This document shows, one piece after another, positions 1 through 64,000 of a DNA stretch of 64,000 nt; position 1 is the first letter of the stretch, and every line of letters begins with the position of its first letter. Where the stretch lies: positions 1,346 to 65,345 of the IMG/VR virus record IMGVR_UViG_3300047323_000190; one strand, written 5' to 3'. The DNA is from a virus. Taxonomy: Duplodnaviria; Caudoviricetes. The notes beneath the pieces are model-generated. The model worked only from the letters and a program-made list of their open reading frames with translations. It was not told the origin of the DNA and ran no database searches. Both the position numbers and the translations under genes were made by a program.

Positions 1-2
1 CA

Positions 3-83
3 GATCTGAATATCAACAACGTCAATATCGCCACCTCGCAGACGGTGCAGATCACGAGTTGGACCCTCACTAACGGCAACTAG
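3..83 (+). CDS. 3' end of a virion structural protein (5' truncated by window)
   Basis: Reads DLNINNVNIATSQTVQITSWTLTNGN*; stop lies 2 nt before the next ATG. Confidence 0.6.
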   Translation, partial: DLNINNVNIATSQTVQITSWTLTNGN

Positions 84-85
84 CC

Positions 86-1714
86 ATGGCTCAAAAGACC
101 GTCCTTCTCACGACTGCAGGAGACGGTACATGGCCTCGTCCCGCTGACTGTCCGACTGTCGTCGATCTCATTGAGGTCTGGTCAGGTGCGGGCGGTGGTG
201 GCGGTTGCGGCAACAGCGCATCTGGTTCATCGGGCGGAGGCGGCGGAGCTGCGTATTCGGCATCGGCTAACGTCACGATCTCTGCCAGCAATTCGTATCA
301 CATTGCTGGCAACGCAGCCGGTGGAGCGGCCACGGGTACGGTCGGTGTCGCGGGTACCGATGGTGACGACACGTTTTTCGGTGCGTCCACCTTCGCGGCC
401 TCGACGGTTGCAGCAAAGGGCGGCAAGGGTGGCGGCAACGGCAGCACGCTCACGGGTGGCGCGGGCGGCGACTCGACTGTCGGTATCGGTACGACCCGAT
501 TCAGTGGCGGCAAGGGCGGTAACGGTGCAGCCGCGGGGGCAGCGGGTGGCGGCGGTGGCTCCGCGGGTCCGCATGGTGCTGGCGTCGCGGGTTCGAACGG
601 ATCGGGAGCCAACGCTGGCGCAGGCGGCGCCGGGGATAACAGTTCAGGTGGTGCGGGTGGAACCGGTGGCGCAGGCGCTGGCGGTGCAGGTACGGCCAGC
701 GCGAACGGCGCAGGCGGCGGTGGCGGCACAGGCGATACAGGCGGCGCCACGCAGCAGCCGGGCGGCGCTGGCGGCGATACTGGTGGCGGCGGCGGTGGTG
801 CGAACGGCGCAGGTAATGGCGGCGTCGGCGGCCAGGCCGGCCGCGGTCAGATTCGCATCACCTACACGCAGATCGTCATCACCGGCACCGGCGCATCAAC
901 GCAGGCGGCTAATACGTCGTCGGCTTCCGGTTCCGTCACTGTCGCTGGCTCGTCGGCTAGCACGCAACAGAAGAACGCTGCAGGGGCCTCCGGTTCGGTA
1001 GCCGTATCAGGATCGTCGGCATCCGCACAGGCGAACAATGCCTCCTCCGCTGCTGGCGCGGTTTCGATCAGCGGCTCTGCTGCGTCGATTCAGGCCGTCA
1101 ATACGGCATCTGCGTCTGGCGGCCCGATCGCATCCGGATCGAGCGCGTCCGCGCAGCAAAAGAACGCGAGCGCGGCAAGTGGTTCCGCAGTCATCAGCGG
1201 TACGGCAGCGAGCACACAAGCGCCGAATGCGTCGAATGCTTCGGGCACGGTTGGCAACGGCATCTCCGGATCGGGCGCGAGCACTCAGGCACCGAACGTT
1301 TCTTCTGCGTCGGGTGGCGTCGCTGTCTCAGGCGCCGCCGCTTCGACACAAGGCAAGAATGTCGCTTCGGCATCGGGCGCCGCCCTGGTGTCTGGTTCGG
1401 CCGCTTCCGTTCAATCACCCGACGTATCGGCTGCTTCCGGAACGGTTGGTAGCGCTCCGATCACAGGATCTGGTTCATCGATTCAGGCACAGAACGTCTC
1501 GCTGGCTGTTGGCGCGGTATCTGTTACCGGCTCAGCCAGTAGCACTCAGGCGCCGAATATGTCGAGTGGTTCGGGCCGGGTCGTCGGCGCGTCCTATCCC
1601 GTCGATCAGAACTACCTCGTCACAGTTCCGCAACGCGCGTTCTACGCCAGTACTCCGGCGCGGTCCTTCTATTCTGCGGCTCCAGCCCGCTACTTCTACG
1701 TGAAGTGCAGATGA
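86..1714 (+). CDS. Gly-rich / Ser-Ala-repeat virion fibre-like protein
   Basis: Gly-rich N-half (GAGGGGG, GGKGG) followed by about 20-aa SGSxASTQxxNxSxASG repeats. Confidence 0.7.
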   Translation: MAQKTVLLTTAGDGTWPRPADCPTVVDLIEVWSGAGGGGGCGNSASGSSGGGGGAAYSASANVTISASNSYHIAGNAAGGAATGTVGVAGTDGDDTFFGASTFAASTVAAKGGKGGGNGSTLTGGAGGDSTVGIGTTRFSGGKGGNGAAAGAAGGGGGSAGPHGAGVAGSNGSGANAGAGGAGDNSSGGAGGTGGAGAGGAGTASANGAGGGGGTGDTGGATQQPGGAGGDTGGGGGGANGAGNGGVGGQAGRGQIRITYTQIVITGTGASTQAANTSSASGSVTVAGSSASTQQKNAAGASGSVAVSGSSASAQANNASSAAGAVSISGSAASIQAVNTASASGGPIASGSSASAQQKNASAASGSAVISGTAASTQAPNASNASGTVGNGISGSGASTQAPNVSSASGGVAVSGAAASTQGKNVASASGAALVSGSAASVQSPDVSAASGTVGSAPITGSGSSIQAQNVSLAVGAVSVTGSASSTQAPNMSSGSGRVVGASYPVDQNYLVTVPQRAFYASTPARSFYSAAPARYFYVKCR

Positions 1715-2073
1715 ACTTCAATCCGATTCAGTCGCAGATGGAGCCGAAAGACCCGCGTGAGACGGTTGTAATCACGCTCGACGCGACGGCGATGCTTGCA
1801 CCCGGTGAGACGCTGACCAGCATAACGACCATATCGATCCTGACTACGGTCGGCACCGATGCAACGCCGTTGCTTGTGCTATCCGGACAAATCATCAACT
1901 CGGCACCGCTCACGCTGCTCAATGGCAAGACGATCGCTACGGGTTGCGCTGTTCAGGCTGCCGCATCGGCAGGCCAGTTCGCTTCGCAATATTGGATCTG
2001 CGCAACCTGCCCGACGAGCAATCCAAACAAGGTTCTGACGCTCAAGGCGATGCTTCCGATGGCCACGATGTAG
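1711..2073 (+). CDS. Putative fibre adaptor/collar protein
   Basis: ATGA overlap with the fibre gene; KDPxE motif, predicted beta-rich. Confidence 0.5.
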   Translation: MNFNPIQSQMEPKDPRETVVITLDATAMLAPGETLTSITTISILTTVGTDATPLLVLSGQIINSAPLTLLNGKTIATGCAVQAAASAGQFASQYWICATCPTSNPNKVLTLKAMLPMATM

Positions 2074-2094
2074 GCCATCCACGCCCTCACACAC

Positions 2095-2116
2095 AACCGC
2101 CTTCGGGCGGTTTTTT
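2095..2116 (+). terminator. Rho-independent terminator
   Basis: AACCGCC-TTCG-GGCGGTT-TTTT. Confidence 0.85.
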
Positions 2117-2127
2117 CGTTTACGGCC

Positions 2128-2571
2128 ATGACAAACGTTGCACACGAACACGAACAGCACGAAACGATCGTGATTGACACGTTCTATCCCGATCACGCTC
2201 CGCGCACTGAATCAGCCCTGTTCCGCAAGACCAAGCATCACCTCGTTGCCGTTCTCGATACGCCGTGCTGGGTGTGTGGCTCAAAGGAGTCGCGCGAAGT
2301 CCATCACTTCCATGCGGAATGGGCGGACGCTGACGGAATCGACTTCGACAAGATGCGCGAACTGCATCCTGACTTCGATTGGTCGACGTTCAATGATCCG
2401 AGCGACTTCATCGACTCCGAATACAACATGCTCGTTTTATGCGAGCGCCATCACCGCGGCAAGAATCACGGCATCCATCTATTGCCCTATCCCATCTGGA
2501 TCATGCAGCGCAATCAACGTGCTGACTTCATCTTCTCGCCCGACGAGATACCCACAAAGGAGAAAGCATGA
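2128..2571 (+). CDS. HNH-like zinc-binding protein
   Basis: CWVCG...EVHH...N..VLCERHH pattern. Confidence 0.6.
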   Translation: MTNVAHEHEQHETIVIDTFYPDHAPRTESALFRKTKHHLVAVLDTPCWVCGSKESREVHHFHAEWADADGIDFDKMRELHPDFDWSTFNDPSDFIDSEYNMLVLCERHHRGKNHGIHLLPYPIWIMQRNQRADFIFSPDEIPTKEKA

Positions 2572-2750
2572 ACACATACGTAAAGATCGGCTGTTACGCA
2601 GCCCTCATGGCCGCATGGGGAGTCTTCGCATTCTTCGGCAAGACACCCGTTGACGGCTTCATCACCGCAGTGACTGGCGCCCTGTCGGCTCTCGGCGCAA
2701 TTCACGCGCTGGGCTCGAAGTCGGACAAGTCCACCCCTCCGCAGCAATAA
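2568..2750 (+). CDS. Small two-TM membrane protein, holin-like
   Basis: 60 aa with two hydrophobic segments; AAGGAG SD. Confidence 0.55.
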   Translation: MNTYVKIGCYAALMAAWGVFAFFGKTPVDGFITAVTGALSALGAIHALGSKSDKSTPPQQ

Positions 2751-2783
2751 CCTTCCCGCCTCAACTCCCGAAAGGTCTCACCC

Positions 2784-3224
2784 ATGAAATCGTTTCTGAT
2801 TGCCGCATTCGCGGCTGTTTGTGTTGCGTTCGCCGGCTGCGCCCAGGCGCCCAAGGTTGCTGGCGATTTTCAGGCGCAAGTCGCAAAGGCCTGTGCCGTC
2901 GTTCAGCCGACGCTGCTGTCGGTGCAGGCGATGACGGTCAGTGACCCGGCCCAGCAAGTCATCATCGGCCAGGTGGTGAAGCTCAACGGTTCCGTGTGCG
3001 CCGCCAATGCATCTGTCGATCCATCCAATGTATCCGCGCTCGTCAATACGTCGATTCCGGCCGCCGTGCAGGTGATCGCGCTGCTTCCGATCGATGATGC
3101 AGCGAAGGCGGGCGCGCAGATCGGTCTGATGGCGTTTCAAGTCGCGCTCTCCGCGGCGCTCGCGCAATACGGCACGCCGACGACGGCAGCACCTGCGCCA
3201 GCATCCGGAGCGGCGACGCAATGA
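2784..3224 (+). CDS. Lipoprotein
   Basis: MKSFLIAAFAAVCVAFAG-C lipobox. Confidence 0.75.
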   Translation: MKSFLIAAFAAVCVAFAGCAQAPKVAGDFQAQVAKACAVVQPTLLSVQAMTVSDPAQQVIIGQVVKLNGSVCAANASVDPSNVSALVNTSIPAAVQVIALLPIDDAAKAGAQIGLMAFQVALSAALAQYGTPTTAAPAPASGAATQ

Positions 3225-3622
3225 GCAAGTTCCTGTCCGAACTCCAGGTCGAGAACGCAACCGGCCTTGATGACGGCAAGTGGCGCTTAACTGCGCCGCT
3301 CGTCTATCAGTCTGACGTGGCCGGGATGACGTTCACGGCTCCTGCCGGCATGGTCACCGATTTCGCCTCAGTTCCAAGGGCGCCCCTGGCCTATATGCTC
3401 TTTGGAGACCGGGCAAGCGAAGCGTCTGTGATCCATGACTACCTCTATGGTTCTCGCATCGTTCCGCGCGCAATGGCTGATGCCGTGCTGCGTGAAGCAT
3501 CGGCGGTAACCGGAGTGTCGTGGTTCGCGCGCAATTCGATGTGGCTTGGCGTACGGCTGTTCGGCGGCTCGCATTGGAGCCCGGAACCGGCTGCGCCCGT
3601 TGCGGAACACGAGCATCACTGA
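3221..3622 (+). CDS. DUF1353-family protein
   Basis: G.VTDFASVP...AS.IHDYLY...AD motifs. Confidence 0.85.
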   Translation: MSKFLSELQVENATGLDDGKWRLTAPLVYQSDVAGMTFTAPAGMVTDFASVPRAPLAYMLFGDRASEASVIHDYLYGSRIVPRAMADAVLREASAVTGVSWFARNSMWLGVRLFGGSHWSPEPAAPVAEHEHH

Positions 3623-3679
3623 TGCACGTTTAACAGCCTATCCTTTGTATCCGCCGAAAACAGCTTTTAGTTTGTATTC

Positions 3680-3716
3680 CCGCTATACCTTGGAATCTCT
3701 TTCCGGGGTATAGCGG
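3680..3716. terminator. Strong hairpin between convergent transcription units
   Basis: CCGCTATACC...GGTATAGCGG inverted repeat. Confidence 0.55.
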
Positions 3717-3745
3717 CACCCCTCTTCTCTCGCCATTGGCGACGA

Positions 3746-4150
3746 TCAAACAGTCCTTTCCGCTACTATCTTCCGGGCGCATGAGTCTTTCGTGTTCAGC
3801 GCCCGAATCTGCCTTGCTGCTTCCCTCAGTTCGTCGGCGCCTTCTACATCGGCAAACTTAGCCCGCTCGTCGCACAGGTCCGCAGCTTTTGCGATCGCAA
3901 GGTCAAAAGCCTCGTAAGCCGCAGTGACGGCGGCATAGTTGGCGATCACCTCCGCCTCACCAGACCATTCATTGTCGTTTTGCTTGTTTGCATGGGCTGC
4001 GCACCTGTCAGCCAGCGCATCAAGTGTCGGCTCATCGACCGGAGCCGCATCCCGGCCTTCCCAGCCAGCGCGCGCAGGCTCTTCATCGTCCGAATAAAGA
4101 CGGTCGCTGATAACCTGCTGATGGAACCACAAATCGAAAGCTTCGCTCAT
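3746..4150 (-). CDS. Hypothetical phage protein
   Basis: ORF coupled to the upstream stop by ATGA. Confidence 0.65.
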   Translation of the reverse strand: MSEAFDLWFHQQVISDRLYSDDEEPARAGWEGRDAAPVDEPTLDALADRCAAHANKQNDNEWSGEAEVIANYAAVTAAYEAFDLAIAKAADLCDERAKFADVEGADELREAARQIRALNTKDSCARKIVAERTV

Positions 4151-4326
4151 CGTTTCTCCGTTGATTGTTTCGCCCAAACAAACGCCAGCCTAGCCCAGGC
4201 ATCATCCTTCGGGCAGCCGGTCACGCTCGCGAAATGATCGAAGTCATCCAGCGGCGTATGCCCCAGATCGTTCGGCTCGTTTGGCATGTCAGCCAGAATC
4301 GCCTCAGGGTTTCCGTATTCGAACAT
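4147..4326 (-). CDS. Hypothetical protein
   Basis: GGGAGG SD before MFEYG. Confidence 0.6.
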   Translation of the reverse strand: MFEYGNPEAILADMPNEPNDLGHTPLDDFDHFASVTGCPKDDAWARLAFVWAKQSTEKR

Positions 4327-4381
4327 GGTCGCCTCCCATTTGCACAAAACAGCCGTCGCTAATGGCGCTGTAACCGACTGA

Positions 4382-4897
4382 TTATGCTGCCTGTTTCAGC
4401 ACCTTCGGAATCACGACATTATATTGAGGCATGAATCGCCCGATATATTGAGTTTCGAGGTCGTCCAACTCCTTCTCTGCGCACTCGATTATGTGGTACG
4501 AGTCGAACACTTTTCCGCCTTCCTTGAAATGCGTACCGATCCGGGCATGACAGTTTGCCGATTGGCCTACATAAACGATGATTCCGTTGCTCAGAAGTAG
4601 GTAGACGCCGCATAGTTGCTTGATCGGCTGCGCGAGATTTCGCACTTCCTCTTCTGATAAAAGGTCGGCCCTCGGCACATACGTTTTGATTTGCCGGAAC
4701 CTCTTCGGAAGATCGCCTTTCTTGAAAATGCCCCGCTCAGTGTTCATTTCGACGGCGCGCACAATTGCGGACTCTCGATCCTTCCCCAATCCTTTCGATT
4801 GTTTCGTGGATGGGTCTCGGTACGAATAATATCCAACAGAGTTTACATACAGATTGGGCGGCAGGTTTTCGCGGTCTTCGTTTCTGGGTCGTGCCAT
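4382..4897 (-). CDS. Lambda-integrase N-terminal (arm-binding) domain fused to a GIY-YIG nuclease
   Basis: MARPR...LPPNLY...GYYSYRDP.T....GLG.DR..AI..A.E.N, then GVY-x9-YVG...R...E...YN. Confidence 0.8.
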   Translation of the reverse strand: MARPRNEDRENLPPNLYVNSVGYYSYRDPSTKQSKGLGKDRESAIVRAVEMNTERGIFKKGDLPKRFRQIKTYVPRADLLSEEEVRNLAQPIKQLCGVYLLLSNGIIVYVGQSANCHARIGTHFKEGGKVFDSYHIIECAEKELDDLETQYIGRFMPQYNVVIPKVLKQAA

Positions 4898-4938
4898 CTT
4901 GGCTAGTTCCTGGGATCTTGGTGTGATTGTTTCCTCGC

Positions 4939-5192
4939 GGTGCCAATTTGGTGCCATGGCGCGCGAGACAAAACCTAACCCGTTGAAAACCAAGACACTT
5001 TACCGAGGTACTGATTCCATCGATGATGGGTTTCGAGTAGTCGGCTATGAGCCTTGATTTCATTGGGTTTCGTTGTTTCTCAAGGGTTTACGGCTCGTTT
5101 GTATCCGTACCATATTACCTCGTTTACCCTCATCCTGTCTTGTTTTTGTGGTGCCACGGTGCCAAAATCGGTGCCGCAAAACTCATGGCACC
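4939..5192. other. Putative attP with arm repeats, IHF-like sites and core
   Basis: GGTGCCA at 4939, 4950, 5150, 5158; GGTGCCG at 5170; inverted TGGCACC at 5186; TCAA-N4-TTA IHF-like boxes; candidate core CGATGATGG at 5021-5029. Confidence 0.65.
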
Positions 5193-5206
5193 ACGGGACA
5201 GGACAA

Positions 5207-6292
5207 ATGGGCGCAATCACACCTAGAACGAACAAGGATGGTAGCACCTCCTACAAGGCCCAAGTGCGGATACGCAAGGGCGGCAAGGTTCTGCACCAGG
5301 AAACACAGACCTTCACGCGAGAGCAGGCGGCCAAGGCCTGGGTTAAGAAACGCGAGACCGAACTGGCTGATCCAACCGGCCTGAAAAAGGCGCTGGCGGA
5401 AGACCCGCCGATTAAAGACCTGATCGACCGCGCTCGCAGGGAAACGAAAAGGCGCATGAGCACATCAAAGATCAATGTGCTGAAAATGATCGAAGCGCAT
5501 GAATTTGCTGAAACGAAATGCTCGCATATCGACAGCGCTGCGCTGGTCAAGTTCGTTAATAGTCTCGGCGTTTCGCCATCGACGGGTGATAATTATTTCT
5601 CTCACCTGTCATCCGTTCTGAAAATCGCCCGTCCAGCATGGGGATATCCGGTCGATAATCAGGCGATTGAAGATGCGCGAGTCGTGATGAAACGGATGGG
5701 CACCATTGCCCGTTCGAATAAACGTGACCGGCGCCCGACTCGTGACGAAATGAATCGGCTAATGGACTATTTCAGCAAATCCAAAAGCACGCGCGGCGAT
5801 ACCGTACCGATGACGGCGATTTGCCTGATGACGATTTATTCGTTGCGCCGGGCAATCGAGATATGCAATATCACCTGGCAGGATTTAGACGTCGATGGGT
5901 GCCGGGTAATGGTCCGTGATCTGAAACACCCGGAAGAAAAACAGGGAAACGATACCTGGTGCTATCTGACACCCGAAGCCCTACGCGTCATTCAGGCTCA
6001 ACCGAAAGTAGAAGGTCAGCCGCGAATCTTCCCATATGCGGAAAAGTCAGCCAGCATGGCTTTCACCAATGCCGTGCAGGCGCTGGGCATTGACGATCTA
6101 GTCCTGAATGACCTGCGCCACGAGGGAGCCTCGCGCCTGTCTGAGATGGGCTGGACTGTTCAGCGCGTTGCGTCCGTTTCTGGGCACCGATCGTGGAATA
6201 CCCTGAAACGGTACACGCACGTTCGGGAGGTTGGCGACAAATGGGCTGGCTGGGAATGGCTGGACCGGGTAGCTCCTCAAGCGGCAAACTGA
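5207..6292 (+). CDS. int: Tyrosine integrase, dusA-associated-integrase-like
   Basis: R (SLRR), K (DLKH), NDLRH, SGH, RY catalytic motifs; N-terminus MGAITPRTNKDGSTSYKAQVRI resembles this family. Confidence 0.93.
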   Translation: MGAITPRTNKDGSTSYKAQVRIRKGGKVLHQETQTFTREQAAKAWVKKRETELADPTGLKKALAEDPPIKDLIDRARRETKRRMSTSKINVLKMIEAHEFAETKCSHIDSAALVKFVNSLGVSPSTGDNYFSHLSSVLKIARPAWGYPVDNQAIEDARVVMKRMGTIARSNKRDRRPTRDEMNRLMDYFSKSKSTRGDTVPMTAICLMTIYSLRRAIEICNITWQDLDVDGCRVMVRDLKHPEEKQGNDTWCYLTPEALRVIQAQPKVEGQPRIFPYAEKSASMAFTNAVQALGIDDLVLNDLRHEGASRLSEMGWTVQRVASVSGHRSWNTLKRYTHVREVGDKWAGWEWLDRVAPQAAN

Positions 6293-6537
6293 TCCCGTTC
6301 CTTCACCGCCGCCGCCCGCTGCGCGTCGATATAGTCGGCTAGGTCCTGCACGTACACGCCCTTGGCTGACTTGGCGCTCTTCTCGATGCGCACGAGCGGC
6401 AAGCCGATCTCGCCCAGCGAGATTTTCCGGAGCAATTTGTCAAGCTCCAGGTGGCTGAAGTATTCCCGGCGCACCTCGTCGATCGGGATGACTGCGCGCG
6501 CCCCGAACTGCGCCATGAGCAAAAACACTGTATTCAT
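6277..6537 (-). CDS. Pyocin activator PrtN-family protein, probable excisionase/RDF
   Basis: MNTVFLLMAQF...IP...V...YF.HL...K...DLADYID; convergent with int. Confidence 0.85.
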   Translation of the reverse strand: MNTVFLLMAQFGARAVIPIDEVRREYFSHLELDKLLRKISLGEIGLPLVRIEKSAKSAKGVYVQDLADYIDAQRAAAVKERDQFAA

Positions 6538-6878
6538 TCTTCCCTCTCCCGTTCCCATAGTCTGCAAGCCGGCGACCTCAGCAAAATGTCCGTCCCCGGT
6601 CCACTCGTCCACTTCGGCCTGATCAGTTCGCACTTGTAGTAGGTTCGGCAACCGTAGTTACCGGTCCCGACAGCATGATGACAAGATCGACACCGCTCTC
6701 CAGCCGGTCCAGTTCCCGGCGGCGCTGCATACCCGTTCGGCCTCGTCGGCTTGCGTACTGCCTTCGACTCGCTTATCTCGATCACGACCGTTTCGCCGAA
6801 CAGGTCGACTACCTCTCGCCGTTCCATGTCGAACTCCCTCGCGGTAACCCGCAAAATCCGTTGTAACGCTGTCTCCAT
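6534..6878 (-). CDS. Cys-rich hypothetical protein
   Basis: GYAAPPGTGP.GE.C.SC.H...YYKC motif; start at 6878 or 6827. Confidence 0.7.
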   Translation of the reverse strand: METALQRILRVTAREFDMERREVVDLFGETVVIEISESKAVRKPTRPNGYAAPPGTGPAGERCRSCHHAVGTGNYGCRTYYKCELIRPKWTSGPGTDILLRSPACRLWEREREE

Positions 6879-7042
6879 CAATATTCGTCGTAGTAAGCTG
6901 GCAACCGTCGATCCCGCATCCCATCGGCGTGACCGCGCATCCATGCCTTGTAGTCAAACTGGCGATGCATCGACGAATACGGGCAGTCGAACCACGAACG
7001 GCCTGACCTCCCGGCCTGATAACCAAGGTCATAAGCGCTCAT
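6878..7042 (-). CDS. RMF/CrpP-fold small protein (54 aa, absent from ORF track)
   Basis: Manual translation MSAYDLGYQAGRSGRSWFDCPY...AWMRG; coupled to both neighbours. Confidence 0.6.
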   Translation of the reverse strand: MSAYDLGYQAGRSGRSWFDCPYSSMHRQFDYKAWMRGHADGMRDRRLPAYYDEY

Positions 7043-7242
7043 TCATCCTCCACCGTGTCGTCAAAATGCTGCGACGCTTTTCGTGCCATCGTCCTGATAG
7101 CTTCCAGTAACTTCCCGTCTGGCCGGTAGTGGCGGGTGTCCTTCAGGTGCTCCGCAATCTCGCACCACTCGCCCAGCGTCATGGTGAGCGTCATCGTCAT
7201 GGCGATCTCGTTTGGACGCTCTGCTTTGAATTGAGCTTTCAC
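7039..7242 (-). CDS. Hypothetical protein
   Basis: ORF in coupled operon. Confidence 0.6.
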   Translation of the reverse strand: MKAQFKAERPNEIAMTMTLTMTLGEWCEIAEHLKDTRHYRPDGKLLEAIRTMARKASQHFDDTVEDE

Positions 7243-7424
7243 CCCTTCTCTCCTTCAAGTTCCGCCTCAGCGATTACCATCCGCGATTCATCGACGTAAT
7301 CGCCCCATTGCCTGACTATCTCGCGGGCTCGCTGTACGTCGCACTGGAAGCACTTCTCGTTCAGTTTGTTGCCGTGGCTGCAAACCCACGTGTAACGTGT
7401 CGGCTCTGCGATCTTGATGCTCAT
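7239..7424 (-). CDS. Small Cys/His protein Y, copy A
   Basis: MSIKIAEP...CSHG...CFQC; paralog at 9401-9592. Confidence 0.7.
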   Translation of the reverse strand: MSIKIAEPTRYTWVCSHGNKLNEKCFQCDVQRAREIVRQWGDYVDESRMVIAEAELEGEKG

Positions 7425-7591
7425 TCTTTCGACCTCTCGTAATTCGCCCATGCCTGTATAGCCTCGTTGACGGTTTGCTCTGGCCAGCCGCGTTGCAGTA
7501 GCGCCGATCGCAGCGCGCCAACCCGTCGAATGCACTGGCTGCGCGCCAGATTCACGGCGTCGCGGAGTGCTTGGTATGTGTCTTCGGTCAT
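7261..7591. repeat. Diverged direct repeat, copy A (copy B about 9430-9759)
   Basis: About 330 bp; 7397-7477 is identical to 9565-9645. Confidence 0.95.
7421..7591 (-). CDS. Small protein X, copy A (56 aa)
   Basis: MTEDTYQALRDAVNLARSQ...; paralog at 9589-9759 with mostly synonymous changes. Confidence 0.7.
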   Translation of the reverse strand: MTEDTYQALRDAVNLARSQCIRRVGALRSALLQRGWPEQTVNEAIQAWANYERSKE

Positions 7592-7727
7592 CCCACCACC
7601 TCGTTATCCAGCGGCCCACCGCCGCACCAGGTCATCCAGTCGATACCGTTCATGTCGTTGTCGAAGAACGGCTGATACCAATACCCTCGGCGGAATGACC
7701 ACGACATGAGCGTTGAGTTAAGCCATC

Positions 7728-8021
7728 TCATGATGCTTGCTCGGCGAACATGTCTATGGTGCGCGTATCTCGCTCCGGTTCGGGTTCGAGCGGGCCGATG
7801 AACTTGGCGTGATCGGCCCATGCCTCGGCGAGTGCTTCGGCATGCGATGGCGGTGTATAGGGCCACTTGATGACAATCGCCTCGATGGTCGGCGCGGCTG
7901 GCCCGCTCTTGAGCGACGCAAAGAACGCATTCAGCTTCTCCGCGAGGACTTCCGCCTCTCGCTTGCCCGGAGTCGCGATAATGTCGTCCGGGCCTTGTAT
8001 GTGGACTGCGTAGAGGGTCAT
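7728..8021 (-). CDS. Hypothetical protein
   Basis: VHIQGPDD motif; C-terminal LEPEPERDTRTIDMF. Confidence 0.7.
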   Translation of the reverse strand: MTLYAVHIQGPDDIIATPGKREAEVLAEKLNAFFASLKSGPAAPTIEAIVIKWPYTPPSHAEALAEAWADHAKFIGPLEPEPERDTRTIDMFAEQAS

Positions 8022-8230
8022 GTAGGTTCTCCCTTGGCGGATGCGGCGTAGTCGGCCAACTTGATTGCCAGGTCCTCCTCAGTCATGCCAAGCGCCTTCG
8101 CCACCGCGCCGTATGCACGGCTCGCTTGCGACCGGCTAAGAGTCGGCAGCGGCATTTGATGCTCTTCGCTGAAATCGGTTACTTCAGATCGGATGTAATC
8201 TGCAGCGTCCGTATATGGGTATCGGCTCAT
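8018..8230 (-). CDS. Hypothetical protein
   Basis: Coupled ORF. Confidence 0.65.
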   Translation of the reverse strand: MSRYPYTDAADYIRSEVTDFSEEHQMPLPTLSRSQASRAYGAVAKALGMTEEDLAIKLADYAASAKGEPT

Positions 8231-8718
8231 GCCTTATCTCCCTTCTCTGCCATCACCCAATTACCCGTCTCGCTTTGTTTCATTCCGCTTACCGACCAGT
8301 CGTAGCGCGGGCCGCTGGCGACAGGGGCGGCGTAAGAGGCACGAATCAGCGTAATTACGTTCGTGAGCTGCGAGACAGCCTCGACGTTATCGGCTCGCGC
8401 GTCGCCGTATGCCTGAATCGCCATAACGATTTCGGCGGGCACCTTGCGCTGCTCCGCACCATTGGCAGCGATGCGGGATTCGTCGAACGCGCGATTGATA
8501 ACTTCCGCCAGAGATAATTCGCCGACCAGCTTGCTCTTGCTTTTGCCCCAGAAGCCGCCCAGAGCAATGACAAATTCGCCGAGTTCCCGGTTCTCAGATT
8601 CGAGTTCGGCGATGCGCGCGGCTTGCTGCTCGATCAACTTGAGCAGACCGTGACGATCGGCCGGAGTGATTTCGCGGTTGCAATCGCGGACCGTTTCAAT
8701 CAGTTTCGTTTGACTCAC
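8227..8718 (-). CDS. Hypothetical protein
   Basis: Coupled ORF; contains the LIEQQAARIA linker. Confidence 0.65.
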   Translation of the reverse strand: MSQTKLIETVRDCNREITPADRHGLLKLIEQQAARIAELESENRELGEFVIALGGFWGKSKSKLVGELSLAEVINRAFDESRIAANGAEQRKVPAEIVMAIQAYGDARADNVEAVSQLTNVITLIRASYAAPVASGPRYDWSVSGMKQSETGNWVMAEKGDKA

Positions 8719-8805
8719 CCCCGCCTCCCCATAAAAATATCAACACACGCATCCATCGACATACCGATCACCAGCACGAGGGCTGCTGTTGCGAGCAGTT
8801 CCATT

Positions 8806-9069
8806 TCAAGCACCCCCATCGCTGTCGCTTGCTGCGATAGCGCGAATCTCTTCAGCGCATGCGCCTACTGCGGTTGCTTGGCCCATGCAGCGGTCCTTCT
8901 CGTACCAGTCCTGTTTCTCGTCGCAGACATTGGCGGCCTCTTCAAGAGCGGCCTCGCGAGATGCATTCCATGCGGCGAACGCGAACGAGATTTCGTACTG
9001 GCCGCCGCCAGCACGCACGAACCGGCCATGTTCTTCCCACCACTTCGTAAATTCGGGCGGCACTTTCAT
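8806..9069 (-). CDS. Hypothetical protein
   Basis: AAWNASREAALEEAA phage early-gene motif. Confidence 0.65.
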   Translation of the reverse strand: MKVPPEFTKWWEEHGRFVRAGGGQYEISFAFAAWNASREAALEEAANVCDEKQDWYEKDRCMGQATAVGACAEEIRAIAASDSDGGA

Positions 9070-9404
9070 GACGGCTCCTTTCCGAACGAGCCTTTCAACG
9101 CAGCCATCTCAGCCGCGCTCCGCCGTTCGTTCTGTTGATGAATCGTTTCGTGAATGTCGACGAACTCCAGATCGGCGCGTGCGGGCTGAAGTGTGTAGCC
9201 GCGTCGCGCCATCCACCAAAGGAAAATGTCGATCACGTAGATCTGGCCTTTGACCCACGTCACGTCCCCGATGTAATCCTTGTCATGGACCTTGATGGTC
9301 TGGTGGATCGCCTTGAATAGGTCTTTCTGGTCGTGGAAATCGCGCATAAAGCGTGGCAAATAGCGCCCTTCATGCAACCATCGATCTAGTCGGCTATTGC
9401 TCAC
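9066..9404 (-). CDS. Hypothetical phage protein
   Basis: YLP.FMRDFHDQKDLFK motif. Confidence 0.75.
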   Translation of the reverse strand: MSNSRLDRWLHEGRYLPRFMRDFHDQKDLFKAIHQTIKVHDKDYIGDVTWVKGQIYVIDIFLWWMARRGYTLQPARADLEFVDIHETIHQQNERRSAAEMAALKGSFGKEPS

Positions 9405-9592
9405 TGCGGCACCTCCTCAGTCTTCGCTTCTGCCTCGGCAATTACCATCCTGGATTCGTCGACGTAATCGCCCCACTGCTTCACCACCTCGCTGGCTCGC
9501 TGCACATCGCATTGAAAGCACTTCTCGCCCAGCGTCCTTCCGTGGCTGCAAACCCATGTGTAGGGTGTCGGCTCTGCGATCTTGATGCTCAT
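9401..9592 (-). CDS. Small Cys/His protein Y, copy B
   Basis: Paralog of 7239-7424. Confidence 0.7.
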   Translation of the reverse strand: MSIKIAEPTPYTWVCSHGRTLGEKCFQCDVQRASEVVKQWGDYVDESRMVIAEAEAKTEEVPQ

Positions 9593-9759
9593 TCTTTCGA
9601 CCTCTCGTAATTCGCCCATGCCTGTATAGCCTCGTTGACGGTTTGTTCGGGCCAGCCGCGTTGCAATAGCGCCGAGCGGAGCGCGCCCACCCGTCGAATG
9701 TACTGGCTGCGCGCCAGATTCACGGCGTCTCGAAGCGCTTGGTAGGCGTCATCGGTCAT
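9589..9759 (-). CDS. Small protein X, copy B
   Basis: Paralog of 7421-7591. Confidence 0.7.
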   Translation of the reverse strand: MTDDAYQALRDAVNLARSQYIRRVGALRSALLQRGWPEQTVNEAIQAWANYERSKE

Positions 9760-10041
9760 TCACGCCCCCACATTGATAGCAAACACCCGCACAGGCTCAG
9801 GCCCGAAGTGCGGATGCAGGATTGTTCGTTCGATGTAGCCGCGCCACGGCTTGAGGATGCGGCGCTCCCAGTCATCGGCTTTCGGATATCCCTTGGTCAG
9901 CACAATCCGCCCGTAGTGGCGACCGACGAGGCGCTTGGTCCAATACTCGTTGACAAGGCGATATTCCTCGGCCTTCGCGCCGCTGCGGATTGCGTCGAAG
10001 TATTCGGATTTGAGAGGTAGGACTAGGGTGGGTAGGGTCAT
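9760..10041 (-). CDS. ASCH/PUA-like domain protein
   Basis: L.L.LK.EYFDAI.SG.K.EEYR motif. Confidence 0.8.
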   Translation of the reverse strand: MTLPTLVLPLKSEYFDAIRSGAKAEEYRLVNEYWTKRLVGRHYGRIVLTKGYPKADDWERRILKPWRGYIERTILHPHFGPEPVRVFAINVGA

Positions 10042-10253
10042 CGCGATTCCTCAGTCAGGCCGCGCCAACGAGTAACGTCACGGAATGCCTCGTAGACGTT
10101 CATTAAGTCGGCGAAGCGTCCAAATCGGACGAACTCGGAGCCATTCCAGTACCCATCCGTACAGCAGCAATTGCAGCGCAGCGCTCGCGTTTGTATTTCA
10201 TACCAGCCGCGACGGACTGGCTCAATGCTCGCCGGAAACCAATCGGTTCTCAT
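10038..10253 (-). CDS. Hypothetical protein
   Basis: TDWFPA...PVR.GWYE...WRGL. Confidence 0.65.
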   Translation of the reverse strand: MRTDWFPASIEPVRRGWYEIQTRALRCNCCCTDGYWNGSEFVRFGRFADLMNVYEAFRDVTRWRGLTEESR

Positions 10254-10552
10254 CCCGCTTGCTCCTGAAACATATCGATCGTTCGCGTGTCGCGCTCCGG
10301 TTCGGGTTCGAGCGCCGCGAGAATGTCGCTCAGTCGGGTATTGCCGTCGCCGCCGTAGGGGATGCACTGGCCGTCCCACTTGTAGCGCTTTAGATCGGCC
10401 TCTGTCTTCATGTCTTCGCACACTTCAAACTTCGGATCGTAGGTATCACCCCAAGCTTCGGAGCCACACTCGCGGGCGCATTGATAGGCGTCGCCCTCGT
10501 CTTCTGCCATTACGATCATGTTGAAACTGACGACTACTGCGTAGGGTTTCAT
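10250..10552 (-). CDS. Hypothetical protein
   Basis: AAGGA SD; C-terminal LEPEPERDTRTIDMF. Confidence 0.7.
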   Translation of the reverse strand: MKPYAVVVSFNMIVMAEDEGDAYQCARECGSEAWGDTYDPKFEVCEDMKTEADLKRYKWDGQCIPYGGDGNTRLSDILAALEPEPERDTRTIDMFQEQAG

Positions 10553-10620
10553 GTTTTTGTCCTTGCGAAACGGTCTCAAACTGCTACGATCGGCTTACCC
10601 CAACCAGCCAGGATTCGCGC

Positions 10621-10842
10621 ATGAACGATGAAGTGTTTGAACCAGCGGATTTGAAATATATCGACTGCCTTAAGGCTCTTGCCGAGAATGGGCCTTGCGT
10701 AATCAACGATCAGTCGATCATTGATCATTGGACGCCTCCGCTTAAGAGCGAGGCATTTATCCGGCCTGTCAGCGGCCGTATGGAAGTTTTCGAAATCACT
10801 GATGCCGGCCGAAAATGGCTATCAGTGTCCGGCTATCAGTGA
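10621..10842 (+). CDS. Moron, winged-helix-like small protein on the opposite strand
   Basis: AGGA SD; EITDAGRKWL; lower GC. Confidence 0.6.
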   Translation: MNDEVFEPADLKYIDCLKALAENGPCVINDQSIIDHWTPPLKSEAFIRPVSGRMEVFEITDAGRKWLSVSGYQ

Positions 10843-10864
10843 GGCGAGGCGAATTCGGGGTCGC

Positions 10865-11193
10865 TCATGAGTGCCGCCCCTCATTCGCCGCGATAGCGTC
10901 GTCAATCTGCACCATGAACAGCCAGTAGCGGCCTGACTCCATGCACCCGCCGGCAATCTGTTCGATCTGCTTGCGGGACAATTTCCCCCCCCATCCCCCT
11001 CCACCTTCCGCAAAGACGCTGCGTATAGCGTGGCTAGCTCTGTTTTGGCGGTGAGTTGGGATTCGAGGGCGGCGATGCGGGCGGCTTGCTGTTCGATCAG
11101 GTCTGCGGCTTCCGTTGCGATCGAAGGTACACTCGGAATGGGAGCGCGCAGTTCGTGAAATTCGCGCAGGCGCTTAATCAGTTCATCACTCAT
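10865..11193 (-). pseudogene. Hypothetical gene apparently frameshifted at a G8 tract
   Basis: C8 at 10985-10992; one extra G joins a protein-like tail ending at an ATGA junction. Confidence 0.45.
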
Positions 11194-12392
11194 TTCGTGT
11201 CTCCGCTTGCGGATTGAGCGGCGGTCAGGGCGTCTAGCGTATCGTTGATGGCTTGAGAGGCAGCGGATCGGAACGTCGCATGCGGCTTCAGTCGCTCGCA
11301 CTGCGCGTGAACGCGTTCAGCAATCTCCCACTTCTGCGCGGCGGTGAGCGTTGTCTGTGCTGGCTGATCGTCTTGAAGCCAGCGTTCAATTATTTTCTGA
11401 GTCGCGGGATTATTGTTCTTGGTGAGCGCTGTCTGTGCTGGCAGCGCGGCCAGCATGCCTTCAATTGCGCTTCGGGCTTCCTCAAGCGTCGCGGGCGAGA
11501 AGTTGTATTGGTCGGTACTGGCGGTCCAGCCGCACTCATTGCCAATGCGCGGATACTGGCCCGGCGAGTAGGGTCGCGGTAGCTCGGCGTTCCAGACAAA
11601 CACGACTTCATCAACCTTGGTCGTGTCCTTCCAGCCATCGCCGTTCATCTTGCCGACGCCTTTTAGAATCACCGCCTCCGCACCCTGCGCCACATTGGCG
11701 GAAGTTGATGCGGCGCGGGCTTTTATCCAGCCAACCATGTTGTGACGAATGTCGAAAGCAACGCTAGAGCACTGGACTTTGTTTCCGCCGCCGTCCATAC
11801 GTGACATGCTTTCGTAGCTTTCCGCGTAGCCTTCGAGCATTCGAATCGCAGCTTGCGCAAACGCCCCGCGCTCGTCCTGCTCGACCGATGGCGCTGGCGC
11901 GGCAGATTGCGCCTCCGCAGCGGCGTCAGACGGCTGGGCTGACAGTGCCGCGCGGGCTTGCCAGCCACGCCAAGCGCGCTGCGTATCGAAATCGTCATAG
12001 AACTCGCCATCGCGCTCAAGGCGTGGCGTCAGGTCAAGCTCACCCGTTCGAATCCACGCCTCAAACGCCGCCCGCTCGTCTACCGCATCGGCTGTCACCT
12101 TTTCGGTGGTGGCGGGAAGCCTCGCGAGCGTCTCGGATACCACTGCGCGAGCAAACGCGTAGAACTTCTGTTTCTGGTCGCCGTCTTCGTGGTACGTCGT
12201 CAAGCCAGCACCCTGCCATATCACGTCGATGACGCGCTCAGGAAAGTCCACCGCCACAGGCTGCGCATCGGCTGTCACCTTTTCGGCGGGATGATCTAAT
12301 TCAGGGAACAACGGCTTAAACTCGCCTTGTATGGCTCCACGGATTTCTTCCAGGTCAGGATTGCTGGCATAGGAGCGAATGTCTTTGTTCAC
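11190..12392 (-). CDS. Mosaic early protein with internal repeats
   Basis: Repeated EKVTADA and DERAAF segments; GAGGAG SD before GTG. Confidence 0.75.
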   Translation of the reverse strand: MNKDIRSYASNPDLEEIRGAIQGEFKPLFPELDHPAEKVTADAQPVAVDFPERVIDVIWQGAGLTTYHEDGDQKQKFYAFARAVVSETLARLPATTEKVTADAVDERAAFEAWIRTGELDLTPRLERDGEFYDDFDTQRAWRGWQARAALSAQPSDAAAEAQSAAPAPSVEQDERGAFAQAAIRMLEGYAESYESMSRMDGGGNKVQCSSVAFDIRHNMVGWIKARAASTSANVAQGAEAVILKGVGKMNGDGWKDTTKVDEVVFVWNAELPRPYSPGQYPRIGNECGWTASTDQYNFSPATLEEARSAIEGMLAALPAQTALTKNNNPATQKIIERWLQDDQPAQTTLTAAQKWEIAERVHAQCERLKPHATFRSAASQAINDTLDALTAAQSASGDTK

Positions 12393-12396
12393 AGTG

Positions 12397-12543
12397 TTAC
12401 TCCTCAATCAATTCGTATTCACCTGCAATCAGACGGGCCGCGAGAGCCAAGCGGCACTTGGCTCGAAGATCGGGTGACAAACCGGATGCGAAGCCATCGA
12501 ACTCATGGATATAGCGCAGGGTCAGTTTTGCAAGGTTGCTCAT
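12397..12543 (-). CDS. Hypothetical small protein
   Basis: Coupled ORF MSNLAKL. Confidence 0.5.
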   Translation of the reverse strand: MSNLAKLTLRYIHEFDGFASGLSPDLRAKCRLALAARLIAGEYELIEE

Positions 12544-12818
12544 TGCGACGCTCCGGTAGTCAGCGCATCTGCTGTCGGCGTAATGGGGGCGGTGGAGAGG
12601 GCGGCTTGCCAGACTTCCAGATACGTCAGTCGTGGCCATACGCCGCGCTTTTTGAACCATGCCTCGAACGCCGCGCGCTCATCAGACTGCGCATCGGCTG
12701 TCGGCGCAATGGGTTCGACGAGCGGATAGCTCGACTTGTTCGGAGTTGAATTGGGCGCGCACATCCAACCGCAGTGGCGGCATTCGCGCAAAGCTTCGAT
12801 CATTCGTTGTTCGCTCAT
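12540..12818 (-). CDS. Hypothetical protein
   Basis: CRHCG and DERAAFEAW. Confidence 0.6.
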   Translation of the reverse strand: MSEQRMIEALRECRHCGWMCAPNSTPNKSSYPLVEPIAPTADAQSDERAAFEAWFKKRGVWPRLTYLEVWQAALSTAPITPTADALTTGASQ

Positions 12819-12842
12819 ATTCGTCTCGTTCTTGCTGCGTTG

Positions 12843-13061
12843 TTAGGCGGACTCGGGCGTGATCTTCACGCGATACCGGCCTTCGTCGAGGTTCACGATT
12901 ACCTCCAGATCATTCACGGCGATCAGATGTGCGACGGCCCCGTTGATGCACTGCGCCGTCACGTCTTGCTTGCTCGTCGCAACGCCGCCCTTCGACTTGC
13001 CGATGTAGATTCGATGCGTCAGCGGGGACATCCACATTTCGAGATTGGTTCGGATGCTCAT
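12843..13061 (-). CDS. Hypothetical protein
   Basis: SPLT.RIY.G....K.DVT motif. Confidence 0.65.
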   Translation of the reverse strand: MSIRTNLEMWMSPLTHRIYIGKSKGGVATSKQDVTAQCINGAVAHLIAVNDLEVIVNLDEGRYRVKITPESA

Positions 13062-13229
13062 GTTCACTCGCCGGCCAATGCCGACCCTTGGTATAAAAAG
13101 CGGGGCCGAGACTGCGCCCCTAAGCGCCCATGCGGAGATCACCGCACGGATTCGGGGAAATAAGGTGCCGCTGCATTCGGCTTATCGGGAAACGCTTGCG
13201 CCAATCCGTGCGATGCTGCGGCGGTAGGG

Positions 13230-13883
13230 TTAGGCGGCTTGCTGGCGAAGCATCTGCTCGTATGCCGTGACGCGCTTTTCGAACGTCAGGAGTTTGGCCA
13301 CCATGTCATCGATAAAGTCGTCGTCGCGCATCACTCGCTTGTAGAACAGGTCTTTCCCGACATGCTCGAGCGCCGGCACGTATTGAATAAAATCGCACCA
13401 CTTACGCCCGCTGATGAACATTCCTAGCTGCATCTGGTGCATGTACTCGGACACGTCGAACGTGGTCAGCATGTCCATAATCTTCACGCTATCGACCGGA
13501 CATTTGATTTCGATCAGGCCGTCATCGCCGACCAAGCCATCCGTCGAGTAGCCGAACAGCCGGTCATCGGTGAGCATCACACCCGACTCAGACGCGAGAT
13601 TGCCGGTGCGGGCTTCATATTCAAGTCGCGCCAGCTTCTCTAGTTCGTGACCGCGCTCAAGCGTCCATGCTTTCACTGGCTCGCCGTACGGCACGCCGCT
13701 GATGCGTTCGAACGCCAAGTCATAGGCGTACTTGTCGGACGCCGCAGTCGGATCACCGGGGTTCTTGTCACCCGATTTCCGCGAGAGAACCGAGATTGCA
13801 TCTGCGGCGCGCGATGCAGTGATAGCTGCACAACGGGCGTTCAACCATTCCTGGCTACCCTGGGCACAATGGATGAGAATCAC
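13230..13883 (-). CDS. Lambda-exonuclease/YqaJ-family exonuclease
   Basis: QGS.EW...R...TAS...G.ELE..AR...S.DGL...EIKCP...Q.Q. Confidence 0.93.
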   Translation of the reverse strand: MILIHCAQGSQEWLNARCAAITASRAADAISVLSRKSGDKNPGDPTAASDKYAYDLAFERISGVPYGEPVKAWTLERGHELEKLARLEYEARTGNLASESGVMLTDDRLFGYSTDGLVGDDGLIEIKCPVDSVKIMDMLTTFDVSEYMHQMQLGMFISGRKWCDFIQYVPALEHVGKDLFYKRVMRDDDFIDDMVAKLLTFEKRVTAYEQMLRQQAA

Positions 13884-14773
13884 TTTTGATCTCCTTGTTC
13901 TGCGGCGATCTGCCGTGCAAACTCGTCGCTGAAATCATCGTCGCCCGGTTCACGTTGAACGGCGGCCCTGGCGACGACGAACGTCTTGCCTTTCGCCTCA
14001 ACCGTCGCCTTGAATGTGTTGTAAGCGGTCATGTCTTTCGCGGCCTTGATTTCACGCACGCCGTTCGTCCAGACAGCTTTCAACTTGTCCGCGTCTACTG
14101 CAGCATTCGCTGCGTCAACCCATTTCTGCGTCAGCGCGGGATCAGTGGCCGGGCCAGCGTCGGCGAATTGCTCGCGGATCGTCTCGTCCAAATCCTCCAG
14201 ATCCTGCGCAAAGATGTCCGAGCAACCAAGCGCCGTCAGCGTCAGGTCGATCTGGGCTCGTTTCTTCGCCATCTTCAGGACCGTGTTCGACATGTCGGCA
14301 GGCGAGACGCGAATCTGCTTCGTCTGCTGTACCTTGTTCTGCCACTTGCCCCACTTGATGCGGCGATCCGTTTCGTCAGCGGCTTCGTATTCCTCGTCGC
14401 AGACCGCGCGGCGCCATGCATACTTATCCTCGCCAGTGGAGCACTCACCCACCCCATAGCCGACTTCATAGTTGGTGCCAATGTGGCGGCCTACGCATTT
14501 GACGCGGTAGCGGATCTCGCGCACACGCCCGCGATCATCGCGGCTGGTGAATTCCTCGACAATCGGCTCGACTGCAATCCGAAAGGTGGAAAGCAAAGCC
14601 TCCGAGCCAGCCTTGTACAAGCTCGGCTGCTTGCATCCGGGAATGATCCCGTAATGGACGTTTTCCTTCATGACCGACTGCATCACCGTCTGAATCGTGC
14701 GAGCGGTCTGCAGCGTGTCCTGCACCGATATGGGCGCACTCTCGCGCCGCGGCATTTCGATTACTTCGTTCAT
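13880..14773 (-). CDS. Putative single-strand annealing (recombination) protein
   Basis: HYG.IPG...PSL.KAG.E...NT.LKMA.KRA..D...F.QD; directly upstream of the exonuclease. Confidence 0.6.
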   Translation of the reverse strand: MNEVIEMPRRESAPISVQDTLQTARTIQTVMQSVMKENVHYGIIPGCKQPSLYKAGSEALLSTFRIAVEPIVEEFTSRDDRGRVREIRYRVKCVGRHIGTNYEVGYGVGECSTGEDKYAWRRAVCDEEYEAADETDRRIKWGKWQNKVQQTKQIRVSPADMSNTVLKMAKKRAQIDLTLTALGCSDIFAQDLEDLDETIREQFADAGPATDPALTQKWVDAANAAVDADKLKAVWTNGVREIKAAKDMTAYNTFKATVEAKGKTFVVARAAVQREPGDDDFSDEFARQIAAEQGDQK

Positions 14774-16086
14774 GCTGCCTCCTTTTGTTCGATGCGACGC
14801 TGGATTAGCTCGCTGCGCCACTTGTTCAGTTCGGTGGAAAGCGATTCGATGCCGTGGAAGATCGGTTCCGCGTTGCCGCAGCAGACGTACCCCATATCGA
14901 ATTCAGGGTGGCCGCAGCAGTCTTGGCCGATCGGTCGAGCGATTTCTTGCAGCACGTCTTCAAGCATTCCAAGGCCGTCATTGGCGAAGTGCAGGGCATG
15001 CAGACGCGCAACCTCGGCTTCGAGTGCGGCGCGCTCGACTTCTGCCTTCGCTTCGCGCTCCTTGCGTTCGGCCTCGGCTGCTTGCTCCGCTGCGATCCGC
15101 TCCTGCTCCGCGAAGATCCAATCCGCTTCAGCCTGGGCCGCAGCGGCACGCTCTGCCTCTGCCTTTTCCGCCGCTTCCCGTGTGATGCGTTCCTGTTCAG
15201 CCTTGGCTCGGTCGATCTCGGCTTGCTGCCTGGCTAATTCGGCACGCTCCGCGGCCATGCGTGCTTCATGCGCTGCACGCTCGGCGTCGATCGCCTCTTG
15301 AGCGAGACGTTGCGCTTCACGGCTCTCAGCCTCTTCCTGTTCGCGGACTTCGCGATCGCGGCGCTCCTGTTCAAGGCGGGCGGCACGGTCTTTCGCTTCC
15401 TGTGCAACTCGCTCCTCGGCGGCGATACGCTCGCGTTCTTCCTGCTCTGCCCGAAGTCGCGCCAGTTCCTCACGTTCCGCCTGCAGGCGCTTCGCCTCAG
15501 CTTCGTGCGCCAATTGCGCCGACAGCATCTCGCCCATCTTGGAGAGCGCTGAAATCTTGGCTACCTCACACTCGCCTGCGAACTCGGCAAAATCTTCTAG
15601 CGTGATCTGCACCGCCTCCAGCCCTTCAATTGCCGCCGCAATCGTTGCCGACTGCTTGCCGACCAGCATGGAAGGAATCGACTGCATTTCGGCGATGCGC
15701 TTGCGGATTGCGTCGACTCGGGCTTTCTCGGCGGCCAGCTTTGCATGGCGCTCAACCTCGACTGCGGCATCCCATGCATCCCTTAACTTCTGGAGTCGCG
15801 CTTCCTCGGCCTGCGTAATCTCGATAAGGCGCTTTTCTTCGGCGATCACCGCTTTACCGAACTTGACAGCATCGTCCCGCGCATCCTTACCGGCGTTCTC
15901 AATGGCGATTCGCGCGTTCTTCAGCGTCATGTACGCTGCATGAGCCTGCTCGCGCCCGGCCTTGTTCTTGATCTCTACAATGTCGCTGTACTTCTTCGAG
16001 AGTTCGATCAAGGACTTTTCATGTTCGGCGGCGCCAAGTGCTACGGCTGCGCGTTCGGGCACGGTCAGTTCTTTGGACTCGCTCAT
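14770..16086 (-). CDS. Long coiled-coil protein
   Basis: E/A/R-rich helical sequence next to recombination genes. Confidence 0.8.
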   Translation of the reverse strand: MSESKELTVPERAAVALGAAEHEKSLIELSKKYSDIVEIKNKAGREQAHAAYMTLKNARIAIENAGKDARDDAVKFGKAVIAEEKRLIEITQAEEARLQKLRDAWDAAVEVERHAKLAAEKARVDAIRKRIAEMQSIPSMLVGKQSATIAAAIEGLEAVQITLEDFAEFAGECEVAKISALSKMGEMLSAQLAHEAEAKRLQAEREELARLRAEQEERERIAAEERVAQEAKDRAARLEQERRDREVREQEEAESREAQRLAQEAIDAERAAHEARMAAERAELARQQAEIDRAKAEQERITREAAEKAEAERAAAAQAEADWIFAEQERIAAEQAAEAERKEREAKAEVERAALEAEVARLHALHFANDGLGMLEDVLQEIARPIGQDCCGHPEFDMGYVCCGNAEPIFHGIESLSTELNKWRSELIQRRIEQKEAA

Positions 16087-16388
16087 GCGACCACCCCGCT
16101 CGCATCGAACGTCAGGCACTTAAGCTGCGCGAGCGCATCATCAATCTTCGCCGCGGCCTTCGTGAACTCTTCGGTCAGCTTTTCCCTTTTGGCAAGCAGG
16201 CATTGCACTTGCCCGGACAAGATATCCACGTCGGGAGCATCGACTTCGATCGTGTGAGCGCACAACGGAATGTAGCCCTGCGAGACCCAAAACCTCGTTT
16301 CCTCGCCATCCCAGAAACTGATCTTAGGATTCGCCGGGTTGTATTCATTGGGCTGCGCATACAGCCATCCGGATATGACGATCTTCAT
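16083..16388 (-). CDS. Hypothetical protein
   Basis: Coupled ORF with SD. Confidence 0.65.
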   Translation of the reverse strand: MKIVISGWLYAQPNEYNPANPKISFWDGEETRFWVSQGYIPLCAHTIEVDAPDVDILSGQVQCLLAKREKLTEEFTKAAAKIDDALAQLKCLTFDASGVVA

Positions 16389-16411
16389 TTTCTTTCCCCT
16401 TCGTTATTCAG

Positions 16412-16633
16412 TTAGAGCAGGTAGTCGCCCTTCGGATACGGAAGATTCCGTCGCGCCAGTTCCTTGCCTAAGCTATTCAGCTTGGCGCGGCAGGCGTTAC
16501 GGGCGGTCGTTTCTGAGGACCAGTTTGATTCGGCGGCGTTGTAGAACGACATCCGCTCGGACTGCTTCCTGACCGCTTCCGTCAGTTCCTCGTCGGTCAA
16601 TTCTTCGAAGGTCGGTTGTGCGATTGCGTTCAT
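16412..16633 (-). CDS. Hypothetical protein
   Basis: Coupled ORF MNAIAQPTF. Confidence 0.55.
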   Translation of the reverse strand: MNAIAQPTFEELTDEELTEAVRKQSERMSFYNAAESNWSSETTARNACRAKLNSLGKELARRNLPYPKGDYLL

Positions 16634-16815
16634 TGCGCGCTCCGTGCATGCAATTCGGGTTGATAGTGGCCGTCGTAGTCTCGGGCCAGCAACCACCGCG
16701 ATCCGAGCGCCTTGATAGCCTGCAGGCGCTTGTTCTCGTTGATCGCGGCGAGGCGTTCGTCGGGAGCCAGAGCGGTCGAAATGTGACGGAGATCCGTGTT
16801 TTTCGGGATGTTCAT
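16630..16815 (-). CDS. Hypothetical protein
   Basis: AIKALGSRWLLA motif; coupled. Confidence 0.6.
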   Translation of the reverse strand: MNIPKNTDLRHISTALAPDERLAAINENKRLQAIKALGSRWLLARDYDGHYQPELHARSAQ

Positions 16816-17147
16816 TGCGCCTCCTCAATGGCTTGGATTGCGGCGAGTCGCGCCAGAAGTTGATTCTTTTCGGCGCGTAACGCGTCCTCGTACCGGACTT
16901 GCATGATTGCCAGCGCATGCCTAGCCAGTTCAGGGAAGCGCAGCTTGATCACCTCGCCGAGCGCCGCATCGAAGTAAGCCGACTTCCAATAGTTCTGCGC
17001 ACTCGGGCTTGCCTGATGCTCAATTTCCGTCGTCACGACCACCCGGTGGACTTTTCCGCAAGTACGCAAGTGCGGCTCAGGCTCACCAACAAGGTTGGCG
17101 TAATCACGAGCCAGTTTCCATTCGCGTTTCAGATCGTCGGCTTTCAT
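16812..17147 (-). CDS. Hypothetical protein
   Basis: Coupled ORF. Confidence 0.6.
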   Translation of the reverse strand: MKADDLKREWKLARDYANLVGEPEPHLRTCGKVHRVVVTTEIEHQASPSAQNYWKSAYFDAALGEVIKLRFPELARHALAIMQVRYEDALRAEKNQLLARLAAIQAIEEAQ

Positions 17148-17351
17148 CTACACTCCCAAAATCGATTTAATAGCCAGCGCCGCGATGGCGACTACTGCAG
17201 CAGCGGTAGTCCACATAAGGATTTCTGCGCGCTGACGGTCGTTGTGTGCATCGCGTTGCGCTTCTTCGCGGTGTTGCCATTCGGCCAGCTTGGCGCGGCC
17301 AGCATCGCTAACGGTCAGTACGTAATCGTCGGTGCGTTCGTAGGTCAGCAT
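17148..17351 (-). CDS. Small protein with C-terminal TM segment
   Basis: Hydrophobic C-terminus. Confidence 0.6.
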   Translation of the reverse strand: MLTYERTDDYVLTVSDAGRAKLAEWQHREEAQRDAHNDRQRAEILMWTTAAAVVAIAALAIKSILGV

Positions 17352-17647
17352 TACCAGCCTCCCGTGCCGTCTTGTCCATGAGACGTGGTCGATTCAAAAA
17401 GTGCCTGTTCATGATCGATCTCGCGGCGGAGCCAATCGGGATGGTTCGCGTTGCGATCGCCAACACTCGCCTGAAAAGCAGCGTTCTGACCCGTGCGCTT
17501 TTCCTGTTGCTTTGCCTTGCAAGACTTCGAGCAGAACAATCCCCATCCGCGCTTAACGTCAGCCTTTCGTGCCATGAACGGCTTGCGGCACCATTTGCAT
17601 TTGCGCTCGACCATTACAGGCGGCGGATACTGCTTAGACGCGTCCAT
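17351..17647 (-). CDS. Zinc-finger-like protein
   Basis: CKWC.K.F.AR.AD.KRGW..FCSKSC. Confidence 0.7.
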   Translation of the reverse strand: MDASKQYPPPVMVERKCKWCRKPFMARKADVKRGWGLFCSKSCKAKQQEKRTGQNAAFQASVGDRNANHPDWLRREIDHEQALFESTTSHGQDGTGGW

Positions 17648-17837
17648 GCCACTCCCCCACTCCAAGCCCGCGCGCCTCGGCGTCGAGACGATCCCAATAG
17701 CGGTCATCCCATTCGGCGGCTCGTTCGGCTTCCGTCTGCGGCGGCTCGCCGTCAAGGTGCGCGTCTGCCGCCCTATCCTGCAGGAACTCATATTCCCGTT
17801 GCTGCTGCTTAAACTTGCGAAGGCTTCGGTATGCCAT
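17634..17837 (-). CDS. Hypothetical protein
   Basis: ORF with GAGG SD. Confidence 0.5.
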   Translation of the reverse strand: MAYRSLRKFKQQQREYEFLQDRAADAHLDGEPPQTEAERAAEWDDRYWDRLDAEARGLGVGEWHGRV

Positions 17838-17972
17838 TTTCGTAGTCCTCAATTCGTGTGATATTGGAACCCTGGCGGGTGACGGCTGCGTTCAACCGGC
17901 AATCGTCAGGTGCCCGCTTCCCACGGGCTGCGGCTTATAGTTGCTCAGAGCGGCCGTCGCTTAGAAAAGACA

Positions 17973-18155
17973 TCAGCTCTCGCGGTACCAGTATTCATAT
18001 CGTTCCAGCGCCCACTCCCTGACGACCGCGTATTTCTCATCGTCGTTCAAGGCGCACCACTCTGCTTCACTAAGACCAACCTCGCTCAGGTTGATCTCTT
18101 CCTTGTACTCGCTATGAATGTTCGCGCCGTTGTCACAGTGAAACGTGATCTTCAT
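17973..18155 (-). CDS. Small acidic hypothetical protein
   Basis: GANIHS...EW..L...EK...EWA. Confidence 0.65.
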   Translation of the reverse strand: MKITFHCDNGANIHSEYKEEINLSEVGLSEAEWCALNDDEKYAVVREWALERYEYWYRES

Positions 18156-18236
18156 GCTTCCCTCAGATGTTAGGTAGGACGTTGCTGAGGCGCCCGGTTC
18201 GGCTTTGTGCGATCGACACGCGGCGCCAGCGGGGTA

Positions 18237-18359
18237 CTACCAGAACTTCGCGATGAAGTGCAGGCCGACGTAGATCGCTCCGCACCCGCCCGCTATCACA
18301 CTCAAAGTAATCAGGACGGCGAGAATCTCAACCACCGTGAATCCGCGTTGCTTTTTCAC
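18237..18359 (-). CDS. 40-aa prepilin-type N-terminal cleavage/methylation peptide (absent from ORF track)
   Basis: GTG-KKQRG|FTVVEILAVLITLSVIAGGCGAIYVGLHFIAKFW*; GAGGGAG SD; GTGA overlap with upstream stop. Confidence 0.7.
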   Translation of the reverse strand: MKKQRGFTVVEILAVLITLSVIAGGCGAIYVGLHFIAKFW

Positions 18360-18478
18360 GCTCCCTCCCTCTCAAATTGTTGAACCGGCCGGCGACGCGT
18401 ATCAGCGCCGCGAATGAACAAGATCGCAGCGATGGCGACTAGCGCCCAGGCTGATAGGGTGATTTGCAGGGCGGTCAT
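18356..18478 (-). CDS. Small single-TM protein (40 aa)
   Basis: MTALQITLSAWALVAIAAILFIRGA. Confidence 0.6.
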   Translation of the reverse strand: MTALQITLSAWALVAIAAILFIRGADTRRRPVQQFEREGA

Positions 18479-18861
18479 GGTTGCTCCTGAAGGGCGCGGA
18501 CTCGATCCGCAAGGGCGTTGTCGCCGATGATGATTGCCATGCGCAGCGCCAGTTCCATGAACCATTTAGGCATGTCTTCTTCGCCATCGCCGCGTAGGAC
18601 GTGGGCGTGGCCGATCAGCGTGTAGACGTCGCCGTCCGTCAGCGCTTTCGGCTCGCTGGCGGGCGCGTCCAAGGAAAACTCATCCTCAAGGCCAAGCACG
18701 TAGACCAGCATCGCTTCCGCTTCCTTTGCCGTCAGGAGGTTCGTCCCTGAGCGCGGATGCGGGTAATCGGGATTGGTCGCGCACCCATCCGATGCAACTG
18801 TCTTCGGAAGCGGCCATGCCAGAAATCGGTCAACCAGTGTCTTGATGTCCATATTCAGCAC
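18475..18861 (-). CDS. Hypothetical protein
   Basis: VDRFL.W.LP...GTNLLT..EA..M. Confidence 0.7.
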   Translation of the reverse strand: MLNMDIKTLVDRFLAWPLPKTVASDGCATNPDYPHPRSGTNLLTAKEAEAMLVYVLGLEDEFSLDAPASEPKALTDGDVYTLIGHAHVLRGDGEEDMPKWFMELALRMAIIIGDNALADRVRALQEQP

Positions 18862-19012
18862 CAGGTAAATGAAGGGGTCTGCCAGTCGATCTCCACAGTC
18901 CGGCAGCGGATGCGGTGACCGTCCTTGCAGATATAGTCCGTGACGATCATCAGCGCGTATTGCAGAGCAACGAAGGTTGAGTGATAGCCGGTCATGATGT
19001 GTCTCCAGCGTG

Positions 19013-19243
19013 TTATGGCAGCGTCTTGCCAGTCACGTCCTGCACGTACTTGCGCATGACGTCGATTGCCTCGGCCTCTTTGCCGAAGTAGAACGCGTAG
19101 AAGATTCGATTCAGGTCTTCCTTCGCCTCGTCCGCGTCTGCCATGACTGGCAGGTTTCTGCGCGTCAGTTCCTTAACAAGGTCTTCGTCCGATGCGTCTT
19201 CGAGGACGTCGGTATCGTCGACCCAAACCTCTACGTATGGCAT
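19013..19243 (-). CDS. Hypothetical protein
   Basis: GGAG SD; acidic. Confidence 0.65.
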   Translation of the reverse strand: MPYVEVWVDDTDVLEDASDEDLVKELTRRNLPVMADADEAKEDLNRIFYAFYFGKEAEAIDVMRKYVQDVTGKTLP

Positions 19244-19672
19244 GTTTGCTCCGTAGTTGTACTAAGCGCGCGGCTCAGTGAAATTCAGTTCGGGGCCTAA
19301 CGGGCCCCATCCCTATAAACGCACCTTCAGGAATAAGCCCCGTATCCAGGGGCGAGGAATGCAGCATTCACGGAGGCGCGCTGGCTATGCTAGGAAGCTC
19401 GCTACTGGTGTTTCCTGCCGTAAGAACCGGGGCTAATATCCACCGGGCCAGCAGGCCTTACGCCGCGTTACTTTGCAGGGAAACAACGCGCTTTCGTGAA
19501 AACTGCTCACGTGCGAGACCAGTCTGTATTCCCGGTCCCGCACGCCTTCCGCCGCAGCCGCACAACTCACAAGGTCACACGACTGCTGCGGGTGCGTTCG
19601 CTTTTTACTCGAGCGAACAGCTATGTTCCGAGTCCTCAAACATCGAGGAATGGCTGGCTATACAAGCCCTTG

Positions 19673-19717
19673 ACGGCTCACCATGAGCCGGTGTTACTTG
19701 CTTTTTGTTAAAGAACA
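19673..19717 (-). promoter_or_regulatory. boxA-like antitermination site plus hairpin (nutL-like)
   Basis: Minus strand TGTTCTTTAACA (19717-19706) followed by a CGGCTCA/TGAGCCG hairpin. Confidence 0.55.
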
Positions 19718-19802
19718 TTTGTGCTCCACGGTTAGCGCCATGCTGCCGTGGTACTGCGTGCTATCGGTACTGAGAAGCGCTGTCGCTTCTCGCTACGGAC
19801 AG

Positions 19803-20531
19803 TTAGGCTGCTGCCGTCTGATACTTCGCCCACTGCTCCGCGATCCACGCGATACCCTTCGGCGTGAACATGGACTGCGTGAAGGCGTGGTCGTTGTTGC
19901 CGATACCCGCCTTCACCGCGAATCGTTCCGCGTGCTGGTGATGGGCGTAGGCCGTCAGGCGACCATTCAGGCGATACATGATGTTGTTGCTAATCAGAAA
20001 GGCGCCGAACTCGCGTTCGTTTGCATTAAGCAACTTGGCGACTTCGCGGAATCCTTTGTTGCCATCGGCTTGCGTGTAGCGCTCAACGAATTCGACGGCT
20101 GGCTTCTGCGCCTCCAATTGCGCGGACTGCAGCTCTATCTGTTCCGCTTGCTCTGCGGCGAGACGAAGTGCACCTGAAAGCGTCGTGGGAATCTTGAACT
20201 GGACTACGTTCGACTTAGCTTGGCGCTCGCAAGCGATGAAGTAATCGCGAATATCGCGGCCCTTCGCCGTGCGGGACATCATCGCAACGTGCTTGCCGCA
20301 TTCCAGCGTCAGTACATACTCAATACGCGGGCGATTTCCCTTTTCCCCTTTCTGGGGGAATGCTTCGAAATCAATGCCTTGCGTGAACAGATCGCCAAGT
20401 TGCGCTTTGATCCAATCGCTGAAGTCTTTGCGGATCTCGAGGAATTCGTGCAGATCACGCGCATTGACGGTCTGAATCGACTCGTCGCCGATGCTGCGTT
20501 CCGTTACTTCGATCAAGGCTTGCTGGCTCAT
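19803..20531 (-). CDS. ant: Antirepressor (AntA/AntB plus KilAC domains)
   Basis: VNARDLHEFL....DFSDWIK...R.YFI.CE; PTT.S.AL..AA...KP.VEF...FTPKG..W. Confidence 0.9.
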   Translation of the reverse strand: MSQQALIEVTERSIGDESIQTVNARDLHEFLEIRKDFSDWIKAQLGDLFTQGIDFEAFPQKGEKGNRPRIEYVLTLECGKHVAMMSRTAKGRDIRDYFIACERQAKSNVVQFKIPTTLSGALRLAAEQAEQIELQSAQLEAQKPAVEFVERYTQADGNKGFREVAKLLNANEREFGAFLISNNIMYRLNGRLTAYAHHQHAERFAVKAGIGNNDHAFTQSMFTPKGIAWIAEQWAKYQTAAA

Positions 20532-20566
20532 CTCTCACTCCGGCGTTTGTGCTGCTGACGGAATTC

Positions 20567-20608
20567 ATTATTGCAAATGTACTTAGGTAGGTCAAGTACA
20601 TTTGTGCT
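20567..20608 (-). promoter_or_regulatory. pL promoter with two 14-bp operators
   Basis: TTGACC-17-AATAAT; operators ATTGCAAATGTACT (20570) and AGTACATTTGTGCT (20595). Confidence 0.75.
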
Positions 20609-20646
20609 GAAATTTTCAGAAATTTTTCTAGGGGTTATTACGAACG

Positions 20647-20673
20647 AAGAAAAGCCCGCGCGGGGCGGGCTTC
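20647..20673 (-). terminator. Terminator after cI
   Basis: AAGCCCGC/GCGGGCTT hairpin with U-tract on the minus strand. Confidence 0.75.
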
Positions 20674-20695
20674 TGAGAGTGTGATGCGGAGCTAG

Positions 20696-21469
20696 TTATT
20701 CGTCTTCGTCGTAGTGCGTGTGGGCGCGCATCCGGCCGATGATCTCAAGCCCGTCCCGGTCACTGTGAAGCGTGGCGTAGTCGTTATTCAGCGGGATCAG
20801 CTCAAATGTCATGATGCCTCGTTCATTGAGCCCAATCTCGCGGTATTTACGAAACACGCCGTCGCCCGACCTGGTACGGGCAAAGACGTACTTCCCAGGC
20901 GCCGGCGGTCGCTCGGGATCGATGATAACAACGACTCGGCCTCGTTCAAACGTAGGCTCCATCGAACTGTCTTCGATGGGGATCGCGAATGTAGACGGGG
21001 ATGATTCCTTGTGGATGGTGATGCGCCCCAACGGCTCGCCAAGAGTATTGGGATCAATCAACGCAGTCATTTTTGTAGCCTGCTCGCTAGTTAGGATGGG
21101 TATCTCTCGCAGGGGCTGTAAAACGTTTGCGTCAGCAGACCCTGTTGGCCCTCCACCAATCCTATGACTACGCGTTGTCAGGGAATCCTTAATCAGATGC
21201 CCCTTTTGCCCACTAATTGAAACATCGGATGCACTTGTTTTGTGCTTTGAAATGCCGAGCATCTCCCCTCGCCCGGTCTCTAGCCACTCCGGTCGAACTC
21301 CCAGCGCTCCAGCGAGCTTCAAAATGTGTTTCGTGCCCTGATTCCGACCCCGTTCTATCTGCGCAATCGTTGACTGAGATACTCCCGACGCCTTTGCTAG
21401 TTGTTCTTGCGACATCTCACGGGCCTCGCGGCGGTCTCGGACCCTGTCGCCAAATGTTGTGGTAACCAT
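20696..21469 (-). CDS. cI: CI-like repressor (HTH plus S24 peptidase)
   Basis: HTH SQEQLAKASGVSQSTIAQIERG; SM.P and K catalytic dyad region. Confidence 0.92.
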   Translation of the reverse strand: MVTTTFGDRVRDRREAREMSQEQLAKASGVSQSTIAQIERGRNQGTKHILKLAGALGVRPEWLETGRGEMLGISKHKTSASDVSISGQKGHLIKDSLTTRSHRIGGGPTGSADANVLQPLREIPILTSEQATKMTALIDPNTLGEPLGRITIHKESSPSTFAIPIEDSSMEPTFERGRVVVIIDPERPPAPGKYVFARTRSGDGVFRKYREIGLNERGIMTFELIPLNNDYATLHSDRDGLEIIGRMRAHTHYDEDE

Positions 21470-21542
21470 ATTGCAATCGTAATAGGGTCTAGGATTGCTT
21501 TGGTACTTGCGTTCCAAGTACAAATGCAATAAGATGTACTTC
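21470..21542. promoter_or_regulatory. oR region: pR and three 14-bp operators
   Basis: TTGCGT-17-TAAGAT; operators at 21470, 21494, 21517 match those at pL; cI and cro appear leaderless. Confidence 0.75.
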
Positions 21543-21815
21543 ATGAACGCACAAGCCATCATCTCCGAACTCGTGAACCGCGGCCTGACGCAGCAAGAAA
21601 TCCAGCGTCGCAGCGGTGTCCATCAGTCTACCGTGTCGGCGCTGCTGACTGGTCGGCGCGGCAAAAACACGTCCTACGACATTGTCACGAAACTTCAGAA
21701 GTTGCTCGAGGAAGTGATAGCTGAGCAAAGCAAATCCATCGACGACGCCCAAAACAATCCGGGCGGGAGTTCGGAAAGAAAACTCAAACAAGCGCGCGAA
21801 CGTAGCGCGATCTAA
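21543..21815 (+). CDS. cro: Cro-like HTH protein
   Basis: GLTQQEI....GV.QSTVS.L; divergent from cI. Confidence 0.85.
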   Translation: MNAQAIISELVNRGLTQQEIQRRSGVHQSTVSALLTGRRGKNTSYDIVTKLQKLLEEVIAEQSKSIDDAQNNPGGSSERKLKQARERSAI

Positions 21816-21941
21816 ACCGAGGACGCCCAAAACGGGCGATTCACCAAAAATATTTATCGGGAGCTGGGGGCTGTAGTTCATCTGGGTTCCTTTTTATCGT
21901 TTAAGCGTCGATGAGACGCTTTTATTTAACGTGAGGCTCAA

Positions 21942-22361
21942 GTGTCCAGTCCAGTGTCAACTCCCGCCACTCAGTTCGAATTGCCGCTGATGTGTCGTAT
22001 GAATCGCCCCCTGCGAGTCGAGCAATCTGTAGTCGAATCAATTGTTTGTGAGTCGGGGCTGATCTTGAAGGCAATCGAACTCTCGAAGTTCAAGTTTATG
22101 GAAAAGACCTACGCCGGTTACCTCGGTTTGTCGCCTAGCCAGTTCTCGAAGATCAAGAACGGTCGCGACGGCGCCGGGAAGGTTTGGCATCTGCCGATTA
22201 CGACAGTTGCCCGTTTCGAGTGTTTAGTCGGACATACGTTGTTGACTCAATGGATCGAGCACCAGCGCGACATGCTCCTGGATGACGAGATGCGGGAGCT
22301 TTGGGAACTAGAACAGCGGGTCGCTCAACTGAAATTGAAAAAGGCGAAGGTGGCCGCATGA
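21942..22361 (+). CDS. CII-like regulator
   Basis: Position after cro; HTH A.YLGLS.SQFSKIK. Confidence 0.6.
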   Translation: MSSPVSTPATQFELPLMCRMNRPLRVEQSVVESIVCESGLILKAIELSKFKFMEKTYAGYLGLSPSQFSKIKNGRDGAGKVWHLPITTVARFECLVGHTLLTQWIEHQRDMLLDDEMRELWELEQRVAQLKLKKAKVAA

Positions 22362-22685
22362 CCCTGCACAAACGCAACGAACTCGAGCGCGCCCAATGGG
22401 ACGCGTATCTGGCCCGTCAGGACACGTCGGTAGTCGGGCGTGTTCTGCGGTCGCCGATCACGTTCGGAATCTGTCTGGCGGCGCTGTGTGCGGTTCCCGT
22501 CGTGGCCGTGATTCTTTGTCTGGGGTGCTGAGATGAAACGTGACTTGCTGACCATGAAGACGCCGGAGCAGGCCAAGCAAATGGACATGGCTCGCAACAT
22601 CGCCATGCTTAAAACCAAGCAAGCGAAGCGTCAGCAGGCGCATATGTTGTGCGCGTCGCTGGTGAGAATGATTCGGGGTAAATGA

Positions 22686-23507
22686 GTGCTGCGCTATCGC
22701 ATCCGCAACTGGAATAAGTTTCAGCACTTCAAGGATAGAAAGCCTCCTTGGGTGAAGTTGTACAGAGACATTTTGGATGACAGAGCATGGCACCGACTCA
22801 ACCCGGAAGCAGCCAAAACGCTCGTGATGTTGTGGTTGATTGCCAGCGAGAGTGACGGCTGGCTTCCGGAACTTGAAGATTTGGCGTTTCGGCTTAGGAC
22901 TACTGAAAACGCCTTAGAAAACATACTGTTAGAGCTTACTGGAGGATGGTTGGAGCAAGGTGATATCAGCCTGATATCAGACGGATATCAAGATGATGCA
23001 CCAGAGACAGAGGGAGAGAGAGAGGAAGAGATAGAGGGAGAGGAAGAAAAATCCCCCCCTACCCCCCCATCGCCTGACGGCGACGAGGGGTTGATTGGGA
23101 GCGACGAGCAAAAGCGGGAACTTGGCGGCACGCCAGCGGAGTACGCAGATGCAAAGCCCAAGCGGGAACGCAAGGCCGGTGTTTCGTTGAAGACATGGGT
23201 TGAAGCCTGCAAGAACGCGGGCGAAAAGCCGATTAGCGAATACAAGCCATTGCTGGAGTACGCAGAAGGCGTGAGGTTGCCGATGGATTTCATCCAGCTC
23301 TGCTGGAACGTCTTCAAGCGCGAACACCTGCAGGATGGCGTGAAGGCAGCGCGAAGACAGAAGGATTGGCGAAGACATTTTTTGAACTACGTCGAGAAGG
23401 GCTACTACAAGCTCTGGTTCTTCACGGCGGACGGGAAATGCGAACTGACTTCGGTCGGTAAGCAGGCGCAAAGATTTCACGAGAGACCTAACCGGGAAGC
23501 GGCATGA
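22686..23507 (+). CDS. Replication initiator (O-like)
   Basis: RIRNWNKFQHFKDR.PPW.KLY; internal iterons; directly upstream of DnaB. Confidence 0.8.
   Translation: MLRYRIRNWNKFQHFKDRKPPWVKLYRDILDDRAWHRLNPEAAKTLVMLWLIASESDGWLPELEDLAFRLRTTENALENILLELTGGWLEQGDISLISDGYQDDAPETEGEREEEIEGEEEKSPPTPPSPDGDEGLIGSDEQKRELGGTPAEYADAKPKRERKAGVSLKTWVEACKNAGEKPISEYKPLLEYAEGVRLPMDFIQLCWNVFKREHLQDGVKAARRQKDWRRHFLNYVEKGYYKLWFFTADGKCELTSVGKQAQRFHERPNREAA
22961..22990. repeat. Putative replication-origin iterons
   Basis: TGATATCA, TGATATCA, GGATATCA at 11-bp spacing, followed by a purine-only tract. Confidence 0.65.
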
Positions 23508-24874
23508 CGGCAAACGACATTTCGAGAAGCGTTCCACAGGCGGTAGAGGCAGAACAGTTCGTGCTCGGCGCCCTTCTGCTGGACAACGACGCAATCGATA
23601 GAATCGGCGATCTGAAGACTGAGCATTTCTTCCGAGGCGACCATCGCGCGATCTACGGCGAGATCGTCGACATGCTGTCGAACGGCGTCGGCGTCGACGT
23701 GCTGACGGTGTACCAGCGCATGCAATCAAAGGGCAGAGCCGATGATTTCGGCGGCTTGGCCTATCTCAACTCGCTGGTGCAAAACACGGCAAGTTCCGCG
23801 AATATCGGTCGCTGGGCTAGCAGCATTCGCGATCGCGCCCAGAAGCGCGGCCTGTTGTCCGTTGCATCGGAAATCCAGGAGCAAGTCGCGGCGTCGCGTG
23901 ACGAGGCCAATACGCTGATCGACTCCGCTGCTGCAAAGCTGGAAGCGCTCGCCGAAGCGCGCATCAAACGCGAGCCGAAGCTGGTCCGCGAACATATGGC
24001 TACGCACATGGCCGTTCTCGATGAGCGCATGGAAGGCAAGATGCGCGTCATCCCTACCGGCCTTCCTGACCTGGACGACGTTCTGAGCGGCGGCATCCGC
24101 CCCGGCAACGTCGTCGTTCTGGGCGCGCGCCCCTCTGTCGGCAAGACGGCATTGGGCCTCTCCGTGGCGGCGAACGTGGCGCATGACTATGGCGTCCTGG
24201 TCCTGTCGCTCGAAATGACGCAGACAGAACTGAATGACCGGCTCATCGCCATGCTGGGTCGAGTGTCGCTGGACTCAGTGCTGAAGGCGCGCGAGAGCGA
24301 TTCGAAGTTCTGGAACTCGCTGACAGCCACCGCGCACAAGATCAACGAACTCTCGCTTGTAACGGACGATCAAGGCGGCGTGAACCTGCTGGACGTTCGA
24401 AACAAGACTCGAGCCGCAAAGCGAAAGTACGGCATTGACCTGTTGATTGTCGATTATCTCCAACTGATGCATGGCCGCGACGAATCGCAGACGCGTAACT
24501 ACCAGCTGGAAGAAATCTCGCGCGGCATGAAAGCGCTCGCGAAGGAATTGAGCATCGGCGTTATCGAACTCGTCCAATTGAACCGGGCCGCTGACGGCGG
24601 CATGCGTTTCAAGATGAAGGACATTCGCGATTGCGGTTCCATCGAACAGGACGCCGATGTTATCGCTTTCCTGCATCGCCCGATCAAGGACAACCCCGAT
24701 CTAGGTTCCGACTTCGCAAACTTCGCGTGGCTCCAGGTTGAGAAGAATCGCCAAGGTGCTTGCCGGGATATCGCCCTTTTCTATCAAGGCGACCAGACGC
24801 GGTTCGATTCGTGGTCGGGGCGTTGGCCCGAATCATCCGCGCCGTCGCGTCGCCGCTCGAAACTGGAGGACTGA
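23504..24874 (+). CDS. dnaB: DnaB-like replicative helicase
   Basis: EAEQ.VLGALL, GARPSVGKT, SLEM, VDYLQL, IEQDAD, KNRQG. Confidence 0.96.
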   Translation: MTANDISRSVPQAVEAEQFVLGALLLDNDAIDRIGDLKTEHFFRGDHRAIYGEIVDMLSNGVGVDVLTVYQRMQSKGRADDFGGLAYLNSLVQNTASSANIGRWASSIRDRAQKRGLLSVASEIQEQVAASRDEANTLIDSAAAKLEALAEARIKREPKLVREHMATHMAVLDERMEGKMRVIPTGLPDLDDVLSGGIRPGNVVVLGARPSVGKTALGLSVAANVAHDYGVLVLSLEMTQTELNDRLIAMLGRVSLDSVLKARESDSKFWNSLTATAHKINELSLVTDDQGGVNLLDVRNKTRAAKRKYGIDLLIVDYLQLMHGRDESQTRNYQLEEISRGMKALAKELSIGVIELVQLNRAADGGMRFKMKDIRDCGSIEQDADVIAFLHRPIKDNPDLGSDFANFAWLQVEKNRQGACRDIALFYQGDQTRFDSWSGRWPESSAPSRRRSKLED

Positions 24875-24876
24875 CC

Positions 24877-25626
24877 ATGTTCAAGAATGACATGCACAAG
24901 CTGTATGCCGCAGCCGAAAAGATCACTGACAAGTGGGGTGTGCTGCGGTTTGTCTATCAACAGGAATACGCAAGGATCATCGCAGCGAGCGCTGAGAACA
25001 TCCGCGGGCGCGTCGATCCCTATTTCGTGAACTGGATGAAGGACGCTTCGCCGATCGAAATCCGCGCATGGGGCGATATTCGCGGGCGCTGCACGCCGAT
25101 GTATCCGCAGTTCCCTCTGTTCAACTACTTCATCGACTTCGCCAATCCGTACCTGAAGGTCGGCATCGAGTTGGACGGTAAGCAATGGCACGACGCGGAA
25201 AAGGATCGCGAGCGCGACGAGTTCCTTGTTTCGGTTGGTTGGCATATCTATCGCATCACCGGCTCGGAAGCTAACAAGACCGTCGACCTCCCGCACTATC
25301 CGGACGAGTATGACTATGACGAAGAGAAGCGCGAGGCCATCTACGAAGACTACTTCATGAACTCGTGTGAAGGCATCACCCGCGCAATCGACATCATTTA
25401 CTTCGAAGGACACAACCCGCTCAAATCGCTGGACGTGTGCTATCGGACGCTTGACAAGCACAGATTGGCCGACTTCGAGATTGGTCCTGAGTCGGCGCTG
25501 AACGAGTGGGCCTACGAAAACCACATGAAGCGGATATTCGAATCGATGATGTTCAAAAACCATCCTGAACTCGTTGCTGCGGCAAAGCGCGAGTTGGACG
25601 AAACGGATGAGAGCTGGCTCAAATGA
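24877..25626 (+). CDS. DUF559/Vsr-like endonuclease
   Basis: SPIE...Q....Y.IDFA....IELDG..WH...D..RD..L...GW..YR.TG. Confidence 0.8.
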   Translation: MFKNDMHKLYAAAEKITDKWGVLRFVYQQEYARIIAASAENIRGRVDPYFVNWMKDASPIEIRAWGDIRGRCTPMYPQFPLFNYFIDFANPYLKVGIELDGKQWHDAEKDRERDEFLVSVGWHIYRITGSEANKTVDLPHYPDEYDYDEEKREAIYEDYFMNSCEGITRAIDIIYFEGHNPLKSLDVCYRTLDKHRLADFEIGPESALNEWAYENHMKRIFESMMFKNHPELVAAAKRELDETDESWLK

Positions 25627-25791
25627 CCGAATCCGAAGCAAAAGACGTCGCCGAAGAACTCGCCGACTTGTCGCTAGACGCCAGACGCGCATATCTAGCC
25701 GATCTGGCAAAGACAGATGAAGCAGCAGTAGAGCAGATCAAGCAGGCGCTTCTGGCGCTGTGGGCTGAGAGAACGTAAGAGAGACGAGAAA

Positions 25792-27219
25792 ATGGAAATG
25801 GTTGCAAACAGAGCGGTGAGGACTGCTTACAAGGATTACGAGGCGTTCATCGCGAGCAAGCAGTTCGCCGACGTGCCGACGGGTTTCGATTGCGCCGTGC
25901 CGGTTGGCCCGCTGTTCGACTTTCAGGCCGCCTGCGTCCAGTGGGCACTGAAGCGTGGTCGCGCTGCGCTGTTCGAGGATACGGGGCTCGGCAAGACGGT
26001 CCAGCAGGTGACGTGGGCGAACGAGGTCTGCAAGCACACGGGTGGCAACGTCATCATCGCGGCGCCGCTTTGTGTGGCGCAACAGACCATCGAGGAAGCG
26101 GAAAAGATCGGCGTCGAGATCAAGTATTGCCGGCACGATTCGGAAGTGGTCGACGGCATCACGATCACGAACTACGAAATGCTTGACCAGTTCGATCTGG
26201 AATCGTTCGTCGGTGTCGTGCTGGACGAGTCGAGCGTTATCAAGTCCGTCAACGGAAAGACGCGTCAGTTCATCACGGATGCCTTCCGCCGCACGCCATA
26301 CAAGCTTTCCTGCACTGCAACGCCCAGCCCGAATGACTGGATGGAGCTCGGCAACCAGGCGGAGTTCCTTGGCGTCATGACGGCCGTCGAAATGCTGTCG
26401 ACGTTCTTTACGCACGACGGCGGCGACACGGGCAAGTGGCGCTTGAAGGGTCACGGCAAGGTCAAGTTTTGGGAATGGATGGCAACGTGGGCGATCTGCA
26501 TTCGCAGCCCTGCCGATCTTGGCTTCGATGGCTCGGCCTACGTTCTGCCGGGGCTGAATCTGCATGAGCACGTTGTCTCGGGTGGCGAACTGCTTGACGG
26601 GCATCTGTTCCCGGTCGTCGCTCAATCGCTCTCAGAACGTCGCCAAGCGAAGAAAGCCAGCATCGATTCGCGCCTTGAACTGTCCGCGCGCCTCGCTAAC
26701 GAGCACGACGGCTCGGTGATCGTCTGGTGCCACCTGAATGAGGAATCGGAACGTCTGACGAAGATGATTCGCGGCGCAGTGGAGGTGACGGGTTCCATGA
26801 CGGCGGAGCAGAAGACCGAAAACATCATGGCTTTCACGCACGGCACGGCTCGCGTGCTGGTTAGCAAGCCTTCGATCTGCGGCGCCGGCATGAACTGGCA
26901 GCACTGCAACCAGATGATTTTCGCTGGCATGAATGACAGCTTCGAAGAGTTCTATCAAGCCGTCCGCCGCTGCTATCGGTTCGGACAGAAACGGGAAGTC
27001 AATGCCCACATCATCACCGCCGATACCGAAGGCGCAGTGAAAGACAACATCAAGCGCAAGCAGGACCAAGCAAACGCCATGGCCGGTGAAATGGTCGGTT
27101 ACATGCGCGACCTCACGAAGCAACAAATTCAAGGCGCGTCGAGCGGAACCGAAGCCTATCGCCCGGCGATGCCTATCACGATCCCTGCATGGGTCATCAA
27201 GAACGTGGAGAAAAACTAA
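25792..27219 (+). CDS. SNF2-like SF2 helicase
   Basis: DTGLGKT, LDESS, TATP, GMNWQ, QAVRRC.RFGQ. Confidence 0.9.
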   Translation: MEMVANRAVRTAYKDYEAFIASKQFADVPTGFDCAVPVGPLFDFQAACVQWALKRGRAALFEDTGLGKTVQQVTWANEVCKHTGGNVIIAAPLCVAQQTIEEAEKIGVEIKYCRHDSEVVDGITITNYEMLDQFDLESFVGVVLDESSVIKSVNGKTRQFITDAFRRTPYKLSCTATPSPNDWMELGNQAEFLGVMTAVEMLSTFFTHDGGDTGKWRLKGHGKVKFWEWMATWAICIRSPADLGFDGSAYVLPGLNLHEHVVSGGELLDGHLFPVVAQSLSERRQAKKASIDSRLELSARLANEHDGSVIVWCHLNEESERLTKMIRGAVEVTGSMTAEQKTENIMAFTHGTARVLVSKPSICGAGMNWQHCNQMIFAGMNDSFEEFYQAVRRCYRFGQKREVNAHIITADTEGAVKDNIKRKQDQANAMAGEMVGYMRDLTKQQIQGASSGTEAYRPAMPITIPAWVIKNVEKN

Positions 27220-28103
27220 TGAACGTCATCAATCAGGAAATTCACGACCGCTTTTCGATCTACAACGCCGATTGCGTCGACCTGGCAAGATCGCTGCCGG
27301 ATAACTCGGTCGATTTTTCGGTCTACAGCCCGCCGTTCGAATCGCTGTTCGTGTTCAGCAACTCTGAGCGCGACATGGGCAACAACGCATCGAGCGCGGA
27401 TTTCTGGACGCACTACCGATTCTTGATCGCGGAGCACATTCGCATCATGAAGCCCGGTCGCCTTATTGCGATCCACTGCATGAACCTTCCGTCGAGCAAG
27501 GCGCGCGACGGTTTCATTGGCATCAAGGACTTCCGCGGCGAGATCATCCGGGCACACCAGGACGCCGGCTTTATCTATCACTCGGAAGTGTGCATCTGGA
27601 AAGACCCCGTGGTTGCGATGCAACGCACGAAGGCCCTCGGCCTTCTCTATAAGCAACTCCGCAAGGATTCGGCCATGAGCCGCCAGGGCATCGCCGACTA
27701 TCTGGTCGTGATGCGCAAGCCGGGCGATAACCCTGAGCCTGTCGAGCACACAGCCGAAGGTTTCCCGGTTGACCGCTGGCAGCAGTACGCATCGCCCGTG
27801 TGGATGGACATTCAGCAGAGCAAGACGCTCCAGTACATGAGCGCACGCGACAACGACGACGAGCGGCACATATCACCCCTCCAGCTGGAAGTGATCGAGC
27901 GCGCCATCGATCTGTGGACGAACCCGAATGATCTGGTCTACACGCCGTTTCTAGGGATCGGAAGCGAAGTCTACGTCGCTTTGAAGATGGGCCGGCGCGG
28001 TATCGGCTCGGAGCTCAAGACCAGCTATTTCAAATTGGCCGTCGAGAACTGCAAGAGCGCCGTTGTCGACAACCAATCGGATCTTTTCGGAGCTGCAGCT
28101 TGA
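27219..28103 (+). CDS. DNA N4/N6 methyltransferase, beta class
   Basis: SPPF catalytic motif precedes PFLGIGS SAM-binding motif. Confidence 0.9.
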   Translation: MNVINQEIHDRFSIYNADCVDLARSLPDNSVDFSVYSPPFESLFVFSNSERDMGNNASSADFWTHYRFLIAEHIRIMKPGRLIAIHCMNLPSSKARDGFIGIKDFRGEIIRAHQDAGFIYHSEVCIWKDPVVAMQRTKALGLLYKQLRKDSAMSRQGIADYLVVMRKPGDNPEPVEHTAEGFPVDRWQQYASPVWMDIQQSKTLQYMSARDNDDERHISPLQLEVIERAIDLWTNPNDLVYTPFLGIGSEVYVALKMGRRGIGSELKTSYFKLAVENCKSAVVDNQSDLFGAAA

Positions 28104-28387
28104 GACGCATTGCCCGAGTAGACGGAAACCAGGCCGACATCGTGTCGGCCCTCCGCAAGATCGGCGCAAGCGTCAGCCCGACTCACACGATCGGCGGCGG
28201 ATTCCCCGATCTCGTCGTCGGGTTCCGCAGGCGCTCTGTGTTGTTCGAAGTGAAAGACCCGAAGCAGCCGCCGAGCAAACGAAAGCTCACTGACGACGAA
28301 GCGATCTGGTTTGGGAATTGGAAAGGCGAAGCATACGTGATCGAAACCGCAGAGGAAGCGATCGCAATTCTGATGAAGGGGGAATGA
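28100..28387 (+). CDS. VRR-NUC-like nuclease
   Basis: D.NQ..IV..LR...GFPDL...EVK. Confidence 0.8.
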   Translation: MRRIARVDGNQADIVSALRKIGASVSPTHTIGGGFPDLVVGFRRRSVLFEVKDPKQPPSKRKLTDDEAIWFGNWKGEAYVIETAEEAIAILMKGE

Positions 28388-28388
28388 C

Positions 28389-28883
28389 ATGCCAGCAAGC
28401 AAAAAATCTGGAAGAAAGTACGACCCGAACAAATCCGCCCGTCGCATCGTCTCATGGGCGGAACGCAAGGTCGGAGAACGCCCGATCAACGCCGCCGCCC
28501 AGCGCGACATCGGTATTGCCGCACACATCGCTTTCGAGCGTTTGCGCAATGGCGGCGACAAGGAATCTCTGTTCATCCTCGCCACGACGTTCGACGTCGC
28601 TCACGAATTGGCCGTCAAAGGCTGTGGCGTGGATTATCTCGCCGAGATCAAAGGCGGCATGGCGGCATTGGTCCGGGCGAAGAAGGCCGCGAATCTGACC
28701 GGCAAATGGATCGTCACTGGCGATGACGCGGAGATGGTCCGGACGACGCTGGAAATTCACGATGCACAGCTTGAGGCTGCCGCCCGCGCTGTCGTCGTCA
28801 AGGCGCTAAAGGATGTGATGGACCGGGTTGCAACGGGATCGCAAGAGACTGAGTTTGAAACTTTGATGCTGGAGGCAGCTTAA
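28389..28883 (+). CDS. Hypothetical protein
   Basis: Coupled ORF. Confidence 0.7.
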   Translation: MPASKKSGRKYDPNKSARRIVSWAERKVGERPINAAAQRDIGIAAHIAFERLRNGGDKESLFILATTFDVAHELAVKGCGVDYLAEIKGGMAALVRAKKAANLTGKWIVTGDDAEMVRTTLEIHDAQLEAAARAVVVKALKDVMDRVATGSQETEFETLMLEAA

Positions 28884-29819
28884 ATGGCCAGGCACCACAC
28901 AAAGATTCCGGAACTGTTGGCGCTTATTCGCGAGCATGGTCCTGTGTCGCCGAATCGACTCACGGAGCTGACGGGCGATTTTCGACAGTCCATCGATAAG
29001 TACATCCGCCAGGCTCACGAAGATGAACTGATTCACGTCGCCGCATTCGAGCCAAGTCCTCTTGGCGGAAATCGCACCGTGAAGCTGTACGCCATTGGCG
29101 CGGGGAAAGATGCGCAGCGTCCGTATGTGCATCAGAAGCATCAGAAGCGTGCCGCCGAAAAACGCAAGCAGGAGCCGGTCAAGCTCACTGCGGAGCCCGC
29201 TAAAACTATCACCATCGTCATCAGCGAGCATATCGCCGTCGAACCCAAAAGCGGCGAATGGTCGCCGGAGGAAGATTCTATCCTTCTCGAGATCTATTCG
29301 AACCAGCGCGCCGTAAAACATCAGTTGAGCCGACTTCCGGGGCGGTCTTATCCGGCAGTCAAGGCGCGCGCCGCACGGCTGAAATTCGATCACAAGAAGC
29401 CGATAACTGACGGTTCGCTGTCGTGGATCAAGCCGGCGATCATCGCCGCACTATCGAAAAGCGGATCGATGACCGTTGCCGACCTCGAACGAGTTACGGG
29501 TGCGACGCGAGCCGGCATGAAGCCCGTTATAAGGCGATGGCGTGGAGTCGATTGGCATATCGCTGGATGGGAGCGCGTCGGGGTACATGGATGGATTCCG
29601 ATGTGGGCTTTGGGAAATGAAATGGATGAGCCGAAGCCTCAACCAAAGAGCATGACTCAGGCTTGCCGGGAATGGCGCCAACGCCAGCGCATCGCTCAAG
29701 GGCGCATGAACCCCTTCGCGTCTATCGCCGGATTGGTGAGCATTCCAGAAGGTCAACGAGGCCGTGTTTTCCAGCAATCTATGTCTATCGAAGACGATGA
29801 ATTGGAGTGTGTCGCATGA
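28884..29819 (+). CDS. Multi-HTH-like hypothetical protein
   Basis: wHTH-like repeats; WSPEED..L motif. Confidence 0.65.
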   Translation: MARHHTKIPELLALIREHGPVSPNRLTELTGDFRQSIDKYIRQAHEDELIHVAAFEPSPLGGNRTVKLYAIGAGKDAQRPYVHQKHQKRAAEKRKQEPVKLTAEPAKTITIVISEHIAVEPKSGEWSPEEDSILLEIYSNQRAVKHQLSRLPGRSYPAVKARAARLKFDHKKPITDGSLSWIKPAIIAALSKSGSMTVADLERVTGATRAGMKPVIRRWRGVDWHIAGWERVGVHGWIPMWALGNEMDEPKPQPKSMTQACREWRQRQRIAQGRMNPFASIAGLVSIPEGQRGRVFQQSMSIEDDELECVA

Positions 29820-30025
29820 GCCCCGAATACACCAACCTCACTCCGCAACAGGTAGGCCGCGCTGCTGCAAATCTCAACATAAGCGGCACTCCCGAAGCGC
29901 TCATGGAGCTGTGCGTGTGGGCGCAACGCTCCGCCGACCAGGCCAAGCGCGATGCAGCGATGGACAGGATGGTTGCGGATGCGGAAGAGCTTGGTCTTTA
30001 TAACGAACCGGAGAAAGCAGCGTGA
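29816..30025 (+). CDS. Hypothetical protein
   Basis: Coupled ORF. Confidence 0.55.
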   Translation: MSPEYTNLTPQQVGRAAANLNISGTPEALMELCVWAQRSADQAKRDAAMDRMVADAEELGLYNEPEKAA

Positions 30026-30642
30026 AGAAACTGATTCTCAAGAAACTGTTGCGGGTTCATTCCAATGCCTGCTCGACGCCCTACTATCACCTGCACGGCT
30101 ACATGCTGCGCGATTGGGTGATGGGCTATCGAAGCCCTGATCGGAACATGGATAACCCGATGTGGAAGTCGGGTTTCAAGCCGAAGTCGTCGGCGATCTA
30201 CCGTCGGGTATGCCGAAACCTCGCCATCCGCGCTCACACGATCCTGCGCAGCGACAACGACCGTCACTTGCACGATCACCCGTCGTGGTCGCTGTCAATC
30301 GTGCTGGAGGGTGGCTACTGGGAGGTATGCGAGCCGACGGAATGGGCTGAGCGTTTCGGCGCGACCTACCGTCGAATCGTTGACGGACTGGACCGGGGAA
30401 TGATCGACAAAGAAGACCGTTACGAACTCGATTATGTCGCACGGTTCGGCATTTACTGGCGCGGCCCTGGCGCAATCGTCCTGCGTCGCGCTACCGACTT
30501 CCATCGCCTGATCCTGCCGCGTGGCACGGTCGCAAAATCGATCTTCGCCATGGGCAAGAAATCGAATAGCTGGGGATTCCTGACGCCGAACGGAAAAGTC
30601 TACTGGCGCACATATCTCGGACTCGACAAGGGGCAGGCATGA
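30022..30642 (+). CDS. Cupin-like hypothetical protein
   Basis: H.ILRSD.DRHLHDHP...S..L.GGY.E...FHRL...WGF. Confidence 0.7.
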   Translation: MKKLILKKLLRVHSNACSTPYYHLHGYMLRDWVMGYRSPDRNMDNPMWKSGFKPKSSAIYRRVCRNLAIRAHTILRSDNDRHLHDHPSWSLSIVLEGGYWEVCEPTEWAERFGATYRRIVDGLDRGMIDKEDRYELDYVARFGIYWRGPGAIVLRRATDFHRLILPRGTVAKSIFAMGKKSNSWGFLTPNGKVYWRTYLGLDKGQA

Positions 30643-31193
30643 AACCACAAATCATCGCCCTGGTGGGCAACGCAGGCGCAGGCAAGTCAACCGTCGCCGA
30701 TTACTTGATCGAGTCGCATGGATATCACCGCGTGAAGTTCGCCGGTCCGCTGAAGAGCATGCTGCGCGCCATCGGACTCGACGACGAGGAAATCGAAGGT
30801 TCTCGCAAAGAACAGCCCTGCGATCTGCTGTGCGGCAAGACGCCCCGTCACGCAATGGTAACGCTCGGAACGGAATGGGGTCGCGATTTGATCGGGCCTG
30901 AGTTCTGGACGGGACTATGGGAAGAGGAAGTCTGCGCGCACCTGAATAGCGGACTCAATGTGGTTGTCGACGATTGCAGATTCCCGAACGAGTTGGCGGC
31001 GGTCAAGCGACGTCGCGGTGAGGCGTGGCATATCGTGCGGCCGGCGCATGGTGGATCGTCGCTTCCCAGTCACAGATCGGAGGGCGCGTTGAGCGAGTAT
31101 TACGGCGACATGCGGACCATCGCAAACATAGGGCGGATTGAGGATTTGCATACCAAGGTTCGGCAGATCATGGAACTGGCGGAGGCGCTGTGA
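30639..31193 (+). CDS. Deoxynucleoside monophosphate kinase
   Basis: GNAGAGKS, FAGPLK, LGTEWGR, DDCRFPNE, H.SE. Confidence 0.88.
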   Translation: MKPQIIALVGNAGAGKSTVADYLIESHGYHRVKFAGPLKSMLRAIGLDDEEIEGSRKEQPCDLLCGKTPRHAMVTLGTEWGRDLIGPEFWTGLWEEEVCAHLNSGLNVVVDDCRFPNELAAVKRRRGEAWHIVRPAHGGSSLPSHRSEGALSEYYGDMRTIANIGRIEDLHTKVRQIMELAEAL

Positions 31194-31534
31194 CTGAAGA
31201 AGGCGAAATCAACATCTTCGGCCCGTTGAACTGGATCAGAGACAACGCCGAGGAGATGGCGCAAGCCAAGGCCGATCGCGTCCAGCTTGAGGAGTTCCGC
31301 AAGTCGAAGAAAGCGCTGTTGATGCGCGATGCGGAATTGAAGGGGCACAAGTCGGCCGTTTCGCAGGAACGCGAAGCGTACGCCCATCCCGAATACGTCG
31401 CCCTTCTCGACTCGCTGAAAGAGGCTGTAGAGCGCGAGGAACGGATGCGCTGGTTGATGGTGGCGGCGCAACTCAAGATCGAGGTGTGGCGCTCGCTGGA
31501 GTCCAGCCGACGCATCGAGGCGAAAACTCTATGA
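31190..31534 (+). CDS. Hypothetical helical protein
   Basis: QEREAYAHPEY motif. Confidence 0.7.
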   Translation: MTEEGEINIFGPLNWIRDNAEEMAQAKADRVQLEEFRKSKKALLMRDAELKGHKSAVSQEREAYAHPEYVALLDSLKEAVEREERMRWLMVAAQLKIEVWRSLESSRRIEAKTL

Positions 31535-31971
31535 AGCGCTCACCAATGCAACGGAAAACCCCACTCCAGCGCAAGCCCTGGAAGTCCAGCGTAACCGACC
31601 AGCCCGACTGGCGATCAGAGTTGAGGTCGGGAGGGATTAAGCGTAAGGGTCGCCCCGCTGCGAACAAGGCTGAGAAGGCGCATATGACGGCGACGGCGGC
31701 GCTGACTTGTGTTGTGTGCCGCAACGAGGGATTGGGCGAGTCGCCGGCCGAACTGCATCACCCGCGGTTCCTGGCTGGCGGCGGGCAGCGCTCTAGTCAT
31801 ATGGACGTGATCCCGCTGTGCGCCTTGCACCATCGCCTCGGTTCATGGGGAACTGCGTACCACGCGGGCCCGGAAGAGTTTGAACGGCGGTACGGCACAG
31901 AAGCCGATTTGCTTGCGCAGACGAAGCGCGAGCTTGGGATTGAGGAACAAGAAACGGAGGTCGCCGCGTGA
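31531..31971 (+). CDS. Ref-like recombination enhancement HNH nuclease
   Basis: CVVC...AELHH...IPLC..HH...H.G...FE..YGTE. Confidence 0.8.
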   Translation: MKRSPMQRKTPLQRKPWKSSVTDQPDWRSELRSGGIKRKGRPAANKAEKAHMTATAALTCVVCRNEGLGESPAELHHPRFLAGGGQRSSHMDVIPLCALHHRLGSWGTAYHAGPEEFERRYGTEADLLAQTKRELGIEEQETEVAA

Positions 31972-32798
31972 CGGCCTACTACAACGAAATCGACCCGTAT
32001 GCCGCTCAATGGCTGCGGAACCTGATAAAGGCCGGTCACATTGTCGCCGGCGACGTAGATGAACGGAGTATTGAGGATGTCCGACCTGACGACTTGCGAG
32101 GCTACACCCAATGTCATTTCTTCGCCGGCATTGGAGTCTGGTCATACGCGCTTCGCCGAGCCGGATGGGCTGACGATCGACCTGTTTGGACCGGTTCCTG
32201 CCCGTGCCAACCTTTCAGCCAGGCAGGCCAAGGAGCTGGGTTTGCTGACGAGCGGCACCTATGGCCCGCCTTCCACTGGCTCATCGAGCAGTGCCGCCCT
32301 CCAGTACTTTTTGGCGAACAGGTTGCAAGCAAGGCTGTCGGTCCTTGGCTCGACGTTGTTCAAACTGACCTGGAAGGATTGGGTTTTGCCGTCGGGGCGG
32401 TCGCTTTCCCGTCTGCGGGCGTCGGTGCTCCACACATCAGGGAAAGAATCTACTGGTTGGCCGACGCCGCAGGCTTCGGACTCGACGGGCGGAGGTCAGG
32501 CGAAACGCGCAATGGGCGAGACACGGCACGGGTCGAATCTGAACGACTTCGCTCTTTTGGCTTCGACGCACTGTGGCGCCCCGAGTACGAAGCCCATGAG
32601 ACTAACGGCTTTTGGAAACATGCTGACTGGCTGCGCTGCCGGGACGAAAAGTGGCGGCCAGTTGAACCCGGCACATTCCCGCTGGCTGATGGGGCTCCCG
32701 CGCGAGTGGGACGACTGCGCGCCTACGGCAACGCGGTCAATGCGGAAGCGGCGACAACGTTCATAGAAGTATCAATGGAAACTTTGGAGGCAGCATGA
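31968..32798 (+). CDS. C5-cytosine DNA methyltransferase, main frame
   Basis: [26 protein letters not shown]. Confidence 0.92.
32059..32766 (+). CDS. Overlapping +1-frame polypeptide, putative MTase beta subunit
   Basis: WPTP segment and motif-IX-like [16 protein letters not shown], which the main frame lacks. Confidence 0.6.
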
Positions 32799-33124
32799 TC
32801 GACATCGACGCACTCGAAACGCTGGTAAAGACGGTTACCAGTGGCGCCGCAGCACAAAAGAGCGCAGACCCAGTGATTCGCAACATGGGGAGGCTCGAAT
32901 TTGACGACGCCTGCAAGCAGTATCTGCGCGCCACCAACCCCGCCGCAATCCTCGCCCTTATCGCCGAGGTGCGGGCGTTGCGGGAGGATGCCGAGCGCTA
33001 TCGGTGGGCGATCGCATACGAGGACAACGCCGAAATGCTTCTGGCCGCCGTGATGAACAATGCGCCGGACAAGAAAGCGATATCGGCAGAGATCGACGCA
33101 GAGCGAGCCAAGGAGAAAGCATGA
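32795..33124 (+). CDS. Ead/Ea22-like hypothetical protein
   Basis: NPAAILALIAE...REDAERYRW. Confidence 0.7.
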   Translation: MIDIDALETLVKTVTSGAAAQKSADPVIRNMGRLEFDDACKQYLRATNPAAILALIAEVRALREDAERYRWAIAYEDNAEMLLAAVMNNAPDKKAISAEIDAERAKEKA

Positions 33125-33306
33125 CCAACATCATTAATCGAGTCGCAGCATTCGTTTCCGACCCGCTCAACGTACTGATTTTCTTCTTTCTTTGGGTCGG
33201 CGTCGCGCTGGTCGGGACCGATGGCTATTGGGATACCAAGGGGCTCATCGTGGCACTGATGGCGATACCGGCGTTCCTCGGCTACAAGATCGGGAGGCGC
33301 AAATGA
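33121..33306 (+). CDS. Small two-TM membrane protein
   Basis: Hydrophobic; AAGGAG SD. Confidence 0.6.
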   Translation: MTNIINRVAAFVSDPLNVLIFFFLWVGVALVGTDGYWDTKGLIVALMAIPAFLGYKIGRRK

Positions 33307-33554
33307 TCTTCTTCGCTGGCCTCGCAACGGGATTCCTTCTCGGCGGGATAGCGTTCGGGATATTCGCCCTACTCCTCCTCGTGCACAAGAGGGCGCCCGG
33401 CATCACCATGAACGCACGCAAGCCAGTAGACGTCCCATGCCAAGAGCGAAAGTATCGCGGGAAAGAAACAACGGTTGTGGTGCCTTCGTGGGAGAGGGAG
33501 GAAGTCGGCGGGATCGATTATCGCTTCATGGGCGTGGGTAACGAAGAAGTCTGA
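33303..33554 (+). CDS. Small membrane protein
   Basis: N-terminal TM segment; coupled. Confidence 0.55.
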   Translation: MIFFAGLATGFLLGGIAFGIFALLLLVHKRAPGITMNARKPVDVPCQERKYRGKETTVVVPSWEREEVGGIDYRFMGVGNEEV

Positions 33555-33714
33555 GAGTGTTGTTCTGGCGCGCATATACAGGATTGCAACGCAGAGGAGG
33601 GTTGCTTAAAAGAAGTGCAGAAGTGCGACATGTTTCCGTATCAAGCACTCCACAACAAGAGAGGAGTGCTTAAATTTATGGTAGTATGTTGACAGTTCAA
33701 TTCGAGGGGCGTAT

Positions 33715-34263
33715 ATGGGCAAGCAGTGGTTGTCGATGAGTCAAGAGGAAGTGAAATCATTCTTCGAATACGACCCCGCGATTGGGAAATTGCGGTGGAT
33801 ATTTCATCCCGACATGGGCGTTGCATGGAATGGTAGGAACGTTGGGAAGGTAGCCGGGTCTGAGGACAAGAGGGGCTATCGCCAGATTGGCGTTAAAGGT
33901 ACCAAGTACCTCGCGCATCGCCTCACATGGATCTACTTCAACGGCGACATACCGGAAGGTCTAGACATAGACCATATCAACCGAACTCCATCTGATAACC
34001 GCATCGAAAATCTTAGGGTGGCGACTCGGAAGGAGAACATCCAGAACACCAAGCCGCGAACCGTGGCCAATCCGAGCGGCTATCGAGGCGTCCTTTGGAT
34101 CGAGCAATGCCAACGGTGGCGTGCGTCGATCCAAGTTAATGGGAAGCGAAAGTATCTCGGTCATTACAAGACCGCAGAGGAAGCCGCCGCTGCGTACGAG
34201 AAAGCGGATCAAGACCTTGGCGGAGGCTTCCAATCCCGCTTTGACGTGAAAGACGCGGCCTAA
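33715..34263 (+). CDS. HNH-AP2 homing endonuclease
   Basis: AHRL.W...IDHIN....DNRI.NLR; SGYRGV...W.A.I...YLG.Y.T.EEAA.AY. Confidence 0.92.
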   Translation: MGKQWLSMSQEEVKSFFEYDPAIGKLRWIFHPDMGVAWNGRNVGKVAGSEDKRGYRQIGVKGTKYLAHRLTWIYFNGDIPEGLDIDHINRTPSDNRIENLRVATRKENIQNTKPRTVANPSGYRGVLWIEQCQRWRASIQVNGKRKYLGHYKTAEEAAAAYEKADQDLGGGFQSRFDVKDAA

Positions 34264-34286
34264 TCAAAATCACAACGGGGTTAGCG

Positions 34287-34721
34287 ATGGACTTTGAGAA
34301 TCTTGATGAACGCCTGAACAACTGGAGCAAAGTAGTCCGCTCTCCCCGCTTCCAATCCGGCGAGTGCGCGGCTTGGGCAAAGTGGTATGTGGCGCTAAGA
34401 GATTCTGGCAAGCCCACGGATGCCCCGCCCATGACGAAAGATGAATGGGACGGGTGGCTTGTCGAGAAAGCATGGACGATGCTGCCCAACCATATTTCGA
34501 AGTGGACCCTGAAGTACTCGTACGTGTGGAACATGTCGCCCGAGCAAGTTCAAACCAGGATGCGCAAGACGCACAACGCAAATCTTCGGGGCGCGAAGTT
34601 CGATGTGGTGATGGCGAGGGCGAAGTCGGACCTTCGGAAGAACATCGCTTCACTGACAGCCAAAAAAATCTTGAATTTCGTAGCAAAAGATGCTTGTAAA
34701 CCTGAAACGTGTGATTTATAA
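34287..34721 (+). CDS. Putative late antiterminator (Q-like)
   Basis: RL.NW N-terminus; last early gene, directly followed by a promoter-terminator pair. Confidence 0.6.
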   Translation: MDFENLDERLNNWSKVVRSPRFQSGECAAWAKWYVALRDSGKPTDAPPMTKDEWDGWLVEKAWTMLPNHISKWTLKYSYVWNMSPEQVQTRMRKTHNANLRGAKFDVVMARAKSDLRKNIASLTAKKILNFVAKDACKPETCDL

Positions 34722-34722
34722 T
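34694..34722 (+). promoter_or_regulatory. Late promoter (pR'-like)
   Basis: TTGTAA-17-TATAAT. Confidence 0.75.
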
Positions 34723-34797
34723 CGGCTCCAGATTACTGAATTCGGCCTCGCGCCTGAGCTTACCCTCGCGGAATGCGAGGCGTAGGCGTCACTAAAG

Positions 34798-34830
34798 AAC
34801 CCGCCCCAGCTAAACGCTCGGCGGGTTTTT
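34798..34830 (+). terminator. tR'-like terminator
   Basis: AACCCGCC...GGCGGGTTTTT. Confidence 0.75.
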
Positions 34831-34854
34831 CCATTTACATCGCCGGTCCTCGTA

Positions 34855-35106
34855 ATGCGATTCCCTGCCCCTCTTCGATCCCGCGATTACGGGAACCCGG
34901 AGGATATTGTCGCTGCTCGGCAAGCAGAAGCGGCGAATAAGGCAAGGCGCGCGGCAGAGGCTGCGGCTAATGCGCCGGTAGCCAAGCGCCCTACTCTGAC
35001 GCTCAAGCGCGACTCCAAGGCCGATAAGGTCAAGCGCTGGAGCGTTGCGCGAGAGGCTGCCGAAGCACTTTTTGATTTCCCGCCGCGACCCATTCTGGAG
35101 TCGTGA
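34855..35106 (+). CDS. Hypothetical protein
   Basis: PL.S..YGNPE motif. Confidence 0.55.
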   Translation: MRFPAPLRSRDYGNPEDIVAARQAEAANKARRAAEAAANAPVAKRPTLTLKRDSKADKVKRWSVAREAAEALFDFPPRPILES

Positions 35107-35170
35107 TTCCCTGCCGGTGTGCAATGCACCTCTGCCGGGAGAGAAGCCCCGGAAGAATTTTGAGGTCACC

Positions 35171-35368
35171 ATGCAGCATGAGATTAAAGTCAATGTCGGC
35201 TTTGACGCCGATGGCTTCGAGAAAGCTGTTCAGGGTTACCTGATGGAGTTGGTGGAAAGTGGAGCCGCTAGATACGACCAGGAGACTTACGATCTGATCG
35301 TGGCGCGCGCCGAAGCAATGGTCGGTGATTTCGTCAAGACGGAAACCGTCACAGTTACATTCGTATGA
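35171..35368 (+). CDS. Hypothetical protein
   Basis: GAGG SD. Confidence 0.55.
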   Translation: MQHEIKVNVGFDADGFEKAVQGYLMELVESGAARYDQETYDLIVARAEAMVGDFVKTETVTVTFV

Positions 35369-35594
35369 ACGCCCAGCAAGTAATAGACAGCATCGAGAGC
35401 GACATTTCGCGCGTCCGGAATCTGGATGCGGCGCTTTTGGCGTCCTTGATTGCGCGACTCGATGAACTCAGAAAGGCCGTCAAATGGGACTGAATCCGGT
35501 TGCTGCATGGTGGCTATGGTGGTCAACGGCGCTCTTAGGCGCTTCCAAGGTATGCATGGACATTGCCGAGCAGGTAGAGAGCGATGACGACTGA

Positions 35595-36100
35595 CGGATT
35601 CCCGCCGTCAGTGCAGGTCGGCTGCACAGTGTGATACGGACGGCGGTTTCCCGAATAGCCTCACCTGTACGAATTTCGGGCTTTCACTTCTGCCGGTGAT
35701 GCGTCACAACCCTAAGGGGCGGCAGACGTGAGAGCCAAAGGCGCGCATAGATATGCCGGGAGACAGACCGGAGCGCCGCTCCCAACGAGGAAAGCTCCGG
35801 TACACACGCCGGCGAGCTGGTGCAAAGCCAGCGCCTTCATGATTGACCGAGCCGGGTTCGAGCCCCGGGCGCAAACCGCAGCGCGGCTAGCGATCGCTCG
35901 GAGATCCTCGGTCATCCATGAGGGTGACAAGCCGCAATCGACCATTGATGCGCCAACCGGGGCCCAAATTCCAGGGTCGAGCGCATTGCCGCATGTGATG
36001 TGGCTCACTAGATTGCGCCGCCGCTATAAGCAAACGCAACGAACCGCGAACGCTTGCGGACTCCCTCGCCCAACATCCCCTCGTCACTTCACGACGATTT
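35595..36100 (+). ncRNA. Candidate structured non-coding RNA cluster
   Basis: Consecutive long stems, two T-arm-like hairpins, no credible ORF. Confidence 0.4.
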
Positions 36101-36124
36101 GCCCGCCGCGTGCGGGCGTTTTCT
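36101..36124 (+). terminator. Terminator-like hairpin
   Basis: GCCCGC-CGCGT-GCGGGC-GTTTTCT. Confidence 0.6.
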
Positions 36125-36138
36125 ATTCTAGGTATCCG

Positions 36139-36357
36139 ATGGCGACGCGGAAGACAGTCAAGGCTGAACCTGCGGAACGCACGGAGATCTGCAAAGAATG
36201 CCGGTTCTCGCATTTCAAGAAGAACGATGGGTTGCGCTGCAGGCGCTTCCCGCCAGTGTTTGTGTATGACTACGCGACCGGCACATCGACGGCGCAATGG
36301 CCGGAGGTCGATGCCGATGCGCATTGTGGCGAATTCAAACCAACACTAAGTTCGTAA
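36139..36357 (+). CDS. Small Cys-rich protein
   Basis: C..C.F...CRR.PP...WP.V.....CGEF. Confidence 0.7.
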   Translation: MATRKTVKAEPAERTEICKECRFSHFKKNDGLRCRRFPPVFVYDYATGTSTAQWPEVDADAHCGEFKPTLSS

Positions 36358-36367
36358 AGGGGAAACC

Positions 36368-37540
36368 GTGGCACGACAATACGATCAGCGATTGCGCGAG
36401 TTTGCCGATGCCAGGGAGATTTCCTTTCTCGACGCGCTGAATGAGCACGGCAAGCCGTCGGCCGCGGCTAAGGCGCTTGGGCTGCATCACAGTGTCGTGA
36501 TCCGCGCTCTGGACAATCTGGAGCGTCGGGCGGCGAAGATGGGGTTTAGCCCATCGCACGATATGAATCACGTTGTGCCCGCTGGGTATCGCGTTAAGGG
36601 TGTGTCGACCTACTATGACGACGAGGGAAAGCCTCGCGGTCAGTGGGTAAAGTCAGTTGAGGACAGCGACGCGCGAGAGCGCATCTTGCGTGAATTCGCT
36701 GCAGAGCTGGCTGAAGGCGTTACCGGGCTGGCGCCGATTACGCCGCCGCCCGCTCATGTCGTCGCTGATTTGCTCTGCGTCTATCCGCAAGGCGACCCGC
36801 ACGTCGGCCTGCATAGCTGGTGGGCGGAAGCGGGAGAAGATTTCGACCTGAAAATTGCTGAGCGCTTGATGTGCGCCGCAGTAGATCGCCTTGTGGCAAC
36901 CGCGCCGGCCGCAGAAACAGCCCTTCTCCTGAATTTGGGAGATATGTTCCACGCAGACAATCAGCGCAACGAAAGCCAGTCAGGCCATAAACTCGATGTA
37001 GACGGACGCTGGGCGAAAGTCCAGCAAGTCGGACTGCGCGCCATGCTGCACTGTGTACGTCGCCTGCTTGAAAAGCACCAACGCGTGATTCTCCGTATCA
37101 ACCGCGGCAATCACGACGGCCATTCCGCGTACGCGCTGGCCCTGATGATTTCGTGCTACTTCCACGATGAGCCGCGCGTTGAAGTCGACCTATCGCCCGC
37201 TGTCGCATGGTATTTCCAGTTCGGTAAGGTGCTGATCGGCTCGACTCACGGCGACACGCTCAAAGGCCCGGACATGCTGCCCATCATGGCGGCCGACGAG
37301 CCCGAGAAGTGGGGCGAGACGAAGCACCGCTACTGGTATGTAGGTCACGTCCACCACCAGGACGTCAAAGAGTACCGCGGTGGCGTTGTGGAGTACTTCC
37401 GCACGCTCGCTGCTCGAGATGCGTGGCATGCCGGCCAAGGCTATCGCGCTGGCCGGGATATGCGCCTGATCGTGCATCACCGCGAGCACGGCGAGGTGGA
37501 AAGACACCGTTGCGACGTCGGTATGTTAGAGGCGGCGTAG
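36368..37540 (+). CDS. HTH plus calcineurin-like metallophosphoesterase
   Basis: D.H, GD, GNHD, HGD, GH.HH motifs; N-terminal AA..LG HTH. Confidence 0.85.
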   Translation: MARQYDQRLREFADAREISFLDALNEHGKPSAAAKALGLHHSVVIRALDNLERRAAKMGFSPSHDMNHVVPAGYRVKGVSTYYDDEGKPRGQWVKSVEDSDARERILREFAAELAEGVTGLAPITPPPAHVVADLLCVYPQGDPHVGLHSWWAEAGEDFDLKIAERLMCAAVDRLVATAPAAETALLLNLGDMFHADNQRNESQSGHKLDVDGRWAKVQQVGLRAMLHCVRRLLEKHQRVILRINRGNHDGHSAYALALMISCYFHDEPRVEVDLSPAVAWYFQFGKVLIGSTHGDTLKGPDMLPIMAADEPEKWGETKHRYWYVGHVHHQDVKEYRGGVVEYFRTLAARDAWHAGQGYRAGRDMRLIVHHREHGEVERHRCDVGMLEAA

Positions 37541-37551
37541 TACAATTGCAG

Positions 37552-37634
37552 GGCACGGCTAGGCTTAGCGGCCGAAAGCCCCTTGAACAAGGGTTGCCGT
37601 GCCATCTCTCGTTCGATAATCCTCTGTTCAAGGA
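37552..37634 (+). promoter_or_regulatory. Three-way-junction cis RNA element, copy 1
   Basis: P1-TA-GGC(N6)GCC-GAAAG-P3-P1'; P3 is complementary to the downstream SD region. Confidence 0.6.
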
Positions 37635-37641
37635 TTGCAAT

Positions 37642-38343
37642 ATGAAGACCATCCGCCGCAAAGAGGCGAAGGCCCTTGGGCTGACCCGCTATTTCACTGG
37701 CAAGCCATGTAAGCATGGCCATATCGACGAAAGATTCGCCAGCGATGGGCAGTGCGCCACGTGCAAGACAAAGTCTCGCGATGCTTGGTACGAGAACAAC
37801 AAAGAGCGTGCGCGAGCAAAGAATATCCTGTGGCACAAGAATAACCCCGATGCAAAGCGGTTGAGAAATGCCGCTTGGGCATCCCGCAATCGGGAACAAG
37901 TGCGCGCCAGCATTAAAGCGCATTACTTGGCGAATCCCGAAAAATATGCTGAGTATCGGGCGAATTGGCTGCAAGCCAACCCGGGGAAGATGGCGCCTTT
38001 CAGGAAGAAGTGGAAAGCCGCGAATCCGCACAAGATCGCCGCCGACGTGGCGAAACGTGGTGCGACCAAGCTGCGCGCCACGCCGGCATGGGCTGATCAC
38101 AAGGCAATCGAACAGTATTACCTCATCGCGGGATTCCTGACCTCCGAGTTGGGAATTTCATTCGAAGTCGATCACGTGGTTCCATTACGCAGCAAGGTCG
38201 TGAGCGGGCTGCACGCCCACACGAATATGTCTATCTCGTTAGCGTCGTGGAATCGGTCAAAGTCGAATCGTTGGTGGCCGAACATGCCTGAGCCCGAGAT
38301 CGAACGTCATCGCGCCGACATCGGAATGCTGGAGCCAGCATGA
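37642..38343 (+). CDS. HNH homing endonuclease
   Basis: YFTGKPCKHGH, ATP.WA, VDH.VPL...VSGLH...N.......N.SK.N; AAGGA SD. Confidence 0.9.
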   Translation: MKTIRRKEAKALGLTRYFTGKPCKHGHIDERFASDGQCATCKTKSRDAWYENNKERARAKNILWHKNNPDAKRLRNAAWASRNREQVRASIKAHYLANPEKYAEYRANWLQANPGKMAPFRKKWKAANPHKIAADVAKRGATKLRATPAWADHKAIEQYYLIAGFLTSELGISFEVDHVVPLRSKVVSGLHAHTNMSISLASWNRSKSNRWWPNMPEPEIERHRADIGMLEPA

Positions 38344-38648
38344 CTCCCGCCACCATCCACACCCTAATAGCCGCATACCTCGCAATTCTGCTGGCGGTGG
38401 CGGTGATTCCGCCGAGAGGCGGTTAAGGCAATGATGAATCTCTTTCGTCGACTCCGCGTCTGGTGGAGCGACTTATCCTATCCCGCCGAGACGCAGGAGT
38501 GGATAGATGACTTCCTCGGCGTCTATACGGCCAGTGGTGGCCCAAGTCCGATGGACAGGCGCCGCGACGGCGAGACGATGCGGGAATATCGGGCGCGGTT
38601 TGTGGAGTGGCTGACTGCTCCGCGCACGTATCCGAATTGGGCGAGTGA

Positions 38649-38930
38649 TCAGCCGATCACGCCCAGCAATCGCAGAATCTGCTCACAGTTGCGCCGGTAG
38701 GCTGCAACCATAGTTCGCCCGTGTTCGTCGTCGCCCAGATGTAGCGGATCGGACATTTCGTCATAGAACGCAGTAACGGCGCCGCGCAGCGTTTCGGTTT
38801 CGGCGTAGGAAAGCTGCTGGCCGTTGATGGTTATCGTGTTGGGCAGCATGGGCGTCCTGTTGATGATTTCGCAGATGCGGGCAAGATCCTGATCGAACTC
38901 GGCGACGGTGATTAGGCGGTTTCCAGTCAT
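38649..38930 (-). CDS. Moron hypothetical protein
   Basis: ITING..L....LG.DE.G motif; start uncertain. Confidence 0.55.
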   Translation of the reverse strand: MTGNRLITVAEFDQDLARICEIINRTPMLPNTITINGQQLSYAETETLRGAVTAFYDEMSDPLHLGDDEHGRTMVAAYRRNCEQILRLLGVIG

Positions 38931-39184
38931 TATTCGCTCGTTTTCATACGCATGACTTCAGCGGCGGACGCCAGTTCCTCGAGCGCGAACTGCTCCGGGT
39001 AGGTCAACAGGACTTCTGTCACCTTTCCGTCAATCTCGCGCGTGCCGGCCATCAGGTAACGCAACCGGCGTTCGCTGATGCCAATGCGGTTAGCGATCCA
39101 CTGCTGAGACTTGTCGATGCGCTGGACTAGATTGCGCACCGTATCAGGATGCGGGGCGTGCAGGTTGGCGTTTGGTGTGCTCAT
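38930..39184 (-). CDS. Moron HTH regulator
   Basis: SQQWIANRIGISERRLRY...YPEQFALE. Confidence 0.75.
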   Translation of the reverse strand: MSTPNANLHAPHPDTVRNLVQRIDKSQQWIANRIGISERRLRYLMAGTREIDGKVTEVLLTYPEQFALEELASAAEVMRMKTSE

Positions 39185-39333
39185 AGCTTGCGGTAGATGA
39201 TCGCCTCAGGGTACGAGTTGCGGAGGCAGCGCACAGCGCTCTCGACGTCTCGCGGCTTGTTGGAATCGACGGTGATGGTGCAAACCAATTGACCGTTGAG
39301 GAAGGCGCCGTAGGTAATCATGACGCGCTCCGA

Positions 39334-39507
39334 TTAATAGCCGAGCCAGTCACGAACAGCCTGAATCGTCGGCTCAATCGTTTCAATCTCGCCGAACGCA
39401 ACGCCATCCTTGCAGTAAACGGCTTCAGCGACGATCTTGCCGTCGCGGCCTACGTGGGCGTTGATGCTGTGCTTTGCGATGTAGGCGACGAGTTGTTGAG
39501 CGTTCAT
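39334..39507 (-). CDS. Moron small protein (57 aa)
   Basis: Manual translation MNAQQLVAYI...VRDWLGY*; GGAG SD; upstream TTGCAA-16-TATAAT at 39582-39555. Confidence 0.55.
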   Translation of the reverse strand: MNAQQLVAYIAKHSINAHVGRDGKIVAEAVYCKDGVAFGEIETIEPTIQAVRDWLGY

Positions 39508-39653
39508 TTTCTTTCTCCGGGTTCGCCTTCTGCAAGTGCAGTGGCATGAATAGGATTATAGGCACGACGTACCGGATTGCAATCACTTTATACGGCACGG
39601 ATAGAAATTTAACCCTGCATCTGCGGAAACTCCCCCATGAATGAGGTGTTGGC

Positions 39654-40178
39654 ATGGCCCTGTGCGGAGCTAAAGGCCGCAACGGTCAACCATGTAAGCG
39701 CCACGCCTCGGTAGGAGCCAAGCGCTGCAAGTTGCACGGCGGCAACAACAAACCAGCAAAGAAAGGTAACAAGTACGCCGCGAAACCCGGTGGTCTTTAC
39801 AGCGCGTACCTGACGCCCGAAGAAACCAAGATCGCGGCAGCTCTCACGCTCGGCTCGGTCGACGAAGAGATCCGTCTGACCCGTATTCGTCTGATGCGCG
39901 CCCTGAAGCTTGAGGAAGAACGCGCTGACACCGCTGAACTGGACAGCGAAGTCGAGAGGGATGGTGCTGAGAACGTCTCGGCCAAATACGAACGACATTC
40001 GAAAGTCCGCGATTACGCTGGCCTGATTGATCGCTTGACAGCGCGCATTGCGATGCTCGAGAAGACGCGTGCCGAACTGAACAAAGATGCTCCGGACGGC
40101 GGCGAAGATGACCTGATGCGAGATGACACGGTCATCCTGAAACCTGATGAACCGATCCCTGAGAAACCCATCGTCTAA
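39654..40178 (+). CDS. terS: Terminase small subunit (HGGxSTG-like N-terminus)
   Basis: CGAK.R.G.PC...RC.LHGG...GN..A...G.Y; upstream of TerL. Confidence 0.8.
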   Translation: MALCGAKGRNGQPCKRHASVGAKRCKLHGGNNKPAKKGNKYAAKPGGLYSAYLTPEETKIAAALTLGSVDEEIRLTRIRLMRALKLEEERADTAELDSEVERDGAENVSAKYERHSKVRDYAGLIDRLTARIAMLEKTRAELNKDAPDGGEDDLMRDDTVILKPDEPIPEKPIV

Positions 40179-41457
40179 CGTCAATCTGACGCCGAAACAG
40201 GCGAACATCTTTGCGTGGGGTTTCCAGCCTGAGGCTCGTTTCCGCGATGCCGTATGCGGTCGACGCTTCGGCAAGACGTTTCTCGGTGCCAAAGAGATGC
40301 GCCGGGCGGCCAAGCTGGCTGCCAAATGGGGCGTGTCGACTGACGACGAGATCTGGTACGCGGCTCCGACGTTCAAGCAGGCAAAGCGCGTTTTCTGGCG
40401 CCGGCTGAAAAAAGCGATTCCGCCGAACTGGCGCTTTGGCAAGCCGAACGAGACGGAATGCAGCATCACGCTCAAGACCGGGCATGTGATGCGAATTGTC
40501 GGGCTGGATGCTTACGACAATCTGCGCGGTTCCGGTCTGTTCTTCGTGCTGGTCGACGAGTGGGCGGATTGCCCATATGAGGCGTGGGAAGAAGTCCTGC
40601 GCCCGATGCTTTCGACCTGTCGCTACTACGTTGATGGCGTCGAGCGCCGCGGCGGCCATGCTTTACGGATCGGCACGCCGAAGGGATTCAATCATTGCTA
40701 CGACACCTATCTGGCTGGCCAGGATGGCCGCGAGCCGGATCACAAAAGCTGGCTGTACACATCGGTTCAGGGCGGCAACGTCCCGGTAGAGGAAATCGAA
40801 GCGGCGCGTCGCAGCATGGACCCGCGCACGTACCGGCAAGAGTACGAAGCCAGCTTTGAGAATTACCAGGGCGTCATTTACTACTGCTTTGATCGTCGGG
40901 CGAATCACACTGACGAGACGATCCAAGCTGGCGACGAGCTGCATATTGGCATGGACTTTAACGTCGCCCACATGAGCGGCATCGTTTTTGTCATTCGTGA
41001 CGGCGAGCCGCGGGCGGTAGACGAGATGGTCGACGTGTTCGATACGCCGGCCATCATTGAAAAGATCAACGAGCGCTACGCCGGCCACAAGATCACGGTC
41101 TATCCGGACGCGTCTGGCGACAACCGAAAAACCAGCAATGCCAGCGAGTCAGATATTGCATTGCTGAAGAAGGGCGGCTTTAAGGTGGTTGTGAATTCAG
41201 CCAATCCCGCCGTCAAGGACCGCATCAACAGCAAAAACGCGATGCTTTGCAACACGTATGGCGACCGACGTTTGCTGGTGAACACGAAGAAATGCCCGAA
41301 ATACACGCAGGCGCTCGAGCGTCAGGTGTGGGACGAGAAGAGTCAGCCAGATAAGACGGCTGGATTCGATCACCCGAACGACGCAGGCGGCTACTTCATC
41401 GTGAAGACCTACCCGATCGTCAAGCGCACCACCACCGTAACCAGTTTCAACGCATAA
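40147..41457 (+). CDS. terL: Terminase large subunit
   Basis: GRRFGKT, VDE, GTPKG, RQEY.ASF, G.DFN, DH..DA..Y. Confidence 0.95.
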   Translation: MNRSLRNPSSNVNLTPKQANIFAWGFQPEARFRDAVCGRRFGKTFLGAKEMRRAAKLAAKWGVSTDDEIWYAAPTFKQAKRVFWRRLKKAIPPNWRFGKPNETECSITLKTGHVMRIVGLDAYDNLRGSGLFFVLVDEWADCPYEAWEEVLRPMLSTCRYYVDGVERRGGHALRIGTPKGFNHCYDTYLAGQDGREPDHKSWLYTSVQGGNVPVEEIEAARRSMDPRTYRQEYEASFENYQGVIYYCFDRRANHTDETIQAGDELHIGMDFNVAHMSGIVFVIRDGEPRAVDEMVDVFDTPAIIEKINERYAGHKITVYPDASGDNRKTSNASESDIALLKKGGFKVVVNSANPAVKDRINSKNAMLCNTYGDRRLLVNTKKCPKYTQALERQVWDEKSQPDKTAGFDHPNDAGGYFIVKTYPIVKRTTTVTSFNA

Positions 41458-41466
41458 GCCAACCGC

Positions 41467-42864
41467 ATGACATCCACCGTCCGAGACACAACGCCCGCAG
41501 TAGATGCGATGACCGAGGATGATGCGGTCATTGCCGCGCTGTTGGGCGGGACGACCGCCATGCGCAAGGCTGGCAAGACGTATCTGCCGCAGTGGCCCAA
41601 CGAGACAGACTCTGCCTATAAGGCTAGGTGCGCCGCAGCCACGCTGTTTCCTGCTTATGCGCGGACGACGGAGGTTCTGACCGGAAAGCCCTTCTCGAAG
41701 CCCCTTACGTTCGCAGATGACGTTCCGGAGCAGATCAAGGAGTGGTGCGAGAACATCGATCTGCAGGGGCACAACCTGCACGCGTTCGGCGCGGCGGTAT
41801 GTAAGCACGCGATCGACTACGGGCTGTGCGGCATCCTTGCCGACTTCCCACCTACTCGCGGTCGCTTGAAGACGAGAGCCGACGAAGCTGCAGCGGGCGT
41901 CCGACCTTACCTCGTCCATATCCACAAGCAGAATATTCTGGGCTGGCGGGCGCAGCGAATCAACGGCGTTCTGACACTCACCCAGTTGCGCTTTCTGGAG
42001 TCGGTCACCGAGCCAGATGGTCCTTTCGCCGAGACGACGATTGACCAGGTGCGCGTTCTCTACCCCGGCAAGTGGGAAGTGTGGCGAGAGAGCGACCAGG
42101 TAGACGCGGACGGAAAGAAGATCTGGGTGATTCACGACAAGGGCTCGACGACTCTCAAGAAAATTCCGTTCGTGCCGGTCTACGGCAAGCGGACTGGTTT
42201 CATGCAGGGTACGGCGCCCTTGGTCGAACTGGCGCACATGAATGTCGAGCACTGGCAGAGCAAATCTGACCAGCAGACGATTCTGCACATCGCTCGCATC
42301 CCGCTGCTGTTCGGCAAGAATCTCGACGGCGCTGAAATCACCGTAGGGACATCATCGGCCATCGTTGCGGACGGTGAGAATGCCGATCTTCGCTATGTCG
42401 AGCACTCGGGCAAGGCGATCGAGGCCGGTCGCCAGTCGCTGAAGGACCTCGAAGACGGTATGCGTCAGGTCGGTGCAGAGCTGCTCGTTATCAAGCCGGG
42501 CAATACCACGATCGTCCAGACACAGGCCGATAACGAAGCCGGTATGTGCGTGCTTCAGCGCATCGCACAGGATCTGGAAGACGCGCTGGACGAAGCATTG
42601 CAGCTCGTCGCGGAATGGGTCCGGTTGCCAGAAGGCGGGCACGTCACCGTGTTCAAGGACTTCGGCGTCGCGTCGCTTGAGGCTGCATCGCTTGAGCTAC
42701 TGCGGGACATGAACGTCGATGGAACGCTATCGGATGAAACGCTCTATCGAGAAGGTCAGCGCCGCGGCGTGATCGGTCCCGACGTAAGTTGGGAAGACGA
42801 AAAAACGCGCATCAAGGCCAATACGCCGAAGCAGGAACTTGGCAAGGTTGGCATCACAGATTAA
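41467..42864 (+). CDS. Portal protein (DUF4055-like)
   Basis: Follows TerL; GGT.AMR.AG..YLP....E....Y..R. Confidence 0.88.
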   Translation: MTSTVRDTTPAVDAMTEDDAVIAALLGGTTAMRKAGKTYLPQWPNETDSAYKARCAAATLFPAYARTTEVLTGKPFSKPLTFADDVPEQIKEWCENIDLQGHNLHAFGAAVCKHAIDYGLCGILADFPPTRGRLKTRADEAAAGVRPYLVHIHKQNILGWRAQRINGVLTLTQLRFLESVTEPDGPFAETTIDQVRVLYPGKWEVWRESDQVDADGKKIWVIHDKGSTTLKKIPFVPVYGKRTGFMQGTAPLVELAHMNVEHWQSKSDQQTILHIARIPLLFGKNLDGAEITVGTSSAIVADGENADLRYVEHSGKAIEAGRQSLKDLEDGMRQVGAELLVIKPGNTTIVQTQADNEAGMCVLQRIAQDLEDALDEALQLVAEWVRLPEGGHVTVFKDFGVASLEAASLELLRDMNVDGTLSDETLYREGQRRGVIGPDVSWEDEKTRIKANTPKQELGKVGITD

Positions 42865-42887
42865 CGGGAGCAATCCCAACGAAGTCG

Positions 42888-42919
42888 GGCCGCAGCTAAC
42901 CACTGCGGCCTTTTTGTTT
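42888..42919 (+). terminator. Terminator
   Basis: GGCCGCAG...CTGCGGCC-TTTTTGTTT. Confidence 0.75.
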
Positions 42920-42987
42920 GTCGCGGCGCGGAAGCAATGCGGCGTCTACGGGCAGATAGCCTATTTATTTGAGACTGGAAAGTCACC

Positions 42988-43776
42988 ATGAAGCTGAAAC
43001 TCGATGACCAGGGGCACGTAGTCCTCTCGGATGGCAAGCCGGTGTATGTGCACGACGACGGCAAGGAAATCGCCTTCGATGGAGCGCAGGCATTTGCAAA
43101 GATCGGCCAACTTACCAGCGAGAACAAGGCGCACAGGACGCGCGCCGAAGAACTCGACGGCAAGGTGAAGCTGTTCGAAGGCATTGAGGACCCAGACGCG
43201 GCGAAACGCGCACTCGAGACTGTCAAGAACATCAAGGACGGCGATCTGATCGCGGCCGGCAAGGTCGAGGAAATCAAGGCGGCAGCGAAGAAAGCCGCCG
43301 AGGAGCAGGTCGAGGCTGCAAACAAGCAGTTTCTGGCCGACCTGACCAAGACCAAGACCGAGCGCGACACGCTGCAACAGCAGCTCTACGACGAACGAAT
43401 CGGCGGCAGCTTTGACCGCTCGAAGTTCATCGCGGAGAAGTTGGCTATCCCTGGCGATCTGGCGCGCGCCGCATTTGGCAAGGCTTTCAAGATCGAGGAA
43501 GGAAAGGTTGTGGCCTACGACGGCAACGGGAACAAGCTGTTCTCCCGCGAACGTCCGGGCGATCTCGCTAACTTCGACGAAGCACTGGAAACACTGGTCG
43601 AGCACTACCCACATCGCGATCAGATCCTCAAGGGGTCGGGCGCCAGCGGAAGCGGCGCAAATGGTGGCGGTGGTGGCGGATCGGGCTCGAAAGCACTTAC
43701 TCGCGATGCCTTTGCGGCGCTGCCTGCTGACAAGCAGATGGCGCACGTCAAGGGCGGCGGAACCATCTCAGACTGA
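42988..43776 (+). CDS. Capsid scaffolding protein
   Basis: MKLKLD..G..V..DGKPVY; coiled coil; Gly-rich tail; upstream of capsid gene. Confidence 0.8.
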   Translation: MKLKLDDQGHVVLSDGKPVYVHDDGKEIAFDGAQAFAKIGQLTSENKAHRTRAEELDGKVKLFEGIEDPDAAKRALETVKNIKDGDLIAAGKVEEIKAAAKKAAEEQVEAANKQFLADLTKTKTERDTLQQQLYDERIGGSFDRSKFIAEKLAIPGDLARAAFGKAFKIEEGKVVAYDGNGNKLFSRERPGDLANFDEALETLVEHYPHRDQILKGSGASGSGANGGGGGGSGSKALTRDAFAALPADKQMAHVKGGGTISD

Positions 43777-43785
43777 TAGGAAATC

Positions 43786-44934
43786 ATGGCGAATACGCTT
43801 ACATCCCTCGTACCCGACCTGTACGAAGCGCTTGACGTTGTCTCGCGCGAACTGTCGGGTTTCATCCCCTCCGTCACGCTCGACGCATCGGCTGCCCGTG
43901 CAGCTCTGAACCAGGCTGTTCGCGTGCCGATCACGCCGGCCGCTGCCGCTGAAGACGTGACGCCGGGTCAATTGCCGCCCGATGACGGCGATCAGATCAT
44001 CGGCAATACGCCGATTACGATCTCCAAGTCGCGTACCGTTCCGTTCCGCTGGTCGGGCGAAGAACAAAAGGGCGTCAACTCGGGCCCCGGCTATCCGAAC
44101 ATTCGTCGTGACCAGATCGCGCAGGCAATGCGTACGCTGGTCAACGAAATTGAAGCGGCTGTCGGCGGCCTGGCCGTCAGCGCATCGCGCGCATGGGGTA
44201 CGGCTGGCGCCGCCCCGTTCGCAACTGACCTCAGCGACCCGGCCAACGTCCGCAAGATTCTTGCTGACAACGGCGCGCCAATGAGCGACATGCAACTGGT
44301 GATCGACACGACCGCCGGCGCCAAGGTTCGCTCGCTCGCCCAGTTGACGAAAGCCAATGAAGCTGGCACGACCGACGTCCGCGCGCAAGGTACGTTGCTC
44401 GAGATTCACGGCTTCTCGCTGCGCGAATCGGCTGGCGTCCAGCAAATCGCTGCTGGCTCGGTGACGGGCACCGTCACTGCCTCGGGTTCGAAGGGCTCGG
44501 CGTCGGTCACGATCACGACCGCTGCTGGCGCCGCAACCGCGATCCTGGCGGGCGACGTGGTGACCTTCGCGGGCGACACCAACAAGTATGTCGCTGCCGC
44601 TGCGCTGACGTTGGGCGCTTCGACCTCGGGCACGCTGACACTGGTCGATCCGGGCCTGCGCACGACGCTCTCGAGCGCTGCTGTGACGGTGGTTGCAACG
44701 GCAACGCGTAACTTCGCGTTCAGCCGTTCGGCGATCATTCTGGCGACCCGCGTTCCGGCCCTCCCGGAAGAAGGCGATATGGCCGCTGACCGGATGCTGA
44801 TCACCGATCCGCGCACCGGCCTGACGTTCGAAATCGCGATGTACCTCCAGTACCGTCGCGTGCGGTATGAGGTTTCGCTGGCCTATGGTTTCGCCAACAT
44901 TAAGCCGCGCCACACGGCGCTGTTGCTCGGGTAA
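43786..44934 (+). CDS. Major capsid protein (P22-coat-like)
   Basis: MANTLT.L.P....ALD.VSREL.GFIP; size and position. Confidence 0.88.
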   Translation: MANTLTSLVPDLYEALDVVSRELSGFIPSVTLDASAARAALNQAVRVPITPAAAAEDVTPGQLPPDDGDQIIGNTPITISKSRTVPFRWSGEEQKGVNSGPGYPNIRRDQIAQAMRTLVNEIEAAVGGLAVSASRAWGTAGAAPFATDLSDPANVRKILADNGAPMSDMQLVIDTTAGAKVRSLAQLTKANEAGTTDVRAQGTLLEIHGFSLRESAGVQQIAAGSVTGTVTASGSKGSASVTITTAAGAATAILAGDVVTFAGDTNKYVAAAALTLGASTSGTLTLVDPGLRTTLSSAAVTVVATATRNFAFSRSAIILATRVPALPEEGDMAADRMLITDPRTGLTFEIAMYLQYRRVRYEVSLAYGFANIKPRHTALLLG

Positions 44935-44944
44935 TGAGCGCACG

Positions 44945-44971
44945 GGCCCGCAGATGATTGCGGGCCTTTTT
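44945..44971 (+). terminator. Terminator after capsid gene
   Basis: GGCCCGCA/TGCGGGCC-TTTTT. Confidence 0.8.
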
Positions 44972-44982
44972 ACCTTCCTCAC

Positions 44983-45150
44983 ATGGCAAACATCTCCAAA
45001 GCTGAGCGCGAGCGTCGCGCCGCAGACCAATCCGATGCCGAAAGCGTCGATGATGGCCTGATTGAAATGACGGATGGCTCGCTGACGTTGCGGCTGCATC
45101 CGGATTGCGTTACTGAGCATCAAAAACTGGGCTGGAAAATTTCGGAGTAA
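44983..45150 (+). CDS. Small head-associated protein (55 aa)
   Basis: Manual translation ...HPD.V..H...GW. Confidence 0.55.
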   Translation: MANISKAERERRAADQSDAESVDDGLIEMTDGSLTLRLHPDCVTEHQKLGWKISE

Positions 45151-45153
45151 CGA

Positions 45154-45549
45154 ATGCTTACCGATCAGCAAATGTCCGACGTACGGCGGTTTGCCGGCTA
45201 TCCGTTGCTTGCTGACACGGTTGCGGACAATTCGCGGGACTTCGCCTATGGATGGGTCTCGCCGGGCACGTGGGCGACGCTCTATCACCGCCTGACAAAC
45301 CTCCGGCCGGAGGAAGAGTCGACACTGATTTCTGTATACCTGACCAACTTGACGCAATTCGAGAGCGACCTTGTCACTACGTCGCAAAACCTCGATACCG
45401 ATCAGGCTGCAGTTTGGTATCACAACAAAAACGAAATGCGCGACCGCGAGAAGATGCTCGATATGTGGCGTCGCCGGATGTGCTACTTCATCGGCATTCC
45501 GCCCGGCCCATCACTCGGCAATGGCGGTACTGCTATTGTGCGCGGTTGA
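45154..45549 (+). CDS. Head-tail adaptor-like protein
   Basis: DVRRF.GY; position. Confidence 0.65.
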   Translation: MLTDQQMSDVRRFAGYPLLADTVADNSRDFAYGWVSPGTWATLYHRLTNLRPEEESTLISVYLTNLTQFESDLVTTSQNLDTDQAAVWYHNKNEMRDREKMLDMWRRRMCYFIGIPPGPSLGNGGTAIVRG

Positions 45550-45552
45550 TCT

Positions 45553-46194
45553 ATGGACGCAGCAAAACTCCAGAAGAAGGTCTACGCAGGCTACGCAAAA
45601 GCCGCCAAGCGCATTGGCCCCGCCTACAACCTCTACCGCCCGATCTCCGCGATCAATCCGTTCTCAAACGGTCCAATCGCCACGCTGAACGCCTCTTTCA
45701 ACGCTGAGGACATGACCTACGGCAGGCCGAACAAGTACGGCAAGCCTACGTGGTTCTGCCTCGTCGACGGCTCTCAAACGCAGGTTGGCGACTACCTGAT
45801 CAACAACGATCAGACGTTCTTCATCGCCGCAATGCAACCGATCCTGCCGATTCTGGCGGTTGACTGCAACCGGACGCTGAATGTGCTGAGGCCGCAACAG
45901 CAAAGCGGATTCGGTGCGCAGCCCTATGGCGGCGATACCGCGGCTGGCGAAACGACATTGATGCAGGGCTGGCCCGCTTCGGTACTTCAAGGCACGAAGG
46001 GCGAGAAAAACGAGGTCAATCTACCGGGTGACGTGCGTAATCCGTGGTGGCAAATCCTGATGCCCGCGTTCAGCGGCGTCGTAATCGAGACTTCCGACAT
46101 CGTCACGGACGATCTCAACCGCCGCTACGTCGTTTCGAGCGCTGAATTGACGGATCTAGGTTGGCGCATTACGGCGCAATCGGCCCAGACATGA
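45553..46194 (+). CDS. Head completion/neck protein
   Basis: Position in the head-tail cluster. Confidence 0.6.
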   Translation: MDAAKLQKKVYAGYAKAAKRIGPAYNLYRPISAINPFSNGPIATLNASFNAEDMTYGRPNKYGKPTWFCLVDGSQTQVGDYLINNDQTFFIAAMQPILPILAVDCNRTLNVLRPQQQSGFGAQPYGGDTAAGETTLMQGWPASVLQGTKGEKNEVNLPGDVRNPWWQILMPAFSGVVIETSDIVTDDLNRRYVVSSAELTDLGWRITAQSAQT

Positions 46195-46206
46195 TGGATA
46201 CCCGCG

Positions 46207-47061
46207 ATGGCTGACATTTCAGACGTCTACGATAGCCTCGCAGGGCTGATCGCAGGCGTCATCTACCCTAACGGCACCAGCCAGCCTCCCGTCAACGGCA
46301 TCCAGACACGCGTGTATGGCGGCTGGCCCGTCAAGGATCAGCTAGACAAGGATTTGCGCGCTGGCAATGCCCACATCACCGTATTCGGGCGCCCGGAATC
46401 GCGCAACACGACGCGGTACATGACGATCCCGTTGGACATCACCGTCACGCCTCCAGCGCTCACGCTGACGATCAACGCCAACACGGTAACGGTTGGCGGC
46501 ACTGTCGCGGCGGGCGTGAATACGGCCATTCTGGTCGGCACGAAAGCCTATCTCTATCAGACGGTCGCGAATGACACGCTGAGCACGATCGCAACGGCGC
46601 TCGCAGCGCTGATCAACGCCGATTTTCCAGGCACGTCGGCATCTGGCTCTGTCATCACGCTACCAGCCACGGCAACTATCACCGCGGCGCGCGTAGGCGG
46701 AAGCGGCTCACAGGTCACAGAAGTTGGCCGCGTCGAACAGGTCTTCCAGATCACCATCTGGACCAACACGCCGGCGAATCGCAAGTCGATCGGCTCCCTG
46801 ATCGTACCGCAACTGATGAACAGCCGGTTTCTGACGCTGGCTGACGGCAGCGCCGCCCGCATGATCGTTCAAGGTCAACGCGACGACGACATGCCGCAGA
46901 AGGAATTGCTGTACCGGCGCGACATCATGGCAAAGGTCGAATACGCCGAGACCATCACGAACACCTCGACGCAGGTTGTCGACGTCATCGAGAACATCGC
47001 AGTCGGCGTGAATGGCTACAACGGCGGGACGTACCCGAACACGACAACCATCAACATCTGA
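46207..47061 (+). CDS. Tail terminator-like structural protein
   Basis: Position before the sheath gene. Confidence 0.6.
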   Translation: MADISDVYDSLAGLIAGVIYPNGTSQPPVNGIQTRVYGGWPVKDQLDKDLRAGNAHITVFGRPESRNTTRYMTIPLDITVTPPALTLTINANTVTVGGTVAAGVNTAILVGTKAYLYQTVANDTLSTIATALAALINADFPGTSASGSVITLPATATITAARVGGSGSQVTEVGRVEQVFQITIWTNTPANRKSIGSLIVPQLMNSRFLTLADGSAARMIVQGQRDDDMPQKELLYRRDIMAKVEYAETITNTSTQVVDVIENIAVGVNGYNGGTYPNTTTINI

Positions 47062-47068
47062 GGCACAC

Positions 47069-47206
47069 ATGGAATTCCATCTGGTCGTCAAAGAGCCCTT
47101 CGGTGGCTACCAAAAAGGCGAACTCATCAAAGACGCCGACAAGGTCAAAGAGATCCTGTCCGGCGAGAACGAGCATCACGTCCTGAAGATCGCCGCATCC
47201 GAGTAA
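47069..47206 (+). CDS. Small protein upstream of sheath
   Basis: LVV..PFG.Y.KG..I.D; GAGG SD. Confidence 0.6.
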   Translation: MEFHLVVKEPFGGYQKGELIKDADKVKEILSGENEHHVLKIAASE

Positions 47207-47227
47207 CACCCCTCCCCGCTTCGCCTG

Positions 47228-47258
47228 AAGGCCTCCTCGTGAGGCCTTTTTCTTTTTC
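47228..47258 (+). terminator. Terminator-like hairpin
   Basis: AAGGCCTC/GAGGCCTT-TTTCTTTTT. Confidence 0.7.
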
Positions 47259-47269
47259 TGGAGCATGAA

Positions 47270-48796
47270 TTGACACAGATCGTCCAGTACGGGCAGGTCA
47301 ACACCACGGCTTTGATCGTGCCGGACCTGATCGTCCAGATCATCGCGCCGCAAGTAGCGCAACTGAACGGCGTTCCCACGAACGTTGCCGGCTTTGTCGG
47401 TACCGCGACGTGGGGCCCGGTCAACTCCCCGACCATCGTCGGCAGCATGGCTGATTACGCCCGCAATTTCGGCGCGATCCAGAACCGTCTTTACGACATG
47501 GGGACGGCTGTCGCTGCTGCAGTCCTGCAGGGCGCCAACAACTTCCGCTGCGTGCGCGTGACGGATGGTACGGATGCCGCCGCAACCGTTTCCATTCAGT
47601 CGACCTGCCTGACGGCGACTGCCAAGTACACCGGCACGCTCGGCAACTCGGTACAGGTGCAGATCGCCAACGGCTCGCTTGCGAGTTCGTACAAGGCGAT
47701 CGTGACCCTTCCCGGCCAGACGCCGGAAGTGTTCGACAACATCACCGGCTCCGGTAACGCGCTGTGGGTCAACATGGCCGCAGCGATCAACAATGGCCAG
47801 GTCGGTGCGCGCGGTCCCTCGCAGATCATCGTTGCGACGGCTGGTGCGGGCACGACCGCCCCGACGCTGTCGACGTACAGCCTGGTAGGCGGTCTGGACG
47901 GCGCGACGACGATCACCGGCTCGGTGCTGGTTGGTGTCGACACAATCCCGCGCAAGGGCATGTATGCGTTGCGCGGCACGGGTGCATCGGTTGCCGCCCT
48001 CGTTGATTGCTCGGACACGACGACCTTCTCGACGCAGGTGTCGTATGGCCTGTCAGAGGGCACGTACATGATCGGCGCGACGGCCGCTGGCGACACGATC
48101 AGCAACGCGGTGACGACGAAAGCCACTGCTGGCATCGACTCGTACGCGTTCAAGTACATGTTCGGCGACTGGGTCTATTTCCTTGATCCGGTCAATGGCG
48201 GTACGCGCCTGATCTCACCTCAGGGCTACGTCGTTGGCGTGCTGGCGAACCTCGCGCCGCAGAACTCGTCGCTGAACAAGCCGCTGTATGGCGTGGTGGG
48301 CACGCAGAAGTCGTATCAGAACCAGCAGTACTCGAGCGCAGAACTTCAGGCGCTGGCTCAGGCTGGCATCGACGTCATCACGAACCCGATTCCCGCAGGC
48401 AATCAGTTTGGCTGCCGGATCGGTCACAACAGTTCGTCGGACAGCACGCGCAACGGCGACAACTACACGCGGATGACCAACTACCTCGCGGCCACGACGG
48501 CGCAAGGCATGGGCATCTATGACGGGCGTCTGCAATCGGTACAGCCGACCGACCCGCTGCGTCGTTCTGTGAAGGCAACGCTGGACAACTTCTATCTCGG
48601 TCTCCAGCAGCAAAACATGATCGACGACTTCACGGTCCAGTGCGATCTGAACAACAACACGCCGTCGCGCATCGCTCTGGGCTATCTGCAGGCCGATGTC
48701 CGCGTGCGCTACCTCGCTGTCGCCGAAAAGATCCTGATCAACCAGGAAGGCGGCCAGTCCGTGACGATCACCCGTCAGCAAGTCCCCTCGTTTTAA
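47270..48796 (+). CDS. Contractile tail sheath protein
   Basis: GVPTN..G.VG.A.WGPVN.P; C-terminal CD..NN....I..G.L. Confidence 0.92.
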   Translation: MTQIVQYGQVNTTALIVPDLIVQIIAPQVAQLNGVPTNVAGFVGTATWGPVNSPTIVGSMADYARNFGAIQNRLYDMGTAVAAAVLQGANNFRCVRVTDGTDAAATVSIQSTCLTATAKYTGTLGNSVQVQIANGSLASSYKAIVTLPGQTPEVFDNITGSGNALWVNMAAAINNGQVGARGPSQIIVATAGAGTTAPTLSTYSLVGGLDGATTITGSVLVGVDTIPRKGMYALRGTGASVAALVDCSDTTTFSTQVSYGLSEGTYMIGATAAGDTISNAVTTKATAGIDSYAFKYMFGDWVYFLDPVNGGTRLISPQGYVVGVLANLAPQNSSLNKPLYGVVGTQKSYQNQQYSSAELQALAQAGIDVITNPIPAGNQFGCRIGHNSSSDSTRNGDNYTRMTNYLAATTAQGMGIYDGRLQSVQPTDPLRRSVKATLDNFYLGLQQQNMIDDFTVQCDLNNNTPSRIALGYLQADVRVRYLAVAEKILINQEGGQSVTITRQQVPSF

Positions 48797-48806
48797 GGAA
48801 TAGAAC

Positions 48807-49238
48807 ATGGCAATCGGTCCTTTTAACACCGGCCGGGACGTTGTGCTTGACGTCATGACCCCGACCGGCCCGCTGCGCCTGCCCACGACGACGACGAGCT
48901 GGGAAGCAAAGCCGAAGTACAAGGAAATCGAGTCCGTCTCGATCGGCGGCGAAAACAACCACGCGTCGATTCCGATCGGCTGGACCGGAACCATCGGTCT
49001 TGACCGCACGGACAACCAGGTTGACGCCTTTTTCGCGACGCTGGAAGCGAACTACTACGCCGGCATCAACATCGGCTACGCGACGATCACCGAGACGATC
49101 TCGGAAGGTAATGGCTCGGTGAGCCAGTACCGCTACACGAAAGTGTCGCTGCGTCTCGAAGAGCATGGCAAGTTTGTAGGCGATGACCGCGTTCAGGTCA
49201 CGATCGGGTTCTCGGCGTCGCGTCGCGTTCCGCTGTAA
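48807..49238 (+). CDS. Tail tube protein
   Basis: Follows sheath; 143 aa, beta-rich. Confidence 0.8.
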   Translation: MAIGPFNTGRDVVLDVMTPTGPLRLPTTTTSWEAKPKYKEIESVSIGGENNHASIPIGWTGTIGLDRTDNQVDAFFATLEANYYAGINIGYATITETISEGNGSVSQYRYTKVSLRLEEHGKFVGDDRVQVTIGFSASRRVPL

Positions 49239-49245
49239 CGACTAA

Positions 49246-49326
49246 AACCGCAGATAGGCCGGCCAGCCGACAAGCGCGCTTCCCGGGCGCGTTTCTGCGG
49301 TTCCAATACCCGGGTATCTGCGGGAG
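49246..49326 (+). promoter_or_regulatory. Three-way-junction cis RNA element, copy 2
   Basis: AACCGCAGA-TA-GGC(N6)GCC-GACAA-P3-TCTGCGGTT; P3 loop TTCCCG is complementary to SD CGGGAG. Confidence 0.6.
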
Positions 49327-49336
49327 ATATCCCTAA

Positions 49337-49702
49337 ATGACGAAGAAACCCACGCTGGAACTGAACGCGGCAACAGTTGAGCAACCCGCTCCGGCTGCCG
49401 ACAACCTCGTCACGGACGCAAAAGGTCGCGTGCTGAAGGTCGTTGATCCCGACATCCTGGCCGAGAGTCGTCTGATGCGCATGGTCGGCCCGGAAGCAGC
49501 GCTGAACCCGGCTTACATGCGGCTCTACGTGATGCCGGCCGTCTCGGTTGTCGAGATTGACGGCGAAGAAATGCCATTTCCGATGAGCCAGCGCGAAGTT
49601 GATGCAGCGATCAAGCGACTCGATCACGACGGCATCAACGCTGTCATCCAGTATCAGGCGAAGAAGCGCGAAGGCGAAGAGAAGGACGCGGTAAAAAACT
49701 AG
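49337..49702 (+). CDS. Tail assembly chaperone (gpG-like)
   Basis: Follows tube gene; ends in slippery A AAA AAC TAG. Confidence 0.8.
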   Translation: MTKKPTLELNAATVEQPAPAADNLVTDAKGRVLKVVDPDILAESRLMRMVGPEAALNPAYMRLYVMPAVSVVEIDGEEMPFPMSQREVDAAIKRLDHDGINAVIQYQAKKREGEEKDAVKN

Positions 49703-49902
49703 CCCGGAACCCCGCTTTTCAGGAGGCTTGCTGGCTGATGAAGAACGGGGTTCCGTTTCATACCGCTTTCGGAATGCCGAAGAGTCGCGCGGACGACTGG
49801 CAGATAGACAGAATCGAGCGTCGGGCGTTCGCGATCACGTTCTCCATCTTCAACGGTGCTGAGTATGACTGGGAAGCGATGCGCTTCAAGGAGTCGAAGT
49901 GA
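49693..49902 (+). CDS. -1 frameshift extension of the chaperone (gpGT-like)
   Basis: -1 frame open: LARNPAFQEACWLMKNGVPF...DWEAMRFKESK*; its stop overlaps the next GTG. Confidence 0.75.
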   Translation, partial: KKLARNPAFQEACWLMKNGVPFHTAFGMPKSRADDWQIDRIERRAFAITFSIFNGAEYDWEAMRFKESK

Positions 49903-50375
49903 CGCAATACAGTAGCTTCGGCGCCTTCGCCAATCATCTGCAAAAACTCGCAGTGACGACGCCGGAAGTGACACACGAGATGGTCAAGTCTGGCGCGGAA
50001 GAGATCGAGGAAACGGCGAAGGGCATGATCGGGTTCTATCAGACCGATATCGCGCCCTATCCTACCTGGGCGCCGCTCAGTGAGAAGTACGAAGCCGCGA
50101 AGGTTGCGGCTGGATTTGAGCCGGATGCGCCGCTTCTGCGTACGGGCGAGATGCAGAAGAGCGTCAAGTCGCACGCCGAACGCAATGAGGCGGTGACTGG
50201 CTCGAATGACAAAGTGCTGGAGTATCACGAGTTCGGCACGCCGAAGATGCCGCCTCGTCCCGTTTTGGGACCGGCTGCGCATCACAGCACACCTAGGATT
50301 TTGTCTCGCATGGCTGCGACGACGTTTTACTTTCTATCCGGTAAGGGCTGGCGGAATCAGCTACGCCGGAAATAG
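49899..50375 (+). CDS. Virion morphogenesis protein (HK97 gp10 / Mu G-like)
   Basis: WAPLS...PLLRTG.M..S...GS.....YHEFGT.KMPPRP.L. Confidence 0.8.
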   Translation: MTQYSSFGAFANHLQKLAVTTPEVTHEMVKSGAEEIEETAKGMIGFYQTDIAPYPTWAPLSEKYEAAKVAAGFEPDAPLLRTGEMQKSVKSHAERNEAVTGSNDKVLEYHEFGTPKMPPRPVLGPAAHHSTPRILSRMAATTFYFLSGKGWRNQLRRK

Positions 50376-50605
50376 AAGAACAGAAAGACGATCGCGACGA
50401 TCGCCAGATAGACGCCGATGTATGGCACGAATAGCAGCGTCGGTGGCGTGAATAACGCCACTGGACGCGGTATGTACGGACGCGTTGCCCATCGTGCTTT
50501 CCAGCCATGAGAATGCCCACTCAGGCTTTTCACCTTCGGCTTCGGGTACTGAATAAAGCTGACGCGGTCAGCCAGCCATTCATGGATTCGGTAGGCGATG
50601 CCCAT
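50357..50605 (-). CDS. Small membrane moron on the opposite strand
   Basis: GGAG SD; C-terminal TM segment. Confidence 0.55.
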   Translation of the reverse strand: MGIAYRIHEWLADRVSFIQYPKPKVKSLSGHSHGWKARWATRPYIPRPVALFTPPTLLFVPYIGVYLAIVAIVFLFFYFRRS

Positions 50606-50640
50606 AGAAACTCCAGTAAGTCATTGAGTATATAGCGGAA

Positions 50641-52548
50641 ATGATCAACGTCTACGAAATCGGCACGACGCTCAAGCTGAATGACCTGATCACGCCGCAA
50701 CTGCTCAAGTTGTCGGAAGAATTTCGCAAGGTCGACGCTCAGGTTCTGCAGATCGGCAAGCGCCTGCAGAAGATGGGCGCTGAAATCGTCGGCATTCGTA
50801 ATCTTGCTGGCGCGACGAAAAGCCTGGCCGCCAGCATGAAGGCGATCAAGGACGAATCGGCGCTGGCAGAAAAGAACCTGTTCGCGCTGCGTATGGCGCT
50901 TCCTCATGGAGGCCTCGGACTAGAGTCGGAACTGATTGCGGCGAATGTGCAGGCCCGGACGCTGGCGGCGACGCTGGCCGGTATTCGTGGCGGCGGTCGC
51001 CTTCCTCCGGGCGGTGGTGGCGGTCATTTGCCGTCTCCTGGCACCGGCGGTGGCGGCGGTCGTCATGGTGGCCGCATCCATGGCGGCAACCTGCACATGG
51101 GTTCGAACGGCATCGGTATCGGTGGTGTCGGCATTGGCCTGATGAGCGACGCGCTAGTCCCGCTCGGTGCCGGCATGCTGACCTACTACGTCGGCAAACA
51201 GTTCTACGAAGGCGCGAAGGACTACCAAGACGCCTTCATGCGCTTCAAGTCGCTGAATCTCGGTGATCAAGTCAACGCTGAGGCTGACAAGTTCGTCAAG
51301 GCGACCAAGGTCTATGGCGTCTCGCAGACCGAGTTGATGAAGGCGCTGGGCGAATCGGTCGGCCTGTTCGGCTCATTCGAAGAGGCGAAGAAGTTCACGC
51401 CCGACCTGCTGACGCTCGGCAAGGCCAACTCCGCTGTATTCGGCGACAAGCTTGGGCACATGGACGAAGAGGGGTTGAAAAGCCTGCTCAAGTTCATTGA
51501 TCGACGCGGCGGGTTCAAGGACGAGGCGACATTCAAGCGCAATCTCGACCTCGCCGAAAAAATGGTGACCGGTTCGTCCGGCTTCCTGAAGTTTCAGGAT
51601 CTCGCGGGGTTCTCGCAGAACGCCGGCACGGCATTCCGCAGCCTTTCGGATGAAGGCCTTCTGCATATGGAAGGCCTGCTGATCGAACAGGGCGGACAGA
51701 AGGCCGGTACGGCGCTGATGAGCTTGTATCAGAACCTCGTCGCAGGCCGAACGCCGAAGAAGACGATGGGCTTGCTGCAGGAACTTGGGCTTGCCCAGCT
51801 TGCCATGCAGGAGCATGGTGCGGTCGGCGGAAAGCCGATGAAATCACTCGTGATGACCGGCATAAGGGGTTCCGAACTGCTCCAGTCTGATCCGGCGAAG
51901 TGGATGACTGATGTGCTTATGCCCGCTCTCACCGCCAAAGGCATCACGAAAGAGGGCGACGTTCTGAAGGCCGTCAACGACGTGCTATCGAATCGCAATG
52001 CGTCCAATCAGGGCTCACTGATGACGACGCAGCAGTTGCAGATACTGCGGGATCAGAAACTGGCAACTGGCGCGATGGGGGCCGACAAGGTCACGAAGAT
52101 GTTCGGCGACTCGGCATCTGGTGCTGAAGCCGACTTCGATGCTGCGTGGACGGACTTCAAAAAGCAGTTCGGCACGACGATGCTGCCGCAGATCACGAGC
52201 ATGCTGAAGACGGGAACGGATTTGCTGCGCTCATTGGCAAGCATCACCGAAAGCGAGAACTTCAAGTCGTTCATGAGCTTCGCATCAAAGGTCAATGGCA
52301 CTTTTGGATGGCTGCCAAAGCAGTTTTTCGGAAGCGCTAACGCCGCAGAGCCTGGGCAGAGCCCGAACGTTAAATCGGGTACGCCGCAACCGTTCAAGTT
52401 GAGCACCACGATCAATCTCGATGGCCGAAAGATCGGCGAGGCCGCAACGGATTACATCCTGAACGGCTTTGGCAAGGCCCAATCAACCAGTTCCGGCTTC
52501 GACATGACACGCTCCGCCCCGCCAATCGGCCACTCCTACGCGAAATAA
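50641..52548 (+). CDS. Tape measure protein
   Basis: Position; helical Ala/Gly/Leu-rich; C-terminal INLDGRKI. Confidence 0.8.
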   Translation: MINVYEIGTTLKLNDLITPQLLKLSEEFRKVDAQVLQIGKRLQKMGAEIVGIRNLAGATKSLAASMKAIKDESALAEKNLFALRMALPHGGLGLESELIAANVQARTLAATLAGIRGGGRLPPGGGGGHLPSPGTGGGGGRHGGRIHGGNLHMGSNGIGIGGVGIGLMSDALVPLGAGMLTYYVGKQFYEGAKDYQDAFMRFKSLNLGDQVNAEADKFVKATKVYGVSQTELMKALGESVGLFGSFEEAKKFTPDLLTLGKANSAVFGDKLGHMDEEGLKSLLKFIDRRGGFKDEATFKRNLDLAEKMVTGSSGFLKFQDLAGFSQNAGTAFRSLSDEGLLHMEGLLIEQGGQKAGTALMSLYQNLVAGRTPKKTMGLLQELGLAQLAMQEHGAVGGKPMKSLVMTGIRGSELLQSDPAKWMTDVLMPALTAKGITKEGDVLKAVNDVLSNRNASNQGSLMTTQQLQILRDQKLATGAMGADKVTKMFGDSASGAEADFDAAWTDFKKQFGTTMLPQITSMLKTGTDLLRSLASITESENFKSFMSFASKVNGTFGWLPKQFFGSANAAEPGQSPNVKSGTPQPFKLSTTINLDGRKIGEAATDYILNGFGKAQSTSSGFDMTRSAPPIGHSYAK

Positions 52549-52551
52549 CTC

Positions 52552-53505
52552 ATGGCAACTTCCCTTTCCCTCGGCGACGTTCTCTTTGCCGATCTGGAAG
52601 TCCCTGAGCACATCACGTTCGGTGGCGAACAGCGGCTGACGGTGCATGAACTGGTCGGCGGCACGCGCATTGTCGATGCGATGGGCCGTTCCGACATGCC
52701 GCTGGACTGGTCGGGCTGGTTCATGGGGCAAAACGCGCTAGCTCGTGCGCAATATCTCGAGGCGCAGCGCATCGCCGGTATGTCGGTGCCGTTAGTGTGG
52801 TCGGAACTGTTCTACGACGTCGTTATCCAGCGATTCGAGGCGGATTTCCAGCGCGAATGGATGATCCCGTACCGGATCACCTGCGTTGTCGTCGCGAATC
52901 ACTCGCAGCCCGTGACGTCGCTCGCTGGCCCGTCGATCAATGACCTGATTAACACGGACCTATCGAGCGCGAACCTGCTTACGGGCCAGATTGGCAATAG
53001 CACGTTGACGGGCCTGATGAGTTCGGTCAATTCGGCTATCTCGACCGTATCCAGTTTCGCCAGCGCAACGGCGAGCACGATCAACAGCGTGCTTCAGCCG
53101 ATCAACGCGGTACAGCAACAGGTCGCAACGCTGATCGGGCAGGCGGCGAACACGATGCAGAACGTTACGACGCTGGGCGGCATTCTGCCGAACAACCCGA
53201 TTTCGCAATCGGTGGCGCAGCTTTCTGCGCAAGTCACGGCGTATCAGACGTCCCCCTTGCTCTACAACCTCCAGTCGGTCATGGGGCGCATGTCGACCAA
53301 CCTCAGCAGCGTCACTGGTGCCGCGCAACAGATCACGGTGGCGGGCGGAAACCTCATGCAAATCGCCGCGAAAGTCTACGGCAAAGCTGAGGCATGGACG
53401 GGCATCGCGAAGGCGAATGGCGTCAAAGATCCTGTTGTGCAGGGCGTTCAAACACTCAATATCCCAGTCACGCCGGATAACAGCGGCGGCGTCCTCTCAG
53501 CGTAA
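52552..53505 (+). CDS. Tail tube initiator/baseplate protein with LysM-like C-terminus
   Basis: FGG.Q.L.VH.L.GG.R..DA.G; L..IAA..YG....W..IA.AN. Confidence 0.75.
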   Translation: MATSLSLGDVLFADLEVPEHITFGGEQRLTVHELVGGTRIVDAMGRSDMPLDWSGWFMGQNALARAQYLEAQRIAGMSVPLVWSELFYDVVIQRFEADFQREWMIPYRITCVVVANHSQPVTSLAGPSINDLINTDLSSANLLTGQIGNSTLTGLMSSVNSAISTVSSFASATASTINSVLQPINAVQQQVATLIGQAANTMQNVTTLGGILPNNPISQSVAQLSAQVTAYQTSPLLYNLQSVMGRMSTNLSSVTGAAQQITVAGGNLMQIAAKVYGKAEAWTGIAKANGVKDPVVQGVQTLNIPVTPDNSGGVLSA

Positions 53506-54651
53506 ATGACAACACTCAACATCGTTCCTGCGGTTCCCGTCGCACGGCAGCCGCGGGGGATGGTGTTGCTGGGCGATCCGAATCAGCCCGGTACATCCGT
53601 TCCATGGATCGACTGGGATGTCGAGCAGAACACGTGGCACTCGGCCAGCACGTTCCGCATGCGCCTGCCGATTTCTGCGCTGGCGTCGCCGATCGATCTG
53701 AATTACATCCTCGGCACGAACCCGATCCAAGCGCAGATATTCGCCGGCTTTCCGGGAAATCCCGACAAGTACGGCACGTCTGACCTTCAGCAACTCATCA
53801 CGGGCAACGTCGACAACATCCAGTTTGATCCGGTGCGCCGCGTTGTCGAGCTGTCGGGGCGCGATTACACGTCGCTGCTGATCGATGCGAAGACGTTCGA
53901 CCGCTGGACCAACCAGACAGCCAGTGAGATTGCAACGACGCTTGCCAAGCGACACGGATTGACGCCGCAGGTCACGGCGACAACGGGCGCAGTCGGCAAG
54001 ATCTATGAAATCGACAAGATCCACGATCGCCACGGCTCGACCGAATGGGAGTTGCTCACCTGGCTAGCTGGCATCTACGACTTCGTGGCGTATGTGCAGG
54101 GCATGACGCTGTACTTCGGACCGAAGCCAAATCCGCAGACCGCGACACCCTACGCGCTGCAGTGGAAGAATCCGGACGCTCTGACCGCCACGACGTTTCA
54201 GGGCAACGTGCTGGACATGTCGTTCTCGCGAACTCTGACTGTTGGTAAAGGCGTCATCGTTCAGGTGCACAGCTTCAATCACAAGCAGAAAGCCGGGTTC
54301 TCGGTCACCTATCCGACTGGAAAGGCGAAAGGCGCGGCTCCGGGTACTGCTAAGGCGCCGGCGCAGGTCTACAGCTACATCATCGCCAACCTGACGCAGC
54401 AAGACGCGCAGCAACGGGCGCAGTCGATCTACAACGACATCATCCAGCACGAGCTGAAGATGAGCGCCGAGTTACCTGGCGACAACATCCTGACGCCGAA
54501 CACTATGGTGAGCGTTTCCGGGACACAAACCAAGTTCGACACGATGTACTACGTCGAATCGGTCAATCGCCGCATGAGCATGGATTCAGGCTACACCATG
54601 AACGTGCGCGGCAAGAATCACAGTCTCGACACCACGGTTATCCCCTCATGA
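53506..54651 (+). CDS. Baseplate hub (gpD/gp44-like)
   Basis: G.VD...LSGRD.T..LID...A..HGL. Confidence 0.8.
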   Translation: MTTLNIVPAVPVARQPRGMVLLGDPNQPGTSVPWIDWDVEQNTWHSASTFRMRLPISALASPIDLNYILGTNPIQAQIFAGFPGNPDKYGTSDLQQLITGNVDNIQFDPVRRVVELSGRDYTSLLIDAKTFDRWTNQTASEIATTLAKRHGLTPQVTATTGAVGKIYEIDKIHDRHGSTEWELLTWLAGIYDFVAYVQGMTLYFGPKPNPQTATPYALQWKNPDALTATTFQGNVLDMSFSRTLTVGKGVIVQVHSFNHKQKAGFSVTYPTGKAKGAAPGTAKAPAQVYSYIIANLTQQDAQQRAQSIYNDIIQHELKMSAELPGDNILTPNTMVSVSGTQTKFDTMYYVESVNRRMSMDSGYTMNVRGKNHSLDTTVIPS

Positions 54652-55304
54652 GCATCGACTCGCTACTCAATACGATCCGCGCTCAGGCGCAGATGAGTCA
54701 GGGTGAGAAGACCGGAAACCGCGTCGGCCTCATTACGGCTTATGACCCGAACAAATACGCCGTTAAGGTCAAGATGTGGCCTGACACACAGGAGTCGCTT
54801 GGCTGGATTCCTCTCGCATCTCCGTGGATCGGTAATGGATGGGGCTTGGTTGCGGGACCATCCATCAACGATCAGGTCAAGATCGCATTTGACCGCGAGG
54901 ACCAGGATGCAGGCGTGGTGGTTGGGCGGATGTACACCGATGTCGATCAACCGCCCCCGGTTCCGTCTGGTGAGTTCTGGCTCATTCACAAGTCCGGATC
55001 GCTGCTGAAATTTCATAACGATGGCACGGTCGAGATTGCAGCCAATACCACCATGAAATACACGGCGACGCAGCATCACTTTGTCGGGCCTGTGCAGATG
55101 GACAGCACGCTGAACGTCAATCAAACAATCAGCGGCGAAGGCGGCATTACAGTCAGTGGTGACAACGGCACAGGCAACGCGTCGACGGTCACGGGTAACG
55201 TCAATTTCGTTGGCACTGTTATGGCGAATGGCAAGCATATCGACAACACGCACATCCATAGCAACGGCAACGGCGGCGCCAACACAGGTTCGGTGGTTGC
55301 ATGA
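54648..55304 (+). CDS. Baseplate spike (gpV)
   Basis: OB-fold N-terminus; C-terminal H.H motif. Confidence 0.85.
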   Translation: MSIDSLLNTIRAQAQMSQGEKTGNRVGLITAYDPNKYAVKVKMWPDTQESLGWIPLASPWIGNGWGLVAGPSINDQVKIAFDREDQDAGVVVGRMYTDVDQPPPVPSGEFWLIHKSGSLLKFHNDGTVEIAANTTMKYTATQHHFVGPVQMDSTLNVNQTISGEGGITVSGDNGTGNASTVTGNVNFVGTVMANGKHIDNTHIHSNGNGGANTGSVVA

Positions 55305-55702
55305 CGACACAATCTCTTGCCGATCTCAATCAGCTCTGGTCTCAGGATATCGTGCCGTCGCCAACCGGCGATCTCGGCATTGCAACTGACGCCACTCGCA
55401 GCCAGCAACGCGTCATCCGCCGGCTGCTGACGAACCCGCTCGACGCAAACGGACCTCCCGACTACGCGCTGCATCCGGATTACGGTGCGGGCTTAGCGCG
55501 ATACGTTGGCCGCAATATCGACCTCGCCAAGATGCGCGCGCTGATCCGCGGGCAAATGCTGCTCGAGGATTCGGTGTCGAAGAATCCGCAGCCGCAGATC
55601 ACGCTCACGCTACCTGATCCGACAACGCTATCGGTCTACATCCGGTACACCGTCGCCGGGTCAGGGTCGCCGGCAACTCTATCCTTTAATGTGAACGGTT
55701 AG
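55301..55702 (+). CDS. Baseplate wedge protein (gpW/gp25-like)
   Basis: GDL...Q...RRLLT....HPDYGAGL. Confidence 0.8.
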   Translation: MTTQSLADLNQLWSQDIVPSPTGDLGIATDATRSQQRVIRRLLTNPLDANGPPDYALHPDYGAGLARYVGRNIDLAKMRALIRGQMLLEDSVSKNPQPQITLTLPDPTTLSVYIRYTVAGSGSPATLSFNVNG

Positions 55703-55720
55703 CCGTTCATCACGCCCACC

Positions 55721-55749
55721 AAGGCCACCTACTGCAGGTGGCCTTTTTT
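55721..55749 (+). terminator. Terminator-like hairpin
   Basis: AAGGCCACCT/AGGTGGCCTT-TTTT. Confidence 0.7.
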
Positions 55750-55763
55750 ATTGCCGAGCGGAA

Positions 55764-56897
55764 ATGGCGCAAGTCAATCAATGGTCCCTGTCGCAGGCGA
55801 TCGGGAATATGGTCTCGGCCGCTCAAGCCAAAGCCAGAGTCCTGCTCGACTTCACGATCGGCTCAGTCAACCTGGCGATCATCGAAGCCGTCGCGCAGGT
55901 CGTGATATGGCTCGAAGGCCTGATCCTGACGCTGCTTGCAATTACGCGCGCGGCATCGTCGAGCGGTGCCGATCTCGACTCGTGGATGGCCGATTATGGT
56001 CTGACGCGTCTTGCGGCCACGTCGTCAACTGGGCAAGTCACATTCTCGCGTTTCACGCCGACGTTTCAGGCGGTAATTCCAGTTGGCACGGTCATTCAGA
56101 CGGCTGACGGCACGCAGCAATTCACCGTCATTGCCGACACGACGCAAACGGCCTACAGCGCGACGCTTGGCGGATATGTGATCGCCGCGGGCATAACCGC
56201 AGCCGTCGCGACCGTACGAGCCGTCAATGCCGGCACGCAGACCAACGTCCTCGCCAACACGATCACGACGCTGACGACGGCGATTCAGTACGTCGATACG
56301 GTCACGAATGCAGCGAACTTCACGAACGGCGTTGATTCTGAGACGGACACGGCTTTCCGCGCCCGCTTCGTCACCTATATCAACAGCCTGTCTAAGGCCA
56401 CGAAGGCAGCGATTGGCGCAGCGATTCTGGCTGTTCAGCAGGGGTTGCAATACACGCTGATTGAGAACCAGACCTATGCCGGCGCGACGCAAATGGGTAA
56501 TTTCGTTGTTGTCGTCGACGACGGATCGGGTTCCCCGCCATCACCCCTGCTGGCGAGCGTCAGCAATGCGATTGACGCAGTGCGGCCATTCACCAGTACG
56601 TTTGATGTGCATGCGCCAGTTGTCGTAAGTGTGACGGTCGCCATGACCATTACGACGGCTACCGGCTATACACATTCGACGCTGGTCTCGACGGTGCAGG
56701 CGGCGCTGCTCAGTTATATCAACACACTCCCGCTCGGCACGTCGCTGGCCTATAGCCGGTTGGCTCAGGTCGCATATGACGCATCTCCTGGCGTAACGAA
56801 CGTGACCGCGGTAACGCTGAATGCGGGCACGTCTGACGTTACAGCGACGAATCTCCAGGTCATCAAGACAAACTCTGGCGCGATCACGGTGAGCTAA
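55764..56897 (+). CDS. Baseplate J-like protein
   Basis: A.G..LD.....GL.R..AT...G.V.F; G.D.ETD..FR.R. Confidence 0.9.
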   Translation: MAQVNQWSLSQAIGNMVSAAQAKARVLLDFTIGSVNLAIIEAVAQVVIWLEGLILTLLAITRAASSSGADLDSWMADYGLTRLAATSSTGQVTFSRFTPTFQAVIPVGTVIQTADGTQQFTVIADTTQTAYSATLGGYVIAAGITAAVATVRAVNAGTQTNVLANTITTLTTAIQYVDTVTNAANFTNGVDSETDTAFRARFVTYINSLSKATKAAIGAAILAVQQGLQYTLIENQTYAGATQMGNFVVVVDDGSGSPPSPLLASVSNAIDAVRPFTSTFDVHAPVVVSVTVAMTITTATGYTHSTLVSTVQAALLSYINTLPLGTSLAYSRLAQVAYDASPGVTNVTAVTLNAGTSDVTATNLQVIKTNSGAITVS

Positions 56898-57571
56898 TGT
56901 CGACGGGAGATTCTAACGATGTGTTTTCGCGGCTAAAGGCTGCGTTGCCGCAACGCTGGTTCGGATCGACTTCCGATTCGATGCCAGTTGTCGATTCGGT
57001 GCTGGCCGCTGCCACGACTGCGCTGAGCTTCATCTATTCGCTATATGCGTACGCAAAACTTCAGACGCGCATCAAGACCGCGACTGACGGTTATCTGGAT
57101 CTCATCGCAGCCGATTTCTTCGGCACATCGATACAGCGAAAGGCCAACCAAACCGACGCATCCTTCCGAGCGACGATTATCGCGAACATGTTTCGCGAGC
57201 GCGCGACGAGAAATGCAATCGTCAAGGTTCTGCAAGACCTGACCGGGCGAACGCCAAAGATCATCGAGCCGAAGCGTCCCGCAGATACGGGCGCTTACGG
57301 CGGGCCTCTGATCGGTTATGGCCTCGCCGGCGCATATGGGTCACTGCAAATGCCATATCAGGCGTTTGTCATTGCCTACCGACCACTCGGAACCGGCATC
57401 CCATCGGTCGCCGGCTACGGCGTCTCGACTGGCGCGTACAGCACAGCCTCGCAAGCCGAATGGGCATCGCTCTCGATGATCCAGGGCGCCGTGACAGATG
57501 CAGACATCTATGCAGCAATCGATTCAGTTCGCCCTGCTGCCACGATCGTCTGGACCAACATTTCTTCGTAA
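56897..57571 (+). CDS. Baseplate wedge protein (gpI-like)
   Basis: TAT..YLD.IA.DFFG....R....D..FR. Confidence 0.75.
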   Translation: MSTGDSNDVFSRLKAALPQRWFGSTSDSMPVVDSVLAAATTALSFIYSLYAYAKLQTRIKTATDGYLDLIAADFFGTSIQRKANQTDASFRATIIANMFRERATRNAIVKVLQDLTGRTPKIIEPKRPADTGAYGGPLIGYGLAGAYGSLQMPYQAFVIAYRPLGTGIPSVAGYGVSTGAYSTASQAEWASLSMIQGAVTDADIYAAIDSVRPAATIVWTNISS

Positions 57572-57589
57572 GCAAAACACGCTTGCATC

Positions 57590-57612
57590 AAGCCGCCTCC
57601 GGGCGGCTTTTT
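57590..57612 (+). terminator. Terminator-like hairpin
   Basis: AAGCCGCC-TCCG-GGCGGCTTTTT. Confidence 0.75.
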
Positions 57613-57628
57613 CATTTGAGAAGCCAAT

Positions 57629-59368
57629 ATGACTGATCGCGTAATCGTCTACGCCGGGTCCATTCCCTTGGAAACCGACGTTCTTCGCAGCAACAAATTT
57701 GCGATGGTCGGAATCGCGAAGCTCGCCGCGGCGATGCTGGGCACGTCCACCATTGTGAATGGGCTGGCGTGCGTGCCGACCGGGCCCGCGTCGCTGACAG
57801 TGAACGTGAATCCGGGCGAGATTTACAGCCTGGTCAGCATGGATGCGACGGCATACTCGTCCGTGGCTGCCGACACGACACACCAGATCATGAAGAGCGG
57901 CATTCTGCTCGACGCGGTCAACCTGTCATGCCCTGCTCCGGGGACAGTCGGTCAGAGCATTAACTACCTGGTGCAAGTGATCTATCAGGATAGCGACACC
58001 GACCTGACGGCTCTGCCCTACTACAACGCAGCAAACCCGACACAGGCGTGGAGCGGCCCGAACAACAGCGGCACACCTCAGGCGACGACTCGCAAGGGCA
58101 TCATTACTATGTCCGCGAAGGCTGGCGCTGCCGCTGCGACTGGCTCGCAAACGACGCCCGCTCCAGACGCCGGTTACACCGGCCTGTGGGTCGTCACCGT
58201 CGCGAACGGTCAAACGCAGATCCTCGCCGGCAACATCGCGCAGTACGCTGGCGCTCCGATCCTCCCGTCGTCCCTGCTTGCCTCTATCCAGAACGGCAAT
58301 CTGTCGTATGCGGTTGCCACTGGCACGGCTAACGCGCACGTCGCGGCCTTCACTCCCGCTATCACGCAGCGTGTTGACGGCATGTTGCTGCGCTACAAGG
58401 CACCCGCTGCCAATACTGGCGCACTGACGCTCAATGATGGTCTGGGGGCAGTCGCTGTCGTCGGTGCTGCTCACGCAGCGCTGCAGGGCGGCGAAACCAT
58501 CACGAACGGCGACGCGCTGGTGATGTGGAACAGCTCGATCGGCGGCGGCTCGTACATCCTCATCGAATGCACTGGTGGCGCCCTCCAAATCGCCCCCGCC
58601 ACTGCAAGCCAGCATGCGGTGCAGTTGGGGCAGGTTTCGGGTGTTGTGGGGACTGCGCGGAATCTGGCTGCCTATCTTGCCGCAGCGAGTGCCTCAGCGA
58701 CTTTCACGGCAGACGAGATTGTCGTGGAAAGCACTCTTGGGGGTCTGCGTTACTGTCTGCCGAGCTATAGCCAGACGATCAACCTTGCCACGACCGGCGC
58801 GGGTGGCATGGACACCGGGACGGCTCCGGTTTCGGGTTACGTTGCGCTGTACGCGATCTATAAGCCGAGCACAAACACGATTAGCATTCTGGCAACGAAT
58901 GCCGCTTCGCTCGTTGGAAATGTATACGGTGGCGCGAATATGCCGTCCGGCTATACGGCAAGCGCACTTCTGATGGTATGGCCTACCAATGGCAGCTCGC
59001 AGTTGGTACAGGGGCTTACGCAGGATCGGGAGTTTAGCCGGATTTTCAATCAAGTCCTGAGTTCGACATCTACGCCAGCCTCCTTTACTTCACTGTCAAT
59101 CAGTGGCGTAGTCCCGGCGAATGCAAAAAGCGTATCGGGAACGATACAAATTTCAAGCAGCGCGACAGCGACTTCGCAACTATTCGTGGCTGGTGATGCC
59201 AACGGGTTGGGGCGCCGATATGTTGTCGGTAGCAATCCTTCGACAGCATTTTCGGCTGGGGCGCCGTTCGATGCTCGGCTCCAGACGTCTCAAACCTTGT
59301 ACTGGTCTTCAACCACCAATGGTGGAACATTGACGTCAATCATCGAAATCTCCCGTTATTCTATCTAA
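57629..59368 (+). CDS. Tail fibre protein
   Basis: Follows baseplate; modular Thr/Ala/Gly-rich; lower-GC C-terminus. Confidence 0.85.
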   Translation: MTDRVIVYAGSIPLETDVLRSNKFAMVGIAKLAAAMLGTSTIVNGLACVPTGPASLTVNVNPGEIYSLVSMDATAYSSVAADTTHQIMKSGILLDAVNLSCPAPGTVGQSINYLVQVIYQDSDTDLTALPYYNAANPTQAWSGPNNSGTPQATTRKGIITMSAKAGAAAATGSQTTPAPDAGYTGLWVVTVANGQTQILAGNIAQYAGAPILPSSLLASIQNGNLSYAVATGTANAHVAAFTPAITQRVDGMLLRYKAPAANTGALTLNDGLGAVAVVGAAHAALQGGETITNGDALVMWNSSIGGGSYILIECTGGALQIAPATASQHAVQLGQVSGVVGTARNLAAYLAAASASATFTADEIVVESTLGGLRYCLPSYSQTINLATTGAGGMDTGTAPVSGYVALYAIYKPSTNTISILATNAASLVGNVYGGANMPSGYTASALLMVWPTNGSSQLVQGLTQDREFSRIFNQVLSSTSTPASFTSLSISGVVPANAKSVSGTIQISSSATATSQLFVAGDANGLGRRYVVGSNPSTAFSAGAPFDARLQTSQTLYWSSTTNGGTLTSIIEISRYSI

Positions 59369-59377
59369 GGGCGCGAT

Positions 59378-59569
59378 ATGGCACAAACTCTCAATGTCCA
59401 GTTTGCCGATTCGACCGACGTGACGATCGTCTCGTATTTTGGCGGCCCGCAAAATCCGGCCGCATACGCGAATCTTGGCACGGTCAGCACGACAGACGCA
59501 CGATGGTCGACGTTCTATGCGGCGCTCCCGGCCTCGGCGCAGCCGGGAGTCCCCGCGCCGGGGGCGTGA
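59378..59569 (+). CDS. Putative tail fibre chaperone
   Basis: VQF.D.....I.S.F..PQ...D.RW..FY; follows fibre gene. Confidence 0.65.
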   Translation: MAQTLNVQFADSTDVTIVSYFGGPQNPAAYANLGTVSTTDARWSTFYAALPASAQPGVPAPGA

Positions 59570-59620
59570 TCGAGAATTTCAACGTCGTTGTACAATGCCC
59601 TCGCCATTCCGGGGGATTGT

Positions 59621-60745
59621 ATGAAGAAACTTGATAGCCTGACGGCGCTACGATTTTTCGCTGCCGCTTCAATTGTGATTGAGCATAGTCGATCGGCATT
59701 CCAGTCGATGAACTGGATCCCGAACTTTCATTATGATTTCGGTGTCAGTTTCTTCTTCGTGCTGTCGGGGTTCATTCTCTGTTACGCCTACCGTGATTTT
59801 GAGGGCGCGGCCAGCGTGCGTGATTTCTACGTCGCGCGTATAGCCAGGATATGGCCTCTGCATATATTCATGCTTTGCGCGTTCCTTCTTTCCATGCCCA
59901 AATCAGCATGGTTTTTTGGATGGACAGATAGTTATCATATTGCAATTCTTCTTTCAAACATTCTTCTCGTTCACGCATGGATTCCGGTTGTTGCTTTCTT
60001 TTTTGGGATGAATGCGGTTTCGTGGAGCATATCGACTGAGGCATTCTTTTACCTGATTTTTCCAGTCCTTCGTCATCGCTGGGAGCAAACGTGGCACTGG
60101 AAATCCCTGATAATCGGGCTTCTCGCCTTCGGCATCCTCGCGGCGACGACCGTGCATGGCGTGCCATCGATCGACGTTCAAAAGCCGCTGGCCGCCTCGG
60201 ATCAGGGAATCGGCTACATCTCTCCATTCGTTCGCATAATCGAATTTGCGATGGGCATGTTGGCTGCGAATGTCTATTCCGCCGCCAAGAAAAGAAAATT
60301 ATCTGAGAGCATTGCGGTATGGACGGTGCTAGAGATAGTTTCCATATCGTTGGTGGTATTGATTAACCAAATTGATAAGCACAATCCCGATCCGTCGCCT
60401 TGGACTTATTTTCTCGTAGATTCTCCGGCAGCTCCAGCATTCATGCTGGTCGTTGTTATTTTTGCGTTTGGTAAAGGTCTGATATCAAAATCGGTTTCTG
60501 TAAGACCGCTGGTAGTCCTCGGAGAGGCGAGCTTCGCTCTGTATCTATCACACCTACTCCTGTACAGGATATTCGACGATCACAGGGCTTTCTTTACCGC
60601 GCCCGATGCGGTGCTCTGCATTGGGTATTGGGCCACTGCTATCGCAGTATCGATGCTGCTGTGGCGCTTCGTCGAGACCCCGGCGCGAGACTGGATTCGA
60701 AACCGGGGCCGTCGAGAAACAATCACCACGTCTGCGGCGGTCTAA
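59621..60745 (+). CDS. Acyltransferase_3 (OafA-like) membrane O-acyltransferase
   Basis: LT.LR..AA..IV..H, GV.FFFVLSGF, RI.RI.PL, WS.S.E..FY, LGE.SF.LYL.H, VE.P; low GC. Confidence 0.93.
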   Translation: MKKLDSLTALRFFAAASIVIEHSRSAFQSMNWIPNFHYDFGVSFFFVLSGFILCYAYRDFEGAASVRDFYVARIARIWPLHIFMLCAFLLSMPKSAWFFGWTDSYHIAILLSNILLVHAWIPVVAFFFGMNAVSWSISTEAFFYLIFPVLRHRWEQTWHWKSLIIGLLAFGILAATTVHGVPSIDVQKPLAASDQGIGYISPFVRIIEFAMGMLAANVYSAAKKRKLSESIAVWTVLEIVSISLVVLINQIDKHNPDPSPWTYFLVDSPAAPAFMLVVVIFAFGKGLISKSVSVRPLVVLGEASFALYLSHLLLYRIFDDHRAFFTAPDAVLCIGYWATAIAVSMLLWRFVETPARDWIRNRGRRETITTSAAV

Positions 60746-61557
60746 AACTTCACCTTCAACTCTACTGTCGTTATGTCGTTCCACAGCGGCGGCACATTCC
60801 GGTTCCGGCTGTTCAGCCCCGTGAAGTAATGCCGTGCGGCGACACTGAACCGACCGTAGCCGACCGAGACGCCGACTACGGGCGCGACGGCCCAGTAAGC
60901 GTCCGACAGGTGCATGGTTTGTGGCGGTACGCCGCCCACCTGCCAGCCAGCGATGTCCTCGGACCATGAATCGCGGTGGATGTACGCGCCGGCCTCCGCG
61001 CCGAAGCGGAACCCGTACGCCCAGTAATAGGCCTCAGCGGTCAATGCGGCACCCTGCGATCGACCCTCGCCAGTGAAGTAGGCTGTCGGCACTGCGACCT
61101 TCGGCGTGTACGTGTGCGCCTTCGGGTCGTAATTCTCGTCCATCGGCGTGCACGAACATGCTGCGGCGAAGCGGCCAAGATTAACGTAGTCCGCATGCCA
61201 GTCCAGCCCCCAGGCGCCGCGCGTCATCAGCGCCCCTGTTAGGCCAAGGGAGAACGTCGGCGGCTTGGCGGTGACATGTGAGCCGCCTGGAATACCCTGT
61301 TGCGCCCATCGACCATCAGGCGTATCGGCCTTGGAAAAGCCGATGCCAGCCTGAACGTGGATGCCGAACGGATGCGCGACGTAATCGTCGATGATGTCGG
61401 CCCGAGCCGACGCTGCAGCACAGCCCAGCATCATGGCTACCGCAGCCGCACGCCAGCGCGAACCCGGCTTACGATTCGCCCCCGTGACGGCAACCGGCTT
61501 GCGGACAGCGCGGCGAACGCGCGAGGATTGAACCACCCGATTGTGATTGGTTTGCAT
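60742..61557 (-). CDS. Outer-membrane beta-barrel protein
   Basis: Long Arg-rich signal peptide ending ARA; alternating beta strands; C-terminal VELKVKF. Confidence 0.7.
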   Translation of the reverse strand: MQTNHNRVVQSSRVRRAVRKPVAVTGANRKPGSRWRAAAVAMMLGCAAASARADIIDDYVAHPFGIHVQAGIGFSKADTPDGRWAQQGIPGGSHVTAKPPTFSLGLTGALMTRGAWGLDWHADYVNLGRFAAACSCTPMDENYDPKAHTYTPKVAVPTAYFTGEGRSQGAALTAEAYYWAYGFRFGAEAGAYIHRDSWSEDIAGWQVGGVPPQTMHLSDAYWAVAPVVGVSVGYGRFSVAARHYFTGLNSRNRNVPPLWNDITTVELKVKF

Positions 61558-62699
61558 TATTTTGCTCCAACGATGTTCTGAACGAGCGGCGCAAGAATGG
61601 CGGCCTGCCGCTGGGCCTTGATTGCGTAAATGGCGTTGTCCGGATAGATGCCTGCCGTGTAGTGCGAGCACAGGTTCGGGATCGTCTGCATGTAGTCGTA
61701 CTGCTTCACGATCGGGACGCTGTACTGCGCCGCGATGTTGTCCATCACAGACACGTAGTTCGCAAGATATGGCCGACTGTCATCGCAGACCGGGCCAGGC
61801 TCTTCGAGGACGGCGACCTTACCTGATGCCCTGACGGCTTGAACCCATGCCACTAGCGCATCCGAATATGGTCCGAGAGATTGCGACAGGTCATCATTGA
61901 CCGCGTGCGCGTCCAGAACGATCTGAGCCTTCGATGAAAGGATGCGCTGGGCGAACGGAGGGCCACCACCGTCGACGCCGTTCATCATGTTCACCACCGT
62001 CGACGCCGTACCGCCTTCTGCCCTGTTGTCGACCGTTACCGTGCTGCCAAACTGCGCTTGCAGGATAGTCTGAGTGTCGGCGGGCTCGCTCTGCGGATTG
62101 AACGCGTAGAACGGCGGCGAAGAGCCGAACATTGCATCATCACCGTGAATCTCGACCACAACAGGCGTCACGGGCTTGGCAGGCGTATCCGGATTACCGG
62201 GCGGCTCCGAAGCAACAGGCGCTGATGCTGCTGGTGCAGACGCAGCAACCGGAGCTGATGCCTCAGAGGCCGCCGGAATCGGCGTTGCGGTAAGTACGGG
62301 CTTCGCAGTCGCAGTCGTGACGGGCTTATCGTTGCCGCCACAAGCGGTCAGGCAGACCGTTAGTCCTGCGATGACTCCGGATCGCCAGCGGGAACCTGCT
62401 CCACGTGCGCTCCGAACGTCTCCATCATCTTCAGAACGCGGTCGAACTCTTCTGGTGTCAGCGCCATTCGAGCTGCGCCCAGAAACGCCATGTGCGGGTT
62501 CATCTTGCGCGGTTCGTTTCCGCCCGTATATTTGCGCCACTGGTGATCGCCGCCCAACCAGAACAGTTCGGCCATCTCCTTGCCTGTCGCATTGCGACGG
62601 CGCTTGAGGTCCGCCAAGTCTTCTGTCGATGGTTCGCTGAATTGGATTGGCATGTCTTCTGGGTGCGCGATCGAGGCGCGTGCGAAAGCAGAGTTTCAT
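61557..62699 (-). CDS. SGNH/GDSL-like hydrolase lipoprotein, start uncertain
   Basis: LTA-C lipobox, Pro/Ala linker, block-like motifs HGDD, N.A.GG, ND, GIYP. Confidence 0.65.
   Translation of the reverse strand: MKLCFRTRLDRAPRRHANPIQRTIDRRLGGPQAPSQCDRQGDGRTVLVGRRSPVAQIYGRKRTAQDEPAHGVSGRSSNGADTRRVRPRSEDDGDVRSARGAGSRWRSGVIAGLTVCLTACGGNDKPVTTATAKPVLTATPIPAASEASAPVAASAPAASAPVASEPPGNPDTPAKPVTPVVVEIHGDDAMFGSSPPFYAFNPQSEPADTQTILQAQFGSTVTVDNRAEGGTASTVVNMMNGVDGGGPPFAQRILSSKAQIVLDAHAVNDDLSQSLGPYSDALVAWVQAVRASGKVAVLEEPGPVCDDSRPYLANYVSVMDNIAAQYSVPIVKQYDYMQTIPNLCSHYTAGIYPDNAIYAIKAQRQAAILAPLVQNIVGAK
62360..62653 (-). CDS. XRE-like HTH regulator
   Basis: P..EDL..LK.....G.EMA.LF......QWRKYTGG..PR.M. Confidence 0.75.
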   Translation of the reverse strand: MPIQFSEPSTEDLADLKRRRNATGKEMAELFWLGGDHQWRKYTGGNEPRKMNPHMAFLGAARMALTPEEFDRVLKMMETFGAHVEQVPAGDPESSQD

Positions 62700-62755
62700 C
62701 GGATACGTCCTTTCGGGTTGGTGGGCTGCGCGGTTGCGCTACCTCTGGGACGAAT

Positions 62756-62783
62756 ATTAGACCCAATGGGGCTACATCGTCAA
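62756..62783 (-). promoter_or_regulatory. Moron promoter with palindromic operator
   Basis: TTGACG-16-TCTAAT; imperfect palindrome TAGCCCCATTGGGTCTA in the spacer. Confidence 0.55.
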
Positions 62784-62813
62784 GTGTCCACGTGTGAAAT
62801 TTTCGGGACAAAT

Positions 62814-62848
62814 GAAAAAGCCGCCGAGCTTTCGCGGGGCGGCTTGTT
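62814..62848 (-). terminator. Terminator
   Basis: AAGCCGCC...GGCGGCTT with U-tract on the minus strand. Confidence 0.75.
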
Positions 62849-62877
62849 TCGATTGATCGGGTGTTATGCGTGCGCTG

Positions 62878-63054
62878 CTATTCAGCAGGGCGACTGGCGG
62901 CCTCTCGTATCCGTGCTCGCGCCTTCTCGGCATCAATCTTTGCTGACTCGATCACCGCGGGGTCATCCGACTCTGCTGCGGCATCAAGGTACGCCCTGAT
63001 TACCTCCTCGCTATCAAGGTGATCTGCGATATTAAATTGCGAAATCTTGGCCAT
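62878..63054 (-). CDS. Truncated addiction-module antidote (HI1420-like N-terminal half only)
   Basis: F..ADHLDSEE.I.AYL.AA.E.DDP; AAGGAGG SD; no HTH. Confidence 0.75.
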   Translation of the reverse strand: MAKISQFNIADHLDSEEVIRAYLDAAAESDDPAVIESAKIDAEKARARIREAASRPAE

Positions 63055-63700
63055 GATTAACCTCCTTGTGGACACCTTGGGTGGGTAGCGGTTGCGCGAC
63101 GAACCTAATCCCTAATGCCCGAGTGAGTTTGAGAACCGTTTCAAGACGAGGCTTCGCGCCAGGAGCCAAGGCCTTGTACAGGCTTTCACGGCCAAGCCCA
63201 GTGTCGTCGGCGATCTGGGTCATGCCTTTAGCCCTCACAACGGCAGCGAGAGCCTGTAAAAATTTATCTGGATCAATGCCGTCAATCGAAGAGCCCAGGA
63301 AGGAGGCGATTGCCTCGGTGCTGCCAGCGTAACTGGATGCATTAAGACGAGAAACCCTAGTGGCCAATTGCCTTTTGCGGGCCTCCTCGCGCTCTTCAAG
63401 GCTGCGAACGGCAGTATCCACCTGCAATTTTGCATTGTAGAGCCTGTCTCGTGTTCTAGCGTCAATCTGTTCCTGTTCCCGGGGGCTCAACTGGTCAGCC
63501 GATACAAACGCTATCTTGGAAAAGATGAACGCCTGTTCGCCGTGCGCATTGAAATCGTCCTGCATGGCCTTGCAATGATGGATTCCGGCTCTCAGGAAGT
63601 AGCGATGTTGCGCCCAACGTCTTTTGAACGAGATGGCCTGCCCGATGTATTGCTTTCCGGCGGGAGAGGTAATCGCATAGATGCCGCAGTCAAAATTCAT
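63032..63700 (-). CDS. GIY-YIG nuclease fused to an HI1420-like antidote HTH domain
   Basis: GIY-x9-YIG..R...H...E...YN; GMTQIA..TGLGRESLYKAL..GAKPR..TV.K...ALG. Confidence 0.85.
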   Translation of the reverse strand: MNFDCGIYAITSPAGKQYIGQAISFKRRWAQHRYFLRAGIHHCKAMQDDFNAHGEQAFIFSKIAFVSADQLSPREQEQIDARTRDRLYNAKLQVDTAVRSLEEREEARKRQLATRVSRLNASSYAGSTEAIASFLGSSIDGIDPDKFLQALAAVVRAKGMTQIADDTGLGRESLYKALAPGAKPRLETVLKLTRALGIRFVAQPLPTQGVHKEVNHGQDFAI

Positions 63701-63828
63701 TTGTTTTTCTTCAGGTAAGCATCGATCGCGCGACGGATGTGTTCGCTGACCGTGATTCCCGTCTTCTCGGACAGGGCTTGCAGGGCAGCAATGATCTGCT
63801 CCGGCAGGAAAAAGTTAAGTCTCTTCAT
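63697..63828 (-). CDS. Ribbon-helix-helix repressor (43 aa, absent from ORF track)
   Basis: MKRLNFFLPEQIIAALQALSEKTGITVSEHIRRAIDAYL; TATAAT 6 nt upstream of ATG suggests leaderless mRNA. Confidence 0.85.
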   Translation of the reverse strand: MKRLNFFLPEQIIAALQALSEKTGITVSEHIRRAIDAYLKKNK

Positions 63829-63873
63829 ACGCACATTATACACACGTTTCAACTTCTATTCCGGGGCTCCCCT

Positions 63874-64000
63874 TTGAACCATTCACACACGCATGGCGAT
63901 GAACGCATCACCGCCCTGGAGCAACGCATGAGCACGATCGAGCAGCAAGTCGGTGATTGGCGCGCTGAGTTATCGACAAACACCGAAGCCACACTGCGCG
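63874..64000 (+). CDS. 5' part of a coiled-coil protein, probably the first lysis-region gene (truncated)
   Basis: TTG-NHSHTHGDERITALEQRMSTIEQQV...; open to window end. Confidence 0.45.
   Translation, partial: MNHSHTHGDERITALEQRMSTIEQQVGDWRAELSTNTEATLR

Follow-up and report, generated by a model that had tools for sequence, protein, structure and literature searches.

A phage gene of only 40 codons that begins like a prepilin raises the question of whether it is a real gene with a real prepilin-type signal and, if so, what a pilin lacking a head would do for the phage. The gene, referred to here as the mini-prepilin gene, lies on the minus strand at 18237..18359 of a 64,000-nucleotide stretch of viral DNA (the window), which corresponds to bases 1346-65345 of a 65,345-bp virus record with direct terminal repeats. 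It starts with GTG and runs over 40 codons to a TAG stop; its 40-aa translation in the ORF list of the window is MKKQRGFTVVEILAVLITLSVIAGGCGAIYVGLHFIAKFW. The predicted leader, MKKQRG, occupies codons 1 to 6 (nt 18342-18359, minus strand), and predicted cleavage after Gly6 would leave a mature product of 34 aa. All parts of the layout on which the original prediction was built, MKKQRG/FTVVE (the slash marks the predicted cleavage site), a single hydrophobic helix, and a stop, were present at this position. The strong ribosome-binding site that it described was also found: the minus strand 5' of the GTG reads GAGGGAGGGAGC, and a Shine-Dalgarno-like sequence, GGGAGGGAG, is located at 18361..18369 (minus strand), with GGAGG at 18364-18368, 4 nt before the GTG. 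GGGAGGA also precedes the ATG of the homologues at two other loci (L086 and L087).

The mini-prepilin start overlaps the stop of the upstream frame as GTGA, and three genes, encoding a 128-aa protein (18475..18861, minus strand), a 40-aa membrane peptide (18356..18478, minus strand), and the mini-prepilin, are joined in series by 4-nt overlaps. ATGA is shared by the stop of the 128-aa gene and the start of the membrane peptide, and neither of the two upstream products had a Pfam or PHROG match. The membrane peptide, MTALQITLSAWALVAIAAILFIRGADTRRRPVQQFEREGA, is read from an internal ATG at 18478; a hydrophobic helix at its N terminus is followed by a basic C-tail, and the predicted topology is N-out, C-in. 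Counterparts of 37 to 43 aa with a -4 overlap or a 1-nt gap were found only in the window and at L072, L073, L074 (identical to L086), and L087. The coupling to this peptide that had been claimed holds for the window, where the GTGA overlap is present, but the partner is confined to one clade of 5 loci. A complex prediction for the two peptides scored 0.03 (mark, 0.32), from which no conclusion is drawn.

A word-indexed search of 5.8 billion proteins retrieved four proteins, each exactly 40 aa long: the window's own protein, which scored 98% identity because of its GTG start, and three homologues with 78% to 88% identity. Three further IMG/VR loci encode proteins of exactly 40 aa with 50% to 78% identity and an ATG at the same codon. 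Among seven homologues, pS exceeded pN in 21 out of 21 pairwise comparisons, and dN/dS ranged from 0.15 to 0.56 in the 17 pairs with computable dS. Judged by this pattern of substitution and length conservation, the mini-prepilin gene is a real gene.

The PF07963 (N_methyl) model matched the mini-prepilin at 28.4 bits (E value, 1.1e-6), above its curated cut-off of 21.2, and TIGR02532 matched at 19.0 (cut-off, 16.3), which bore out the prepilin-type start proposed originally. The mini-prepilin was the sole N_methyl match in the entire 65,345-bp record, and a Pfam search at an E value of ≤1 returned nothing for it besides N_methyl and T4SS_CagC. According to the available part of the article by Berry and Pelicic (2015; PMC4471445), a class III signal opens with a short hydrophilic leader whose last residue is Gly and continues with some 21 hydrophobic residues, among which Glu5 forms an interruption. 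In that account, the prepilin peptidase depends critically on Gly-1 for cleavage, and Glu5 is dispensable for this step and required for assembly and, in pili, for methylation. The mini-prepilin reads MKKQRG/FTVVEILAVLITLSVIAGGCGAI, with a short hydrophilic leader ending in Gly and a hydrophobic run interrupted by Glu5.

A four-sequence profile was run, without restriction on length, on the full set of 1.84 billion cluster representatives, and 184 clusters (50% identity) were obtained at an E value of ≤1e-3, nearly all of them 37 to 45 aa. The best 150 of the 184, together with the four proteins from the word-indexed search, made up the 154 proteins examined. The motif H-F-x-x-K-x-W was present in 150 of the 154, at the C-terminal extremity in 148 of these 150, and absent from P0086 (27 aa), P0096 (63 aa), P0104 (300 aa, repetitive), and P0137 (33 aa). 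In an alignment of the 134 proteins with 37 to 45 aa and the tail (A2, in which the window protein is the first row, as it is in A1), H34, F35, K38, and W40 were the sole invariant columns. The corresponding codons in the window, for H34-F35-I36-A37-K38-F39-W40, are at 18240..18260 (minus strand), and the tail consensus is H-F-[ILV]-x-K-x-W, usually HFIxKFW. A mature length of 34 aa was predicted for 136 of the 150 tail-bearing proteins. A search with the A2 profile returned 125 proteins at an E value of ≤1e-6, which carry automatic names only (prepilin-type domain protein, PilE, PulG, and FimT), and an entry in NCBI goes by the name [quoted passage not shown] None of the models in Pfam, PHROG, or NCBIfam extends over the tail, and the best score in an ESM Atlas search was 0.77, under the useful level. 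By these sequence features, mini-prepilins are a large family without a name, characterized by a length of 37 to 45 aa, a class III signal, a mature form of about 34 aa, and an H-F-[ILV]-x-K-x-W end, and the window protein has all of these properties.

The residues that define the signal are well conserved in the family. Among the 150 tail-bearing family proteins listed, position -1 is G in 145, position +1 is F in 113 and Y in 33, position +2 is T in 146, and position +5 is E in 147 and D in 3, frequencies that, like the other residue frequencies of the family, are partly circular because the four-sequence collecting profile carries the same motifs. Position +6 is L in 120 of the 150 and never Y (I in the window protein). 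The leader is 6 to 7 aa long in 108 and has a net charge of +1 to +3 in 140 of the 150. FTL[IV]EL, the consensus of the family, corresponds to the canonical pilin start, and PF07963 was reached at an E value of ≤1e-3 by 96 of the 134 aligned members and missed by 38. Typical type IVa pilins have Pro at +22; none was found at this position in the family, and Pro occurs anywhere in only 9 of the 150 tail-bearing members. As assessed from these sequences, the class III signal of the mini-prepilin is genuine. The conservation of G-1, F1, and E5 expected in the original prediction was thus largely recovered (145, 146 with F or Y, and 147 of 150), but the best-conserved part of the protein, the C-terminal tail, had been overlooked. 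The retention of Glu5, which is not needed for cleavage, argues for more than processing and suggests contact of the mini-prepilin with the pilin-handling machinery or with partners of pilin stalks.

In 185,579 species genomes, 71 cellular matches were found, all of which were ordinary pilins of 119 to 565 aa aligned over approximately residues 1 to 24 only. Likewise, the A2 profile matched only ordinary pilins in five cellular genomes, over positions 1 to 32 at most and mostly 1 to 27, and a DNA pattern for the tail had no match in the 401 genomes searched from the order to which locus L019 (in a Roseateles genome) belongs. Two family members were identified in cultured phages by tblastn. The T5-like Aeromonas phage vB_AdhS_TS3 encodes an unannotated 37-aa member (L075 2501-2614, equivalent to OP820700.1 7483-7596), which lies at 7.5 kb counted from the left end, with gene A1, annotated as pre-early, 5 kb away, and in the T4-like Aeromonas phage Ahp1_CNU-2021 a 42-aa hypothetical protein encoded among tRNA genes is a member. 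A tblastn search with the family protein P0021 gave no match in cultured phages, and no cultured phage had DNA nearly identical to the window. Besides the phage of the window, a temperate myovirus of lambdoid type, many uncultured phages also have members. Since the cellular matches are ordinary pilins and the members are found in phages, the family is mostly a phage family. In the window, vB_AdhS_TS3, and Ahp1_CNU-2021, the member lies in an array of small genes on the same strand, and the family occupies early or accessory small-gene arrays of unrelated phage types. Such small genes are often missed by gene callers, as was the vB_AdhS_TS3 copy, which overlaps the stop of its upstream coding sequence by one base. 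In addition, a sublineage of three loci (L080, L116, and L139) encodes a class III-like start with Ile at +1 (MKQKG/ITxIE) and a mature peptide of about 30 aa; an 85-aa two-helix membrane protein is encoded just downstream at L080 and L139, and a soluble 75-aa protein is encoded downstream at L116.

The tail is not restricted to prepilin-like peptides. A degenerate DNA pattern for HFIxKFW plus a stop was run on IMG/VR, with the reversed pattern as a control; at least 118 stretches matched the forward pattern and 23 matched the reversed one. Among the 80 loci listed, 68 had a 20-residue hydrophobic stretch directly before the tail, and the other 12 had no such helix and look like chance matches. 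The 68 comprised 13 class III-like starts and 55 plain membrane peptides (45 distinct), which are roughly 27 to 55 aa long with basic residues on the N-side of the helix. Partial prepilin motifs were rare, so that the signal was either whole or absent. A Tyr four residues before the His was found in 39 of the 55 plain forms and 11 of the 13 class III forms among the 80 loci listed; this Tyr lies outside the search pattern and is nevertheless kept, which argues that the tail is homologous in the plain and class III forms and that the two share common descent. Clusters based on neighboring genes formed within lineages only and never joined class III and plain loci, and no neighboring gene was common to different lineages or pointed to pili. 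Since the tail ends 55 plain peptides and only 13 class III peptides among the 80 loci listed, its core function may be unrelated to pili.

The plain peptides include those of one low-GC phage lineage, represented by eleven IMG/VR loci (L092, L099, L105, L111-L113, L131-L133, L154, and L156) with conserved synteny and a 29-aa peptide, MRNYLGC...HFIIKFW, whose start ends in Gly-Cys and which has no Glu5. A methyltransferase was the sole match in the host search for this lineage. Matches of the 29-aa peptide to a 367-aa ORF of Klebsiella and Serratia jumbo phages had E values of 3 to 4 only and were judged to be due to chance, and a lipoprotein reading of the MRNYLGC-type peptides was rejected, with no signal-peptide core found before the Cys.

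The PHROG matches identify the record as a temperate myovirus, with an integrase (5054-6292), a large terminase (40147-41457), a portal (41467-42864), a major head protein (43786-44934), a tail sheath (47270-48796), and a tail fibre (57629-59368). Over its full length, the tail fibre shares 62.5% identity with those of Ralstonia phages Hyacinthe, Raharianne, and Albius, and over its C-terminal half it is about 50% identical to Burkholderia phages. The best match of the portal, at 52% identity, was from an uncultured phage. DNA of the phage was detected in 22 sequencing runs, all of them DNA runs from rhizosphere or soil metagenomes.

The mini-prepilin gene belongs to a leftward operon whose first gene encodes an Ant-like anti-repressor (19803..20531, minus strand; phrog_63; E value, 3.9e-57). 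A CI-like repressor with a helix-turn-helix and an S24-type C-terminal half is encoded at 20696..21562 (minus strand; phrog_4; E value, 7.5e-36). A candidate early-left promoter, sigma-70-like with TTGACC, a 17-nt spacing, and AATAAT, is located between the repressor and Ant genes at 20567..20595 (minus strand); such sites are not enriched, 2 having been found against a mean of 2.6 in shuffled sequences. The order of a repressor, Ant, and a run of small genes on one strand is the layout of the lambda early-left operon. Production early in infection, as originally predicted, fits the gene only by its position in the operon behind the CI-like repressor and Ant. Directly downstream of the mini-prepilin gene, a 60-aa protein with a DUF7167 (E value, 7.2e-8) or phrog_8831 (E value, 2e-13) match is encoded at 17973..18155 (minus strand), and an Rfam search of 17900-19900 gave nothing at an E value of ≤0.1.

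With alignment A2 as input, AlphaFold2 predicted a single uninterrupted helix over residues 9 to 39 (mean pLDDT, 93). The mini-prepilin ends 34 residues past the predicted cleavage site and has neither the alpha1-C segment nor the globular beta-sheet head of a pilin. Tyr24, His28, and Lys32 of the mature peptide are four residues apart on the helix and therefore share one face, which in the model would lie near the periplasmic side of the membrane.

The reading that we favor, with a probability of about 0.45, is that the mini-prepilin is a prepilin-peptidase substrate that forms a headless stalk disturbing the type IV pilus or the type II secretion system (T2SS), with the tail as the binding part and the prepilin signal as an address label. 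The gene would be transcribed with the early-left operon of the temperate myovirus and translated after its upstream neighbor through the overlapping stop and start. The product would insert in the inner membrane N-in, C-out, after which the host prepilin peptidase would cut off MKKQRG and probably N-methylate Phe1. The resulting 34-aa product may persist in the membrane as a headless pilin stalk and meet the platform protein, the alignment proteins, other pilins, or pilin-sensing kinases, whereby type IV pilus and/or type II secretion function would be lowered and the phage might gain superinfection exclusion or host takeover. The HFIxKFW tail at the periplasmic face, with the Tyr four residues before the His, would be the effector (binding) end, and the prepilin signal may serve as an address label, acquired by one subfamily of a wider phage membrane-peptide module.

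Against a target in the type IV pilus or T2SS, the invariant residues are located in the C-terminal tail and not in the prepilin signal. The main rival, possible albeit on the unlikely side, is that the peptides are effectors with a target unrelated to pili, in which a transmembrane helix and a Y-x-x-x-H-F-I-x-K-F-W module bind another envelope component, such as the DNA-entry route of a superinfecting phage, a cell wall precursor enzyme, or a membrane-bound defence system, and the prepilin signal is only one of several insertion-and-trimming devices. Such an effector is consistent with the tail H, F, K, and W being the sole invariant columns, with the lack of a class III signal in 55 of the 68 tail-bearing membrane-peptide ORFs among the 80 loci listed, and with the Tyr kept before the His in both forms, which argues for common descent of the tail. 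In addition, the basic N-side flanks of the plain forms imply the same topology, and phages of very different kinds carry members in their early or accessory arrays of small genes. However, an unrelated target leaves unexplained why G-1, F or Y at +1, T+2, and above all E+5 (approximately 97% of the class III subfamily) are retained, and a charged residue within a membrane helix is costly unless it is used. Moreover, there is no candidate for such a target, with neither a Pfam or PHROG match nor a conserved neighbor.

A wider version of the pilus and T2SS reading would join the two forms. HFIxKFW peptides might be widespread phage inner-membrane effectors that dock by way of the tail on one universal component of type IV filament machines, e.g., PilC/GspF, with one branch disguised as a pilin, which we consider rather doubtful; equally doubtful is the further supposition that these effectors are shared by T4-like, T5-like, lambdoid-type, and jumbo-sized phages, with the host prepilin pathway trimming and delivering the disguised branch. 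In a bolder variant, the 34-aa product would be polymerised by the host machine and would be the smallest known pilin.

It is improbable that the stalk mimics the pilin inventory of the cell and is read by PilS-type or PleC-type kinases, so that pilin synthesis is turned off or surface behavior is reprogrammed. Precedents are described in the available parts of two articles, in which a 17-residue Caulobacter PilA stalk signals through PleC and lowers susceptibility to pilus phages (PMC7196804) and PilS binds PilA within the membrane (PMC6058289). However, such kinases are lineage specific, whereas members of the family are found in phages of very different types, and pilins do not have the invariant tail. 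The peptidase decoy put forward in the original prediction, in which the prepilin peptidase is occupied or titrated and host prepilins stay unprocessed, appears very unlikely. The substrate motif is complete, and likely early expression behind a strong ribosome-binding site could give a high copy number, but a cleavable substrate is turned over and is a poor inhibitor, and a decoy needs neither Glu5 (by the available part of PMC4471445), a fixed 34-aa length, nor an invariant tail. Titration was not upheld as the explanation, since it does not account for the best-conserved part of the protein, the C-terminal tail, which is common to at least 55 non-prepilin peptides. Finally, the frame might be open by chance on the strand of an operon with densely packed genes, for which its mere 40 codons and its GTG start could be cited; this is extremely improbable in view of HMM matches above the PF07963 and TIGR02532 cut-offs, 40-aa homologues with 50% to 88% identity and an ATG at the same codon, 21 of 21 pairs with pS above pN, and 184 clusters in the representative library.

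The favored reading, a headless stalk that disturbs pili or type II secretion, was compared with known systems as far as these are described in the available parts of the cited articles. The idea of a headless phage pilin is already in print. Sztanko et al. (2026, Cell Rep) describe a truncated PilA-like protein, P-PilA, comprising the N-terminal ~60 residues, in six virulent Pseudomonas phages, and propose, without experiments in the part of the article available, that it enters the pilus or blocks its assembly, the same two ideas as in the original prediction (PMC12952977). P-PilA and the mini-prepilin are both phage-encoded, with a pilin signal and a stalk but no head, and both are thought of as early superinfection exclusion. 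However, P-PilA has about 60 aa, whereas the mini-prepilin has 40 aa (34 mature), a fixed length, and an invariant HFIxKFW tail and is found in temperate, T5-like, and T4-like phages of other hosts instead of virulent Pseudomonas phages. A PHROG of 59 positions, phrog_10597, which may or may not be P-PilA, matched residues 1 to 23 only of the mini-prepilin (E value, 1.2e-3). The same article shows prophage-encoded FimU mimics (P-FimU) of F10-like Pseudomonas phages, which are likewise phage-encoded, use the host prepilin pathway, and serve phage-phage competition. In the description given there, P-FimU is a full-length functional minor pilin at the tip of a pilus that keeps working, whereas the mini-prepilin is headless (PMC12952977).

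[quoted passage not shown] It resembles the mini-prepilin as a tiny single-helix N-in inner-membrane phage peptide with an aromatic cluster in the C-terminal half; unlike the mini-prepilin, with its class III signal and HFIxKFW, PfsE as described there has no class III signal and carries the motif YxWGW. The likeness concerns architecture and a possible mode of action only, and homology is not claimed. In the available part of PMC7196804, CIP, a peptide made up of the first 17 residues that Caulobacter PilA has in its mature form, binds PleC and, when added as such, cuts phiCbK susceptibility by 77%. Like the stalk proposed here, it is a bare pilin stalk that acts in the membrane and lowers susceptibility to a pilus phage; however, CIP is a laboratory fragment of a host Tad-type pilin with no tail motif in that account, whereas the mini-prepilin is the product of a phage gene. 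PilS is reported, in the available part of PMC6058289, to bind PilA via its membrane segments.

Among cellular proteins, type IVa pilins and T2SS pseudopilins share with the mini-prepilin the leader and the first ~25 residues (PF07963 and TIGR02532) but have an alpha1-C segment and a globular domain, both of which the mini-prepilin lacks. Flp/Tad (type IVc) pilins are natural, nearly headless pilins and resemble it in having a very short mature subunit that is mostly one helix. These pilins carry G/xxxxEY and are cut by TadV-type peptidases; in contrast, position +6 of the mini-prepilin is I, and it is never Y among the 150 tail-bearing family members.

No account of the 40-aa family, the HFIxKFW tail, or its link to plain peptides was found in the literature, within which Table S3 of PMC12952977 may list relatives, and the family size, the invariant tail, and the kinship with non-prepilin peptides are new as far as found. 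Type IV pili and type II secretion underlie adhesion, motility, DNA uptake, and virulence, as well as infection by many phages. The phage-made blockers Tip, Aqs1, and PfsE already serve as tools and inhibitor templates (PMC8764522 and PMC13060843). If the favored reading is true, a natural peptide of 34 residues working through the prepilin pathway would be the smallest agent of this kind, and its synthetic production would be feasible. The link to a broader tail-motif family also makes a large set of small phage genes that lack annotation accessible to testing.

Several other features of the operon were observed. A lysis or holin role of the mini-prepilin was considered and rejected, as its gene has early genes around it and lies well away from the structural and late ones. 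A third small membrane protein of the early operon, with 67 aa and a C-terminal membrane helix, is encoded at 17148-17351 (minus strand); it had no Pfam or PHROG match and is kept downstream of the mini-prepilin gene in related phages, at L072 (7087-7275) and L074 (7040-7231). The ~560 bp between Ant and the next minus-strand ORF (19244-19802) contain no convincing ORF on the operon strand and hold a weak terminator-like hairpin at 19353-19337 (minus strand); this region could be a regulatory or antitermination region. A C2-C2 zinc-finger-like protein is encoded at 17351-17791 (minus strand), with matches to several PHROGs, some of them HNH endonucleases (E values, 1e-7 to 6e-10), and a weak Pfam match to zf-FLZ. 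Furthermore, a 449-aa protein encoded at 14770-16119 (minus strand) in the same leftward operon has a very long, coiled-coil-like middle part rich in Glu, Ala, and Arg and a Cys-rich C-terminal end.

Follow-up and report, generated by a model that had tools for sequence, protein, structure and literature searches.

Two int-alpA RNAs in a myovirus genome and a candidate cis-acting translational throttle

Two structured leader elements in the genome of a myovirus, recognizable as such by its large terminase, portal and sheath genes, are members of the int-alpA RNA family (Rfam RF02996). Across this family the helices of a small three-way junction covary, and the apical loop of the third helix (P3) is statistically linked to two sites in its own downstream tail, one of them at the next gene's ribosome-binding site. 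The motif itself is already catalogued, and the genome adds two more members to a known family; int-alpA is nevertheless an orphan, with no published function among the literature searched. The comparative pattern leads us, with a confidence only somewhat better than even, to a reading of int-alpA as a cis-acting translational throttle: the loop of P3 would be split between a decoy (box 1) and the Shine-Dalgarno sequence (box 2). The window, meaning the whole 64,000-nt stretch of DNA analysed here, is nearly all of a virus record of 65,345 bp that is complete and bears terminal repeats, and whose relatives are proviruses that carry int-alpA. Within the window the element is an ordinary one, and one of its two members marks what appears to be a mobile HNH cassette.

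Results

Both leader elements belong to the int-alpA family

The int-alpA RNA is a three-way junction of ~55 nt whose junction bases hardly vary; behind it, a short tail reaches up to the start codon of the next gene. From 5' to 3' it comprises an 8-bp P1, UA, the P2 hairpin, the 5-nt GAAAA, the P3 hairpin, a 1-3-nt junction and the 3' arm of P1, and both copies in the window comply with this architecture. The motif is said to originate from a survey of 224 motifs by Weinberg and colleagues in 2017. Rfam types RF02996 as 'Gene; sRNA', its consensus has a U-run directly after P1, and its structure line draws the tail unpaired. Literature text searches found no published account of int-alpA function or mechanism, and 'alpA' is absent from the main text of the 2017 survey (PMC5737381), the supplements of which may say more. 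The two cores in the window are as follows.

37552..37603, + strand: int-alpA core, copy 1 (RF02996, 31.0 bits; R1, 29.2 bits; core MFE fold)
49247..49301, + strand: int-alpA core, copy 2 (RF02996, 39.6 bits; R1, 27.8 bits)

Copy 2, matched over 49247-49314, passes the curated RF02996 gathering cut-off of 35.8 bits. Copy 1 falls below it, with E-values of 8.8e-5 in a 301-nt search and 0.019 in a search of the whole window. RF02996, by way of copy 2, is the sole Rfam family to pass its cut-off in the window; every remaining match in the whole-window scan had E > 1, and these chance-level matches (E 1.2 to 9.5) concern unrelated families such as microRNA precursors, snoRNAs and a leader. Neither the C4 antisense RNA (RF01695) nor any Rfam ribozyme family gave a match at E up to 10 in local or whole-window scans. 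Our own covariance model, R1, was trained on 37 viral examples, none of them from the present lineage. Run over the whole window with filters off, R1 returned copy 1 (E 1.3e-5) and copy 2 (E also about 1e-5) as its top two matches and aligned to both from end to end (positions 1-52 of 52). A third copy was found neither by the Rfam E-value scan nor by R1 with filters off, the next match having E 0.3; the int-alpA copies in the window number exactly two.

The first-pass annotation of this DNA had held the element to be unassignable to any known family, and had proposed a covariance model and an Rfam search, naming a description already in Rfam as the outcome that removes novelty. The Rfam search found RF02996, and R1 recovered both copies. 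The element is therefore assignable after all, and because Rfam already describes the motif, its novelty as a motif is gone.

Structure and tail of copy 1

Copy 1 lies between an exonuclease gene and an HNH-family gene. Its leader contains the following features.

37541..37546, + strand: TACAAT, resembling a -10 hexamer, 5 nt ahead of the copy-1 P1 and overlapping the upstream gene end
37611..37616, + strand: box 1 (putative decoy), GTTCGA, complementary to UUGAAC at 37583-88
37617..37637, + strand: local hairpin predicted to bury the Shine-Dalgarno sequence (RNAfold MFE of 37552-37656, -35.2 kcal/mol)
37625..37633, + strand: box 2, TGTTCAAGG, exact complement of 37581-37589, overlapping the Shine-Dalgarno sequence

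In P1, GGCACGGC (37552-37559) pairs with GCCGTGCC (37596-37603), and the first junction reads UA. P2 is formed by GGCU and GGCC (37562-65 / 37570-73) and followed by the second junction, GAAAG; P3 is formed by CCCUU and AAGGG (37580-84 / 37589-93) around a GAAC loop and followed by the third junction, UU. For the core alone, this three-way junction is the MFE structure, at -24.7 kcal/mol. All of the stems and junction bases previously described for copy 1 are present in the sequence, and so is an exact 9-nt complement, with CCTTGAACA (37581-37589) being the reverse complement of TGTTCAAGG (37625-37633). A P3 closed by a 2-nt loop, as drawn in the first-pass annotation, is sterically impossible; RNAfold instead yields 5 bp and a tetraloop, and the covariance models 3 bp and a 9-nt loop. 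That annotation also lacked the decoy box (37611-37616), the local hairpin (37617-37637) and the membership of copy 1 in a mobile cassette, all of which are added here to the stems and the complement that it had correctly seen.

The Shine-Dalgarno sequence of the downstream gene, AAGGA (37630-34), stands 7 nt before the ATG at 37642 and is overlapped by TGTTCAAGG. Of 20,000 tail shuffles, 53 yield a core-to-tail Watson-Crick complement of 9 nt, and 28 do so if P3 alone is considered. Box 1 can form five Watson-Crick pairs and one G-U pair with the P3 region, giving a duplex of -8.9 kcal/mol, compared with -17.4 kcal/mol for box 2. In the local hairpin, UAAUCCU (37617-23) pairs with AGGAUUG (37631-37), and the loop CUGUUCA is itself complementary to the P3 loop. 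When folding starts from the first base of P1, the RNAfold MFE structure combines the three-way junction with this hairpin (-35.2 kcal/mol); with four more upstream bases, a long helix between P3 and the tail becomes slightly better (-36.0 kcal/mol). For the whole leaders of the two copies, the fold z-scores of -1.76 and -2.03 are modest; 10 and 5 of 200 shuffles, respectively, reach an equally good fold. A scan of 37300-37800 revealed no full sigma-70 promoter, and TACAAT is a hint only.

The HNH gene and its cassette

Downstream of copy 1 the following gene and cassette were delimited.

37642..38343, + strand: HNH-family endonuclease gene, 233 aa, headed by copy 1 (phrog_1035 'endonuclease VII', E 7e-20)
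37492..38294, + strand: 803-bp cassette, absent from the nearest relative, G001

As a single sequence, the 233-aa protein had no match in Pfam, NCBIfam or PDB. Among the matches listed, 6 of 120 homologues carry Pfam HNH and HNH_5 domains (PF01844, PF14279), and an alignment profile of the protein weakly matches Cas9 HNH domains (E 0.024). Across 28 homologues, residues D177, H178, H191, N195, N204 and K207 are invariant; in our reading they would spell an HNH (beta-beta-alpha-metal) motif, that is D-H, then N, then N/H. By these several lines of evidence, the predicted product of the gene after copy 1 is HNH-like.

Homology between G001 and the window spans the upstream exonuclease gene (phrog_704) and ends at 37536. 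The last 49 nt of the HNH frame (38295-38343) resemble the 3' end of the G001 exonuclease gene more closely than does the exonuclease end of the window itself; extending into this displaced original gene end, the HNH frame takes its stop codon from there. Moreover, one metagenome contig joins 37491 to 38295 and skips the intervening 803 nt, as expected of an empty site, with a shorter side of only 30 nt. From the homology break, the displaced gene end and the gap-spanning contig we derive the composition of the cassette: a diverged substitute for the last ~16 codons of the exonuclease gene, a stop codon, TACAAT, the int-alpA leader and the HNH body. The borrowed C-terminal tail of the HNH frame recurs in P0001-P0003, the three closest homologues. 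The relatives G002-G005 lack any homologue of the copy-1 region, and int-alpA occurs at none of four distant HNH loci (L014-L017). Judged by these junctions, copy 1 and the HNH gene behave as an inserted homing-endonuclease unit.

Copy 2 and the post-tube locus

The second copy, for which the first-pass annotation had reported like topology and junction bases but unlike stems, is confirmed at 49247-49301. The features of its tail and the gene that it heads are listed here.

49309..49314, + strand: box 1 (putative decoy), CCCGGG, complementary to the P3-loop CCCGGG at 49282-87
49321..49325, + strand: box 2, CGGGA, complementary to UCCCG at 49281-85
49337..49702, + strand: 121-aa gene headed by copy 2 (phrog_20383, function unknown; tail-chaperone position)

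The helices of copy 2 are P1 (49247-54 / 49294-301), P2 (49257-59 / 49266-68) and P3 (49274-79 / 49287-92), joined by the junctions UA, GACAA and U. Duplex energies are -13.3 kcal/mol for box 1 and -10.0 kcal/mol for box 2, which overlaps the Shine-Dalgarno sequence GGGAGA (49322-27) ahead of the ATG at 49337. The canonical fold of copy 2 has an energy of -37.4 to -37.8 kcal/mol, and an alternative MFE structure at -39.0 kcal/mol pairs CCGCAGAUA (49248-56) with 49315-23.

RNAfold thus favours the alternative between P1 arm and tail by about 1.5 kcal/mol. The 5' arm of P1 together with the junction has an exact 9-nt complement in 49315-23, before and overlapping the Shine-Dalgarno sequence (reached by 75 of 20,000 shuffles). 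As a family feature, pairing of the P1 5' arm with the tail was rejected; the 9-nt complement occurs only in the window and at L003, and across the family the mean of 3.97 is no enrichment over the 3.81 of swapped pairs.

Copy 2 sits 8 nt after the stop codon of a 143-aa gene (48807-49238) in the tube position, itself preceded by the sheath gene (47270-48796), and 35 nt before the 121-aa gene, whose product has no match in Pfam or NCBIfam. A 54-aa ORF (49738-49902) follows the 121-aa gene, and then come a tail-completion-like gene and a 635-aa gene. By position, this arrangement suggests that the 121-aa gene and the 54-aa ORF are a tail-chaperone pair. A sigma-70-type scan found no promoter at copy 2, and a terminator scan predicted none on the strand of either copy.

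Eleven related viral loci with the 143-aa protein were found, the eleventh of which ends at that gene. All 10 loci that reach past it have an int-alpA match in the same post-tube place, with scores of 24.6-48.8 bits, six of them above the cut-off; in whole-record scans of five relatives, a post-tube copy was present in each, and G002 had one extra copy. Among the post-tube loci, P3 loop and box 1 change together, as CCCUGA/UCAGGG, CCCGGG/CCCGGG (the window and L003) and CACCUG/CAGGUG. The Shine-Dalgarno sequence is overlapped by a near-repeat of box 1, which reads CAGGGG in the CCCUGA group and CGGGA in the CCCGGG group; at L004 and L005 box 2 is not convincing.

The extra copy of G002 (L020, 1440-1590) lies directly after a classical hairpin and T-run terminator and before a 166-aa gene. 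Its loop UCCCUGG complements both CCAGGGA and CAGGGA, the second of which is at the ribosome-binding site.

Helices covary and P3 loops match two sites in their own tails

For covariation, 79 matches (55 distinct) from 100 sources were assembled. With the 55 distinct sequences in an alignment that was fitted to the model, 94.6% of the cells are paired, against 31-46% in controls with slid partners. Covariation among homologues, which had been named as a check on the original proposal, is present: 14 of the 15 pairs change on both sides, and none of 500 shuffles attains the covariation score.

A junction-pattern scan of IMG/VR produced at least 115 stretches, 80 of them among the matches listed; from the matches listed, a script extracted 71 three-way junctions (65 distinct). 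Leaving out coding-region false positives (L125, L128 and L136), L086 and incomplete tails gave 37 classes with distinct loops. A site was defined as at least 5 contiguous Watson-Crick pairs to the element's own P3 loop within the first 60 nt of the tail. Among the matches listed, at least two such own-tail sites are found in 29 of the 37 loop classes, which are not phylogenetically independent and represent mostly one pattern-selected subfamily, compared with 33 of 1,200 combinations (2.75%) when loops and tails are swapped. At least one site is found in 35 of the 37 classes, compared with 25.8% on swapping; the exceptions are six classes with one site and two with none. Box starts are mostly 12-14 nt apart in these classes, and the second box usually ends 4-13 nt before an ATG. 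Box 1 is equal to or longer than box 2 in most family members.

A more collapsed test with 14 classes yielded 12 of 14 in the first zone (3.3% in the control) and 11 of 14 in the second (13.7%). In the Shine-Dalgarno zone, 10-14% of swapped pairs reach at least 5 pairs, and since P3 loops are rich in C and U, some match to any Shine-Dalgarno sequence is expected. Covariation with the loop also extends to the box 2 bases located 5' of the Shine-Dalgarno core, as seen in GACGA, GCGGA, AAGGC and TCACAG. By inspection, the GGA of CsrA-type sites is missing from many of the boxes. In phages with two copies, the loops differ and each fits its own tail. The idea of a cis-regulatory anti-Shine-Dalgarno arm, put forward in the first-pass annotation, thereby gains comparative support: the P3 loops vary, each matches its own tail, and one of the matched sites is at the Shine-Dalgarno sequence.

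Among the P2 hairpins, a loop palindrome of 4-6 nt (GGCC, AGCU, UGCA or CGCG) occurs in 15 of 25 distinct hairpins (shuffled mean 9.4, sd 2.3), and most of the remaining P2 loops read GACG or GGCA; copy 1 has no palindrome. Such palindromes might mediate loop-loop dimers.

Of 53 distinct downstream ORFs, 42 were scanned, the other 11 being close relatives of those kept. Their products are diverse and include replication initiators, Rha, KilA-N and anti-repressor-type regulators, Dam methylase, integrase, HNH and endonuclease VII nucleases, and small unknown proteins. In Salmonella phage BIS08P22 (L140, 2501-2594) and Enterobacter phage Tyrion (L141, 2501-2602), the motif resides in unannotated intergenic DNA; in BIS08P22, the match lies between the lysis and terminase genes and stops 2 nt short of a small hypothetical gene there, a location like that of a moron.

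Discussion

A cis-acting throttle as the favoured reading

From the linkage of each P3 loop to its own tail we infer that loop and boxes pair in vivo, that this pairing affects translation, and in which direction it does so. In the proposed mechanism, the leader would act in cis on translation initiation of the next gene, and the apical loop of P3 would serve as an anti-Shine-Dalgarno-like element with two alternative partners on the same RNA. Pairing with box 1, 6-14 nt after P1, would produce a pseudoknot and leave the ribosome-binding site free; pairing with box 2, a near-repeat of box 1 some 12-14 nt further on that overlaps the Shine-Dalgarno sequence, would block the ribosome. Division of the loop between the two boxes would then cap the level of translation. 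As box 1 is usually at least as long as box 2, the default state could be 'on'; no candidate for a trigger that shifts the loop to box 2 emerges from our analysis.

The two copies in the window would set this balance differently. In copy 1 it should lie far towards occlusion, given that box 2 forms 9 bp (-17.4 kcal/mol) compared with 6 bp for box 1 (-8.9 kcal/mol) and that the local hairpin would additionally bury the Shine-Dalgarno sequence; very little of the HNH homing endonuclease is hence predicted to be produced. The decoy of copy 2 would be slightly stronger (-13.3 versus -10.0 kcal/mol), a balance that would fit a partial step-down in translation between the abundant tail tube protein and the following gene. 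Sequestration of the ribosome-binding site by RNA structure is established for the phage homing-endonuclease genes I-TevI, mobE and segB in the T4 review PMC3014915. If the throttle operates as proposed, its two-box anatomy supplies a model, open to direct testing, for the way in which phages limit translation of low-copy or potentially harmful genes, and int-alpA would be a compact, portable RNA part.

Less likely readings: action in trans, on mRNA fate or through a ligand

The cataloguing of RF02996 as an sRNA gene points to a trans-acting alternative, which we regard as unlikely. In this scheme, a core of ~55 nt is released after P1 by termination or processing, and its free P3 loop binds both boxes in trans, on transcripts from read-through or superinfection, such that the downstream gene is repressed, much as for P1 c4 and P4 CI RNA. 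Besides the Rfam typing and the U-run right after P1 in the consensus, some family members have the signals that this requires. A -10-like TANNNT ends 3-9 nt before P1 in 18 of the 37 representatives, copy 1 included, and at least 5 T occur in the first 9 nt after P1 in 8 of 37, mostly from AT-rich phages; in these T-rich members P1 could double as an intrinsic terminator that releases a short RNA. Two target sites on one transcript likewise resemble the c4/CI arrangement. Yet neither window copy has a U-run after P1, no terminator was predicted on their strand, and copy 2 lies inside an operon, 8 nt past a stop codon and devoid of a promoter-like site. Box 1 is so near P1 that intramolecular pairing should win, and the C4 model of Rfam has no match at E up to 10. 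Finally, that the loops of two-copy phages each fit their own tail favours action in cis.

A second possibility retains action in cis but makes int-alpA a switch rather than a throttle. We consider it distinctly unlikely that int-alpA is a widespread phage translational switch, not an sRNA, in which a factor bound by the invariant core (the 30S subunit, a metabolite, or a protein of phage or host) shifts the P3 loop from decoy to Shine-Dalgarno sequence. Were it true, phages would have in int-alpA a portable module that turns accessory genes, replication initiators, anti-repressors and selfish nucleases on or off, and in the present lineage the switch would set protein ratios inside the tail operon. 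The corresponding gated mechanism, with the invariant junction (UA / GAAAA / CU) binding a small molecule, protein or ribosome and the P3 loop moving between decoy and Shine-Dalgarno sequence, appears to us improbable. It would account for junction bases that are nearly invariant while all helices vary, a pattern typical of a binding pocket or a tertiary core, and for two mutually exclusive partners, the usual anatomy of an expression platform. An invariant junction can, however, be purely a requirement of folding, the downstream genes have varied functions that share no metabolic theme, and no ligand candidate emerges.

Just as improbable, in our estimate, is a module for mRNA fate, in which the junction and the loop/tail pseudoknot form a compact knot that protects the downstream 5' or the upstream 3' end or directs processing, and in which the likeness of box 2 to box 1 is a by-product of a decoy that resembles a Shine-Dalgarno sequence. 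Exonuclease-resistant RNAs have a similar topology, namely a three-way junction in which one arm's apical loop pairs with the strand immediately 3' of the closing helix. That copy 2 immediately follows the highly expressed tube gene in all 10 relatives and that box 1 is usually the longer complement would also agree with a role in mRNA fate. Against it, the part of box 2 outside the Shine-Dalgarno core covaries with the loop, which a by-product would not do, and the spacing between box 2 and the ATG is constrained. We consider it highly improbable that int-alpA is a self-cleaving ribozyme or an intrinsic terminator/attenuator: the three-way junction with conserved bases superficially recalls the hammerhead and some AT-rich members have a U-run after P1, but the first junction is only 2 nt long, the ribozyme families of Rfam give no match at E up to 10, and neither window copy has the U-run.

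Comparison with known systems

The elements in the window resemble RF02996 in their three-way junction, junction bases, length, phage context and occurrence in several copies per phage. Copy 1 differs in scoring below the cut-off and in a P3 that is unusually short and self-complementary. RF02996 as catalogued is an sRNA gene; the loop/tail pseudoknot, the Shine-Dalgarno complement and the reading in cis are absent from the Rfam entry and from the literature searched.

The c4 RNA of P1 and P7 and the CI RNA of P4 have their targets in their own operon. Like int-alpA, they are small structured phage RNAs with a loop complementary to two sites on their own transcript, one of them at a ribosome-binding site. 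In contrast to c4, whose model is unmatched here, int-alpA possesses a single loop, followed directly by two near-repeat boxes, and shows no sign of processing or of action in trans. In the leaders of plasmid rep genes (PK-repZ / PK-repBA), a pseudoknot activates translation and depends on translation of a leader peptide and on an antisense RNA. The likeness is that a hairpin loop pairs beside the ribosome-binding site and that the resulting pseudoknot sets translation of the next gene; activation, a leader peptide and an antisense RNA are features seen at neither window copy.

The I-TevI, mobE and segB structures, as described in the relevant passages of PMC3014915, are simple hairpins that differ from int-alpA in having no conserved three-way junction, decoy or family-wide sequence, and their relief comes from late promoters inside the hairpin. 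What they share with copy 1, whose predicted hairpin at 37617-37637 may be compared with them, is an RNA helix that buries the Shine-Dalgarno sequence of a selfish nuclease and keeps its translation low (PMC3014915).
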